DNA of 64,000 nt, taken from NCBI RefSeq assembly GCF_902713615.1, contig NC_052152.1, positions 65,568,818 to 65,632,817 of the forward strand. The letters run 5' to 3'. This DNA comes from Scyliorhinus canicula (taxonomy: Eukaryota). This document shows positions 1 to 64,000 of this stretch, one piece after another; within the stretch, counting starts at the first letter, position 1; each line of letters begins with the position of its first letter. Below the pieces are notes generated by a model. It did not search any database and had not been told where the DNA came from. It saw only the letters and a program-made list of their open reading frames with translations. Made by a program: the position numbers and the translations under genes.

Positions 1-330
1 GGCAATGGGTGACCTCCCAGTCAATGTGGTGCTAACTCTTGTATCACCTGGCAGAGGTGCTCCACCATCACCTACGCAGGCGCCATCTTCTCTGGCATTG
101 CACCTCTGACATCTGGACATAGGATGTCCCACGTGGTATACAAATGGCCTATAGTGTCTTCTCCAAAGCTCCGCCATTTGTGGCCCTGCTCCCAAGGGAT
201 TAACAGGCTCTGCCTCTCCCTCCTCCGCATCACGTCAATGATACTGCTTGATAACAATAAAAGCAATTGCCAGCTCAACTTCTCCATGATTTTCCCGAAT
301 CAAAAACTGAATGGACGTGAACATCAAAGT
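1..330 (-). mobile_element. Decayed Harbinger transposase N-terminal remnant
   Basis: Minus frames give PRGTSYVQMSEVQCQRRWRLR and MVEHLCQVIQELAPH*LGGHPLP, matching RPRMSFEDLPDRACRRRLRM...TVANICHLMAHMAPCGTGGGHAP of the transposase at 18200; frameshifted and with stops. Confidence 0.55.
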
Positions 331-1689
331 GAGGTATTCTAGCAATGCCCTGACCCACAGCCCCCTCAGGATCTGGGACATCCACCTATGTGCATCCCCC
401 TCTGTGAGTACCTTGCCACTGAGCATCACTCCCTCCCCACTTGCCCACGGTTACCTCTCTTAATTCCACCTGAATGAAGCACTTCGATCCTCAAGAGACT
501 CAGTGGACCCTGTGACTCCCCCAAGGGTGAGGAATGAGGGCAGTTGAGTGCATTCAATGGACCTACGTTCTAACATCATGGGAGAACGAGACTCTACCAT
601 TCATCATCTGAACTGAGTGTCTGTTGAGCACGTTTACCATAATGCCTTGCATTGGGGGCCACATCTTTCTAGTATGAAAATGTGAGAATTAGCCTTGGAG
701 TTCAATGCTTGCGGGCTAGGCTTGCAAATGGTTAACAATTGGGTTCCAATTAATTGTACGCTCATGCATTGCAATGCTGATTAAATTGCCACAATTGATT
801 CATCAAGGAAGGGTCAGGGAAATGATTCAACAAGTGGCTTCCCCTTGTGGCAGGTAAGGCACACCTGATGCATGTGAAGACTCCAATTTGCAGTCAACTT
901 CATCCTTCGAGAGCACCCTCAATCCCCCAGCTCTTAATCACGACTGTGGATTAAATGAGTCTTTCAACTTGAACAGCCAGCCACCCATACACAATCTCTG
1001 GCATAGTCTCAATAGAAAGCTCGTTCCTTCAGGCTTCAAAGTGTGGGGATTCATTCTAACTGCACTCTTCCTCCCTCTTGTGAGGGTCTTCAGTCCTCAT
1101 GAGGCTAGTAACCGCCCCATGTCAGAGTCAGCCTGGCATCTTATGGGACTCTACCTGGGAACCTCACAGTCACCCCCAGTGCTGAGCCTGTGGATTCACC
1201 TGCTCCCACCCACTTTCCAGCTGCCAGTCTCGAAGGGCAACCCCTCAGTGAGGGGCCTGAAAAATCGTAAAACGCAATCTCAACAGTGAAAATCGCGTTT
1301 CCTGATTCTCACACATTTTGTACCTGAATTGTCCTTTTCATTGATGGCTAACGCAGGATAAAAATCCCCCACATTGTTTGACTGTTGTGATTTGAAGAAA
1401 TTATAGAACCAAATAGGAACAATGTCCCGTAGCGAGTGAGGTTAGTATCACCGAGAAACTTAATGCTATCTAACAAAGCTCTGGTTAGATATGGGGCCTT
1501 CGCGGGGAATGTGTGGCCAAAGCCTAGTCCCATTTCCTCCACGGAGGAGCCCCACTCACCAAAACTCCTCAGTGCAGAGAGATTGGGGCGTCATTTTTAA
1601 ACATCCCCCTAAGCCACAACTAAGAGGTCCCTGGGGCCCCTACACCCTCTCCCCCCCACATCCAGGCAGGACAACCCTGGCCTGATCAC

Positions 1690-2300
1690 TGCCATGCAGA
1701 AAATGCCAACTTGACACCCTGGAAGTGCCCCTGCCAGCTGGTAGTGCCATATGGGCAGCTTGGGTGCCAGACTTGCAGTGCCCAGATAGTACCAGCAATG
1801 CCAGGGTACCATCCTGCCAAGAGGACATTCACCTGGGGGTCTCCAATCCCCTGGGAGACTCCCACGAATGCTTTTCTATCTGTGGAGGCCAGTACTGAAT
1901 GGCGCTCGCCCGAGTTCTCCAAGGTGTAGGGGATATATCCCAATGCCTTGGTTATCTCAGGGAACTGTGTATTAAAGTGAGACGAGTTGTCTTGCTCTAA
2001 TGTCCAGATTTGCCAAAAAGTGATCCTGCCCACAATGGGCGGTATTCACATTGCAAAGTCTCATGAGATCGCTTTAAATTTCGCGAGGCGTAGCGAGCTG
2101 GGTAGATTCTGGGAGCACGGTCTCCTGGCAGTTACTGCCCACATTGCGCTGTGAGACAGACACCCTGGAAGTGCTCTGCCAGCTGGAAGAGCCATATGGG
2201 CACCTTGGGTGCCAGGCTGGCAATGCCTGGGTGTCAGGCTAGCAGTGCCGAGGTGCCCAGGAGGCACCAGCATTGCCAGGGTACCACCCTGCCAAGTGGG
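1690..2300. repeat. GC-rich non-autonomous element remnant with an internal ~110-130 bp imperfect direct repeat
   Basis: caccctggaagtgc...ccatatgggca...tgccagggtacca(t/c)cctgccaag occurs at ~1715-1820 and ~2161-2296. Confidence 0.5.
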
Positions 2301-2506
2301 TGAAAGTCAATTGATACCATTAATAAGAAGCTTGGTCAAATAACTGTTGAGAAAGGTTTGTAGAGGTAGTAATAGAAAATACAGAGACGTTGGGTATGAA
2401 ATCCATAATTAAAATAGTCATGTATGTATGGGCTGTGGGAGGAGATAAACTGAGAAGCCTTTTTAGGTTTCAAACTTTCTTATACTCTTATTTGTATCTA
2501 TCATAC

Positions 2507-2842
2507 CATTTACAGTGAGGCAGGTCTTCACAGTCTTTTGGCCACTTTTGAATGAATTAAAGACACACTGATAACATCCTTCATCTTCAAACTTCACTCC
2601 AGACAGTACGATAGTGGACACTTGCCTCTTCGATTGTGTGAAAGCAACCCGACCAATAAATGATTCTAATACGTTGCGTCCAAATTTTCCACTAAATGTG
2701 GCGATGTTGATCTCAGATTGGCCATTTAACTTTTGCCAGGTGACCTGTAGAATATCTTCTAAATGTGAAGTACAGCTGAATGTAACATTTCCACCTAAAA
2801 GCACTGTCATGTTCTTCTGTGTCTCCACATCCAGGGGTTTCC
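2507..2842 (-). CDS. CD200: CD200 (OX-2)-like IgV-domain exon (phase 1/1)
   Basis: Acceptor tttctatttcatAG|GG at 2844/2843 and donor AAT G|GTATGA at 2506; 336 nt. Translation (G)KPLDVETQKNMTVLLGGNVTFSC...VTWQK...ATFS...DEGCYQCVFNSFKSGQKTVKTCLTVN has the IgV C-W-C core plus the CD200-type extra Cys pair (GCYxCxFNxF...TCL). Could be a paralogue rather than the orthologue. Confidence 0.88.
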
Positions 2843-2954
2843 CTATGAAATAGAAAAAAATAGTAAAACAAGTCAGTCATTCACAAACATCATCTGTGCT
2901 TAATTCTCTTCTAAAGTACACAGAGGCTCACGAGTTGTAGTGGATTATTCGGCC

Positions 2955-3790
2955 ACTTGTGGCTCAGTGGTAACATTCTCACATCTGAGTCAGGGGTGGA
3001 GTCTTAGAGTCCTTTAGTGGTGGGTGGCGCTGTAAATGCAGCGAGCCATTCTAAATTTCACCAAGGTTCTGTGTTTAAGTCGCAATCCAGACACTGGATT
3101 GCTAAATCTGGATTGACACTGCCAGTGCGGTAGTGAGTGAGCATTGCTGGTGGAGGTGCTGTCTTTCAGATGAGATGCTAAACATAGAATTTACAGTGCA
3201 GAAGGAGGCCATTCGACCCATCGGGTCTGGTACAGCGCTTGGAAAGATCCACCTAAACCCACACCTCTACCCTATCCCCACACCTCCACCCTATCCCTGT
3301 AACCCCAACTAACCTTTTTTTGGCACTAAGGGCAATTTAGCATAGCCAATCCACCTAACCTGCATATCTTTGGACTGTGGGAGGAAACCGGAGCACCTGG
3401 AGGAAACTCACGCAAACACGGGGAAAAAGTGCAAACACCGTACAGACAGTGACCCAAGTCGGGTATCAAACCTGGACCCTGGAGCTGTGAAGCAACTGAG
3501 CTAACAACTGTACTACCATGCTGCCCTCTCAGGTGAATGTCAGAGATACCACAGGGAAGAGCAAGGAAGTTATCCCCATTGTCCAAGATAATATTGATCC
3601 CTGATCCTATATCATTAAAATAGGTTATGTAGTTGTTATCATATTAGTGACTGGGGGACCTTTCCGTGCTGTTTTTGGATTCTGCATTCCACACAGTAAC
3701 TATACATTCAAGTGTACTTTTAACGAGCTGTGAAACATTTTGGAAAATTTTGACTGAATGAACTGATGTTTATGATAACATTCTTAAATT
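2955..3790 (+). mobile_element. Old Deu-domain SINE (SacSINE1/AmnSINE-like), split by a V-SINE
   Basis: tRNA-like head gtggctcagtggtaac; core gctgtctttcagatgagatgctaaa...ctctcaggtgaatgtc...gaagagcaagg resembles the DeuSINE domain. Confidence 0.6.
3183..3526 (-). mobile_element. HE1-like V-SINE (CR1-type tail)
   Basis: Reverse complement begins gggcagcatggtag, carries the V-domain (tgcac..ttccccgtg...ctccggtttcctcccacagtccaaag) and ends cttctgcactgtaaattctatg. Confidence 0.9.
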
Positions 3791-4094
3791 AAATTCAACT
3801 CAGGGTGGTGCAATGAACGCCCATCTGCAGTCTTTAAACCCTTTGAACAGTCAAACAGTACCTCATAATTAAAGTTCTCTGAGAATAAAGTAAACACCTT
3901 CCCACCTGCAGCTTTAAACAGTCTGTCAATATGCCAAGTTTAAAGATCTGCAAGATGAAGGTAAAAGTGGTAGAAACATTTGAAGATTTTTTTTCAGCCA
4001 GTTTCATTGCCCTTTAAAGTATTGAAACCTCTCTGCAAACTAGAAGCCTAAAGACTTTGAACTGCATTGTTTACATATAATTTCACTGACCATT

Positions 4095-4752
4095 GGGCTG
4101 GATTCTCCCAAAATGGGACTATGTCTCCACGCCAGCGTAAAAACACTAGAGTTTACTCTAGAGGTTCCTGCAAAAAAGTACAGCTAATTCAATGCCCTGC
4201 TGGGAACTAGCAGTGACCCGAAGTAATCCACGCAGCTTTAGCTGCGGATACGGGTCCCGCACTTCCGGTCTGGAGTCAGCGCATGTGCACGGCGGCGGCC
4301 TCCAGTGGCTGAGCTCCATGGCGGACTCAGGCCACGGAGACAGACATAAAAATTAGACCGCCCCCCGATTGGCTACGCACCCGAGCGTCTGACCGCACGG
4401 ATCTAACCCCCAGCCGCCTGTAAGGACCCCCCCACCCCCCCGTGTCCGATCACCTCGCCCTCGCCCTAACCAGGGCGGCCGTGGACTGAGTCCGCAGCCG
4501 CTATGCCAAGATCCCGACCGGCAATACCAGGTTAGTTCCACGCCGTTGGGACCTCAGCCGGTTGGGAGCGGAGGATTGCTGGGCGGGCCTCTGTCATTGG
4601 CCCCCCCAGCCACGCAGCGTATTCCGCGATCACGCTGATTCTCGAGTCCTGGAGAAATGCTGGACAGTGCGGGCCCGATTGTGGCGTGAAATTGGGTTCT
4701 CTGCCCCGGCGCCAAACGCGATTTTGGCACGGGGCTGCGGAGAATCCAGCCC
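4095..4752. mobile_element. Harbinger-type MITE
   Basis: TIR gggctggattctcc / ggagaatccagccc; flanks att / act (3-bp TSD, one mismatch); related to 51622-52269. Confidence 0.8.
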
Positions 4753-5117
4753 CACTGTCTTTTACAAACCATTTGATTGACAGGTTCAAGCCGTTTCAAA
4801 GGAAGGATTACTATTGTTTATTTATATAGCTCTTTCGGGTCCATTAACTCTGAGGAGCAGCTGTTTTTCTACTGTTGAGGCTGTCTCTTTGTTTTCAGTA
4901 TCTGGATGTTCTTGAGAACCTTCATCTCACAGATCTTTGAACTTGGCATGCTGTCAGACTGTTTAAAATGTTTAAGGCAACAGATGGGAAGACCAGAAAA
5001 ATAACCTCCACCTCAGGAAAGACCCTCAGCCCGAGCCCCTGACACCCACCTTGGCATCATGGAGGCAATTGCAGGGAGGTGTTATCACCCCTTGCCACCC
5101 CTTGGACTGAAAGCTAT

Positions 5118-5391
5118 TGTGGTGAATGTGTAACCACTATAATTCACACTGTATATTACTGTGTCCCTGTGGGCTCCATCTGTGAGCCATTGTGCGGCTC
5201 TGCCCACAGGGGGAGATGAAGAGCATGTGCAGGGCTCCGCCCAGGGCTTCGCCCCCATCAGGAAGTATAAGTGCTGCGGTCCTGCGAGTCCGCCCTCAGT
5301 TCAGCATAGTCGCAGGCAGGCTCAGTTGTAAGCCGATTAAAGCCACAGTTTACTTCAACTCGTGTCTCTGAGTGAATTGATGGTCGCATCA
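5118..5391 (+). mobile_element. Solo LTR, Gypsy family A
   Basis: tgtggtgaatg...gatggtcgcatca (TG..CA); 5-bp flanks gctat/gctgt; homologous to the LTRs of 41828-45937; has TATA-like gtataag and attaaa. Confidence 0.9.
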
Positions 5392-7284
5392 GCTGTCAAG
5401 TCCCGTTTCTCAGCACTTGTATCAATTCACGTTAGCGTGGAGAATCCCAGAGGGCAGGTGAATCTGGCATTGTACCCGTAAATTAAATTTAAATTAGGGA
5501 TAATTACCTGCTTGCATGTTCCCAACAAGCCTGGGCGGGAGCTTTGTTGTGGCTAGCGGGCGGGCTTGGAGACATGCAATGGATTTTACGACTGGAGTGA
5601 AACCCATTTTTTTTCCCAATGGCAGATTCACCAGGCCATCGGGATTCCTGCCGTTGACTGGAGGCCCTGCAGAATCCCCTGTCACACCTTCCCCCATGTT
5701 TCCAGCACCAGTGTTCTAGCACAGCAGGACTTTGCTGACCCTCTGCCACTAACGGAAACATGACCCAGTTTCCAAGAGGGGTTCAACCTAACTGCACAGC
5801 ACATTTCTGGCAGGATTCTCCCTACTAAGAGGGAATTCTCATTACCTGACCCTGAATTCCAGAAATGCGGTAGAAGAAGGAGTAACCGGGTAGTTACTGG
5901 AGCAGGAACGTCCTGAAGATAGGAAGATAAGAAACAAGGTCCAGAGTAGAGTTGTCAACATTTGGATGTATCCGTTTCACCACATGATCTCCTGCCTGCA
6001 AGGCCATGCCCATTCAAACAGCCATTTTTCCACCAATACTTTTAAAATGATCAAATTAACTTGTTTGAGGAAAATATTTTCCCTTTTAGCATTCTTATCG
6101 TGGAGATTAACCTTTAACTCCTGGAGACGCCCGGCCAATCCTGGATGGTTGGCAAATGGAGGGTTCTGGAGGGTGGTGCGATTAACCCTCTCTGGAGCAG
6201 CAGTATTTGACTTTGTCTCAACCAATCTGTTCAGTTATGTACCTCATCATGCAGACTTTCTTCCTGCAATTCTAGGTTACTGCTCATTGTTGTTCTTTCA
6301 GTACCCATACCTTATCTGTCAGGAATTCGCTCCAACAATTTCTTCATCATCTTATTATTATTATATTAGTCATGTCATGCTTGAGGCATAATGTCTGCAC
6401 TTATCAGTGTTTTCCACATATTCAGAGGCATGTGTACGCACATCATGAAAGAATGAATCAAATATTAAAGGAACAATGCTGATTAAAATGAACCAAACTG
6501 CAATTTTGCATATATTTTTGTGCAAAGAAAATGTGCAATATGGTGACTTTGTAATAAAGCGCACTGAAGTGCAAGACTGAAAATTATGGGGATTTATCGT
6601 TAATTATTATAAAAGAAAAAGTCAGCTCCATATATCAACCAAGTTCTGTTTATAAAATAGCCTATTAGTTAACTGAAAATTGCAAGGTAGTTTTGACATC
6701 CCTTGTATTTCTCTTGAGAGTAAAATCTAACCAGTTGTGATGTTCAGACTCAACACCTGGTGGTGGGAACATGCAGTACAGAGGGCATTGAAATGAAGGG
6801 AGAAGAATTCTAACTGAAGATATCTGCTAAAGCTCGTATTGAACTTTTTATTGATATAGGAAGTTTCAACTAAAGAGGGACACACACAGACATGTCAAAG
6901 CACATCACTGGGGTGGTGGCCCTGACTAAAAAACCTCTCATAGACAAAGGCTTCTCAGGTATATGTGGTTTTCTGTCTTTCTGGCAGATACCTGGAGACA
7001 TTCCCTGCTGAGGGCAGGAGATGACTACATGCAGGTGGTCTTTTCCCGACCAATCGGATGACTCGATTTAAGACATTACGTTGCATGCCGAGAGACAAGG
7101 GTCAGAAAGGGATGTCAAGGTAAGTTCGGACTTTGGGACTGGAACCAGAAAGTGTGATCTGGTCAGTCACTGGAGTCATGTGGAAGAATTTTTTCAGTGG
7201 ACTGACCACCTGGGGATGAGCTCCTTCACAAGGGTTTTACTAAACAACCGGTGTTGTAAGCAGATACTATTGTTTAATGGGTTC

Positions 7285-8044
7285 TGTCAGCTGGATGTAC
7301 CTTTAAGAAATGGGTGTTTATCAAATAGCTGCAGTGATGTCAGTGTGTGTGTGTGGAGCTGGGCTGTCTGTCTTTTACTTTTGTTTTGAGCTGGCAGCTC
7401 CAGTGGGTTTAGTTTCATTTTCAGAGGTGGATAGCTGCATTCAAAGCAAGCAGCTGTATAATGATCTCTCTCTCTACAAGCTAAAGAATGAATCCACATC
7501 ATTGATGATTTCAAAGTAATACCTGTTTCTGTAGAGCATTTAAACCAGCCCCAGGGGCTGTTTAGCACAACGCTAAATTGCTGGCTTTGAAAGCAGACCA
7601 AGCAGGCCAGCAGCACGGTTCGATTCCCGTAACAGCCTCCCCGAACAGGCGCCGGAATGTGGCGACTAGGGGCTTTTCACAGTAACTTCATTTGAAGCCT
7701 ACTTGTGACAATAAGCGATTTTCATTTTCAAACCTACTGTCTTTATTTTAAAAAGGATTTAACTTATGGATGTTGTTTGGGAAGTTATTAAGGGTTACCT
7801 ATAGAATATTGTATTTGGGAAAGTATCAGTGTTTGTAAGTGATAAGGTATTTACTGTGTGTTTATAAAGTGTTAACTGGATTCATCGAATAAACGTTGGT
7901 TTGTTTTGAACATACTTTAGATCTCTGTTGCACCACACCTGTAAAGTGGGTCCTTGTGCTCCCACAACCAAAATCGATTAAAAGTTGAGGGTCAGGTGAA
8001 GTTCGTAATATACTTTGGGGTTCTCTAAACCCTGGCCCATAATA
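7285..8044 (+). mobile_element. Solo LTR, family B (with SINE insertion)
   Basis: tgtcag...ggcccataata; perfect 4-bp TSD gttc; homologous to 46036-47085; aataaa near the 3' end. Confidence 0.8.
7554..7730 (+). mobile_element. tRNA-derived SINE family 2
   Basis: Head ggggctgtttagcac...ggttcgattccc, tail caggcgccggaatgtggcgactaggggcttttcacagtaac...gtgacaataagcg(attttc)n. Confidence 0.85.
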
Positions 8045-9199
8045 GTTCAGAAAGTTCTCCACATAAAGTGGAAATTGTATCTAAAGTAGTTTCTTGTTAT
8101 TGATACTCAGTAGTGTCCAGACCATAGAGAGTAACGAGACCCCCTGTTTAAGAGTCTTGCAGCTTTGGACGACTACGAGCAGGGATCCTGACAATTGAAG
8201 AAATAGCAAAATGAATTTTGGACAGGTTTGACACGAAATATGGAAAAGGGAAATTCCCTGTAAAGCAAAGGTTATCCGAGAGGGGGGATGAACCAGTGGA
8301 CAAGGCTGCTTACTGGACGTAGGGGTCCTCTTGTAGGTGAGCTGAAGACGTATTAGCACCAGAGTAAGGGAAAAGTGGCTAGGCAGGAGCTGGAGGAGTG
8401 AGGTGGTTGTAAATGTGCAGTGGAAACATCCCCGGAAGCCCCAAATGTTAAGAACAAATAGGATGAGGCATCTGTGAGGTGGGATGTATGCTCCAGCAGC
8501 TAGATAAGGTGAGGAGAGGGTGATTCAGGGTTGCTGTGTGTAATTAACTAAAAGTAGTCGAAAGAAAAGTGATTGAAACTATTAACAGAATTTATTAATT
8601 TTGCATGCTTGTATTTTAAGCTGTACATTAAGTTTTAAGTTGTGATGTTAAGACAAGTGTTGCAAGAATGCAAAATGCAAAGGAGGTTCCTGGTAATAAT
8701 ATCTTTGTGCATGTTTTCTTTGGCACTCTGAATTCCTAACCTGTTGTAATTCACACTTCTAGGTTGCATAGAAATATATAAGTATGAATATGATTATTAA
8801 GAGGCCAGATTTTCCGCTCCTATTTTCATCGGGAGGGTTCGGTGACGGTAGCGTAAAATCTCACAAATCACATTTTATGTTGGCAGAAAAGCTCACTGTG
8901 ATTGTCCCTTTCCCAGTCAGTGACGTGCAACGGCAGGAACCTAATTTCAATGATTTGTACCAGTAATCGAGCCTCTATTCAGGAAACCCCCTACCCCTCT
9001 ACTATCCTGTCAAAACATCCACGCACATAATGGACATAAAAACATGGGTGTATCCTTGTTTTGGCTTCACTGTGAAGTTATTATTCTGGATGGAAGTCTA
9101 TGAATGCAAGGATGTATACATGCACTGAGCCAATTGCATTTGGAATGGTCATGCAGAAAGCAGGTTTGAAATCATTAGTAACAACCAAAACACCCTAAA

Positions 9200-9870
9200 A
9201 TGTGATTAACTCCGAAAATAGTAGGTAACAGAATGAGGCAAAATTATTGGAACATAGAAAGATGTAAAGAAAATGCAATAAAATATTGTGAAACTCATTC
9301 CGCTTTAAAAGCTTGTGGAACGAAAGCAAATCTGGAAGGGTGTGAACTACTTATGAAAACAATAGTGAATAGAGGTTCGGAGAAATATTCCATGGGAAAT
9401 GGATCATACATATTTATCATGTCAGGAGAAGATAAAAATAGTTATATTTGGGCACTTGAATATTAACTCTAAAAGAACATTTGCAGTGTGATTTGATTAA
9501 TTTCACGAAAGTTGAAATTACAGCAACAATGTACATTCACTTGGATTCCAAGTGAAATAAAAATAAATTTGAGACTGACAAAGGTAGCTACACTGATTAG
9601 TCATTTGAAGTAAAGAGAAATTGTCTTGGTGTAAACAAATCAGAATGTTAGAGAGTTTATATGTCAAGCAGACTTTTAACTGAAGCAAAATTAGAGGAGG
9701 CTAATAAATTTCCCAAAAGATCAGATAATATTGGGAAAACTATCTCATTTCGACATGCCACGAATGGGAGAAGGAATAGCTTTAGTATTCTCTTGGACAG
9801 GAAACATTGCTACAAGATTGCTTGCACTGATATTTAACTTTGGAAAATACCTTACACAAATTCTTATTAT
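9200..9870 (+). mobile_element. Possible ancient L1/Tx1-clade ORF2 remnant
   Basis: KLSHFDMPRMGEGIALVFSW...IATRLLALIFNFG weakly resembles the post-RT PKxxGGLxLP segment of L1; many stops. Confidence 0.3.
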
Positions 9871-10192
9871 CATAGAATTTACAGAGCAGAAGGAGGCTAT
9901 TCAGCCCATCGAGGCTGCACCGGCCCTTGGAAAGACCACCCTACCCAAGGCCACACCTCCACCCTATCCCTGTAACCCAGTAACCTCACCTAACCTTTTT
10001 TGGACACGAAGACCAATCCACCTAACCTGCACATCCTTGGACTTTGGGAGGAAACCGGAGCACCCGGAGGAAACCCACAAAGACACTGGGAGAATGTGCA
10101 GACTCCGCACACAATGACCGAAGCTGGGAATCGAACCTGGGACCATGGAGCTGTGAAGCAACTGTGCTAACCAATGTGCTACCGTGTTGCCC
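9871..10192 (-). mobile_element. HE1-like V-SINE (CR1-type tail)
   Basis: Same head, V-domain and tail as 3183-3526. Confidence 0.9.
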
Positions 10193-10273
10193 AATTGTTG
10201 TAGGGGTTGTACTTCTCATAAATGTAATTGTTTTAAAGGTATTAAGTATACAGAGTTCTATGTAGAGGATCAG

Positions 10274-10442
10274 AGGCTGGATTCTCTGCCCCGCCACACC
10301 ACATTTCTGCCCTGACCTGCCGGCAGGATTCTCCGTTACACCAGCCGTTCAATGGGGTTTCCCATTGTGGGGCAGCCTTACGCGTCGGGAAACCGCCGGG
10401 CACCGGCAAAACGGAGAATCACACCGGCGGAGAATCCTGCCC
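10274..10442. mobile_element. ~170-bp Harbinger-type mini-MITE
   Basis: TIR aggctggattctc / gagaatcctgccc with nested internal gattctccg / cggagaatc repeats; no clear TSD. Confidence 0.65.
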
Positions 10443-10585
10443 CGAATTTTACTCTTCTGCAGGAACTTGCCTCGCAATTGAAATGGCTTCTTTACATGAT
10501 GCTGGAACATTGAATCAACAGATACGTGATGATTTCTTGAGACAACGGGAGATTCAGAACTAGATATATAAAAGTCCTCATTATC

Positions 10586-10809
10586 TTTTTTTTTAAAATT
10601 TAGATTACCCAATTATTTTTTCTATTGAGGGGCAATTTAGCGTGGCCAATCAACCTACTCTGCACATTTTTGGGTTGTGGGGGCGAAACCCACGCAGACA
10701 CGGGGAGAATGTGCAAACTCCACACGGACAGTGACCCAGAGCCGGGATCGAACCTGGGACCTCAGCGCCGTGAGGCGGTTGTGCTAACCACTAGGCCACC
10801 GTGCTGCCC
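10586..10809 (-). mobile_element. Short V-SINE variant (A-rich tail, long TSD)
   Basis: V-domain internally shortened (gggtttcgcccccacaaccc); 17-bp TSD taaaagt(c/t)ctcattatc at 10569-10585 and 10810-10826. Confidence 0.9.
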
Positions 10810-10928
10810 TAAAAGTTCTCATTATCAACAGTGAACGTTCAGTGTAAAGTTTTTGGCAAATTATATCACTTAAAAATATTAGATTCATTATTTAAAATTT
10901 TGGACATCAATAAACTCAGAATCAAAAC

Positions 10929-11161
10929 CATGGGTTTGATTCCCGGATTGGGTCACAGTCAGTGCGGAGTCTGCACATTCTCCCTGTGTCTGCGTGGGTT
11001 TTACCCGTGTGCTCCAGTTTCCTCCCACAAGTTGCGAAAGAATTCTCCCTCAGTGTAACCAAAAAGGCGACGGAGTGTGGCGACTGGGAGATTTTCACAG
11101 TAACTCCATTGCAGTGTTAATGTAAGCCTACTTGTGATACTAATAACGTTTATTATTATTA
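10929..11161 (+). mobile_element. 5'-truncated V-SINE with family-2-type tail and (ATT)n end
   Basis: V-domain followed by gtgtggcgactgggagattttcacagtaac...taagcctacttgtgatactaataa..(att)n. Confidence 0.8.
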
Positions 11162-11169
11162 TGATAACA

Positions 11170-11530
11170 ACTCAGAACTTCTTCCAATTAAGTAGGATGG
11201 CGGCTGTAAGAACCATTTTGAAGCAAATTTTGCCATGCTAACCAAGTTGAGTGTGCGCATTAGTTTGGCCTCCAAACCGAGATTAAAGAGACATAGGCCT
11301 GGAATCACAACTAGTGATGACACAATCTTCTTTTACATAGAGGGGTTAGACTCCACATATATGGAAAAGGTATGCTCCATCATTGGTGCCATGATTTTTG
11401 CATTTGGTTATGATGAGTCACAACTCTCAATCAAGGAAGTTACACTGCACACCAATGGCAACAGGAATCTGATCAAAAAGACATTCCCCCTGCACATCAA
11501 CCAGGTTTTGCATGTGGACTACCTCCAACC
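11170..11530 (-). mobile_element. Possible ancient L1/Tx1 ORF2 C-terminal remnant
   Basis: Minus-strand fragments CCHWCA, GAYLFHIC and IPGLCLF...LNLVSMAKFASKWFLQPP resemble the L1 C-terminal CCHC and AKxxIxxxW..PP region; degenerate. Confidence 0.3.
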
Positions 11531-11883
11531 ATGACATGGTATTGAAACCCTCCAGATTGTCTATGCAACCATTGATTATGCTTATATGATGTGTTCAAAC
11601 TGATGATGGCCTTCTGACTCTATGCTACATGATGTCAAAAAATGACTTTTCTGTGCAGAAAAACCCCAAATTAAATAACGTTGATTACTAGTTCAGTGAT
11701 TGTGAGAAAACAAGGATGCGGCTTAATTGTTTTAGTATTTACTTGAAGACCTCTCGTAAGAAAGGTAGTGCCCTAATATGCTATCAGGAAGGACACCTAC
11801 ATTTTGAGCAATTCTGACCAGTCACAGGGTTAGGAAAAAATTCAACTTTAAAAGCAAGATGTTGTCACAAAGCCACACAAGGT

Positions 11884-11990
11884 ACCAGCCTCCCCGGACA
11901 GGCGCCGGAATGTGGCGACTAGGGGCTTTTCACAGTAACTTCATTGAAGCCTACTCGTGACAATAAGCGATTTTCATTTCATTTCATTTC
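11884..11990 (+). mobile_element. SINE family 2 tail-only copy
   Basis: caggcgccggaatgtggcgactagggg...gtgacaataagcg ending (atttc)n. Confidence 0.8.
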
Positions 11991-13799
11991 AAAAGAATAA
12001 AAAATCCGAGTGTTGTTCACACACTTTTTAGATATCACTTTCAAGATTTAAATTTTCAACACTTAGGTCAGAATATTTTTTTTCTTACAATTAATGTTCA
12101 CCCTTGGTTTTGAACATTATTTGTGAACATCTGTCAGTTTGGCAGAGAATTCAACACACAGCAAATAAAAAACTCACTAATAAAGAGATTCAAAACTTTC
12201 AAGCACAAATGTATACACATCATATTCTGATGTTAACACAATTAGGTGCTAGAAACCACACCAACTTCAATATCATAGCTTCCTTTGCCTATTTGGAACA
12301 CCTGAGAATTACTTTAACCAAGAGGAAGTGATGTAGAATTGGCTTAGTCTATGGAAGTGTTAAAATGTGAACTTAATTAAATATAGCTCAAAGTCTTGTG
12401 CGGAAAATAAACATTATTTTCACAGGCCCAGAGAAACAGACAGAAGCCTTGATAGGGAGGACTTTCCAAGGAGCTAACCAGGCTTAAACCGATAACATGA
12501 CATATATTTTCTGAAAAGCTTTGATTTGATTCTATCCGAGCAATTCTTGGGACAAAGAAGTCTAACAGTGAAATTGCCAATAGTCATGTTATTCAGACGT
12601 AACATATTTTCTTTACATTACAAACATTGGCAAACAAGTAGTCAGATCGGTGAAATCCAGGAGGAAGTAGGAGATCTTTGCAATTAGAGGGTTAAGGTCT
12701 TATTAGATCTCCCTCAAACTCAGACAAAGATAGCTGAAGCTACGCTTTATACTTTGGATTGTAAGCATAAAACTTATTTGGTTGTTTGCATATCCTGACA
12801 ATTTCATTACCCTTGAGGATTTGAAGTTTTTTTTTAAACTTTGTAGTATTCAAATCAATAATGTTATCTAAGATTGAAGAGTGCAGGAGGGCATGCCAGG
12901 AGCAGGACCTGGCATACTGAAAAATGAGGTGCCAATCTGGTAAAGCTACAATACAAGACTACTCGCATGCTGAAAGGGGGTAGTTTTAGACATTATATCG
13001 GAATTAATTTTAAAACTCGAGCTATCCATTAAGTGCTGAAGGAGTTAAAATTCTTCTGTATTGATCTGTGTCACACAAGATGCTTAGCTGAAGTTGCTAG
13101 CTGTAGGAAAACACCCCAAGGAAACATTTTGCTGGTGATGGGGCCCCAGGAAAGGGAAGTAATGGATGGTCATTCTTAAGGATGGCAATAACAATATGGG
13201 ATCATTCACCATTTTGCTGTGGTGCTAAATTGTCTGGCATGGACAGAAAGGGAGTTTTAATCACAAAGAACAGTTTATTGTTGCAACATTTGTACCTTGG
13301 GAAAATAACATTAGAAGTTAGGGGAGTCAGACAGGAGAGGTAATTTATATGGATAGGCCTGATAATGGAAAACCGGTGATGAATATTAGAGGACAGGATG
13401 TACGAGTCTTTGTACTGATTGGATATTATAATTAAGTAGAGGTGCCTATGTTATGATTGGTTAATTGTTCACATACACTATGAATGATGTAAACCTAATT
13501 GATAATCGTGACTGGACATGGATAGCAAGTAACAACTGATCAGTATATGCTAATTTCTTGCAATCAAATCCGGAGTATAACTATCTGTGTAATGCTTGAA
13601 TTAGGGCTCTCCAGTGAGTCAAGTTAGAATGTCACAAGCCCTTGCTATAGTTTGAATAAAGGCTTTGGTTGTAATTACAAAGAATCTCAGTCTGGTTTCT
13701 CATGAACGGGAGAGTGAAGTACACTATAGCTGAATAGCAATATTTTTCTCTGCAACACATGCCAACCAACATAAGCAACAAACGATAGACAGAGCTAAG

Positions 13800-15865
13800 T
13801 GATCCCACAACCAATCAGAACTAAGCTCAGCAGACAGCCACATCCAGCTGTGAATGGTGGTGGACAATTAAACAGCTCACTGGAGGAGAAGGCTCCAAAA
13901 ATATCCCCATCCTCAATGAGGAGGAGCTCAGCACATTAGTGCAGAAGACAAGGCTGAAGCATTCACACTAATCTTCAGCCTGAAGGGCAGCACGGTGGCA
14001 CAGTGGTTAGCACTGCTGCCTCACTGCGCCGAAGTCCCAGATTCGATCTGGGTCACTGTCAGTGTGGTGTTTGCACATTCTCCCCGTGTTGCGTGGGATT
14101 CACCCCCACAACCCAAAGATGTGCAGGGTAGGTGGATTGGCCACGCTAAATTGCCCCTTAATTGGAAAAAATGAATTGAGTACTCTACATTTATAAAAAG
14201 AAAATCTTGAGCCAGAAATGCTGAATAGATTATCCACCTTGGTCTCCTCTAGACATCCCCAGCATCATAGATGACAGTCTTCAGCCAATTTGATTCATCC
14301 AACGTGATATCAAGAAATGGCTGGAGGAACTGGATACTGTAAAGGCTATGAGTTCTGAAAATATTCCGGCAATTGTACCGAAGACTTGTACTCCAGAACT
14401 TGTCATGCCCTTAGTTAAGCTGTTTCAGTACAGCTACAACACTGGCATCGCCCTGGCAATGTGGAAAATTGCCTCTGTATACCCTGTACACAAACAGCAG
14501 GACAAATCCAACCCGGTCAATTACCACCTTATCAGTCTAGTCTCGGTCATCAATAAAGTGATGGATGGAGTCATCAACAGTGCTATCAACTGGCACTTAC
14601 TTAGCAATAATCTGGTCACTGACATTCAGTTTGGGTTCCGCCAGGGTCAATCAGCTCCTGACCTCATTAAAGTCTTGGTTCAAACATGGACAAAAGAGCT
14701 GAACTCCAGAAGTGAGTTGAGAGTGACTGCCCTTGACATCAAGGCAGGATTTGACCAAGTATGGCTTCAAGAAACCTTAGCAAAACTGGAGTCAATGGGA
14801 ATCAGGGGGGAAACACTTCACTGATTGGAGTGTTATTGTGGAAGTTGTTGTGCTTGTTGGAGGTCTGTCATCTCAGTCCTGGGATATCACTGCAGGAGTT
14901 CCACCTAGGCCCAACCACCTTCAACTGTGTCATCAATGATCTTCCTTCCAACATAAGGACAGATGTGAGGATGTTCGCTGATGATTGCAAAATGTTCAGT
15001 ACTATTTGTGACTCTGAAGCCACTGAAGCAGTCTACTTGTAAATGCAACATGACCTGGATAATATCCAGGCTTGGGCTGACAAGTGGCAAGTAACATTCG
15101 TGCCACACAAGTGCCAGGCAATGACCATCTCTGATAAGGGATAATCAAACCATCGCCCCTTGACATTCAATGGCATTGCTATCACTAAATTCCCCACTAT
15201 CAACACCCTGGGGGTTGCCATTAATCAGAAACTGATCAGGAACAGCCATATAAATACTGTGGCTACCAGAGTAGGTCAGAGGCTAGGAATCTTGTGGTAA
15301 GTAACTCGCCTCCTGACTCCCCAAAGCCTATCCACCACTGACAAGTCAGGAATGTGTTGGAATACTCTCCACTTGCCTGGATGAGTGCAGCTCCAACAAC
15401 ATTCAAGAACTTCAACACTATCCAGGAAAAAGCAGCCTGCTTGTTTGGCACCCCTTCCACAAACATTTACTCCCTCCACCACCAATGCACAGTAGCAGCC
15501 ATGTGACAATCTGCAGGGTGCACTGCAGGAACTCATCAAGGCACCGAAGGCAGCACCTTTTAAACCAAAGAGCACTACCATCTAGAAAGACAATGGCAGC
15601 AGATACATGAGAGCACTGCCATCTGGAAGTTCCCCTCCAAGTCACCCACCATCCTGACTTGGAAATATATCGGCGTCTCGTCACCATCACTGGGTCAAAT
15701 CCGGGCAGTCTCTCTCTAAAAGCACAGTGGGTGTACCTACACCACATGGGCAGCAGCGGTTCAAGAAGGCAGCTCACCATCACCTTCTCAAGGGCAATTC
15801 AGGACGGGCAACAAATGCTGGCCCAGCCAGTGAAGTTCGCATACCATAAAAATAATAAAGTGTTA
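13800..15865 (+). mobile_element. 5'-truncated CR1/L2-group LINE (RT pseudogene plus 3' tail)
   Basis: ORF 14348-14824 ENIPAIVPKTCTPELVMPLVKLFQYSY...NYHLISL...QFGFRQG...ALDIKAGFDQVW and 14761-15042 MFADDC are RT motifs with frameshifts; tail aagaaggcagctcaccatcaccttctcaagggcaatt...aaaaataataaa. Confidence 0.9.
13985..14202 (+). mobile_element. Short V-SINE variant inserted in LINE
   Basis: 15-bp TSD aatcttcagcctgaa / aatcttgagccagaa. Confidence 0.9.
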
Positions 15866-18071
15866 TAATGTTAAAAAAATTATGGCTCACTCATTAAACC
15901 TCACAAACCTAACTTTTCCAGAAGTCTTAATTAGAAGATTTTAAATTCTAATAGAGGAGACGTTTTAAGACAGACAGATCTGTTACAATATTCTGTATAT
16001 GTTTCTTCCCGAGATCATTTTGTTCAGTTTGACAACGTTAGTTTAAAAAAAAAGGCTTTTTATCTGAAAACCAAATTGCTATCTAGCATAGATAATTAAG
16101 CTCTTACAACGTATTAGAATTTATTTTTATAGTTGTAGTTTTAATCTAGCAATAAGTTCAAAAGGAAGATTTAACATTGTCAGTTAGGTAGGGGTAAAAA
16201 TGACAGAACTCTAAACAGTAATACTTCAATATCTCTTGTGGGTTCCTTATGTAGTGTTTTAACATGTCCCTCAGAATTACAATAAATTCCCATTTGCATG
16301 CATTATGCATTTCAGTCATTATGAGGAAGATTGAAGTTCCCCAGGATGACCATTGGAGACTCATCAGTCATCTGCCTGATTGTAACTCACAAAACTATGC
16401 CAACCTCTCCTGAATCATTTTGTGGCCTGACACATATTCCTAATAGTAACATTTTCCCTTTGCTGTTTATTTACATTTTATGCATAGAAATGCAGTACCA
16501 TTTTTGCCAATCTATTCCATTTTAACTCTGTTCTCTACATTGCCAAATTTTGCCACCACATTTCGTGCCCTCTCTTCCTGGGCCTTCCTAAAACACATGC
16601 GAGTTAATTCTCAAATTATTTTATAATTTCAAAAGGATTCAGTCTATCTGACAACACTTATTTCTTCTCTGTGTGCCGGCACTGCGAGCTCATCCATTTT
16701 TTGCATTATCCCCTTTTCTTAACTTAAATGTGTTCTGCTTGTCCCATCCCTCCTGACAAATGAATTTAAATCCACCCATTTTGCCTGATCAAAACTTTCT
16801 GCAAGAACACACAATTGCATCTTGGCAAAGTTTCCTTTTCCCTAAAACAGTAAAAGCCATAATCATTAGTTTATCAGCATAGAGATTCCAATCAACCGCG
16901 CTGACTTTATTCAGAGCAATTCACCCAAAATTGGAAAAGGCAGCACCAAAGATCACAGAATGTTAAGTGCAAATTAGATCCAATGCAAACTGAATTTCTG
17001 TAATCTTTAATCATCATTTGGAATTTCCGCTAATTCACATAATCACAGAATTGTTACATGTAGAAGGTCATTTGGCCCACTGTTGATGCACCAGCTCCTG
17101 AATGAATAATTTACCTCCTGCCACTCTCTTCCATCTTCTCCCCATAACCCTGCACATTGTTCCTTTTCAAACAACAGCCTAATTCCATTTTGAATACCTC
17201 AGGCAGTGCACTTCGGACCCTAACCACTCGCTGTGAGAAAAATTGGTCGCGATTCTCCGACCTCCTGCCGGGTCAGAGAATCGGCGCGGCGTCGCGCGAT
17301 TGGACGCCATTCTCCGATGCGTGCCAAAACGGGTGCCGGCTGCACAGAGAATCGCCGAAAACAGCTGTAGCCGCGATTCTCCGGTGGAGCAGGGATTCTC
17401 TAGGCCGGATGGACCGAAGTCCCGCCGGCGCCGTTCTAACATGCTATAAAACAGTGTCAACCAGTCGTGCTGGCTGACGCTGCAGGAGGATGTGGGTGAT
17501 GGCGTGGAGCGGCCCCGGGGGGGAGGGGGGTGGGGGGGGCGGTGGTTGACGGCATTGGGGGTGGGGAGCCCAGGAGGGGGAGCAGCACGGCCGTGTCTGT
17601 GGGCGGTGTGGGGCAGGCTGGCGGGGATGGGGGCGGGGGTGGGGTTGGGGGGGGGGGGGGTGCCCACACCTCCTGAGGTGGTGATGGGGAAGGAGTGGTT
17701 GGGCCGGGCGGTTCCAACAGCCAGACCCCATGACGGCGGACATGCGGCTGTCCACCCAACCCGTTCGCTGTCCCGGCGCAGGCGGCCCGGCCGTCCTGAC
17801 GTATGCCAGACCCCCCCACCCCCCCCCCCCCAACAAAACCCACCAGCGGATAGGTCCAGGACGGCACACATGGCAGCCCCCCAGTGAGGGCAGTGCCACC
17901 AGACGGCGGCCCTGGCAGTGGGGACGGCCGGCAGGTCTCAGGGCACTGAGGGGGCAGGGGTGGGGCGTGTGCTGGCAGCCGGGCCGGCCATGTAGCCCAT
18001 GGCATCTGGTTGTGAAGGGGGGTATACCAATGCTGAAACCCTGTCTACTCCCACCCCCGACAGATCGTACA

Positions 18072-19549
18072 ATGTTTAGCCATCTCTCAGCATTGTTGGC
18101 CGCCGTGGCTGTGGCTGCTGCCCTGCATGAGGCCCAGTAGGAGCTGGAGCATGGGTGTGACAGGGAGGTGGCGGATCCTGTTGCAGGCAGCGGGCTGCAG
18201 TGGGGCACGTGCAAGCCGCCCAGGCCGCAGGGCCACATGCCCGGGAGGCGCAGGAGGAGCACCACGCCGTGCGAGAGCCACAGCACGATGAGGAGGAAGG
18301 TGTGCCAGGGCCACAGAGGCGTTCAATGCGACAACGTGTGTACCGGCCCCGCATGTCCTTCGAGGACCTCCCGGACAGGGCGTGCAGGAGGAGACTCCGG
18401 ATGAGCTGGGAGACGGTCGCCAACATCTGCCACCTGATGGCACACATGGCACCATGCGGAACCGGGGGTGGACATGCCCCCCCAGTGGCCGTCAAGATGA
18501 CAGTCGCCCTCAACTTCTTCGCGATGGGGTCGTTCCAGCCGGCAAGTGGGGACCTGTCTATCATCTCCCAGCCATCGGTGCACAGGTGCATCTGGGCCAT
18601 CACCAACACCCTGTACGACATTGCTGACCGGTACATACAGACGCCTATGGACTACGCCCACCAGGATGCCCGCGCAGCGGGTTTCGCCGCTGTTGCCCGG
18701 ATGCCATTGGTGCAGGGGGAGATCGATGGAGTGCATATCGCCATGCAGTCCACCTCGGAGGAAAGGGCCATGTGCCTGAACAGGAAGGGTACATATTTAA
18801 TGAACGTGCAGGTGGTCTGTGACCACAGGATGACGATCTTGCACGTCTGCGCCAGACACTCTGGCAGTGTGCATGACTCCTTTATACTCTCCCTATCGTT
18901 CATCCCCGCCATGTTCGAGGGGCACCCCTGGTTGCTGGGCGACAGGGGTTATCCATTGCGGTCATGGCTAATGACGCCTATCCAGAGGCCACAGACCGAC
19001 ATGGCACGCCGCTACAATGATGCCCATGCAGAGACCAGGAGTGTGGTCGAGAGGTGCTTCGGGCTGCTTAAGATGTGCTTCAGGGTCGGCCGCATCGTCA
19101 GGGTCTGCTGCGTCCTGCACAACATAATCCAGCAGAGGGGCGATGTGCTGGAGGAGGAGGAGGAGGTCAGGATGAGGGGCACTCTTCTCCAGATGAGGGG
19201 GATGGCGAGGGGGAAGCAGATGCACGGGACATGGGGGATAGACGGCAACAGAAGGCTGCCCAGCGCCGCCGGCTGGGCCAGCAGGCACGGGAATCGCTGG
19301 TGGGGGTCAGTAGTAATGGGCATGGGCACAGATAGCAGAGTTCGGCACCTCCCCCACCACCGACAACCCTCACCTCCCCCACCACCACGTCACCCTCACC
19401 TCCCCCACCACCACGTCACCCTCACCTCCTCCACCACCACATCACCAGCATGCATACCACCCCGCCATGACACATTCACATGCGGCACAACGGGATTGTG
19501 TCGCACGGTTGATGGTGTAAGCGGGTCTGGTACAAGGCATGGAGGATGA
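18072..19549 (+). pseudogene. Harbinger (HARBI1-like) DDE transposase, disrupted
   Basis: Motifs VALNFFAMGSFQ, IDGVHI, NRKG..MNVQVVCD, GSVHDS, LLGDRGYP, VVERCFGLLK, CCVLHN. The probable start MFSH at 18072 has TAG at 18138 and a frameshift before 18200; there appears to be a deletion between CFR and VGRIV. Confidence 0.9.
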
Positions 19550-19932
19550 TGACAGCCTGCCCTGCGATGGGCTCCAAACCATACATCGTTCGACAATGTC
19601 CACATCAAGACCCTCTAACTGCATCCCATGGCCCTGTCGTATGGCTGGGGGCGGGTTTGCATGGGAGAACCGTGAGTGGGGGGCGCGGAGCCGCATGTCA
19701 CACGCACCAGAGCTCAACTTCTATCACAGCACCCTTCACACACACTGGCACACAGTCCCCGCCCAGCCCCGCACACATCGGACAGAGTACAGAGGCAGCT
19801 CACATAGGTGTGGAATGTGTTTAATATCAGACATCCTGAACATGCGCCCTAGCCCATTTAACTATTCTGTGTCCTGAACCCGTGCCAATTTACTCATCAG
19901 TGTTTACCTTTCTGGCCTTACGGGCCCTATGA

Positions 19933-21851
19933 CTACGTCTCGTTGTTCCCCCAGATGGTACAGCAGAACTGGAGGTGGACTCCTGTGATTCCTGCCCTGT
20001 GACTAGGGTCCCCTTTGGTGGCCATTTCCTGGGGCGGCCCGGCCTGGATGGGCCAGGCTGCACCTCGGGCAATTGGGATGACGTGGTGCCACCCTGTTCT
20101 GCCCGCTGCCCACCAGATGTACCAGAGACGGTAGGGGGGAGGGGGGGTGGAGTCCGAGGTGGCACGGGGTTCTGGCACCCCCCCTGCAGGGAGAGCCGGA
20201 ATGGGCCCCAGCACCTCCTCCACCCCCGAGGTGCCCGGTGGCCCCCGGGGCTCTCCACGGGATGGGGGTGCGAGCGGATCCAGCAGCCGGGGCACCACCA
20301 TCACCTGGCGCTGCCAGTCCTGGAGGCCCGCGCTGATATCGAACAGGGTCTGGACATTCGCAGCCATGGAGCTCAGGGAGTTCGCCATCCCTGTCTGGCT
20401 CTATACAACGCTGTCCATCACCTGGGCAATTACGCTGATGCTCTCAGCGATGGCCTGCTGTGACCGCGCCAGGATGTTGAGCACCTCTGCGATGTTCAGC
20501 TGGCTCTGGCTCATGGCTGCCTATGAGATGGCAGCCCTGTCCTGGGCCGCAGAGGCCGCGTGTACAGATAGACCGAGGCCATGCAAACTCAGTCCCATGC
20601 CCGACACCGTCGCCACCACTGCTGACACTACCCGTGCGGTGTTGGCCTGTGTGGCTCTCATGACCGGCACCATTTCCTGCTCCTGGACTCGGATGCCCCT
20701 GCACTTGCGTCTGCAGGTGCTGGAAACCGGCCGTCACATTCTTACGCCCCTGGGTCCCTGACTGCATCGGGTCTATGGATGGGCGGGGGAACTCCAGGGA
20801 CCGGGGACCCGCCTGGGTGGCAGGTGTTTGCCGGGGCTGGGCTGCCCTCCAACCGTCTGGCCCCTCAGCTGCTCCTACCTCCACCTGCTGTACCGGAGCG
20901 GCTGTGTGGTGCACACCAGTTAGTTTCCCAAAAGCCTCACAACTAAAATGGCCAACCGAGGTGAGAGTACCTGCAGTGGCAGTGGGTGCAGAGGACAGCT
21001 ATGATGCAACCTCAGTGTCTTCATCGGACCTGCAGTCGGGGGTCCTAAGGGGAGGGGGCTGAGGGTAAAGGGTTGAGGGGAGAGTGCTGAGAGGAGAGTG
21101 CTGAGGGGAAAGGGCTGAAGGGAAAGGGCTGAGGGGAGAGTGCTGAGGGGAGAGTGCTGAGGGGAGAGTGCTGAGGGGAGAGTGCTGAGGGGAGATGGCT
21201 GAGGAGGGAGGACTGAGGAGGGAGGGCTGAGGAGAGAATGCTGAGGGGAGAATGCTGAGGGGAGAATGCTGAGGGGAATGTCTTCGGGCACACCAGTTAT
21301 GTCCAGTGCCCTCTGCTTGTGCACGGTGAGGGGCCGCAAGTCAGGTCCACCCCCTCCGGTTCGGACACGCTTTCGTTGGTTATGGGCGCTCTACTCCTTG
21401 GGGGGGGGGAGGGATGATAGTCATTGTTAGGCGGTCCGATGCATGCGATTGGATCTATGTTGGCATTGGTGCACAGAGCACACGGCCAACGCGGCTTGCA
21501 TGGGTGGCTGCAGCCAAGCGGGTCATGGCTGTGGGTGTACCGTCCCCCTGGGGAGGGGGGTCATACATTTGGGGGGTGGGGGGGGTTAGTGCCATGGGCA
21601 CATTGCTGTGTACTCACCCTGGCTGCCCTCAGTAGGTTGTTGAGCTTTTTGTGACACTGCTTGCCAGTCCTGGGTGTCAACATGATGGCACTGATGGCTG
21701 CACCCACCTCTCCCCACAGACGCCGGGCCATGTTGGGTGGGACCGTCTGGCCGGGTCCAGGGCACAGACACCCCCTCCTCTCCTGGAGGGCATCCAGGAG
21801 CGTCTCCAGGTCGTGGTCGGTGAACCGGGGTGCTGCTCGACGTGGCACCAT
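19933..21851 (-). pseudogene. Harbinger ORF2: spliced Myb/SANT-like DNA-binding protein gene, disrupted
   Basis: Exon 21618-21851 MVPRRAAPRFTDHDLETLLD...WGEVGAAIS..LTPRTGKQCHKKLNNLLRAAR with donor AGG|GTGAGT; exon from 21396 E*SAHNQRKRVRTGGG (TAG at 21391-21393); long 3' exon from ~21045 with an Ala/Ser/Gln-rich region, frameshifted. Confidence 0.85.
21058..21280. repeat. ~14-bp purine-rich minisatellite (ctgaggggagagtg)n, about 15 units
   Basis: Direct inspection; the minus-strand unit is CA(C/T)TCTCCCCTCAG. Confidence 0.9.
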
Positions 21852-22475
21852 GTTGCTCCATCGGCAGCCTGTGCGCTCGCATCGCCTTATGTGCGCCGCG
21901 GTGCCACGACGATTAAGTGGCCCCTCGTCCCTGATGCTGCTCTGACACCTCGCCCCCTTTCACGCCCCTGCTAGCCCCCTTGTACGGCGCAGAATGGGGT
22001 CCCGGAATGGGCGCCAACCACGGAGTGAAGCACTCCCCTTTTTGATGCCGGCGCCGACAATCTGCCGTCGCAGCAGAGAATCGCGCCCATTGTTTCCCAT
22101 GTTGATTTTATTTCTTTAACCAATTATTTTAAAATTGGTGCCCTCTCATTCTTAATCCTTTTGCAAATGTAAAATTTCATCCCGATCTAGACCACTTATG
22201 ATTTTGAAAACCGAATCAAATCTCCTCTCAGCCTTCTTTTCTCCATGAAAAATGGTTCCAATCTAACCAACTTATCTAATAACTGAAGACCCTTATCCTT
22301 AGAACCATTCTTGTGAATCTTTTTTTGCTCGGTCTCAAATGTCTGCACATCCTTTCCAGAATTGTACGAAATACTCCAGCTGATGTGTAATTAATATCTT
22401 CTACATGTTGAACAGAACCTTTTTGCTCTTGTACTCTATGCCCCTATTAATAACGCTGAGAACACTGTATGTTTT

Positions 22476-22695
22476 TTTAATAAATTTAGAGTAGCCAATT
22501 ATTTTTATTTTTCCAATTAAGGAGCAATTTAGTATGGCCAATCCACCTAACCAATCTTTGGGTTGTGGGGGTGAAACCCACACAGACACGGGGAGAATGT
22601 GCAAACTCCACACGGAAAGTGACCCAGGGCCGTGATTCGAACCCGGGTCCTCTGCGCCGCAGTCCCAGTGCTAACCATTGAGCCACATATCACCC
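22476..22695 (-). mobile_element. Short V-SINE variant
   Basis: 13-bp TSD cactgtatgtttt (22463-22475, 22696-22708). Confidence 0.9.
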
Positions 22696-23867
22696 CACTG
22701 TATGTTTTGTTAACTGCTCTCTCAACCTGTCCTGCCACATTTAATAACTTATAAACACGTGCACTTCGATCCCTCTGCTCCTATACTCCCATTGGAGTAG
22801 TGCCCTTAGTTTAAGACTGCTTCTCCATGTTCTTCTTAACAAAATGTATCACTTTCATTTCTCTGCATTGAACTTCCTTCTGCTTCCTATCAGCCCACTC
22901 CCACTTGTCTATGTCCTTTTGAAGTCCTACACTGTCCTCTTCACAGTTTACAATGCTTCCGTGTTTTGTATCAACGACAACGTTTGAAATTGTTCTCTGA
23001 ACATCAATGTCAAAATCATCAGGAAAAGCAAAGGTCCCAAGACCAAACTCTGTGGTACTCCATTACAAACTGTCCTCCAAATCAAGAAAACATTAATTGA
23101 CCTGTCACTAAGCAAATGTTGTATCCTTTCATTCCATGAGCTATAACTTTGGCCACAACTGTTGTGTGGCAATGTATCAAATGTCTTTTGGAAGTCCATG
23201 TACGCACCAACAGAATTACCCTCATCAATCCACTCTATGTTTTCAAAATACCCCAGAAGGTTAGTTAAATAGTTAGTTAGTTGTGTCTGTTTGCAGAATT
23301 TTAAGGAGTCTCTTACAATTATGTTTTTTTGGGGAACGCAAGGCTAAAAGATACATTTTAAGAGCTTCTGTTTTTTACTTAAGTTTATTAAGAAACTGAG
23401 TACTGAATTATAATTAACAAATCATTCTGTGTATCTTTTAAAAGTGAGTAATTTAAAAATCACGTTACTTAAAAGTGGTGGATTGACATGGTGATTAAAA
23501 GTGCTTAATTCATGATAAACCCATTTTGAGCTTGTCATTCAAATGTATAGGTTACCTGTCTTAAGTATGCCAAGGAATAGCTTTATAAACAATGTTTTTA
23601 AATTGCATTATATTACACTGCCAGATTGCACTAGTTCTTGACAGATATTGCATTTGGTAATAGCCAAGTGAGTATGAGCAGAAACCCGAGAAAAAATACT
23701 TCACAAAACAGGACAAATTGACTCCAGACCATCCATTGCTCTGGCCTGTGGCAAAGGGCTAATTCAAATTTTTCACTCTGAGAAAACCCAAGCACTTGGT
23801 GACTATCCACTAATCTACAAAAGGTTCAACTCAATCACAATATTTATTTATATAGCACCTTTAATAT

Positions 23868-24175
23868 GGGGCTGCACAGTGATTAGCACTGCTGCCTCAC
23901 AGCGCAGGGTCGCAGATTCGATTCCGACCCTGGGAAACTGTCTTTGTAGAGTTTGCACTTTCTCCCTGTGCTTGCGAGGGTTTCTGCCGGGTGCTCCAGT
24001 TTCTTCCCACAGTCCAAAGATGTGCAGGTTAGTTGGATTGGTCATGTTAAATTGCCCCTCAGGGTGGGGTTGCAAGAATAGGATGGGGGATTGGTCCAAG
24101 GTAGTGTGGTCGTTTAAAGTGTTGGTGCTGACTCGATGGGCTGAATGGCCTCCTTCTGCACTGTAGGGATTCCAT
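23868..24175 (+). mobile_element. HE1-like V-SINE
   Basis: Head, V-domain and tail ggcctccttctgcactgtagggatt. Confidence 0.85.
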
Positions 24176-24329
24176 AATAAAATGTCCAACAGCACTTCAG
24201 AGGGGTGGAAAGGGGTGGAAAGGTTAAGCATGTTATTCCAGAGTTAAGGGTCTAGGCCGCTGAAAACATGGCCATCAGTACCTGATACCAGCCTTCTGAG
24301 TAAGGGTTGAGAATGTATTTCATTAATTG

Positions 24330-25450
24330 ACCTTTGTTTTCTCTGGGCTCCCTTCTCCGTCCGTTGAGCTTTTCATTTCAGCTCACCTCTTCCACTGCCT
24401 CTCCAAACAGTCAGATCCCAGAGTTCATGGCCGTCAGTGACTTGCTCCAGTTGTCAGTGTCAATATCCACCATCTTGATATCTTGCTTTCAGGTGTCCTT
24501 GTTGAAAAAATATAGGTGCCCAGGGGGTCATGACCCAATGGTCGATTCATTTGGGTATACGGTCATTACCCATCCAATAAACATGGCTGATCCAGCACGG
24601 ACATCGTTGGCTTAGCAATGAGTATGTGCTGATGGAATTAGCAAGCTACAGGATTTATGAGTTGGTGGACTTGACTTGACAAAAAATGCTGAGGATGTAT
24701 CTAAGACAGCAAAGTTGAAAACTGCTCAGTCTTTTCTCCTGCCAAGCACATGTTGTCCAGGTCTCACCATTGTAGAGAAGTGTGCTAAAGATGCAGGCTT
24801 GGTAGGTTCACCATGTGGTGTTTTCAGCCGAGTTGCTGTTGTTCCACACTCTCTTAGGTTTGCTTGGACATAACAGCTGTAATTTTTGCAAGGTGTGCAT
24901 TGATTTCAGGATCAAGTGACATATTGCTGGTGATTGTAGAGCCTAGATATGTGAAGCTGTCAACAACCTTGAGCAACACATTGACCATGTTGAGAGATGG
25001 AAACATCCTGGACCATGAAATTTGTTTTTTCTGATGGTTAAACTAAACTTTCTACAGGCGAGAGGAGAGTCTGTCCATTTACCGTTGAAGGTATTCCTCA
25101 GAATTGAATGTTAGTGCAGCATCGTCAGTGTGAGGTAAATCTGTGATAAGGATCTGGTGCACCTATGTCTTTGATCTCAGGTGAGCAAGACTGGACAGCT
25201 TTCTGTCAATTCTGGAATGTAAACAGACAGCCACCTGTAGATGACCTGACAGAATAAGGTAGTGGCTAAGAGAAGAATATGTCAGCAAGAACTGATATCA
25301 GAACACAACACAACCCTTTTTGACCCCACTGCAGATTTCAAAGGATTCGGATGTTGCCCTGTCTTAGCTGCCCTTACCCACCATGTTATCTTGGGACGAG
25401 ATTACATTGAACAGCTTCAATGGGCAGCCGGCTTTCTCCCACAGTTGAAG
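24330..25450 (-). mobile_element. RTE-clade LINE remnant
   Basis: Minus frames TDDAALTFNSEEYLQ, ACRKFSLTI and LKVVDSFTYLGSTITSNMSLDPEIN are typical RTE RT domain 5-7 motifs. Confidence 0.8.
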
Positions 25451-25952
25451 TAGACCACATCTGCTCACATGGTCAGATGATGAGATAACAATAACCAAAT
25501 CTGGACTAGCCACCGATGATTGAGCAATTAAAGTCTGGGATGATTAGTCAACTAGTTAGCCTGCCTGTTGTAAGGTTGCTTCACACTAAGGGTTTTATAA
25601 AGGGCTGACCCTCGGGATAACAGCTGATACAGAGTGCAACCAAACCCACTACTCAAATCATCTTTTCTGGATGAACAAAAAGCACCAAGGAATCAATACC
25701 TCTCAAAGTGATGCCAAAAGTACCCAATCCCCCAACCCAGTTCAGACACCGAAGGAACAAGTAAAGAAATAGCAGCAACCTCCAGTGCAAAGAGGAGGGC
25801 GATATGTGGGAGGTACTTCTCATACTACTCCAATGTTAGAATGCTCCACTTTATTTCGCTAGCTGTCCACAATAATATCTGGTACATTCATTCAAGTTTT
25901 TATAATGTAACCTTTCGACCTTACCATTGCAGCAATTTTCACAATTGCACAC

Positions 25953-26960
25953 CATAAGACGTAGAAGCAGAATTAGGCCACTTGGCCCAATGAATCTGCT
26001 CCGCCATTCAATCATGGCTGATATTTTTCTCATTCCCATTCTCCTGCCTTCTCCCCATAACCCCTGATCCCATTATTAATCAAGAATCTATCTATCTCTG
26101 TCCGAAAGACACTCAGTGACTTGGCCTCCACAACCTTCTGCGGCAAAGAGTTCCACAGATTCACCACCCTCTGGCTGAAAACATTCCTCCTCATTTCTGT
26201 TTTAAAGCCATGATGTAGAGATGCCGGTGTTGGACTGGGGTGAGCCAGTAAGAAATCTTACAACACCAGGTTAAAGACCAACAAGTTTGTTTCGAATCAC
26301 TATCTTTCGGAGCACTGCTTCTTCCTTAGGTGAACCATTCAGGTTCGCAGTATCCTGTAAGTTTCAATAAGATCCCCCCTCATCCTTCTAAACTCCAACG
26401 AGTACAGACCCAGAGTCCTCAACCGTTCCTCATATGACAAGCTGTTCATTCCAGAGATCATTCTTGTGACCTCCTGTGGACCTTTTCCAAGGCCAACACA
26501 TCTTTCCTTAGATATGGAGCCCAAAACGTCTCAGAAAACTCCAAATGGGGTCTGACCAGAGCCTTATAGAGCCTCAGAAGTACATACCTGGTCTTCTATT
26601 CTAGCCATCTTGACATGAATGCTAACATTGCATTTGCCTTCCTAACTGCTGACTGAACCTGCACGTTAACCTTAAGGGAATCATGAACAAGGACTCCCAA
26701 GTCCCTTTGTGCATCTGATTTCCTAAGCATTTCCCCATTTAGAAAATAATCTATGCCTAAATTCCTCCTTCCAAAGTGCATAACCTCACATTTTTCGACA
26801 TTGTATTTCATCTGCCACTTCATTCCCACTCTCCTAGCCTGTCCAAATCCTTCTGCAGCCCCCTTGCTTCCACAATACGACTACAGATTTTTGTATCATC
26901 TGCAAACGTAGCAACAGTGCATCCAGTTCCTTCTTCCAGATCATTAATATACATTGTGAA
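25953..26960 (-). mobile_element. CR1 LINE 3' portion
   Basis: ORFs 26596-26829 WQMKYNVEKCEVMHFG...QRDLGV and 26339-26524 SYEERLRTLGLYSLEFRRMRGDLIETY. Confidence 0.9.
26208..26334 (-). mobile_element. Penelope-like terminal fragment (degenerate hammerhead) inserted in CR1
   Basis: caacaccaggttaaag(a/t)ccaaca...tttcggagcactgct..ttcct(t/c)aggtgaa is shared with 33187-33259. Confidence 0.75.
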
Positions 26961-27154
26961 ATTTCATTTGAGATTTCTTTTCTGTAAGCATTTTGATACA
27001 TTGCCGGATTTTACTGACCGGAGCAATGTTTTCTCCAAATCTTTTCCTTTTTCTTAATCATTTCATAGATCACTACTAGGACCCAGAGTTCTATGAGCAC
27101 ATTATGTGTTAAATTTTTGAACAAGTGAAAAATGTAGAAGCGAAGGATTCTCAC

Positions 27155-27230
27155 CATCTCTAACAGCAACCAGCAGTACAAGGGTAAACAGTTTCATTTG
27201 CAGACCGTCACCCGGCACCAGGCTTTTCAT
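27155..27230 (-). CDS. CD200: Signal-peptide (first coding) exon of the CD200-like gene
   Basis: ATG at 27230 gives MKSLVPGDGLQMKLFTLVLLVAVRD-G with a phase-1 donor GATG|GTGAGA at 27154; in frame with the IgV exon (...VAVRDG/KPLDV). A second ATG at 27197 gives a classic MKLFTLVLLVAVRDG leader. Linkage across 24.3 kb is inferred from phase and strand. Confidence 0.72.
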
Positions 27231-27350
27231 GGAGCAGCAGCAGGAAGAAGTGTTTAAAATGGTCGGAAGTTTGAGACAGGAAAGACCTTGCTCAATACAA
27301 CAGTTTTGTGAAACTCATTAAAAGGGTGGTGCTTGTGCACATGTGCACTG
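27231..27350 (-). promoter_or_regulatory. Putative 5'UTR/promoter of CD200-like gene with clustered ETS-type GGAA motifs and a 14-bp palindrome
   Basis: On + strand caggaagaagtg (27241), tcggaagtt (~27263), acaggaaag (~27276) and the perfect palindrome gtgcacatgtgcac (27335-27348) lie directly upstream of the ATG in non-repeat DNA. Function is inferred. Confidence 0.35.
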
Positions 27351-27529
27351 CTCACTATATTCTAATTACCACTTACTACTGGAGTAAATAGCGCCATCGT
27401 GTGTTTAGTTCTTCACAACCAATATTTAATCAAAGGTTTGTACAAGGGTGGGCTGATAAGCTGAGGCAATGTTCCCGAGCTGGGTATAGGCAGTTTTAGT
27501 GATGGCACGAACATATAGTTTAAAGCTCA

Positions 27530-27700
27530 ACTCATTTGTTCACTGTTGCTGAGTGTAAATCCTGGAACTACCTTCCTAGCAGCACTGTGGGTATACCTAT
27601 ACCAAATGAACTGCAGCGATTCAAGAAGGCAGCTCACCACCACCTTGGCAAGGGAAATTGGGGATGGGCTATGAATGAGAAACTCCGGTGGGAATTTGAC
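27530..27700 (+). mobile_element. CR1/L2-group LINE 3' tail fragment
   Basis: gcagcgattcaagaaggcagctcaccaccaccttggcaaggg, as at ~15750. Confidence 0.75.
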
Positions 27701-27989
27701 TCCAGAAAATATCAACAAGATGTACTATTAGCTGCAAAAACCTAATTATTTGGGTTGTATGACATTCTCATCATTTACATTCACAATTTATGTACCTCCA
27801 CGCTTGTTTTATCAATGAACAGTATAGTAATTCATTAGTGCACAGGGAATGTAACCATTGTCAAATGCGGCACTACTAGCAGACAGTCCTCTGCTGGGAC
27901 ACATGTGAAAGCTGGTGCTCCCTGCCACCTGAAGCTACAGAGGAAGGTGCCCAGAAGGAAAACATCACAGTTCTGCTGAGAATGGAATC

Positions 27990-28500
27990 TAGGCAATCTT
28001 CAAGTGTTATACCGGCAGAATCCGTAAGGAAAAGGAGACGTCGACCTGAATCACCCACCTGCCATTTCTGGCTGAAGATATTTGCAAATATTTTAGTCTT
28101 GTCTTTTACATTGATGTGTTGAGGATTAGGACATTTGTGGAGCATCCTTCTCCATTTAGTTATTCAATTGCTCATCGTCAATCATGACTGGATATGGCAG
28201 GTTTGAAGAGCTTAGATTTGGGGAATTCTTTGCACTTTGGCATGCACGTAGTCCAGCGCTGTAGCTTCTTCAGTGCTGTCAGTTGGCATCTCATTTTAAG
28301 ATATGCCTGCTGTTGCTCTGGCATGTCCTCCTGCACTTCTCATTGAATCTGATTTGATTCCCTGCCTTGATGGTAATGGTGAGGGATGCATGAGGTTATG
28401 TATTGTCGTTAAATACAATTCTGCACCTGCATCTCAGTCTGTCCAGAGCAAAGGAATCCACAATGCCTCCCTGCAAAATCATGTCCAATATCATCAATCC
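27990..28500 (-). mobile_element. CR1/L2-group LINE internal fragment
   Basis: KTKIFANIFSQKWQV matches the segment at ~13950 (KAEAFTLIFSQK). Confidence 0.65.
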
Positions 28501-28532
28501 TTTTGGAAACCCATTTGGGTCAATGCAAAGCA

Positions 28533-28818
28533 ATTAATAATAATATTCTTTATTAGTGTCACAAGTAGGCTTACAGTAACACTGCAAAGAAGTTACTGTG
28601 AAAATCCTCTAGTCGCCACACTCTGGCGCCTGAGGGAGAATTCAGAATGTCCAATTCACCTAACAAGCACGTATTTCGGGACTTGTGGGAGGAAACCGGA
28701 GCACCCAGAGGAAACCCACACAGACATGGGGAGAATGTGCAGCCTCCGCACAGACAGTGACCCAAGCTGGGAATCGAACCTGGAACCCTGGCGCTGTGAA
28801 GCAACAGTGCTAACCACT
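28533..28818 (-). mobile_element. V-SINE with family-2-type tail and (ATT)n end
   Basis: V-domain plus ctccctcaggcgccagagtgtggcgactagaggattttcacagtaac tail; flanking aattaataa repeat. Confidence 0.85.
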
Positions 28819-29266
28819 TAATTAATAAACATTCTTGTATGTAGGAATGGAAGATAACTCATGGTCACCTGCATTGCTAATCTTAGACCCTTTCTTCAAG
28901 TTACAACATCACAGCAGTAAGCACAATCATGAAATTCAACTCTTGTTTTTGAACAAGGCTGACGCCTTCAAATCGAAACTCCAAGGAAGGCATTGAACAA
29001 GAGAAAATATAATTTATTAGATGCATGCAATCAAGTTTTCATGAAATGTGTATCCTTTTCTTTTTGTTAATTTCTTTTTAAATTATTTTGAACATTTCAA
29101 ATTTAATGAATGAAATGCTCTAAGATAGATTTTGAACACTTTGAGGAAAAGGTCATACAGTGTCACCTGATGGTATTACAGTTGCTACAGTCAGTGTTGT
29201 TTAACACGAGCACGTACTGTGAGGATGCCACCAAGTGGTGTCTCAGGACAGTGCTGTCATATACAT

Positions 29267-29547
29267 TGTGGCGAATGTATAAGCACCTATTACTTCACCA
29301 GTATACTGTGTTGCATTATGCCATGCCATTAACCCTGTGGGCTCCATCTATGGGCCACTGTATGGCTTCACCCACAGGGGGAGATGTGGAGCATGTACGG
29401 GCTCCGCCCCTTATAGGAAGTATAAGAGCAGCAGACCTGCGGGACCGCCTTCAGTAATGTACCAGTTGCAAGTGGGCAAAGTTGTAAGCTGATTAAAACC
29501 ACTGTTTACTTCGACTCGAGTCTCCGAGTGAATTGATGGTCGCACCA
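29267..29547 (+). mobile_element. Solo LTR, Gypsy family A
   Basis: tgtggcgaatg...gatggtcgcacca; perfect 5-bp TSD tacat; contains gtataag and taagctgattaaa. Confidence 0.9.
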
Positions 29548-29935
29548 TACATCAAAGCAGCACTTTAGTGGGGTACAGCAATCGGGAACTAATTGAGTGA
29601 TTCTATGAAAGAGCCAGCAATGTCATGGTGGGCATGGCTTCCTTCCATGTTGCAACATTAGAATTATAGAATAAGGAAAATCATTAGGTAGATTACATTT
29701 TAAATGGGGAGAGACTGAAAATAGCCGCATACAGAGATGTTCCTTGTTCACGCATAACAGACTGTTAACATGCTGGTGCAGCAAGCAATTGGGAAAGGTA
29801 TGTCCATTGTTTATGACAAATGGAATAGAGTAAAAGAATAAAGAAGTCTTCCTGCAATTATATAAGACCTTGGTGGGGGCAGAACTACACATAAAGTATT
29901 CCATGCTGCATTGGTTTCTATATCTAAGAAATAAT

Positions 29936-30677
29936 GGGCGGGATTCTCCGACACCCCCCCCCCCCCCCCCCCCCCGGCCGGGTCGGAGAATTGCCGGGGG
30001 GCGGCGTCAATCCCGCCCCGCAGCTCTGATGCCAGCTGCCGAATTCTCCGGCGCCAGTTTTTTGGCGGGGGCGGGGATCGCGCTGTGCCGGTCGGGGGCC
30101 ATTGGGGTGTTCCCCTAACCTCCCTGGCGATTCTCCGGGCCCTGATGGACCGAGCAGCCACCCGTTTTCGGCCGGTCCCGCCGGTGTGAAATGGACAAGG
30201 TCCAGACCGGCGGGACCTGGCATTGAGGGCGGCCTGCGGAGTCCTCGGCGGGGCGCGGGGAGATCCGGCCCCCGGGGGGGGGGGGGGGGGAGCCTACGGT
30301 GGCCTGGCCCGTGATTGGGGCCCACCGATCTGCGGGCGGGCCTGTGCCGTGGGGGCACTCTTTCCCTCCGCGCCGGCCTGTGTAAAGCTCTCCGATGGCC
30401 GGTGCGGAGAGGATACCCCCGCTCATGTGCAGGGATCACGCCAGCGGTTCTGCGCATGCGTCAGAACACGCTGGCACTCCTGCGCATGCGCCAACTCGCG
30501 CCAGCCGTCGCACGCCATTCGGCGGCGGTTGGCATGGTGCCAATCACTTCAACGCCGGCCTAGCCCCCGGAAGTGCGGAGGATTCCGCAACTTCCAGGCG
30601 GCCTGAAGCCGGAGTGGTTCAAGCCACTCTTTGGCACTGGTGTGGTCCGCCCCACCAGTTGGGGGAGAATCCCGGCT
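29936..30677. mobile_element. Harbinger-type MITE
   Basis: TIR gggcgggattctcc / ggagaatcccggct; TSD aat; long C and G homopolymers inside. Confidence 0.88.
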
Positions 30678-30779
30678 AATATACTTGCCTTAGACGGAGT
30701 GAAATGAAGATTTAATAGACTGAGTTCTGGGATAGGAGGATTGTCCTATGAGGAGAGATTGAGTAGACTATGACCATAA

Positions 30780-30914
30780 TAAATAAAAGAAAATTACTGC
30801 AGATGCTGGAATCTGAAACGAAAGGGAAAATGCTGGAAAATCTCAGCAAGTCTGGCAGCATTTGTAGGGAGAGAAAAGAGCTAACGTTTCGAGTCCGATG
30901 ACTCTGTCAAAGCT
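30780..30914 (-). mobile_element. Second Penelope-like terminal fragment with variant hammerhead-like motif
   Basis: Reverse complement agct-TTGACA-gagtc-atcg-gactc-GAAAC-GTT-agct; related flanking sequence in opposite orientation at ~55700-55790. Confidence 0.55.
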
Positions 30915-31396
30915 ACATCTCCGACAATCTCCATCTCCGACAAGGGAAGATCTAACCATCGCCGCTTGACATTCAAAGGCATTACCATCGCTGAATCCCC
31001 CACAATCAACATCCTGAGGGGTCACCATTCATCAGAAACTGAACTGGACTAGCCATATTAATACTGTGGCTATCAGAGCTGGTCAAAGGCTAGGAAACCT
31101 ACGGTGAGTAACTCACCTCCTGACCCCCCCAAAGCCTGCCCACTATCTACAAGGCACAAGGCAGGAATGTAATGGAATACTCTCCACTTGCCTGGATGAT
31201 TGCAGCTCCAACAACACTCAAGAGGCTCGACACCATCCAGGTCAAAGCAGCCCGCTTGATTGCTACCCTTCCACAAACATTCTATTCCTCCACCATCGAT
31301 GAACAGTGGCAGCCGTGGTTACCATCTAGAAGACGCACTGCAGGAACTCGCAAGGTTCTTTCGGCAGTACCTTCCAAACCTTCGACCATTACCATC

Positions 31397-32739
31397 GGGC
31401 GGCACGGTGGTGTGGTGGTTAGCACTGCTGCCTCACATCTACAGGATCCCGGGTTCAATTCCAGCTTCGGGTGACTGTCTGTGTGGAACAAAAAAGAACA
31501 AAGAAAAGTACAGCACAGGAACAGTCCCTTGGGCCCTCCAAGCCCATGCCGACCATGCTGCCCGACTAAACTAAAATCTTCTACACTTCCTGGGTCCATA
31601 CCCCTCTATTCCCATCCTATTCATGTACTTGTCAAGATGCCTCTTAAATGTCACTACCGTCTCTGCTTCCACCCCTCCTCTGGCAGCGAGTTCCAGGCAC
31701 CCACTACCCTCTGTGTAAAAAAACTTGCCTCGTACATCTCCTCTAAACCTTGCCCCTCGTACCTTAAACCTATGCCCCCTAGTAATTGACCCCTCTACTC
31801 TGGGGAAAAGCCTCTGACGATCCACTCTGTCTATGTCCCTCATAATTTTGTAGACCTCTATCAGGTCACCCCTCAACCTCCGTCGTTCCAGTGAGAACAA
31901 ACCGAGTTTACTCAACCGCTCCTCATAACTAATGCCCTCCATACCAGGCAACATCCTGGTAAATCTCTTCTTCACCCTCTCTAAATTCTCCACATCCTTC
32001 TGGTAGTGTGGCGACCAGAATTGAACACTATATTCTAAGTGTGGCCCAACTAAGGTCTGTACAGCTGCAGCATGACTTGCCAATTCTTATATTCAATGCC
32101 CCGGCCAATGAAGGCAAGCATGCAGTATGCCTTCTTGACTACCTTCTCCACCTGTGTTGCCCCTTTCAGTGACCTGTGGACCTGTACACCTAGATCTCTC
32201 TGACTTTCAATACTCTTTAGAGTTCTACCATTCACTATATATTACCTACCTGCATTAGACCTTCCAAAATGCATTACCTCACATTTGTCCGGATTAAACT
32301 CCATCTGCCATCTCTTGCCCAAGTCTCCAAACAATCTAAATCCTACTGTATCCTCTGACAGTCCTCATCGCTATCCACAATTCCACCAACCTTTGTGTGA
32401 CCTGCAAACTTACTAATCAGACCAGTTACATTTTCCTCCAAATCATTTATATATACTACGAACAGCAAAGGTCCCAGCACTGATCCCTGCGGAGTTTGTA
32501 CTTTCTCCCCGTGTCTGTGTTGCTTTCCTCTGGGTGCCCCGGTTTCCTCCCACAATCCAAAGGTGTGCGGGTTAGATGGATTGACCATGCTAAATTGCCC
32601 CTTAATGTCCAAAAGGTTAGGTGGGGTTAATGGGTTACGGGGTTAGGCCAGAGGCATGGGCTTGTGTGGGGTGCTCGTTCCAAGGGCTGGTGCAGACTCA
32701 ATGGGCTGAATGGCCTCCTTCTGCACTGTAAATTCTATC
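31397..32739 (+). mobile_element. HE1-like V-SINE split in two (31397-31487 and 32488-32739)
   Basis: Halves join as gactgtctgtgtgga / tgcggagtttgtac. Confidence 0.85.
31488..32487 (-). mobile_element. CR1 LINE 3' 1 kb
   Basis: GSVLGPLLFVVYINDL, QRDLGVQVH, PHLEYSVQFWSPHY, RRRLRGDLIEVYK. Confidence 0.92.
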
Positions 32740-33184
32740 CAGAAGGACAAGAGCAGCAGATACCTGGGAACCCCACCACCTGGAGGTTCCCCTCCTGGTC
32801 GCTCACCATCACCACTTGGAAATATATCACCTTTCCTTCACTGTCGCTGGGCCAAAATCCTGAAACTCTCTTCCTAACAGTACTGTGGTGTACCTACACC
32901 TCAGGGTCTGCAGCGGTTCAAGAAGGCAACTCACCACCACTTCCTGAAGGTCCACTAGGATTGGGCAATAAATGCTGCCCAACCAGCGACTCCCGTAAAA
33001 ATGAATTTAAAAAAGAAACTAGGCATATATTCTCTAGATTCTAGAAAATGAGAGGTTGTCTCATTAAAACAAAGACATTTATGAAGCGGTTTGACAAGAT
33101 AGGTGCTGGGAGGATGATTCCCCTTGCTGTCGAACCTAGGACTAAGCATCACAGACTCAGAACAATGAGTTGACCATTTAGTCT

Positions 33185-33655
33185 TGCAACACCAGGTTAA
33201 AGTCCAACATGTTTGTTTCAAATACTAGCTTTCGGAGCACTGCTCCTTCCTCAGGTGAATGAAGAGGTATGTTCCATAAACATATATATAGACAAATTCA
33301 AAGATGCCAGACAATGCTTAGAATGCGAGCATTTGCAGGTAATTGAATATTTACAGATGCAGAGATAGGGGTAACCCCGGGTTAAAGAGGTGTGAATTGT
33401 CTCAAGCTAGGACAGTTGGTAGAATTTCGCAAGCCCAGGCCAAATGGTGGGGGATGAATGTAATGTGACATGAATCCCAGGTCCCGGTTGAGGCCGCACT
33501 CATGTGTGTGGAACTTGGCTATAAGTTTCTGCTTGGCAATTCTGCGTTGTCGCGCGTCCTGAAGGTCGCCTTGGAGAACGCTTACCCGGAGATCAGAGGC
33601 TCAATGCCCTTGACTGCTGAAGTGTTCCCTGACTGGAAGGAAACATTCCGCACAC
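33185..33655 (-). mobile_element. Penelope-like element 3' end (GIY-YIG endonuclease C-terminus plus terminal repeat)
   Basis: Minus translation PVREHFSSQGH*ASDLRVSVLQ...AKQKLIAKFHTHECGLNRDLGFMSHY matches the PLE endonuclease end. Confidence 0.85.
33222..33259 (-). ncRNA. Minimal type I hammerhead ribozyme motif (PLE-associated)
   Basis: UUCAC-CUGAGGA-A-GGAGC(AGU)GCUCC-GAAA-GC-UA-GU: catalytic core intact, 5-bp stem II, palindromic AGCU stem III; stem I weakened. Confidence 0.7.
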
Positions 33656-33689
33656 ATGTGCACGTTGCTTTTATGTGCATAATTACACA

Positions 33690-34085
33690 ATTTGCTGATT
33701 AGCTTGATAATTGTGCTACCTCTGGATAATTTGAGAAATAATCTACCACTACCAAATATTCCTTACCATCAAGATAGAATAACTCTATCCCAAACGTTTG
33801 CCAAGGAACTGACACAATTTCACCTATTTTCATCGGTTCCTTTGCTTGTCGATATTGATATCATTAACAAGTGATACACTTTTCCACCATGTTCTGTATC
33901 TCTTTGTTTATTCCCAGCCAATATACAGTATCTTATGCTCTTTGCTTGCATTTCTTGATTCCACGGTGGCCCTCATGAATCTTTTGTAGTATTGTCTTGT
34001 GCAGAGACTGTGGAATTACGATTCTCTCTTGCCTCAATAACAAACTCTGAGTGTATGTGATGATACTTAGAACATGAAGCTTTCA
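33690..34085 (-). mobile_element. Old Ty3/Gypsy integrase remnant
   Basis: IVIPQSL...IHEGHRGIKKCKQRA*DTVYW.GINKEI..MVEKCITC...PW...YLVVVDYFSNYPEV: HHCC zinc finger and first catalytic Asp, with stops. Confidence 0.85.
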
Positions 34086-34086
34086 G

Positions 34087-34484
34087 GGGTGGCATGGTGG
34101 TGCAGTGGGTAGCACTGCTGCCTACAGCACTGAGGACCCGGGTTTGTCCCGGCCCTGGGTTACTGTCTGCATCGAGTTTGCATATTCTTCCCATGTCTGC
34201 GTGGGTTTCACCCCCACAACCCAAAGTTGTGCAAGTTATAATAACCTTTTATTGTCACAAGTATGAAGTTACTGTGAAAAGCCCCTAGTGGCCACATTCT
34301 GGCGCCTGTTCGGGTAAGCTGGTACGGTTATTTAACCCGTGCTGCTGGCCATGCTCTGCATCACAAACCAGCTGTATAGCTCACTGAACTAAACAAGCCT
34401 TTGTTAGGTGGATTGGCCATGCTAAATTGCCCCTTCATTGGGAAAAAAAAATAATTGGGTACTCTAAATTTATTTGAAAAAAAA
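34087..34484 (+). mobile_element. Short V-SINE with a nested family-2 SINE (34239-34401, minus)
   Basis: 19-bp TSD tagaacatgaa(g/c)ctttcag at 34068-34086 and 34485-34503. Confidence 0.88.
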
Positions 34485-34519
34485 TAGAACATGAACCTTT
34501 CAGCCATCCACTGTTGAGA

Positions 34520-37500
34520 TTATTTCCAGGGCTGGAGGGTGGGTGAGTGCCACGGAGAGGGGATACCTGGAGAGATGGGCCAAGGATTTGGAGGTCGGCG
34601 GCATTACGCAGGAAAGTGACAGAGGCATCACACTAGTTGTGCACAAAGGTGTTTATTGTGTTTTCCAATTCCCCACCCTCCTGATGGTGCTGCCCACCTG
34701 TACCCCCAGCTCCCACACCGCCTACCTACCCCCCACCTCCTCCCCCGATGCCCTTAGTGACCCTTGATGTGCTTAGCCCTCCTAACTCTACCACTACATC
34801 AATGTGTGTTCCCAGGATGCGCATCTGAGGTGGAGGCAACCAGCTTCTTACCACATCCCGTAGCCATCAATGCCCTGGCAGGCATCCTCTGTGGGTTCTG
34901 AGGCTGGAGGGCCCTGGCTGACTTGTCACTGGCACATGCACAGAAGTGCCGCCCTGCCCTGTGTGCCAACTCTGAGACGCAGCCTCATCAGAGGGGTGGA
35001 CCTCAGGGAGCTGGTGGCCACCGACACCACTCCATGGGATTAGTCCAGGTTGGCAGCCGACGCCCCCTCCACTCGATTGGTGCCCATAGGGCCCTGGTAT
35101 AAGCTCTGGCAGCCCCTGCATCATCTGGCTTTGCCAGCCCTGGCGGTTCCCCATGGTCTGCACCATCGTGTTGATGCTCTCGGCTATGCTACTCGGTGAT
35201 TGGTCCATGCTCTGCAGCATCTTGGCAATTCCCACCTGTAACTGGGACATGCTCCACAGCGCCTCAACCATTCCCATCTGAGAGCGGTACATGTCCTGCA
35301 AAGTCGCATCAAGGGCAGCCTGTTACTGGGTTACATTCCCCAGTGAGTCGAACATTCTGCCGAGACCCTCAGCTATGGCCGTCCCAGACTGAGCGATGCC
35401 TTGGACACCTTTGCTAATGGTGCCGATGTCGTGCACCAGGCTCTCCACTGCGGTCACCACCCTAGCAGTGTTGGCCTCGGTGCCACGCATGACCGGTGAC
35501 AGCTCCAGTGCCCGTAGCCTCTGGGACTCCTCCAAGTGGCAATGGATCTGTTGGGGAGACACTGATATCTCCCTCTGAATGTCCCGGCTGCACCCTAATG
35601 TCTCCATCAGCTCTGGGATGACCTCTTCCACAGGCTCAGCATCAGGTTGGAACATAGCTGGGTCATGGATCCAGCAGATCTCCGACTGCTGTCTCGCCTG
35701 GGGATTCCTGCCTCCACCTGATGTACATCAGCAGCAGTGTGGTGCTCACCAGATTGTGCCCCAGAAGCTTGGCCACTAACATTTCTCACTGAGGTGCATG
35801 TATTGGCGCTGGTGGAGGGTGTAATGTGACTATTCCTGATGCAACCATCAAATCACTCAAAGACACGAGAAGAAGCAAACCGAGGTTTTAATCAGTTTAG
35901 AACAGTGCCTGCCTGTGACTGGTACAATACTGTGAACTGCCGACAGGTCAACTGCTCTTTATACTCCCTTTCAAGGGGAGGGGCCATGGGCGGACCCCGT
36001 ATATGCCCCAACATATCCCCCTGTGGGTGAAGCCACGCAATGGCCCATAGGTGGAGCCCACAAGGTCAACAACAGAACATAGCTGTAACACAATGGCAGA
36101 ACATGATAATAATACACCGGTGAATTACTAGTACTATACATTCACCCCCTGTTAAAAAAGTGAAGTCCGGCTGGGGTGATGGGCTCATACGTTCAGCCGG
36201 TCCGGTGCACGGATTGTGCGCTGCGATCGCCGAAGCACTGGTGTTTCTGTTGGTCCGGTTGTCGGGCTCATCCGTGCTGGCATCGGAAGTGGGGCCGGTG
36301 CGGGCACAGGCGTGGACTCTGGGAGCGTCTCTTCTGGAGCTTCATTTGGACCGGTGTGGCAGGCGGGAGGGAGCGCGGGAGCCATATAGGGGTGGAGGCG
36401 CTGGACATGGTAGGTTGGGCGGCTTTTAGTGGGGGGCTGAGATGGTGGTGGTGGTGATGGAACCTGTGGGCGCCAGGTCACGGAGGGAGATGGTATCTTG
36501 TCGGCCATCTGGGTGTTTGACATAAGCATACTGGGGGTTAGAGTGCAGGAGCTGGACCCTCTCTACTAGCGGGTCGGTCTTATGGCTCCTGATGTGTTTT
36601 CTGAGGAGGACTGGTCCCGGTATCTTCAGCCAGGATGGAAGCGAGGCCCCTGAGGTAGCTCCCCTAGGGAAAGCAAACAAGCGGTCATGAGGAGTCTCGT
36701 TCGTGGCCGTGAAAAGGAGGGACTTGATAGAGTGGAGCGCTTCGGGGAGGACCTCCTGCCAGTGAGAAACTGGGAGATTCCTGGACCGCAGGGTCAGTAG
36801 GACGGTCTTCCTGACCGTCGCGTTCTCCCTCTCCACCTGCCCGTTTCCCCTGGGGTTATAACTGGTAGTCCTGCTTGAGGCAATGCCCTTACTGAGCAGG
36901 TACTGATGCAGTTCGTAGCTCATGACCGAGCCCCGGTCGCTGTGGACATAACTGGGGAAACCAAACAGGGTGAAGACACTATTCAGGGCTCTAATGACAG
37001 GGGACGTAGTCATATCAGGGCAGTGGATTGCAAATGGGAAGCGGGAGAACTCATCTATGATGTTGAGGAAATATGTATTGCAGTTATTGGAGGGGAGGGG
37101 CCCTTTGAAATCGATACTGAGGCGTTCAAAGGGCCAGGATGCCTTTACCAGGTGGGCCTTATCCGGTCGACAGAAGTGTGGTTTACACACGGCACAGATT
37201 TGGCAGACCCTGGTCATAGTTCTGACCTCGGTGGAGTAAGGCAGGTTGCGGGCCTTGATTTAATGGACGAGCCAGGTGACCCCTGGGTGGCAGAGGTCAT
37301 CGTGGGTAACCCGAAGCCGGTCACCTTGCGCGCTGGCGCATGTGCTGCGGGACAGGGCATCTGGGGGCTCGTTGAGCTTCCCAGGACGATATACAATATC
37401 GTAGTTATAGGTGGAGAGTTTGATCCTCCACCTCAAGATCTTATCGTTCTTGATTTTACCCCGCTGCGTATTGTCGAACATGAAGGCTACCAATCGTTGG

Positions 37501-39400
37501 TCGGTGACAAGTGTAAACCTCATACCCGCGAGGTAGTGCGTCCAGTGCCGCACGGCTTCCACGGTGGCTTGGGCTCCTTTTTCGACTGAGGAGTGTCAAA
37601 TTTCCGAGGTGGTGAGGGTGTGCGAAAAGAACGCTTACCGGTCTGCCTGCTTGGTTGAGGGTGGCAGCGAGGGCGTCCTCTGATGCGTCGCTCTCCACCT
37701 GAAAGGGGACGGACACGTCCACCGCGCGCATTGCGGCTTTGGCGATGTCCGCCTTGATGCAGCTGAAGGCCTAGCGGGCCTCAGTTGCCAGTGGCTAGAT
37801 GGTGGCCTTGATTAGTGGCGGCCCCAGTTGGTCGAGCGTGGCGGGCAGTGAGGAAGATGGCGTCCAAGATGGCGGCCCCCATGGATCGCACGTGGCCGGC
37901 TGCGTAGGGAAGGATGGCCAAGATGGCGGCACCTGTGCATCGCACGTGCTATGAGGGCTGGAATATGGCCGCCCCCACTGATAGCACAAGGCTGATGATG
38001 CGTCTGCAAGGGGCGGAGTCGGCAGACACGCTGTCACACTGCGGGGTCTGCGGGCCTGTGAGTCTGAGGATCGGGCCTGTGAGCTCCAGTTCTTAGACCT
38101 GGCCAGGCAGACTTTGGCGAAATGTCCTTTTCTCCCGCAGCTGCTGCCGTTCGCGTTGCGGGCCGGGCAGTACTGTTGGGATTGTTGAGACCTGCTGCAA
38201 AAATAGCAGGGTAGCCTCCCATGATGGGCGGTCGGCTGCGCGGCGCAGGCCTGGGGTAGTCTTTGGTCGGGGGACCATGAGGGGGTCGCGTAGTCAGCCG
38301 GGAACGTGGTAAGGCTCTGAAACGTAACTTCCATCGAGATGGCTGACTTTACCGTGTCATCCAGGTCCTGGGCCCCCTTTTAGAGCAAGCGCTGTCTCAC
38401 ATAATTCGACCGGACTCCCGCCACGTCGACATCTCGGATGGCGAGTTCCATGTTTTAAGTGGCTATAATGGCCTGGGAATTACAGTTGCATGCTAGTGCT
38501 TTGAGGTTGCGTAGGTAGTCATCTAGCGACTCCCCGGGGCGCTGGCAGCGAGTGGTGAAGATGTGTCGCGCGTAGACCTCGTTCATGGGCCGTACGTAGA
38601 GGCCTTCGAGCATCACGAGGGCGTCTGCATAGGAGGAGGCCTCACCGAGCTGAACAGAAATGTAATGGCTCACCCGTGCGTGGAGGAGGCTCAGTTTCTG
38701 TTCATTGGTGACGGAAGGTGTGGAAGAGGCAGCGAGATAGGCCTTGAAGCATCGAAGCCAGTGTGAAAAAATTTATTTTGCCTCCGCAGCCTGCGGATCG
38801 AGTTCCAATCGATCAGGTTTGAGGGCTGATTCCATAGTTGTATTTAAGCTGATTAAATTGATGCGACCATCAAATCACTCAAAGACACGAGAAGAAGCAA
38901 ACCGAGGTTTTAATCAGTTTAGAACAATGCCTGCCTGCGACTAGTACAATACTGTGAACTGCCTACAGGTCAACTGCTCTTTATACTTCCTTTCAAGGGG
39001 GGGAGACATAGGCGGAGCCCATGCATGCCCCCAACATATCCCTCTGTGGGTGAAGCCACACACTGGCCCATAGGTGGAGCCCACAAGGTCAACAACATAA
39101 CATAGCTGTAACACAATGGCAGAACATGATACTAACACACTGGTTAATTACTAGTACTATACATTCACCACAATTACAGTGGCATCCTCAGAGCTCTCTT
39201 CTGAGGTGATCCCCGTGGGAGACTGGAGAGGGGACAACACGGGATGAGCCGGCGCCATTGGCTGGAGGAGGATGGAAATGCGGGCAGTGGGATGGATTGA
39301 TCAGTCAGTAAGGCAATAGCAATTCACATTTGACAGATCCTCCGGGTGGGGTCCAGTGGTTCCTCACTGTTCTGTTTGGTCTTTTATACCTTATGAAGGA
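34520..39400 (-). mobile_element. Second Harbinger ORF2 remnant (34520-35836 and 39173-39400) interrupted by Gypsy provirus A1
   Basis: ORF 35323-35655 LSPVMRGTEANTARVVTAV matches PVMRATQANTARVV in the 17245 element; an upstream acceptor-like tract lies at ~39270-39290. Confidence 0.7.
35837..39172 (-). mobile_element. Ty3/Gypsy provirus A1, deleted for protease and RT
   Basis: LTRs 38859-39172 (5') and 35837-~36146 (3'); TSD attcc/attac; gag with CSSCGRKGHFAKVC knuckle joined directly to RNase H (VESDAS...WTHYL) and integrase (LSIDFKG...DRG...ERENA); PPT aacagggggtgaa. Confidence 0.93.
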
Positions 39401-39416
39401 ATCTACCAAACACCTA

Positions 39417-40293
39417 CAGTGGGATTCTCCTTTCTGGGGACTAAGTCCCCACGCCGGCGGGAGAACCGGTGCCAACCAGTCCGGCATCAACAGCCCCCCG
39501 AAAGTGCAGAATTCTCTGCACTTTCGGGAGCCAGGTGGATGCCGGTGGGGCTGGTGTCGCTCAAGCCACGGCTGAACGGACAGCGCGAGTTCGTGCATGC
39601 ACCGAATGGCCGGCGTGATCACACACATGAGTGGAACCGCTGGCGTGGTTCTGCACCGGCCGGAGTATTTTGCCGCATGCGCGGGGGTTCTCTTCTCCAC
39701 GTCAGCCATGGCGGAGCCCTATATGTTCAAAGATGTGCAGGTTAGGTGGATTGGCCATGATAAATTGCCCTTAGTGTCCAAAATTGCCCTTAGTGTTGGG
39801 TGGGGTTACTGGGTTATGGGGATAGGGTGGGGGTGTTGACCTTGGGTAGGGTGCCCTTTCCAAGAGCCGGTGCAGACTCGATGGGCCGAATGGCCTCCTT
39901 CTGCACTGTAAATTCTATAATAGTTCTATGAACGCGGAAGGAAGAAGTGCCCCCATGGAACAGGCCCGCCTACAGATCGGAGGGCCCCGATTGCAGGCCA
40001 GGCCACACCGTTGGGGTTGAATCCCCCCGCGCCCCCGAGGACCAGCCCCGCCGACGTACCAGCCAGGTCCCGCCGTGTGAGACCATGCGTAACCCCTTCG
40101 ACGAGACTGGCCAAAACGGACGGCCGCTCGGCCCATCGGGGCCCGGGAATTGCCGTGCGGCCGCTGCCAATGGCTCCCAACTGGCCTGGCGTGAAACCCC
40201 CCCGCGCCTGAAAAATGGCGCCGGAGAATACGGCAGCCGGCGTCAGGGTGGTGGGGCAGGATTCACACCACCACCCGGGGATTCTCCGACCCT
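39417..40293. mobile_element. Harbinger-type MITE (inverted relative of 29936-30677) carrying a V-SINE 3' half at ~39726-39928
   Basis: Reverse complement of ~40200-40293 matches 29975-30070; left TIR gtgggattctcc. Confidence 0.75.
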
Positions 40294-40294
40294 A

Positions 40295-40912
40295 GGGTGG
40301 GATTCTTCCAATGCCGACGCAAAAATCATGTTCGGCGATTGGCCGGAGAATCCGTTTTTACCCCGAAATCGGGGGCAGCACCATTTTTCAGATTCTCCGC
40401 CCCCTCAAAAATGGTGTAATCACTGAGTATGCCGCACGCCATCGGAACGGCCTCAGGACGTCACCTGAGGCCTTCTCCCGATGCTCTGCCCTCGATCGGC
40501 CAACTTCCCGACAGCGTCAGTTGCGTGTGCTCACAGTTTTCGGGGACCTCGCGTGGCGGATGCAGATTGTGTCCCGCACCAGTCGGGGTGGGGGGGGGGA
40601 AGCTGTTCCGCTGGCAGGGGGGGGGGGGCTTCAGTGGGGGCTTGGGGGACTGGTGGGGAGTGGTCCGGGGGTGGCGAGGGGGGGTTATAGGGGCACACTA
40701 TCTGGCAGGCTGGGTCCGTGCACGACCAGCTCCATGTTGTACAGCACATCCGCTGCATGTCGTTGACGTGTGCATCTGCAGGTAAAGCCGGGACATGGCA
40801 CGGCTGCTTGCCCCCCACTGGGTGGAGCATCGGTGCGGGTGTGGCGCCGACCTTTTGGTTGTAAGACAGTCACATGCTCGGGACATAGTCTCAAAATTGG
40901 ATAATCCAGCCC
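40295..40912. mobile_element. Harbinger-type MITE
   Basis: TIR gggtgggattcttcc / ggataatccagccc; no clear TSD. Confidence 0.7.
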
Positions 40913-40984
40913 CACGACCTTTCCAAAACATTACTGAAGGAAATACAATCAGATCAAGGGTTATTTAAAGAGGACATGAATAGC

Positions 40985-41160
40985 CTGGAGATAAAACAAT
41001 GCAAATCATTGCCGTATCATCCAGAGTCACAGGGAGTGTTAGAGAAGTGACATTAGACTTTGAAAACTATAATGAGAGTGTCTAGTCAAGATTACCCTCA
41101 TGATTGGGACAAAGGCACTCCATTTTTATTATTTGCCATTCGGGATGCGCCAAACGATTT
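40985..41160 (+). mobile_element. Gypsy integrase core remnant (different lineage)
   Basis: YHPESQGVLEK*H*TLKTIM...DWDKGTPFLLFAIRDAPN. Confidence 0.7.
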
Positions 41161-41827
41161 TACCTGATTGAGACATCTAGAGGAATAATGAGATGCGATT
41201 GGCCCAATTACGAGATAAACAGGCACCCAGGAACATTGAGGTGTGAATGGCCATATCAGAAACATTGTTTACTAAAGGTCAGTGGGCTAGACAAATTATA
41301 TCTTCTAAAGGCAAGGAATTCGAGTGACGTAGACAGCCGAATCCACAGGGTGAGCTATCAAAGAGACTGAACAATATAACTGCTAGATCCTCATTGAGAA
41401 AGGAGGCTAGTTCTTCATCTAATAGTCAGACAGGCCATTTTCAACTGTGATCCGAGCCATGGAGGCCTGTTCCAGCTAATATTTAGAGCCAATGCAGATT
41501 GCATATAGTCTCCGCTAAAAGGTGCAGTTTCGTGCCTTTGCTGAATCAGGAAAAGATATTTCCCAGACTTGTTCACCAAAGTGGTATTATTTGGTAACTA
41601 TTAACTCAATGTGACCCATATAGATTTGCTAAAATCGGATATAGCTTGGTGAAAGGAATGTTTCAGTGAGTTCAGGAAATGTGGGTATATTTTGGGAACA
41701 AGAGATGCTTTCAGATAAAACCGCATGTTTAGCTATTAGTATATTCAAGTGTCATAAGTAGTCTTTTGTCGCGTGTTTTTTCTTTATTTTTACTTTAAAA
41801 AATATTCTTGATTAATTGTGTACACAA

Positions 41828-44800
41828 TGATGCGACCATGGGGCAGCACGGTGGCACATTGGTTAGCATTGCTGCCTACGGCGCTGAGGACCCGGGTTTG
41901 AATCCCGACCCTGGGTCACTGTCTGTGTGGAGTTTGCACATTCTCCCCGTGCCTGCGTGGGTTTCACCCCCACAACCCAAAGATCTGCAGGTTAGGTGGG
42001 TTGGTCACGTTAAATTGCCCCTTATTTGGAAAAAAAATAATTGGGTACTTTAAATTTAAAATAAATGATGCGACCATCAATTCATTCAGAGACACGAGTT
42101 GAAGTAAACTGTGGCTTTAATCGGCTTACAACTGAGCCTGCCTGCGACTGTGCTGACCTGAGGGCGAACTTGAAGGACCGCAGACCTTATACTTCCTGCT
42201 GGGGGCGGAGCCAATGGCGGAGCCCTGTACATGCTCCTCATCTCCCCCTGTGGGCAGAGCCGCGCAACGGCTCACAGATGGAGCCCACAGGGACACAGTA
42301 ATATACACTGTGAATTTATAGTGGTTACACATTCACCACATTCACCCCCTGTTAAAAAATCAAGTCCGGCGGGGGTGATGGGTCTACAAGTTCAGTCGAT
42401 CCGGCGCCCGAATCGTGCGTTGAGACCAACGAAGCACTGGAGTTGCAGCCGTTTCGGATGGCTGTGGAAGGATGTTCGGTGCGAGTCCGAGAGTGGACTC
42501 CGGGGGTGGTTCTTCCAGAGCTTTGTTCCTGCGGACCGGTGTGACGGGTGGAAGGGGGCACAGGAAGCAAGTAGGTGCAGGGGTGCAGGGCATGGGAGGT
42601 CGGGCGGGGTGTAGTGTGGGAGGTACATCGGCATTACTGGTAGTGGTAGTAGATCCTGCGGGTGCCAGGTCCTGGAGGGAAACGGTGTCCTGTCGGCCAT
42701 CGGGGTGTTCGACAAACGCGTAGTGGGGGTTTGAGTGCAGGAGCAGGACCCTCTCTACCAGGGGATCTGTCTTATGTGTCCGGACGTGTTTCCGAAGGAG
42801 GACAGGGCCCGGTGTCCTCAACCAGGATGGAAGCGAGGCCCCCGTGGTAGTGCCCCTAGGGAAGACAAATAATCGATCATGAGGAGTCTGGTTTGTGGCC
42901 GTACAAAGGAGGGACCTAATTGCATGGAGAGCATAGGGGAGGACCTCCTGCCAGTGGGAGGTCGGGAGATTCCTGGACCGTAGGGTCAATAGGACGTTGC
43001 GTTCTCCCCCTCCACCTGCCCGTTCCCCCCAAAGTTATTGTTGGTAGTCCTGCTCGAGGCGATGCCCTTGCCGAGCAGGTACTGACGCAGTTTGTCGCTC
43101 ATGAAGGACGAACCACTGTCACTGTGGACGTAGCTGGGGAAACCGAACAGGGTGAAGACACTGTGCAGGGCTCTGATGACTGTATGGGAGGTCATATCGG
43201 GGCTTGGGATGGCAAACGGGAAACGGGAGAACTCATCTATAATATTGAGAAAGTAGATGTTACGGTTGTTCGAAGGGAGGGGCCCTTTGAAATCAATACC
43301 CAGTCATTTAAAGGGCCGGGATGCCTTTACCAGGTGGGCCTTGTCTGGTCTATAGAAGTGCGGTTTACACTCCGCGCAGATTGGGCAATTCTTGGTGACG
43401 GCTTTAACCTCCTCGGTGAAGAAAGGCAGATTGCGGGTCTTGATTTAGTGGGCGAGCCGGGTGACCCGCGGGTGGCAGAGGTCATTGTGGATAGCCTGTA
43501 GTCGGTCATCTTGCGCGCTGTCGCATGTGCCGCGGGACAGGGCATCTGGGGGCTCATTGAGCTTCCCAGGACGATATACGATATCATAATTATAGGTGGA
43601 GAGTTCGATCCTCCATCACAAGATTTTGTCATTCTTGATTTTGCCCCGCTGCGAGTTGTCAAACATAAAGGCAACCGATCTCTGGTCAGTGATGAGGGTA
43701 AACCTCCTACCAGTGAGGTAGTGCCTCCAGTGCCATACGGCTTCCACAATGACTTGGGCTTCCTTTTTGACTGAGGAGTGTCGAAGTTCCGAAGCGGAGA
43801 GGGTCCGGGAAAAGAACGCTACTGGCCTACCTGCCTGGTTCAGAGTGGCAGCGTGAGTGACCTCTGAGGCGTCGCTCTCCACCTGGAATGAGATGGACTC
43901 ATCTACCGGCCGCATGGCGGCTTTGCCGATGTCTAACGCAGTTGAAGGCCTGGCGAGCCTCGGCTGACAGTGGGAAGAGAGTGGCCTTAAATAGTGGGCG
44001 GACTTTGTCCGCACACTGGGGGACCCACTGGGCATAGTATGAAAAAATTCCGAGGCACCTCTTGAGGGCCTTGGAACAGTGAAGGAGAGGGAGTTGTAAG
44101 AGAGGGCGCATACGGTCAGGGTCGGGTCCTAGGACCACGTTTTCCATGACGTAGCCGAGGTTGGCAAGTCTAGTTGTGCGGAAACCGCATTTCTTCTTAT
44201 TATAGGTGAGATTCAGTTTTTGGGCGGTTTGGAGAAATTGGTGAAGGTGGGCGTTGTGGTCCTGCTGGTCATGGCCGCAGATGGTGACGTTATCCAAGTA
44301 CGGAAATGTGGCCCGCAGCCCGTACTGGTCCACCATTCAGTCCATTGCTCGTTGGAACACCGAAACCCCGTTCGTGATGCCAAAGGGAACCTGGAGGAAA
44401 TGGAAAAGGCGGCCGTCTGCCTCGAACGCTGTGTAGTGGCAGTCCTCCAGGCGGATTGGGAGCTGGTGGTATGCAGACTTCAGATCCACCGTGGAGAATA
44501 TGTGGTACTGGCCGATCTGATTTACCATGTCTGCAATCCGAGGGAGCGGGTACGCATCAAGGAGCATGAACCGGTTAACGGTATGGCTGTAATCAACCAC
44601 CATCCGGAACTTTTCCCCGGTTGTGACGACCACCACCTGAGCTCTCCAAGGGCTGTTACTGGCCTCTATGACTCCTTCACGCAAAAGACGTCGGATTTCA
44701 GATCTGATAAACACCCTGTCCTGCAGGCTATACCTCCTGCTGCGAGTGGCCATTGGTTTGCAGTTGGCGGTGAGATTAGTGAAGAGTGGAAAGGGGTCGA

Positions 44801-45937
44801 TTTTCAGAGTTGCTAGACTACATATAGTGAGTGGGGGAAGGGGTCCGCCGAAGCTGAGTGTTAGGCTCCTGAGGTTGCACTGGAAATCCAGTCCTAGGAG
44901 GAGGGGCGCGCAGAGGTCTGGGAGCACATACAGCTTTTCGCCCGCAGCTGCTGCAGGCCACGTTGCGGGCCGGGCATTGTTGCCGGGGCTGTTGGGGCTG
45001 GCCGCAAAAGTGGCACGATAGCCCTCCGTGGTGGGCGGGTGGCCGCGCGGCGCAGGCCTGGGGCAGTCTCTGGTCGGGGGTCCACGATGGAGTCGCGTGA
45101 TCGGCTGGGAATGCGGTTATGCTTTTGAAAGCGTCCTCGTATTACTGTGTCCTCCAGGTCCTGGGCCCCTTTCTCGAGAAGACGCTGCCGCACATAACTG
45201 GATAGGACACCTGCAACATCAACATCTCGGACGGCGAGTTCCATGTGTTGGGAGGCTGTCACGGCCTGGAAGTTACATTCGAGTGCTAGGGCTTTAAGGT
45301 CACGCAGATAGTCTTCTAGTGACTCTGCAGGGCGCTGGCAGCGAGTTGTAAAGATGTGCCGCGCGTAGACTTCATTCACGGGCCGCACGTACAGGCGGTC
45401 GAGGATCACGAGAGCCTCAGTATAAGAGTCAGTTACATCAAGTTGAGTTGAAATACGATGGCTCACCTGTGCGTGGAGAAGACTGAGTTTCTATTCTTCT
45501 GTAACAGAGGAGGTAGTCGACGCAGCCAAGTAGGCCTTGAAGCACCGAAGCCAATGTAAAAAAAAATTCCTTAGCTTCTGCGGCCTGTGGATCGAGTTCC
45601 AGTCGGTCAGGTTTGAGGGCTGATTCCATAGTAGTTTTTAAGTTGATTAAATTGATGCGACCATCAATTCATTCAGAGCCACAAGATGAAGTAAACTGTG
45701 GCTTTAATTGACTTTAATCGGCTTACAACTGAGCCTGCCTGCGACTATGCTGAACTGAGGGCGGATTCGCATGACCACAGCACTTATACTTCCTGCTGGT
45801 GTCGGAGCCAAGGGCGGAGCCCTGTACATGCTCCTCATCTCCCCCTGTGGGCAGAGCCGCGCAACGGCTAACAGATGGAGTCCACAGGAACACAGTAATA
45901 TACAGTGTGAATTTATAGTGGTTACACATTCACCACA
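41828..45937 (-). mobile_element. Ty3/Gypsy provirus A2, deleted for the gag C-terminus and most of protease
   Basis: 5' LTR 45653-45937; 3' LTR 41828-42340 (SINE inside); perfect TSD cacaa (41823-41827, 45938-45942). gag start MESALKPDRLELDP (45629); RT (DAYPLPRI, DLKSAYHQ, VPFG, YLDN), RNase H, integrase; PPT 42341-42353; several frameshifts. Confidence 0.95.
41840..42063 (+). mobile_element. Short V-SINE inserted 12 bp inside the LTR edge
   Basis: Perfect 14-bp TSD aatgatgcgaccat (41826-41839, 42064-42077). Confidence 0.92.
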
Positions 45938-46035
45938 CACAACGATTAGCTTGGTTTCCCACTGGGTTGTTCATTATTCAAGTTATCCTTCAGGGTTTAG
46001 AGACACTCTCGCAGGTGACATCAGTGGAGCTCTCA

Positions 46036-47085
46036 TGTCATGTGAGAGTACCTTTAAGAAATGGGTGTTTAAGAAATGTACCTTTAAGAAATGGGTGTTT
46101 AAGAAATGTACCTTTATGAAATGAGTGTGTATCAGTGATGTCAGAGTGTGGGTGGAGCTGGGCTCTCCGTCAGCTGTTTACTTTTGTTTTAGGCTGTTTG
46201 CTGCAGGGTGCATTTTAGTTTCGTTTTCAGAGCTGGATAGCTGCAGTCACAGCCAGAAGGTGTATGAGTCTCTCTCTCTGTAATCTAAAAAGTGTAAATT
46301 GATCCTTTGATGTTTTAAAACTAATAACTGCTCTCAGTAGTGACTTTAACCTGATGTGCTTCCCTTACAGGTTAAGTTTTTAAGTTTTATGGTTGTTAAA
46401 AGGAAAGCTTAAAGGATTACTTAGTGTTGTAGTCTTTGGGAGTTGTATTTGAATTAATAGTTGCTACATAGAACATAGAACATAGAACAGTACAGCACAG
46501 AACAGGCCCTTCGGCCCTCGATGTTGTGCCGAGCAATGATCACCCTACTCAAACCCACGTATCCACCCTATACCCGTAACCCAACAAACCCCCCAACCTT
46601 ACTTTTTTAAGGACACTACGGGCAATTTAGCATGGCCAATCCACCTAACCCACACATCTTTGGACTGTGGGAGGAAACCGGAGCACCCGGAGGAAACCCA
46701 CGCACACACGGGGAGGACGTGCAGACTCCGCACAGACAGTGACCTAGCCGGGAACTGAACCTGGGACCCTGGAGCTGTGAAGCATTTATGCTAACCACCA
46801 TGCTACCGTGCTGCCCCGTGCTACGATGTTCATGTCAGTGTTGGAAGTGTCTGTTCATCTCTCAAGTCTACACTAGCCAACACTTCAGTTCACTGTAATT
46901 TTTAAAAAGATTAACTTGAGTTCATAGAATAAACATTGTTTTGCTTTAAAAAATACTTTTCCATTTCTGCTGTACCACACCTGTAGAGTGGGCTGTGTGC
47001 TCCCCATACCACAATCTATCAAAAGTTGTGGGTCAGGTGAACTCCATGATACACTTTGGGATTCTCTAAACCCTGGCCCATAACA
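46036..47085 (+). mobile_element. Solo LTR, family B (with V-SINE insertion)
   Basis: tgtcatg...cataaca; 4-bp TSD ctca/ctta; internal ~28-bp tandem duplication (tacctttaagaaatgggtgtttaagaaatg). Confidence 0.85.
46467..46816 (-). mobile_element. HE1-like V-SINE with (TTCTATG)n tail
   Basis: catagaa x3 at the left end; tgcta flanks. Confidence 0.9.
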
Positions 47086-47094
47086 CTTAACACA

Positions 47095-49010
47095 CAATTT
47101 TTAACCTGGATGCAACAGATTCCAGTTTATCCCCCTATGTAGCAATCTCTGAAAGGATTGAATTAATGTATTTAAAATAAAATATTTACAGGCAACTGGA
47201 TCGTTCAGCACACCATGATTACTAAACAGTTCTATAAGTAAGAGTAGGTAAAAGATTTGGGGAGGTATTCCTGGCCAGAAAACAACATCCCTCATTATGA
47301 ATAATTTATTCCAATATTCCATTCTGCTCCGCAATGATTACATGCACTCATGCATTTCTGCATTTTCCAGGCGTCCTGCCCAATCATGCAATCCAAAGTA
47401 CATTTTGGGGTTCAATAACTGAAACATTTGCCTAATTGTCTGCCATAACTTTGCCATAAGGTATGCCAGAACTTTGTCATAAGATCGACATATATCCAGG
47501 AAGAACAATATAAACACCATTTGCATCACCTTCCTACTGAAGTTACAGTGGGTGATTGGGAAACCTCCCTGGAATCTAATATTTATTTCTAGTATCTATG
47601 CATTGGCACCAGGTTTTGGTTTCCATCCTGAGTCACCAGCTACATCTGAAAGTTGATCTCAAGTCCCATATTATCCAAGGTGTACCTTTATTTGCCTAGT
47701 AGCAAATCATGTGAGGCCAAAAAATTGTATTGGGCAACCTTTGCGCTGTATACTGCAACCAGCATATATTAGATGCTACTACATGAATTCATCTTTCACT
47801 CTCTCTCTCAAAAAATACACTGAAAAGCACAACACGAGGCCATGGGCTTGACCCAATAATGGGGTTTATTTACACAAATTGGATGAACAAATATTACAAT
47901 TTAACAAAGGTATTACAGTTAGTTTTTATAAATCCAGCCAGGAAAAGAAGAATGAAAAATTGTATTTTTTAAAATACTCCTCATAACCCGACCAAAATAT
48001 ATCACTTAACATTCTTCTACGTTAAAGTTAATCTGCCATGTGTCTGCCCATTTCATTGATCTGTCTATGTTTCCTTACAGTCTGCTACTATTCCCCTCAT
48101 TGTTTACTACATTTCCAAGTCCTGCATCTTTTGCAAAATTTGAAACAATGTCCTCTTTTCCCAAGTTCATGCCACTAATATCTATCAAAAAGAACAGTGG
48201 TTCTAATACCAACATCTGGGGACTAACACTGTACACATTCCCTCCCAATCTGAAAAACATCCATTCCCCACTACTTTCTGCTTTTTGTCCTTTAACAAAT
48301 GTCTTTAATTGCCTCTCATTCCTTTTTTAAAAAAGATCTCAACAGTACTTTTCATGTTCAACCTGATTCTCGATTATGTTTGGAGCCTAACATTTGTCAC
48401 ATGTTCCTTTGTGTCTCCCATTTTATTTCTATAGCGAGATTCAACGGCCTCGTCCCGACCACGTCGGGTATGATGAGGCCACTGAATCACACCCAGGGTT
48501 TCTGTGACAGATTTAGTGAAGTCTGGAGAAAGGAATGGTAGCAGTTTTGAGGAAATTCCCAGCCTGTGCAATTTCAGAGAAGACCATTGATTATTAAGTT
48601 AGGAAAATAGATGTTGGATGAAATTGAATTGGCAGCAGTGTGAAGTGATGCATCTTTGAAGGAAGAATATGGATTATAATAGGAAGGAAAGAAAGAAACG
48701 AATGTACTAAATGCTAAAACTGTAAAGGAATTCAAAGAGCAGATAGACAAATCTATAAAAGTGGGAAGGCAAATTGGTAATAATGAAAAAAAGCAAACAT
48801 TTGGCACCCTAGTTTTTATAAATAAGGACACAGAGGAACACGGGGAAAGTGGTAACACGGAATGTATATGAATCATTGATTAAGTTACAGTTTGAATATT
48901 CAGATTTGGGTGCCCTTTGGCTCCACCATGACAATTCATTCTGATGACACCAGGGTTGTGAGACTAGAGACAATGGGGCTCTTCGAATTATTGGCGGGAA
49001 GGTAAAAAGC
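47095..49010. mobile_element. Cluster of old CR1 fragments in both orientations
   Basis: FLDICRSYDKV (47338 ORF), PQMLVLEPLFFLIDI...FAKDAGLG (48075 ORF) and plus-strand 3' remnants. Confidence 0.6.
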
Positions 49011-49016
49011 TGAAAA

Positions 49017-49183
49017 AATGAAAATCACTTATTGTCATGAGTAGGTATCAATTAAGTTACTGTGAAAAGCCCCTAGTCACCACATCCCGGCACCTGTTCG
49101 GGGAGGCTGGTATGGGAATTGAACTGTGCTGCTGGCGTGACTTGGTCTGCTTTAAAAGCCAGCGATTGAGCCCAGTGTGCTAA
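49017..49183 (-). mobile_element. SINE family 2
   Basis: Reverse complement of the family-2 head and tail. Confidence 0.85.
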
Positions 49184-49445
49184 CTTGATAGGTACTCAAA
49201 AGTCTGAAGAGTCTTTATGGTGTAAATAAGGAAAAATGATATCCACTGATTAGTGATTTGGTAACTAGAGGGCAGAAAGTAAGATGATCACCAAGAGAAA
49301 CATTGATTTTTTGATGCAGGGCTGTTAGAAAGTGACGTTCTCTACTTGTGATAGAAACAAGATACATATTAGCTTTTGAACGGAAAGTGAACATTTTCTT
49401 AGAGTAACAAAAATGGGAAGAGAACAATGAAATGAAAAAGAGTGA

Positions 49446-50395
49446 GGGCGCGATTCACCCAAAAAAATGACTAAGTGCCATTTTGGGTGTGTTTCATTTC
49501 CAGCCAAATGTTTGGGTATGATCCAGATCGGTATTCACCAACACTTAGTCATTTTTTTGGAGCTTATGAAAATTCTCACTGAATCATCCCACACTATAAT
49601 TTTTCCTGCATTGGGGAATTAAAGGTGCCGGCAAGACCGGCTCCTCAGAGATAGGGAGGGTCCCCCCCCCCGACCACAGACATTGTGACCCCCTGCAGGT
49701 ATGGGCAATACCCCACCATCAGTCCCGGAGGGGCAACCTCCCTGCATCATCCACATCACCACGCCCACCCCCACATGACCCAGGGATATCGATGACCCGG
49801 CCCCCTCATCATCCATCCTCATTGGCATTGCTTCCCCCTCCCCAAGTGAGCATACCCAACTATGGGGTCACTGAGGGCCCTCCTCACCTTTAAGGCCACC
49901 CGCCTTTCACTCCCCCCCCCTTCAGGCCCCTCCTTCACCTCCCCACCCTTCATAACCCCCCTCCCCCTTTTATACATATCTTCACCAACAATCCGGTGAA
50001 TACTGGGAACAAGGAGACTGTTCGAACAGATACACATATTTAAATTAAATGAAATGAAAATCGCTTATTGTCACAAGTAGGCTTCAAATGAGGTTACTGT
50101 GGAAAGCCCCTAGTCGCCTCATTCGGCGCCTGTTCGGGAAGACTGGTACGGGAATTGAACCGTGCTGCTGGCCTGCCTCGGTTTGCTTTCAAAGCCAGCG
50201 ATTTAGCCCTGTGCTAAACCAGCCCCTTTTTAATCGTTCATTTAAGTGTGCTGATCTAGGTCACAAACAGCGAGGGTGTGATCCAAATCACCATCGGCAT
50301 AGCGGGTTGGGTGCATTCTGCTCGACTCGGCGCGAAACACATTTTTGGCCTCTCCTGCTATTCGTTGGGAATAATGCAGTGGGAAAATCGTGCCC
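49446..50395. mobile_element. Harbinger-type MITE containing a family-2 SINE (~50045-50225, minus)
   Basis: TIR gggcgcgatt / aatcgtgccc; perfect TGA TSD. Confidence 0.8.
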
Positions 50396-50718
50396 TGAAT
50401 CACTCTTTCTGTAGCCAAACACATGCATGATGGACCAAATGGATTTAATTCTTGTCAGTAGCTAATTAAGAATATTACTGCTTGTAAACACTTAAAATGG
50501 GTAAGGACTGTCTATAAAAGTGCAAGCCAAGTTTCATATTTGTGTGCCAAAGTTGCTCAATTTGCATTCTTGACAATTATGCCAGGAACTGGTTCACCGC
50601 TAACCTCTGGATTACAGAAAGTCACATCAGCTACAGACAAATAATCAGCGGTGGTACCTCCAGGAGTATATCTCAGGCTGCCAGATCAGGCTGGAAAATG
50701 TAGCCTTGGCGCCTGAGA

Positions 50719-50724
50719 TTTATT
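50719..50724 (-). terminator. Candidate AATAAA polyadenylation signal for gene 2
   Basis: First tttatt I noticed on + strand below the stop codon (about 400 nt of 3'UTR); position only. Confidence 0.25.
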
Positions 50725-51123
50725 TTTCCTGCCCCCAAAAGACACTTAAATATGTCCACTGCAGCCCCTATGGAAGAAGTTGCTATGTTTCCATCTTCGT
50801 GCAATACTGGCTTCCAAAGAGGCGCTATGTTCCTGAGAGACCAGAGGTTAGGGAACAAGTGCATGAAATGCCCACCTTCTCAGTGCTGGTACCTTCGTTT
50901 GGAGTGAATAGAAGCTCCACCCTGAACAAAGGCTCTCTGAATTTCTGATGTTAGGCAAGACTAGGCATACCTAAGTCCTGATTGAGTTTGCAGGCTTTGC
51001 AACACATTCTCACCAGACTTACAGCAGGAAAATGTAGACAGTGTCAAGGATTTACCGATCAAGAGATTAAAAAAAAACATTATTTGACATAACTGACATA
51101 ATTATATTTTTACATGTCTTTGT

Positions 51124-51206
51124 TCAGACTTCTTGCGGCACTCTCCCCATATTTTCATAGACGTCCTCACTTTCATTATGGGATTGTTTTTCCTTGGCTC
51201 CTTTAC
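51124..51206 (-). CDS. Terminal coding exon of gene 2 with YENM motif
   Basis: Acceptor cattttgttatctcaacAG at 51208/51207. Phase-1 reading (G)KGAKEKQSHNESEDVYENMGRVPQEV* is in frame with the TM exon; the acidic context before Tyr is typical of phospho-tyrosine docking sites. Confidence 0.65.
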
Positions 51207-51621
51207 CTGTTGAGATAACAAAATGTATAATTATGGTGAATGTTTCTTCAAGAAATGGGGGTAAATCATGTTTACATACAATTTCACACTGAACTTGGAT
51301 TTTATGGTGTGATGTGCGTTTTCCACATGACAACATGCTTCAGAATATTGATTTGTAGCCATATTGCTTTAGCACAAAGCAGTAAGACTCATATTAAATT
51401 TATTTTTCCCTATTATTATGTGATTGTTTTTGATTCTCCTTCTCCAAAACTTTCCCTACTCTCAGATTAAAGGGTGAACAGGGTCTTTGGAAACTGCAAT
51501 GATTCAATAGTGATCTTAAAAGCATCCTGCACAGACACCCCCAGTTACTAAACAAAAGGACAACTGATCAAAAACATTTAAAATGGCACTTTCTAATAAA
51601 GCCTTTGATGGTAAAGCTATG

Positions 51622-52269
51622 GGGCTGGATTCTCCGATTCTGAGGCTATGTCCCCACGCCGGCGTGGGACTGGTGGCGATTTACGCTAGGAGAATTGGCG
51701 CAAAACGGCTGCCTATTCCCCGTTTTGCTGGTGGCTATTAGGAAGGCAGCGTAGAGCACCTGGCTGTCGCTGCCGACACGCCCCAGAGAATTGCCGGCTT
51801 CATGGCCGCACATTCGCACGACGGCGGACTGCAACGGCCAGGCCATGCTTCATGGCGGATGCAGCCCACGGACCCAGGTCCGTGAAATAGTCCCCCCTTT
51901 GGCCGGCTTGCACACCCAGGACCACCCCCCCCCCCAGCCCCGAATAATGCCCCCCTGCCCACGGATCGGCCCTCCCCCGACAATGGCAGCGCTGGACTGA
52001 GTCCACAGCCACCGCGCCGAGTTCTCGACGGATGAGACCGCACGTGACCCACGTCATCGGGAACTCGGCCAGTCGGGGGCAGAGCATCGGGGGGGGGGGG
52101 GGGGGGCAGACCTCAGGCAATGTCCTGAGGCCATCAACACATGGCGTGCTGGCTTTGGAAGGGGCGGAGCATCGCGAAAGCAGTGCCGCCCCCGATTTGG
52201 TCGAAAACTTGGATTTTCCGGCTGTTCTCCGAACGCGATTTCAGTGTCGGCGACCGGAGAATCCAGCCC
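51622..52269. mobile_element. Harbinger-type MITE in the last intron of gene 2
   Basis: Perfect TIR gggctggattctcc / ggagaatccagccc; flanks atg/att. Confidence 0.88.
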
Positions 52270-53509
52270 ATTATTATTATGAACTCAGCACATGGCAAAC
52301 CCAGAGGCAAACTCCAGATGATGTGCACTGGGAGCCCTGGGAAATAGACATACACTTGATCCTGGTCTCCTGAAGACATAAGTCTGTAATACTACCAGGT
52401 TGGTAGACATAAGGTAACAGCAATCAACTTCTAGAAGAAGCACTCATGTGAGGAAGCGGCTGCCACTGCTCAATTTAAGTAGAGCCAAATTCATGACCTA
52501 GATTCAAATGATGGAAGCCCTGTAATAGTAGATATGGTCAGCCTACCTTCCTGCTGTAGAGAACCAGAATCAGTTTATTTGACCATTCCTCCTTAATAGC
52601 AATGCATTTTGTCTCTGAGAACAAATACTGATTTCCTTTTTATTCCCTATTTTAAGTTGTGTGTTTAAATTCAGCCCAATGTCTCAGTTTGATCCTGCTA
52701 TTCTACGCATTACCACTTTCACTTTGATATGAAAAGGTTTCTGATGCGCCTCAAAATGAAAATAGTGGTATGTAACATGGAAGTCAGTTCCTGATCTGAC
52801 GCCTGAGACCAATGAGGTTTGGAGGCGTGAGAAACTGTCTGGCAGGAACTCTCACACCAATTAAAGTTCACAGCAAGTATTGCATGTCTGTGACTTACTG
52901 CGATGTTACATTTGAAGAATATGCAGACATTACTTAAACACAGTGCACTCCTAACATTAAAAATGAGCATCCAAGCATGCGTAAGCAAAACTCCGGATGA
53001 ACAATTGTAACTGGGGTTGATAGCTGTCCACTACATTACACAAATACTGGTTTAAGATCAACACAGGCTGTAATTAAATATTTCTAATTACATTTTTCCA
53101 ATCAAGTTCTGTCACACCAGCCTCTCTAAAGCTAGTTTGCCCTCTTTCTCCCCATTTGCATTTAAAATTTTCATTGAGATTATAGCATAACCTGAAATTG
53201 TGCTACTTTGAAATCTACATTGAACAAATTTCATACCATGAAAGCAACAGAACTACAATTGCCAACAATAGATGCTTTGAAATGATCATTAAAATTTTCT
53301 TTTCAGAACTTCTATTTTTCTAAATGGCTGGGGGAAAAAATGAATTGCATCACTGGTCTGTATGGGTAATCAAATATGATAGCAGCATTTGATTTTGCCC
53401 AGGAAGGTACAAGAGAATCACCCTCTCACACAGACTGCTTTTATATTACAGCACGGCTACTGAAGTCAATAAATCATTGCCAAAGCCAATGTAATTTTCT
53501 TCCATTTAC

Positions 53510-53543
53510 TTGTCAATTAGCCCTTCGTAGCCATTAGAAATCT
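53510..53543 (-). CDS. Candidate 34-nt cytoplasmic cassette exon of gene 2 (EISNGYEGLID-K)
   Basis: Acceptor ccattcttttcctgtAG at 53545/53544 and donor AA|GTAAAT at 53509. Only the phase-1 frame is open and it encodes a YxxL motif. It ends in phase 2, so it shifts the frame relative to the terminal exon. Confidence 0.4.
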
Positions 53544-53616
53544 CTACAGGAAAAGAATGGCTTGTATTTTCCCAGATAATGGAGAAGATTTTAATATTTT
53601 GACCTGCTGGGAGTGA

Positions 53617-54223
53617 GGGGGCGGGGTTCTCCGTTTGCTGATGGCAAAATCGGGAAAGGCGATTGGGCGGTGCATCGGTTTTGATGCCGAAATCATGGCG
53701 GGCACCGGATTCAGGCCTAATTGTAATTCTCCGGTACCTCGACAGCGGGGTCAATGTGTTCCACTCCGCATGTTAGGTAAATGGCATTGGGATATCATTC
53801 GTGGACCTGACCCGGTATTCTCCAGGGTCTCCGCGACTCTCCGCCTCTACCGAGGCGAATTCCTGATGGCGAGGGTCACTTGTGTTTTCAAAAATTGGTG
53901 GCGTGGCTTGATGTGGATGGTGACTGGAATGCACCCACCCGAACAGGATGGGTGCATTCCAGTGCAACAAATGCCACCTTGTTGGCTGGATGAATGTGTG
54001 TGGGGAGTGAAGTGTGTATATTCACAGCTTGTCAGCCTCGCTTATGTCAATCATGGACCCAGTGAATCAGGCACCGTTTTTCATTGGAATCAATCGTGTT
54101 CCACGTGGCCCGGTGCTAGCCCCTCAACGGTCGCTGAATCGGTCAAGGTAAGGCGCCAGTTTTCCTGTCGTAGAAGTTCACGAATCCTGCCCTTGCAACA
54201 ACACTCAGGAACGGAGAATCCAG
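53617..54223. mobile_element. Harbinger-type MITE
   Basis: ggggcggggttctcc ... ggagaatccag; tga flanks; homologous to 57747-58922. Confidence 0.75.
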
Positions 54224-54619
54224 TGAGGGTGTCTGGTCCCACACGGGAAACCCACCGGTCCAGGTTTTTCCACATGTGGAATTTTTCAGCCTCAGACAAC
54301 ATTGACAGGTACCTTTCTCAGATGCCAGGCTTTGCTTTCAGTAGGGCAGAGAATGCTGGAGGGGGAAGCCTCAGCACCAGGTAGGTCTAGAGGTCTTAGG
54401 GATCAGAGGCTAGGCGGAGATTGGATTGGAGACCCACAGTGTGTGTCGAGGGGTGGATCAGAGAAGGAGAGTGGTGGGGCAATGGGGAAAATCTTGGGCA
54501 CTGAGGATTACATTTGAAATGGTGGGTATATATGACGCATGCACATAATAATATTTAAATTGCCAACCTGTCTCCTGGGATGGAGTTGGCCACTTGCATA
54601 ACCCAATCCCGGCTCTGGT

Positions 54620-55435
54620 GAAACCAGAAATGAAAAGAAAGATTGCATTTCAAAGGCCAATTAGGGATGGACAGTAAATGCAGGTCTAGCCAGTGTATAT
54701 CCCGAAAATGAATTTTAAAAAATTAAATCATGCCTTTCACAACCACAGGATGTGTTCAAACTCTTTACAGCAAATGGAGTATTTTTGAAGTATAGTCACT
54801 ATTATAATGAAGGAAACTCAGCAGCCAATTTATACACAGCAATGATCAGATAATCTGTTTTTGTGATAGAAACATAGAACATTGGAGCAGGAGGAGGCCA
54901 TTTGGCCCTTCAAGCCTTCTCCGCCATTTATCACGCTCATGGCCTGATCCAACTCAATTGCCTGATCCTGCTTTGATGTATTCTCATGTATTTTCTTGAA
55001 TTTTGTTTAATTCCCTTTTCTTCCATGTACTGAATGATCTGTTGAGCTGCTTGCAGAAAAATACTTTTCACTGTACCTCGGTACACGTGACAATAAACAA
55101 ATCCAATCCAATCCAATCCAAAGTGCTGTATCTAGCCGCCTCTTGAATGTATTCAATATGTTAATGATGTTATCATGTTATGATGTTAATTCTGGAATAA
55201 ATAGTGCCCAGTTCAGTCAGATAATCTCCTTTGCTCTTCTTCGATATAGTGACATGGAATCTATTATGTCTACCTGTTAGATCAGGCAGGGCATTGGTTT
55301 AATGGCTTGTCTGAAAGACAATGCCACACTTGTTTAGTAATGCACTGGCTTGCTGTGTCAAAGATTCTGGAATGGTTCTTGAACCCACAACATTTTGACT
55401 AAGTACCAAGTACGAACAACTGAATCACAGCTGAG
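54620..55435 (-). mobile_element. Old Deu-domain SINE interrupted by a LINE tail (~54655-54720) and a CR1 piece (~54868-55160) containing an L2-like tail with (CCAAT)n
   Basis: Reverse complement core ...gtctttcagacaagccattaaacc...caggtagacataatagattccatgtcactatatcgaagaagagc. Confidence 0.6.
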
Positions 55436-55794
55436 AGTGGCAGAGAAATGGGCGGGTTGGCAGAAGGTTGGACTCAGATTCAGATTTTTAACACTTTAAC
55501 CTATAACCCCAACCCACCAACCTTTTGAGGTTAAGATCCCTCCCAATGTGCCTGAATATATATGTATGATTTTGAAATTATATACTGCAATCCTTGAAAT
55601 TTTAGAATATATTATTTCTTTGTAAATAATTACGTTGTGCTTACACATCATTTAAAATTAGCACTGAATATCAAATAGGTGTATGAATGATGGAAAGCCA
55701 TCAACCTGAAACATAACTATGTTACTCACTCCACATATGCTGCCTGACCCGCTGAATATTTCCAGCATTTTCCACTTTTATTTCAGTTTTCCAG

Positions 55795-56116
55795 TAGCAT
55801 GGTGGTTAGCATCAATGCTTCACAGCTCCAGTGGTCCCAGGTTCAATTCCCGGCTGGGTCACTGTCTGTGTGGAGTCTGCACGTCCTCCCCGTTTGTGCG
55901 TGGGTTTCCTCCGGGTGCTCCGGTTTCCTCCCACAGTCCAAAGATGTGCGGGTTAGGTGGATTGGCCATGATAAATTGCCCGTAGTGTAAGGTTAATGGG
56001 GGGATTGTTGGGTTACCGGGTATACGGGTTACGTGGGTTTAAGTAGGGTGATCATTGCTCGGCACAACACCGAGGGCCGAAGGGCCTGTTCTGTGCTGTA
56101 CTGTTCTATGTTCTAT
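55795..56116 (+). mobile_element. HE1-like V-SINE with (TTCTATG)n tail
   Basis: Same subfamily as 46467-46816. Confidence 0.9.
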
Positions 56117-56648
56117 CCTCAGTATTTTGCTTATATATATCAATTATCCTATCTAATGTATTTACCACAAAAAAAGGAGTATTTGTATGTATTCTGATGC
56201 TGTTTTACATTGGTTTACATGACATTTACAGGTGCAGACATTGATAGAATGAGTTATTGTGCACTCTCAGTATGAGTTGCTTACTGGGTTGACTTTTTAT
56301 GAAGCACGCCATCCTTTAAAGTCTATTACATTGTATGTCGTGTAAAGTAATTGCTATCGTCTTTCCATGTATGCACACTAGGTTACATATCTGTGTAATC
56401 AGCATTATGTAAAAAAATTGGCAAACAATAATGTTTGTGGTTTATCGGTCCACGAGATGTCTGTGGTTGTGGTCTATGATATGATCTGTATTTTCCAAAG
56501 CCATACAACAACCAGTTTTGTGAACAATACAGCAGTGAAAATGTGACTGCAAAGTTACACAAAATATTATTTGATGTATGATTATGCTTATTTATATTAT
56601 TATTCATTTGCAAAAGCACTTTAATACTTATGCAGGATTATTTAGTAT

Positions 56649-56992
56649 GGGTGGCACAGTGGTTAGCACTGCTGCCTTACAGCTCCAGGGGCCCGGGCTT
56701 GATTCCGCTCTTGGGTGACTATCTGTGTGAAGTTTTCAAATTCTCCCCGTGTCTCGTGGGTTTCCCCTGGGTGCTCCGGTTTCCTTCCACTTTCAAGGAT
56801 GTGCAGTTTAGGTGGATTGGTCATGCTAAAGTGCACCTTTGTGTCCAAAGGTGTATAGGTTAGGTTGATTGGCCATGATAAATGCACAGGTTTATAGGGA
56901 TAGGGCGAGGAAGTGGGCCTAGGTAGCGTGCTCTTTTGGTGGATTGGCACAGACTCAGTGGACCGAATGGGCTGCACTGTAGGGATTCTATG
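56649..56992 (+). mobile_element. HE1-like V-SINE
   Basis: Head gggtggcacagtggttagc, V-domain, tail ctgcactgtagggattctatg. Confidence 0.88.
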
Positions 56993-57254
56993 CATTTACA
57001 ATAATTACAATACTGATTTTTGTATGATGATAATTCTTAACTATGTTATTTCTATGGAACATTTCAGAAACATCCGTAACTTTTTAATTTCCATTTTTCA
57101 AAGCTGTTATCAGAGACGACTTACTGGGTGGTGAAAAAGTGTTGCAAGGATCCTCGGTGAGATGATATTGGGCAATCACTGCTTGAACCTACAATGATGC
57201 AAATCATTGAAGTGGCTGCCGAGTGTACTATCTACAAAATTCACTGCAGTAACT

Positions 57255-57560
57255 CACCAAGGTTCCTTGTCAGCACTTTCCAGACCCACGGCCACTACCA
57301 TTTACAAGAGCAGCAGACACCTGGGAACCCCACCACCTGAAGGTTCCCCTCCAAATCATTCATTAGCTTGACTTGGAAAAATATTGCCTTTCCTTCACCT
57401 CCTGGAACTCCCTTCCGAACAGCACAGTGGGTGTACCTACACCTCAAGTACAGCAGTGGTTCAAGAAGGCAACTCACCATCACCTTCTGAAGGGCAACTA
57501 GGGATGGGCAATAAATGATGGCCGAACCAGAGATGCCCACATCCGGTAAATGAATTTTAA
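57255..57560 (+). mobile_element. CR1/L2-group LINE 3' tail
   Basis: caccaccttctgaagggcaactagggatgggcaataaatg...aatgaattttaaaa. Confidence 0.8.
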
Positions 57561-57746
57561 AAATTCATGTAATCACCATTATCCTCTATTGGTAAAAAAA
57601 AATAACTATCAGGTACACAATAACTTAACTTTTCTTATACATCTAATCCTAATATGTGACCTCTTTAATTGTGTTTATTGCTTTGGTGCTTGATGTTTTA
57701 ATTAGTGATTTTGCCTCTCCAACTCCCTTTCCTCCTAAAAATACTT

Positions 57747-58922
57747 GGGCGGATTCTCCTTCAACTGACCCCTGAATCAAGAAACGTGATTGGATGGAGA
57801 ATCGATTTTGATGCCAAAATCATGGAGGGCGCCGGTTTCACGTCAAATCGCAATTCTCCGGACAGCGGCATCAATGCATTCCACTCCGCACATATAGTAA
57901 ACGCCATTAGCATATTATTAGCCTGACCAGGGATTCTCCGGGGCCTCTGCGATTCTTCATCTCCATTGGGGTGAATGGCAAGGTTCATAGAATTTACAGT
58001 GCAGAAGGAGGCCATTCGACCAATCACATCTGCACCGGTCCTTGGAAAGAGCAGCCTACTTAAGCCCACACCTCCACCCTGTCTCCGTAACCCAGTAACC
58101 CCATTTAATTTTTTTTGGACACAAAGGGCAATTTAGTATGGCCGATCCACCTAACCTGTACATCTTGGACTGTGGGAGGAAACCAGAGCACCCGGAGGAA
58201 ACCCACGTAGACACGGGGCGAACGTGCAGACTCCGCACAGACAGTGACCCAAGCCGGGAATCGAACCTGAGACCCTGGCGCTGTGAAGCAACTGTGCTAA
58301 CCACTGTGCTATCGTGCTTTTAAAAGTTATGAAATAGGCGCTGTGGCTGCTGAGGCAGGGGTGTTGGATGCAGAGTGTCTAACATCGTCATTGTTTATTG
58401 ACAGTTGTGCTGCTGGCTGGGGGCTCCTGTCAGGGCCGGAGGGGGTAGGAGGGGGCTGTGGGGTTGGGGTGGACGGGCATGTAACACATTGCCGCAGCCT
58501 CCAATGCAGCCATGTGGCTGCGTAAGCCACTGACTGCCTACTCTGAACCTTGGGCCACAGGCCGTATGGTTGCTCCCCCCCCCCCAGGCCACCCCCGGAT
58601 GCTCTCTGGCCCCATCCGACCCATCAACAGGATGGGCACGCTCCAGCGCAACCAGTGCCATCTTGTTGACTCGGATGAGTGTCTGTAGGGAGTGAAGTGT
58701 GTATATGCAGCTGTAGCTTGTCAGCCTCTTGAGTGTCAATCACGGGACTGGCGAATCCCGCGCCATATCTCATTGGAATCGATTGTGTTCCACGTGGTGC
58801 CGGTGCTAGCCCCTCAACGGTCACTAAATCGGTCCAGGTGCGATGCCAGTTTTGCTTTCATCAAAGTTCGCAAATCCTGCCCTGGTGTCAACACGTAGTG
58901 TCAGGAATGGAGAATCCCACCG
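57747..58922. mobile_element. Harbinger-type MITE containing a V-SINE (57986-58317, minus)
   Basis: TIR gggcggattctcc / ggagaatcccacc; homologous to 53617-54223. Confidence 0.8.
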
Positions 58923-59026
58923 CGTGTCTTTAATTCAGCTTTTCTTCACCTATCCTAGATTGGAATATAAATTCTCTGGGTTTGGATCTATTTTTAGCTA
59001 ATTATTTCTTATCATATAACTGCTCT

Positions 59027-59201
59027 GGGTCTGGTTTAGCACACTGGGCTAAATAGCTGGCTTTTAAAGCAGACCAAGGCAGGTCAGCAGCACGGTTCAA
59101 TTCCCTTACCAGCCTCCCTGAACAGGTGCCGGAATGTGGCACCTAGGGGCTTTTCACAGTAACTTCATTTGAAGCCTACTTATGACAATAAGCAATTTTC
59201 A
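59027..59201 (+). mobile_element. SINE family 2
   Basis: gggtctggtttagcacactgggctaaatagc...gacaataagcaattttca. Confidence 0.85.
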
Positions 59202-59902
59202 GTAATTTTCTATATGAATGCAAATTGTTCTTGCAAAAAATGGGAGGGGGTGTTCGTTCAGCTCTTCTGCGGAAGATAGGGCAGACCGGGGAGAAAATCA
59301 GTGTAAAAATTAGCACAAGACTTTTAAGTATTTTCCTGATTTTTGTTCTGTCATTCACAGCCTTTCTCTGACTCTGCATTGACAGGTCAATTGTTTAATT
59401 GGTTATCCACATTTTAAAAAATAATTTGTACAGTGCGACCTTATAGAGATCAATCGATGAGATTATGGACATGTTGGTTGTTTTTCTTTCAGTTAATTTG
59501 TGGATGTAGGTATTGTTGACAATGCTAACATTGAAGGTGTACCTTCTTCTTGAACTGCAGAGCATTTTGACACAATTTAATGGTTTGATTAATCACTTTA
59601 GAGAGCAGCTAAGAGTTAGGCACGTTGGTGAGCTACTGGAGTTCACATGAACCAGGCAAACTCTGCAGGTTTCTTCACTAAAGCCCATTAGAAAATTGCT
59701 TTTTTTTCTGACAATCCAACTGTTTTGATTTACTTTACTGATACCAGCTGACTTTTTCTATTTACATAGTTAAAAGAGATTCTACTTGATGCTTATTTTC
59801 AATCACTTAGTGCTCCCGTGCTCCCTGATTTGTACTTGCGTAGAATTCATTTTTTTGCATTCTCAATAATTTAATTCACATTTTGACTTTGTCTCCACTT
59901 AC

Positions 59903-60022
59903 CTTGCCTCCTTGACCTTTTCTTACAATATCTCACAATAGCCCATGTTAAAATAGCTATGACGATCAGTGCTCCTGCTCCAGAGAATGCAGCTATGAAG
60001 CCACAATTTACTATAACGTAAT
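59903..60022 (-). CDS. Transmembrane exon of an unidentified type I membrane receptor/adaptor (gene 2)
   Basis: Acceptor tttgatttactttttAG at 60024/60023 and strong donor CAAG|GTAAGT at 59902; 120 nt, phase 1/1. Encodes (D)YVIVNCGFIAAFSGAGALIVIAILTWAIVRYCKKRSRRQ: a hydrophobic helix followed by a basic stop-transfer cluster. Confidence 0.8.
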
Positions 60023-61224
60023 CTAAAAAGTAAATCAAACATAATTGATGAGAGCAGGTGGCATTGAACAGTTATTTTGTAACTAAAGATGACGATAACT
60101 CGGTAAGTACCTGCAACAGTAGGAATTGTGCAATTAGTTTTTTTATAATCAGGTATTAGTGGGCAATGCTATCTTAATAGTTTTGACCACAGACAAAAAT
60201 CTTGCATAAAACCAGTTACATTGCGTGCAACTTCAATTAATTCTTTGATCAGGAAAAATGGAGGCCTGTGTATTTGCATTCTTGCTTATCTACGTCCTGT
60301 CAAAGATTCACTTTAAACAGCTTCAGCAATACAGCACTCGTTCCATCTGCCACAGAACTGTCCGCCCACATATGAGCTTTGGGCTCTGTATCAGACAAAG
60401 GAGGTAAAGGAGATAAACATCTTTTAGTTTCTTCAAAAGGCTACAACTTCCGCAATATATGTCAATCGAGTGAATGAAGGGGATTGGAGGGAGGTTTAGA
60501 AGGGTTGGGTGTAGCTTTTAGAAGTTGGCAGAAAGAACAGAGTATCAGAAATGATAGAAATAGACATTAAAGTTTAAAATAATATTTGGGATGTTATAAG
60601 TTTAATTTGCTATGTTTTTTTTATAACTTATGCATTAGTTTTAAAAAATAGAGCAATCTACTCATCAAACAGCATTCTTACCATTGGTTTCATTGGCTTT
60701 CACATGAGTTAGATTAGAGTCTGCAGTTTCATCTATTATCACTACTCCCCCTGGAAATGAAAATGCTCATGTGTAATTAATAACAAACATGGATTGGTCT
60801 CTTTTTGCAGATATACATTTTTGTGAATTAGGATACTGTCAGATGTATAAGATACCACAACATTTAGGCAATTTGTATTTTTAATGATGGTTTGTTGGTC
60901 ACTCGTAGCTTTGCTGACAGATGGAAACCATGGAGAAACTGAAGACTGGGGAGCAAGTGGAGGCTGAGGAAACAATTGCGGAGGTGAACACAGTCCTAAG
61001 AATCATCAGGGAGGTTCGCAGAGGCTGCGACTAGTGGCAAATGGAGAGATTTTGTGTGTTACTTGCAGACAACATGTTTTTTTTATTGCTATAGGAATTA
61101 TTTACTTCCCATTGGCTGGGCCACGGTCAGATCTTATGTATGATTGCTGTTTTTCCAAGGTTCAACTCTATCCGATTGGCAACTGATCCACAGGCCAATG
61201 ACATTTCTGAAACAGTACACTCAC

Positions 61225-61324
61225 TGAGATGGACTAGTAACATAAATGTTATTTGTACTGATGGTTACCTCAACATTGCCATTCTCAAAATGTGGACTGA
61301 CGAAAGTTACCGTCCCTGTCAGAG
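61225..61324 (-). CDS. Possible extracellular exon of gene 2 (LTGTVTFVSPHFENGNVEVTISTNNIYVTSPS)
   Basis: Good acceptor (ttgtatttcacatttatAG) and donor (CA|GTGAGT); one open frame (phase 1 to 2). No matching phase-2 partner exon found before the TM exon. Confidence 0.22.
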
Positions 61325-62652
61325 CTATAAATGTGAAATACAAAACTTACTTGCAGATATGCAAAAAGGCAGATGCTTGGTTACTTTTACAAGTCTGACA
61401 GTATCATTATCTAATTCAACAACAAGGCCAATAATCTCACAAACTGCTTTAGTCAGTTTAAAAAACCTTTACCCTAGAGGCTCATAGACAAATGCAGTAG
61501 CATGGGTTTTCACCCATGAGATTAGGCAATTAATGATAGACTATAGATGCTGGCCCAGCCATTGGAACACACGCCCCGTGAATGAATAAAAACAGATACT
61601 GTATAATGCAAACAAACCCAAGGTCCAAGGCCAACCAATGAAAATAAGGATTTATGATTAAGTGATGCTAACAGAGAATTGATGAGCTAGACCCATAATG
61701 TTTGTTGTTGATGGATTTTCTAATAAAATTGTAACCTCTGCGCAAGTATCATGCTACTTCTATATTGCCCTTATACAGGATTGTTCTGTTGATTCCACTC
61801 ACACTGATCTTGCACAGAGATCAGCAACTTCTAATTAAACATCCTAGATGTATTAACGCAGAAAACTGGGAAGATCCATTTGAATGATTCTAATCCCTCG
61901 CTAAATCTATGAAACAAAGAGATTTAAAAGCGAGAGGGCAGTACACAATTGTTATAGACTTCAAAAACAGGATGCCGTGAAAATACAAACATAAAAATCC
62001 CCAAAACCATTATGTTCAGTTTGTTAACCAGGTAGAATCATCAACAGATTTCAGTTTCCAAATTAGGAAAGGGATTAAGCAAGAACTTGTTGGTATTGGT
62101 GAAATTGCTCACAAAATGGATGATAGGGTCAGAGCAAGCCCACTCTTATGCATACACTGCCCACTGGCTTGCTGAGACCAATTATTTTTGTTTACTGTCA
62201 CTGGCAAGGTTGGCATTCATTACTCGTTCTTAGTTGTTTGGAGAAGGTGGTGGTGTTGCACTTTGTGTTTGTAGCAGTTTGATACAACTGAGTGTCTTCT
62301 GCTGTCAGAAAACCAGCTGCCAGTCAACCATATTGGTGTGGGGCTGAAGTCACACAGAGGCTGACCTAGTAAGGACAAATAGTCCCCTTCCAAAAATGGT
62401 GTCACTGTATCAGTTGGGACTTCTCAAACAATCCAAAAACTTTACATGATGACGCCTTTTTATTCAATTTGACTTCAAATCCTCACACAATTTTTCATCC
62501 AAAAATGTCCACATTGAGTTAGAGATTGCAAGCCAGACGGACTGAATTGAAGAAAATGGGTCTCTCATTGCCAATAAAACATTTTTTTCCTTCAGACTGT
62601 GAGCACTTGAAAAACCATACCATGTAAGGCTACGCATCTCCTGCTCTCTCAT

Positions 62653-62812
62653 GGCGCCAAGGACATGGGTTCAATCCCGGCCCCTGCTCACTGTCCATGT
62701 GGTGTTTGCACATTCTCCCCGTGTCTACACGGGCCTCACCCACAATTCAAAGATGTGCAGGGTAGATGGATTGGCCACGCTAAATTGCCCCTTAATTGGA
62801 AACATTTAAAAA
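62653..62812 (+). mobile_element. 5'-truncated short V-SINE followed by a CR1 tail (~62813-62925)
   Basis: Shortened V-domain with gccccttaattggaaa tail, then gatgggccgaagggcctctttctgtgctg. Confidence 0.8.
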
Positions 62813-64000
62813 AGACTACGGGCCAAAAGTGCAGGTAAATGGGATTAGAAGAGATTTGTATTTGATGGCCGGCACAGACACGATGGGCCGAAGGGCCTCT
62901 TTCTGTGCTGTTGAAAACTCTTATCACTTCCATTCCCATGATTTCCTCGGAGAGCCTTTTCATTGCTCTTAATTCTTCAAATATCCACCATCCAGATTAA
63001 CGCCAGTGTCCGGAGCCTGGTTAGCCCTCAATCAGATGGAAGGATGGAGGAGGAAGGGGGCGGCCACTCGGGAGGGAGAGCTGGCTGAACCCCACCCTCC
63101 TCAGCAAACTACCAAATGTGCTGAAGGTACTGCCCCCGCCACCTAAAGCGGTTGCCGCTTTCCGCCAAAAATTGGTCATCTTTGCAGGAGTTGCGAAACT
63201 CTCTTTAACCTTTAGATATTGCCTGGGATTTTCCTACTAGCGCGCGGTGGTTCCACCGCCAGCAGCAGCACAAGGTGAACACAACAGCAGACAGCACTGC
63301 CAAGTCTCTCCTGACACCCCGACACACACACACAAATAATGGCAGGAATGAAATGCATTTGCAGGCAAGAGGAAATGAAAGAAGGATGGAGGGGGAGGGG
63401 GAGGGGGAGGGGGGGGGGGGGAGAAATGTGTGAGATGCAATAACAAAAAGGAAACTCAATAAAAATGAATTTTAGGTCAGCGGTGTCGGGCAGAATTTTA
63501 GATGTCGGTCCTCAAAACGCCAGACATGTTGGGGGTGGACATGAATGACTCACTCACATTCAAGGGAGTCACGCTAACCACTTTATCAATGACACATTCC
63601 TTTTAATCTCAAGGCAGACTAGCTGATATTTCTCTGACCAATCTTTTCTGTTTGCACAGGTACACAGGTATTGGCCTTGAATTTAGCACGGGGATCCTTC
63701 CGCTGTTTGCATTGCTGGGGGGGGGGGGGGGGGGCAAATCCTGGTGGCAAGAACCTGTGATTCAATCTAGTCAAAAATAACGCCCTTTCCCAAACATAAA
63801 GCACTGACATTTTTTGAGATCGGTTCCCTAATAATACCATTGAACTGTGACAGTACGTGTGATAACTGATACGCCTCAAAATGATTCGTGATAACAAATC
63901 GACGAGGTAATAATGAGTAATGTGTCAGGGAGAACCTGTGGGCTGGAAAAGCTGTGAGATGCGGCAAGATGCAAGGTGTCATTTAGTTTGGAAGGTGAGA

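Follow-up and report, generated by a model that had tools for sequence, protein, structure and literature searches.

Complementarity between the leader and the LTR in place of a tRNA primer site in a chromodomain-less Ty3/gypsy lineage of Scyliorhinus canicula

How is reverse transcription primed in an LTR retrotransposon that lacks the usual TGG primer-binding site (PBS) behind its 5' LTR? The question is raised by element A2, which lies on the minus strand of the 64,000-nucleotide stretch of the Scyliorhinus canicula genome analysed here (contig NC_052152.1; hereafter the window). According to the first-pass annotation, no TGG follows the 5' LTR of A2. A 13-mer at this position (45651-45639) was instead reported to be complementary at 11 of 13 positions to a segment of the LTR (45725-45713), and a perfect 8-bp hairpin (45650-45669) to sit astride the LTR/internal junction. 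All three statements hold, with exact coordinates. The parts of A2 are as follows.

42066-45937, minus strand: element A2, whole, with LTRs of about 275-285 bp
45653..45937, minus strand: 5' LTR (TGTGG...CATCA), 89% identical to the 3' LTR
42066..42340, minus strand: 3' LTR
42341..42360, minus strand: polypurine tract, the same motif as in full-length family copies
42384..45629, minus strand: gag-pol, broken by stops and frameshifts, with Pfam matches to pieces of reverse transcriptase (RT) and RNase H
45783..45788, minus strand: TATA-like motif, first T at 45788
45754..45758, minus strand: Inr-like TCAGT, its A at 45756 being the putative transcription start
45713..45725, minus strand: LTR arm (predicted 3' part of a self-primer), ending in ATTAAA (45718-45713)
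45703..45712, minus strand: 10-bp duplication private to the 5' LTR of A2, creating a second ATTAAA
45699..45702, minus strand: GCCA, an RCCW motif that follows the arm, candidate cut-site context, pushed away from the arm by the duplication in A2
45650..45669, minus strand: LTR-end hairpin, U5-IR-like, six inner pairs compatible with the arm duplex
45639..45651, minus strand: primer-site arm, beginning 1 nt past the LTR end
45595..45611, minus strand: gag codons ~6-12, for which weak pairing with the first ~27 nt of the transcript is predicted

A2 is a decayed copy of a chromodomain-less Ty3/gypsy element. At its junction the LTR ends in CA at 45653 and is followed by a single A (45652) and then by the 13-mer, and both mismatches in the 13-bp duplex are C-A. 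The 10-bp duplication is missing from the 3' LTR and from 29 other family copies compared. With these two mismatches and the duplication, A2 is predicted to form an extended local hairpin, which ties up the beginning of the primer site, and not the arm duplex, whose probability is 0.03. The A2 copy itself therefore probably no longer forms the duplex, and the significance of the pairing rests with the family rather than with this copy. No target duplication was seen around A2. A SINE-like repeat, which we take to be a tRNA-derived SINE, occurs in many copies in the window (41837-42069, 46535-46820 and others), one of them adjoining the 3' LTR of A2.

The family is abundant, as each gag N-terminal query returned about 31,000 candidates in the 4.2-Gb genome. 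In the same genome, part of a protein recorded at NCBI for Scyliorhinus canicula is matched at 100%. A full-length relative encodes gag, protease, RT, RNase H and integrase in one open reading frame of 1286 aa, and the protease-RT-RNase H-integrase order, TG..CA LTRs, polypurine tract and target duplication are those of Ty3/gypsy elements, the best PDB match of the lineage being the Ty3 RT. In size the element presumably resembles Cigr-1. The LTR ends were set by 5-bp target duplications, which are exact in five of nine loci, present in a sixth on a combined reading and matched at 4 of 5 bp in two, with one locus not callable. The chromodomain that the first-pass annotation had found wanting is indeed lacking, since neither Chromo nor SH3_Tf2-1 was matched at E<=0.1 in five open reading frames, one of them reaching the end of the element. 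At E<=1e-40 over RT/RNase H, 1351 related proteins were retrieved (relatives being 57-82% identical over this region), and a gag search gave 1198 clusters, the source names (protein records only) including rays, sea cucumber, crinoid, tunicate, sea anemone, damselfly and whipworm. No relative was found among viral contigs and no match in Rfam, and a motif search of the supplements of PMC6238403 (four of five readable) found nothing. Genome-wide, only 71 Chromo-domain candidates were counted, with no integrase adjoining the 20 matches examined, and chromoviruses seem to be rare or absent in this shark. A further abundant LTR family of the shark (L366-L385) has its integrase before RT, an order that we take to be Gmr1-like; about 7000 SH3_Tf2-1 candidates were counted, and the SH3_Tf2-1 matches in the shark are such integrase-before-RT elements.

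From 214 loci screened, 190 contained a gag start with upstream sequence and 186 of these a callable junction, the four missed comprising two point variants and two without an LTR end. The 13-mer that starts 1 nt after the LTR matches the arm of its own LTR at 11 or more of 13 positions in 171 of the 186 junctions (72 perfect). The loci include both window copies, a locus that entered twice and a false call (L052); the set is biased in that it consists of the best matches of five queries plus 60 further rows and was called by a junction rule favouring T-rich sites. The mean match to the own arm is 11.96 of 13, with 77% at 12 or more, while LTRs of other gag clusters reach 12 in only 6% of 3720 comparisons and shuffled sequences reach 11 in 0.3% of 3720. 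The architecture is equally regular: the spacer between LTR end and primer site is an A in 183 of 186 junctions and, among the 171 shark copies, the arm ends in ATTAAA (101) or AATAAA (54). An RCCW comes directly after the arm in 149 of them, and in 162 the distance between arm and LTR end is 46-50 nt. No junction of the 186 carries TGG after the LTR; a loss of a TGG site confined to the window copies was considered and is thereby ruled out, as the other family loci are also without it.

The pairing covaries. Hexamer and anti-hexamer agree or switch together in 142 of 144 canonical cases. In a set of natural leaders that represents each of 30 primer-site types once (three types without an arm at that distance being skipped), 94% of the arm cells are paired and eight of the 13 pairs show changes on both sides, as would be expected if the complementarity proposed from A2 were maintained across copies. 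The 19-pair structure holds 71 two-sided cells, a number reached by none of 500 shuffles, which ignore relatedness and were applied to a structure read from the same sequences. Pairing in the true register is 93%, versus 25-40% in slid registers. By position, in the 171 copies (preselected at 10 or more of 13), pairing amounts to 80-98% over positions 1-13, is partial to position 16 and falls to 1% at the base next to the LTR, giving the sharp edge that is expected of a primer end. One observation runs contrary to a simple primer-copying model. In the A2 subfamily, 67 of 75 exact-pattern genomic matches keep the primer-site base that mismatches the arm (C-A) and eight match it, as judged against the arm seen in the 30 loci in which subfamily arms were checked. 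The subfamily thus appears to have amplified with a fixed mismatch in the duplex, which suggests that the primer site is not efficiently re-copied from the arm in each cycle.

The same design recurs in distant relatives. In metagenomes, 406 loci were confirmed and 80 kept, 38 of which include the gag start; 26 of the 38, representing about 15 distinct families, match their own arm at 12 or more of 13 positions, a level reached by 2.6% of 1140 shuffles. Among the 12 misses, one stands at 11 of 13 and ten were re-examined: three of these have the arm (12-13 of 13), two more have it by eye and four are without a recognisable 5' LTR, with one not callable. The by-eye cases comprise one collapsed contig and L332, which has a 5-nt bulge near the LTR end, as does its twin L334. 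All 17 non-shark arms keep A at -3, A at -2 and C at +3, while 16 keep C at +2 and 15 keep G at -10, which, judged from these alignments, is more than pairing would require. Several distant arms end in GTTAAA, TTTAAA, TTAAAA or ACAAAT while keeping perfect duplexes, and three families with such a non-canonical arm hexamer (L261, L263, L268) have a separate canonical AATAAA or ATTAAA downstream in U5, which may uncouple priming from polyadenylation. In an RT tree of 45 rows (three short-RT loci dropped), rooted on an integrase-before-RT element and with no chromovirus, sharks and a ray fall in one starred group and the self-pairing trait is spread over the ingroup, with low deep support. Together with the covariation in the shark, these comparisons indicate that the self-pairing design is a real, clade-wide feature, and they lend strong support to the first-pass proposal that, where a tRNA would normally bind, the element pairs with its own LTR.

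Predicted folding, from the putative start to gag codon 15, is in line with the pairing counts. The mean duplex probability is 0.91 in 71 perfect copies and drops to 0.72 with one mismatch (69 copies) and to 0.39 with two (27 copies), so that the duplex envisaged for A2 is predicted in well-matched shark copies, though not in A2. In these well-matched copies the hexamer is unpaired with a probability of 0.07 in the 5' LTR context versus 0.70 in the 3' LTR context. Masking of the poly(A) signal at the 5' LTR only may thus be a second role of the duplex in sharks, a suggestion from the folds for which the odds are about even. Poly(A) occlusion as the core role appears unlikely, as the duplex persists in several distant families whose arm hexamer is non-canonical. 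The six inner pairs of the LTR-end hairpin (90.5% of cells paired, two of six with two-sided change) are compatible with the arm duplex, while the outer pairs of the 8-bp form compete with it across families. A helix between the 5' end of the transcript and gag codons is weakly supported by the models: own pairs give -19.8 kcal/mol, cross-family pairs -18.6, shuffled sequences -13.9 and a U3 control -16.3, with a mean z of -1.9 versus shuffles and no own-family specificity.

The position of the arm within the transcript is indicated by promoter-like motifs. The first-pass annotation placed an Inr-like A 32 nt after the first T of a TATA-like motif, a spacing that is seen in A2 (45788/45756) and recurs in the family. 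A TATA-like motif is present in the search range of 139 of 167 copies. In 135 of the 139 its first T is 75-77 nt upstream of the arm end, and in 123 a CA[GT]T follows whose A lies 31-32 nt after that T. These fixed distances would put the start about 44 nt above the end of the arm, and thus the arm inside the transcript. The suggestion that the arm is not at the extreme 5' end is hence favoured by the conserved spacing, while RNA reads gave no start: four raw RNA runs mapped to two family leaders showed neither a pile-up of starts or ends within the LTR nor any poly(A) tail close to the hexamer. Depth falls about 20-45 nt after the hexamer in one run only. For a younger family, sense reads (assuming usual stranding) cross the junction in two of the four runs, with a depth of 13-21 versus under 1.

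The right edge of an LTR is set by where minus-strand synthesis starts, and whatever pairs there is expected to be the primer. As the sequence at this edge tracks the family's own arm, family by family, the lineage very probably self-primes in some form. Common to the family are a complement of 13-16 bp that covaries and begins 1 nt after the LTR end, an unpaired RCCW following the arm, and the LTR-end hairpin. From this pattern we consider it probable that the primer is RNA from the element's own 5' end, cleaved in the 5' R just behind the hexamer. Transcription would start some 44 nt upstream of where the arm ends; the arm would then fold onto the primer site, and a nuclease (by analogy with Tf1, the element's RNase H) would cut after the hexamer and before RCCW, so that a capped piece of about 44 nt could act as the minus-strand primer. 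With its end at the hexamer, such a primer would leave the whole distance between cut and poly(A) site as the overlap for strand transfer. The arm duplex would also hide the poly(A) signal, at the 5' LTR but not at the 3' LTR. Both the cut and the primer are putative, and a 44-nt primer would require a stop or trimming step in plus-strand synthesis for which no candidate was recognised, which counts against this model.

Two other forms of self-priming were considered. Priming of the plain Tf1 type, in which the 5' end of the packaged RNA coincides with the arm or lies just above it and the primer measures only 13-18 nt, would fit with the pairing that reaches 15-16 bp in many families, with non-shark LTRs that show no obvious TATA by eye, and with a second TCAGTT in A2 whose A (45730) lies 5 nt above the arm. 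That motif is not conserved across families, however, while the TATA and Inr motifs at fixed distances put the start ~44 nt up, and we regard this form as unlikely. Quite unlikely, too, is priming from the 3' copy of R, where the 3' end of the genome would pair with the primer site, as a circle or between two RNAs, and be cut or trimmed to the hexamer with loss of the tail. The covariation does not distinguish between the two copies of the arm, and the one in the 3' R is predicted to be open, the value of 0.70 given above; yet the 5' arm, only about 50 nt away, is predicted to win in the perfect copies (0.91), and the available portions of the literature covered offered no precedent.

The remaining explanations assign the priming to another RNA or route. 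If the duplex were mainly a switch for poly(A) occlusion or packaging, with priming by some other RNA or route, it would be understandable that a canonical hexamer ends the arm in 155 of 171 shark copies, that a second hexamer in U5 was counted in none of the 171, and that masking is predicted for the 5' LTR alone. Left unexplained would be why the primer site starts at a constant 1 nt behind the LTR, and the perfect duplexes with non-canonical hexamers in distant families (three of which carry a further, canonical hexamer downstream) argue against a switch, which we hold to be very unlikely. Priming by a host tRNA fragment, e.g. a 5' piece of tRNA-Thr(AGU) whose end lies in the D-arm, with the LTR arm as its mimic or chaperone, appears more improbable still. 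Against a partial tRNA set, 3' ends match the primer site at no more than 7 of 13 positions, and the best internal matches reach 8-11 of 13 among 39 tRNA-like sequences of few isotypes (an incomplete set), the top ones being to the tRNA-Thr(AGU) D-arm. This D-arm resembles the arms of ATTAAA families at 10-11 of 13, and the distant arm L268 is identical (13/13) to a D-arm variant in the shark genome whose pattern has 33 genomic matches. In contrast, AATAAA families match tRNAs only at 8-10 of 13 and their own arm over up to 16 bp, and for all 17 non-shark primer-site types, as for 16 of the 18 found in the shark, the own arm pairs more strongly than the D-arm, a comparison made with D-arm variants other than the best-matching ones. 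Many arms together with the bases that follow them resemble the tRNA-Thr(AGU) D-arm (L091, L261, L262 and L268 versus L386-L389); such resemblance may be due to chance or history. A more far-reaching scenario is possible but rather doubtful, namely that an animal-wide gypsy lineage evolved self-priming independently of Tf1, with one helix that hides the 5' poly(A) signal and is cut at AAA|RCCW to free a long capped primer, the letters of the arm (G at -10, the TAAA end) being maybe a relic or mimic of the tRNA-Thr D-arm.

Self-priming of Tf1-type elements was reportedly described by Lin and Levin in 1998. In Tf1/Tf2 of Schizosaccharomyces pombe, Tj1 of S. japonicus and the Tf1/sushi and Tcn1 chromoviruses, the primer site is complementary to the element's own LTR RNA, there is no tRNA site, and a U5-IR-like hairpin lies next to the primer site in Tf1-type elements, according to the accessible parts of PMC7175516, PMC4600332 and PMC6317226. 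The shark lineage likewise has a primer site complementary to its own LTR, no TGG and a U5-IR-like hairpin; it differs in that the Tf1 primer consists of the first 11 nt of the RNA, while the shark arm would end ~44 nt from the start, and in that it carries neither a chromodomain nor SH3_Tf2-1. It thus appears to work like Tf1 self-priming and yet to stand, by the chromodomain test, outside the Tf1/sushi chromoviruses. Outside chromoviruses, self-priming has been predicted from LTR complementarity for the plant TAR-lineage Ty1/copia elements Houba and Osr-1, which belong to another superfamily and for which the portions of PMC6317226 available describe no link to a poly(A) signal. The fungal GalEa elements have no tRNA primer site and a conserved structure at that position, the Conserved Hairpin Site, but both of its arms are internal and its authors found no LTR complement (available portions of PMC5445492).

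In HIV-1 the 5' poly(A) signal is occluded by a hairpin. Its AAUAAA in the 5' R sits in this hairpin and must be silenced, for which U1 binding is needed (accessible parts of PMC5961354). The HIV-1 hairpin is local and priming uses a tRNA, whereas the shark duplex would join the arm to the primer site. In 171 copies of the shark lineage, the interval between the primer site and nt 60 of gag contained no GGTRAG site (cf. the U1 binding of HIV-1). The design is not described in the available portions of the literature searched (including PMC6317226, PMC3601003, PMC6934838, PMC6238403, PMC4600332, PMC7175516, PMC5443660, PMC5961354, PMC5445492, PMC2864245, PMC11042837, PMC13524379 and PMC8556966), nor do these describe gypsy self-priming outside the Tf1/sushi/Tcn1 chromoviruses; Repbase Reports and subscription journals lay outside this scope, and an earlier description is possible. 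If the interpretation is correct, this would be a second and very abundant self-priming lineage, with tens of thousands of gag candidates in one shark and more than 1300 related proteins across animals. Priming free of tRNA would then be common in animals and insensitive to silencing by tRNA fragments, and PBS-based annotation pipelines would miss such elements. The lineage would also offer a compact and testable answer to how a short LTR avoids polyadenylation at the 5' end.

Related sequences are found elsewhere in the window.

35837..39172, minus strand: element A1, internally deleted, of a sister family of A2
38921-38909 and 38857-38845, minus strand: LTR arm and primer site of A1, matching at 12 of 13 positions
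5119..5391, plus strand: solo LTR of the A2 family
29271..29548, plus strand: LTR of a third family, without an internal part after it, left end approximate

The arm duplex of A1 is predicted at a probability of 0.00. The window also holds a tandem array with a 14-nt period (21014-21307), which lies inside a GC-rich region at 17-22 kb with several long open frames.
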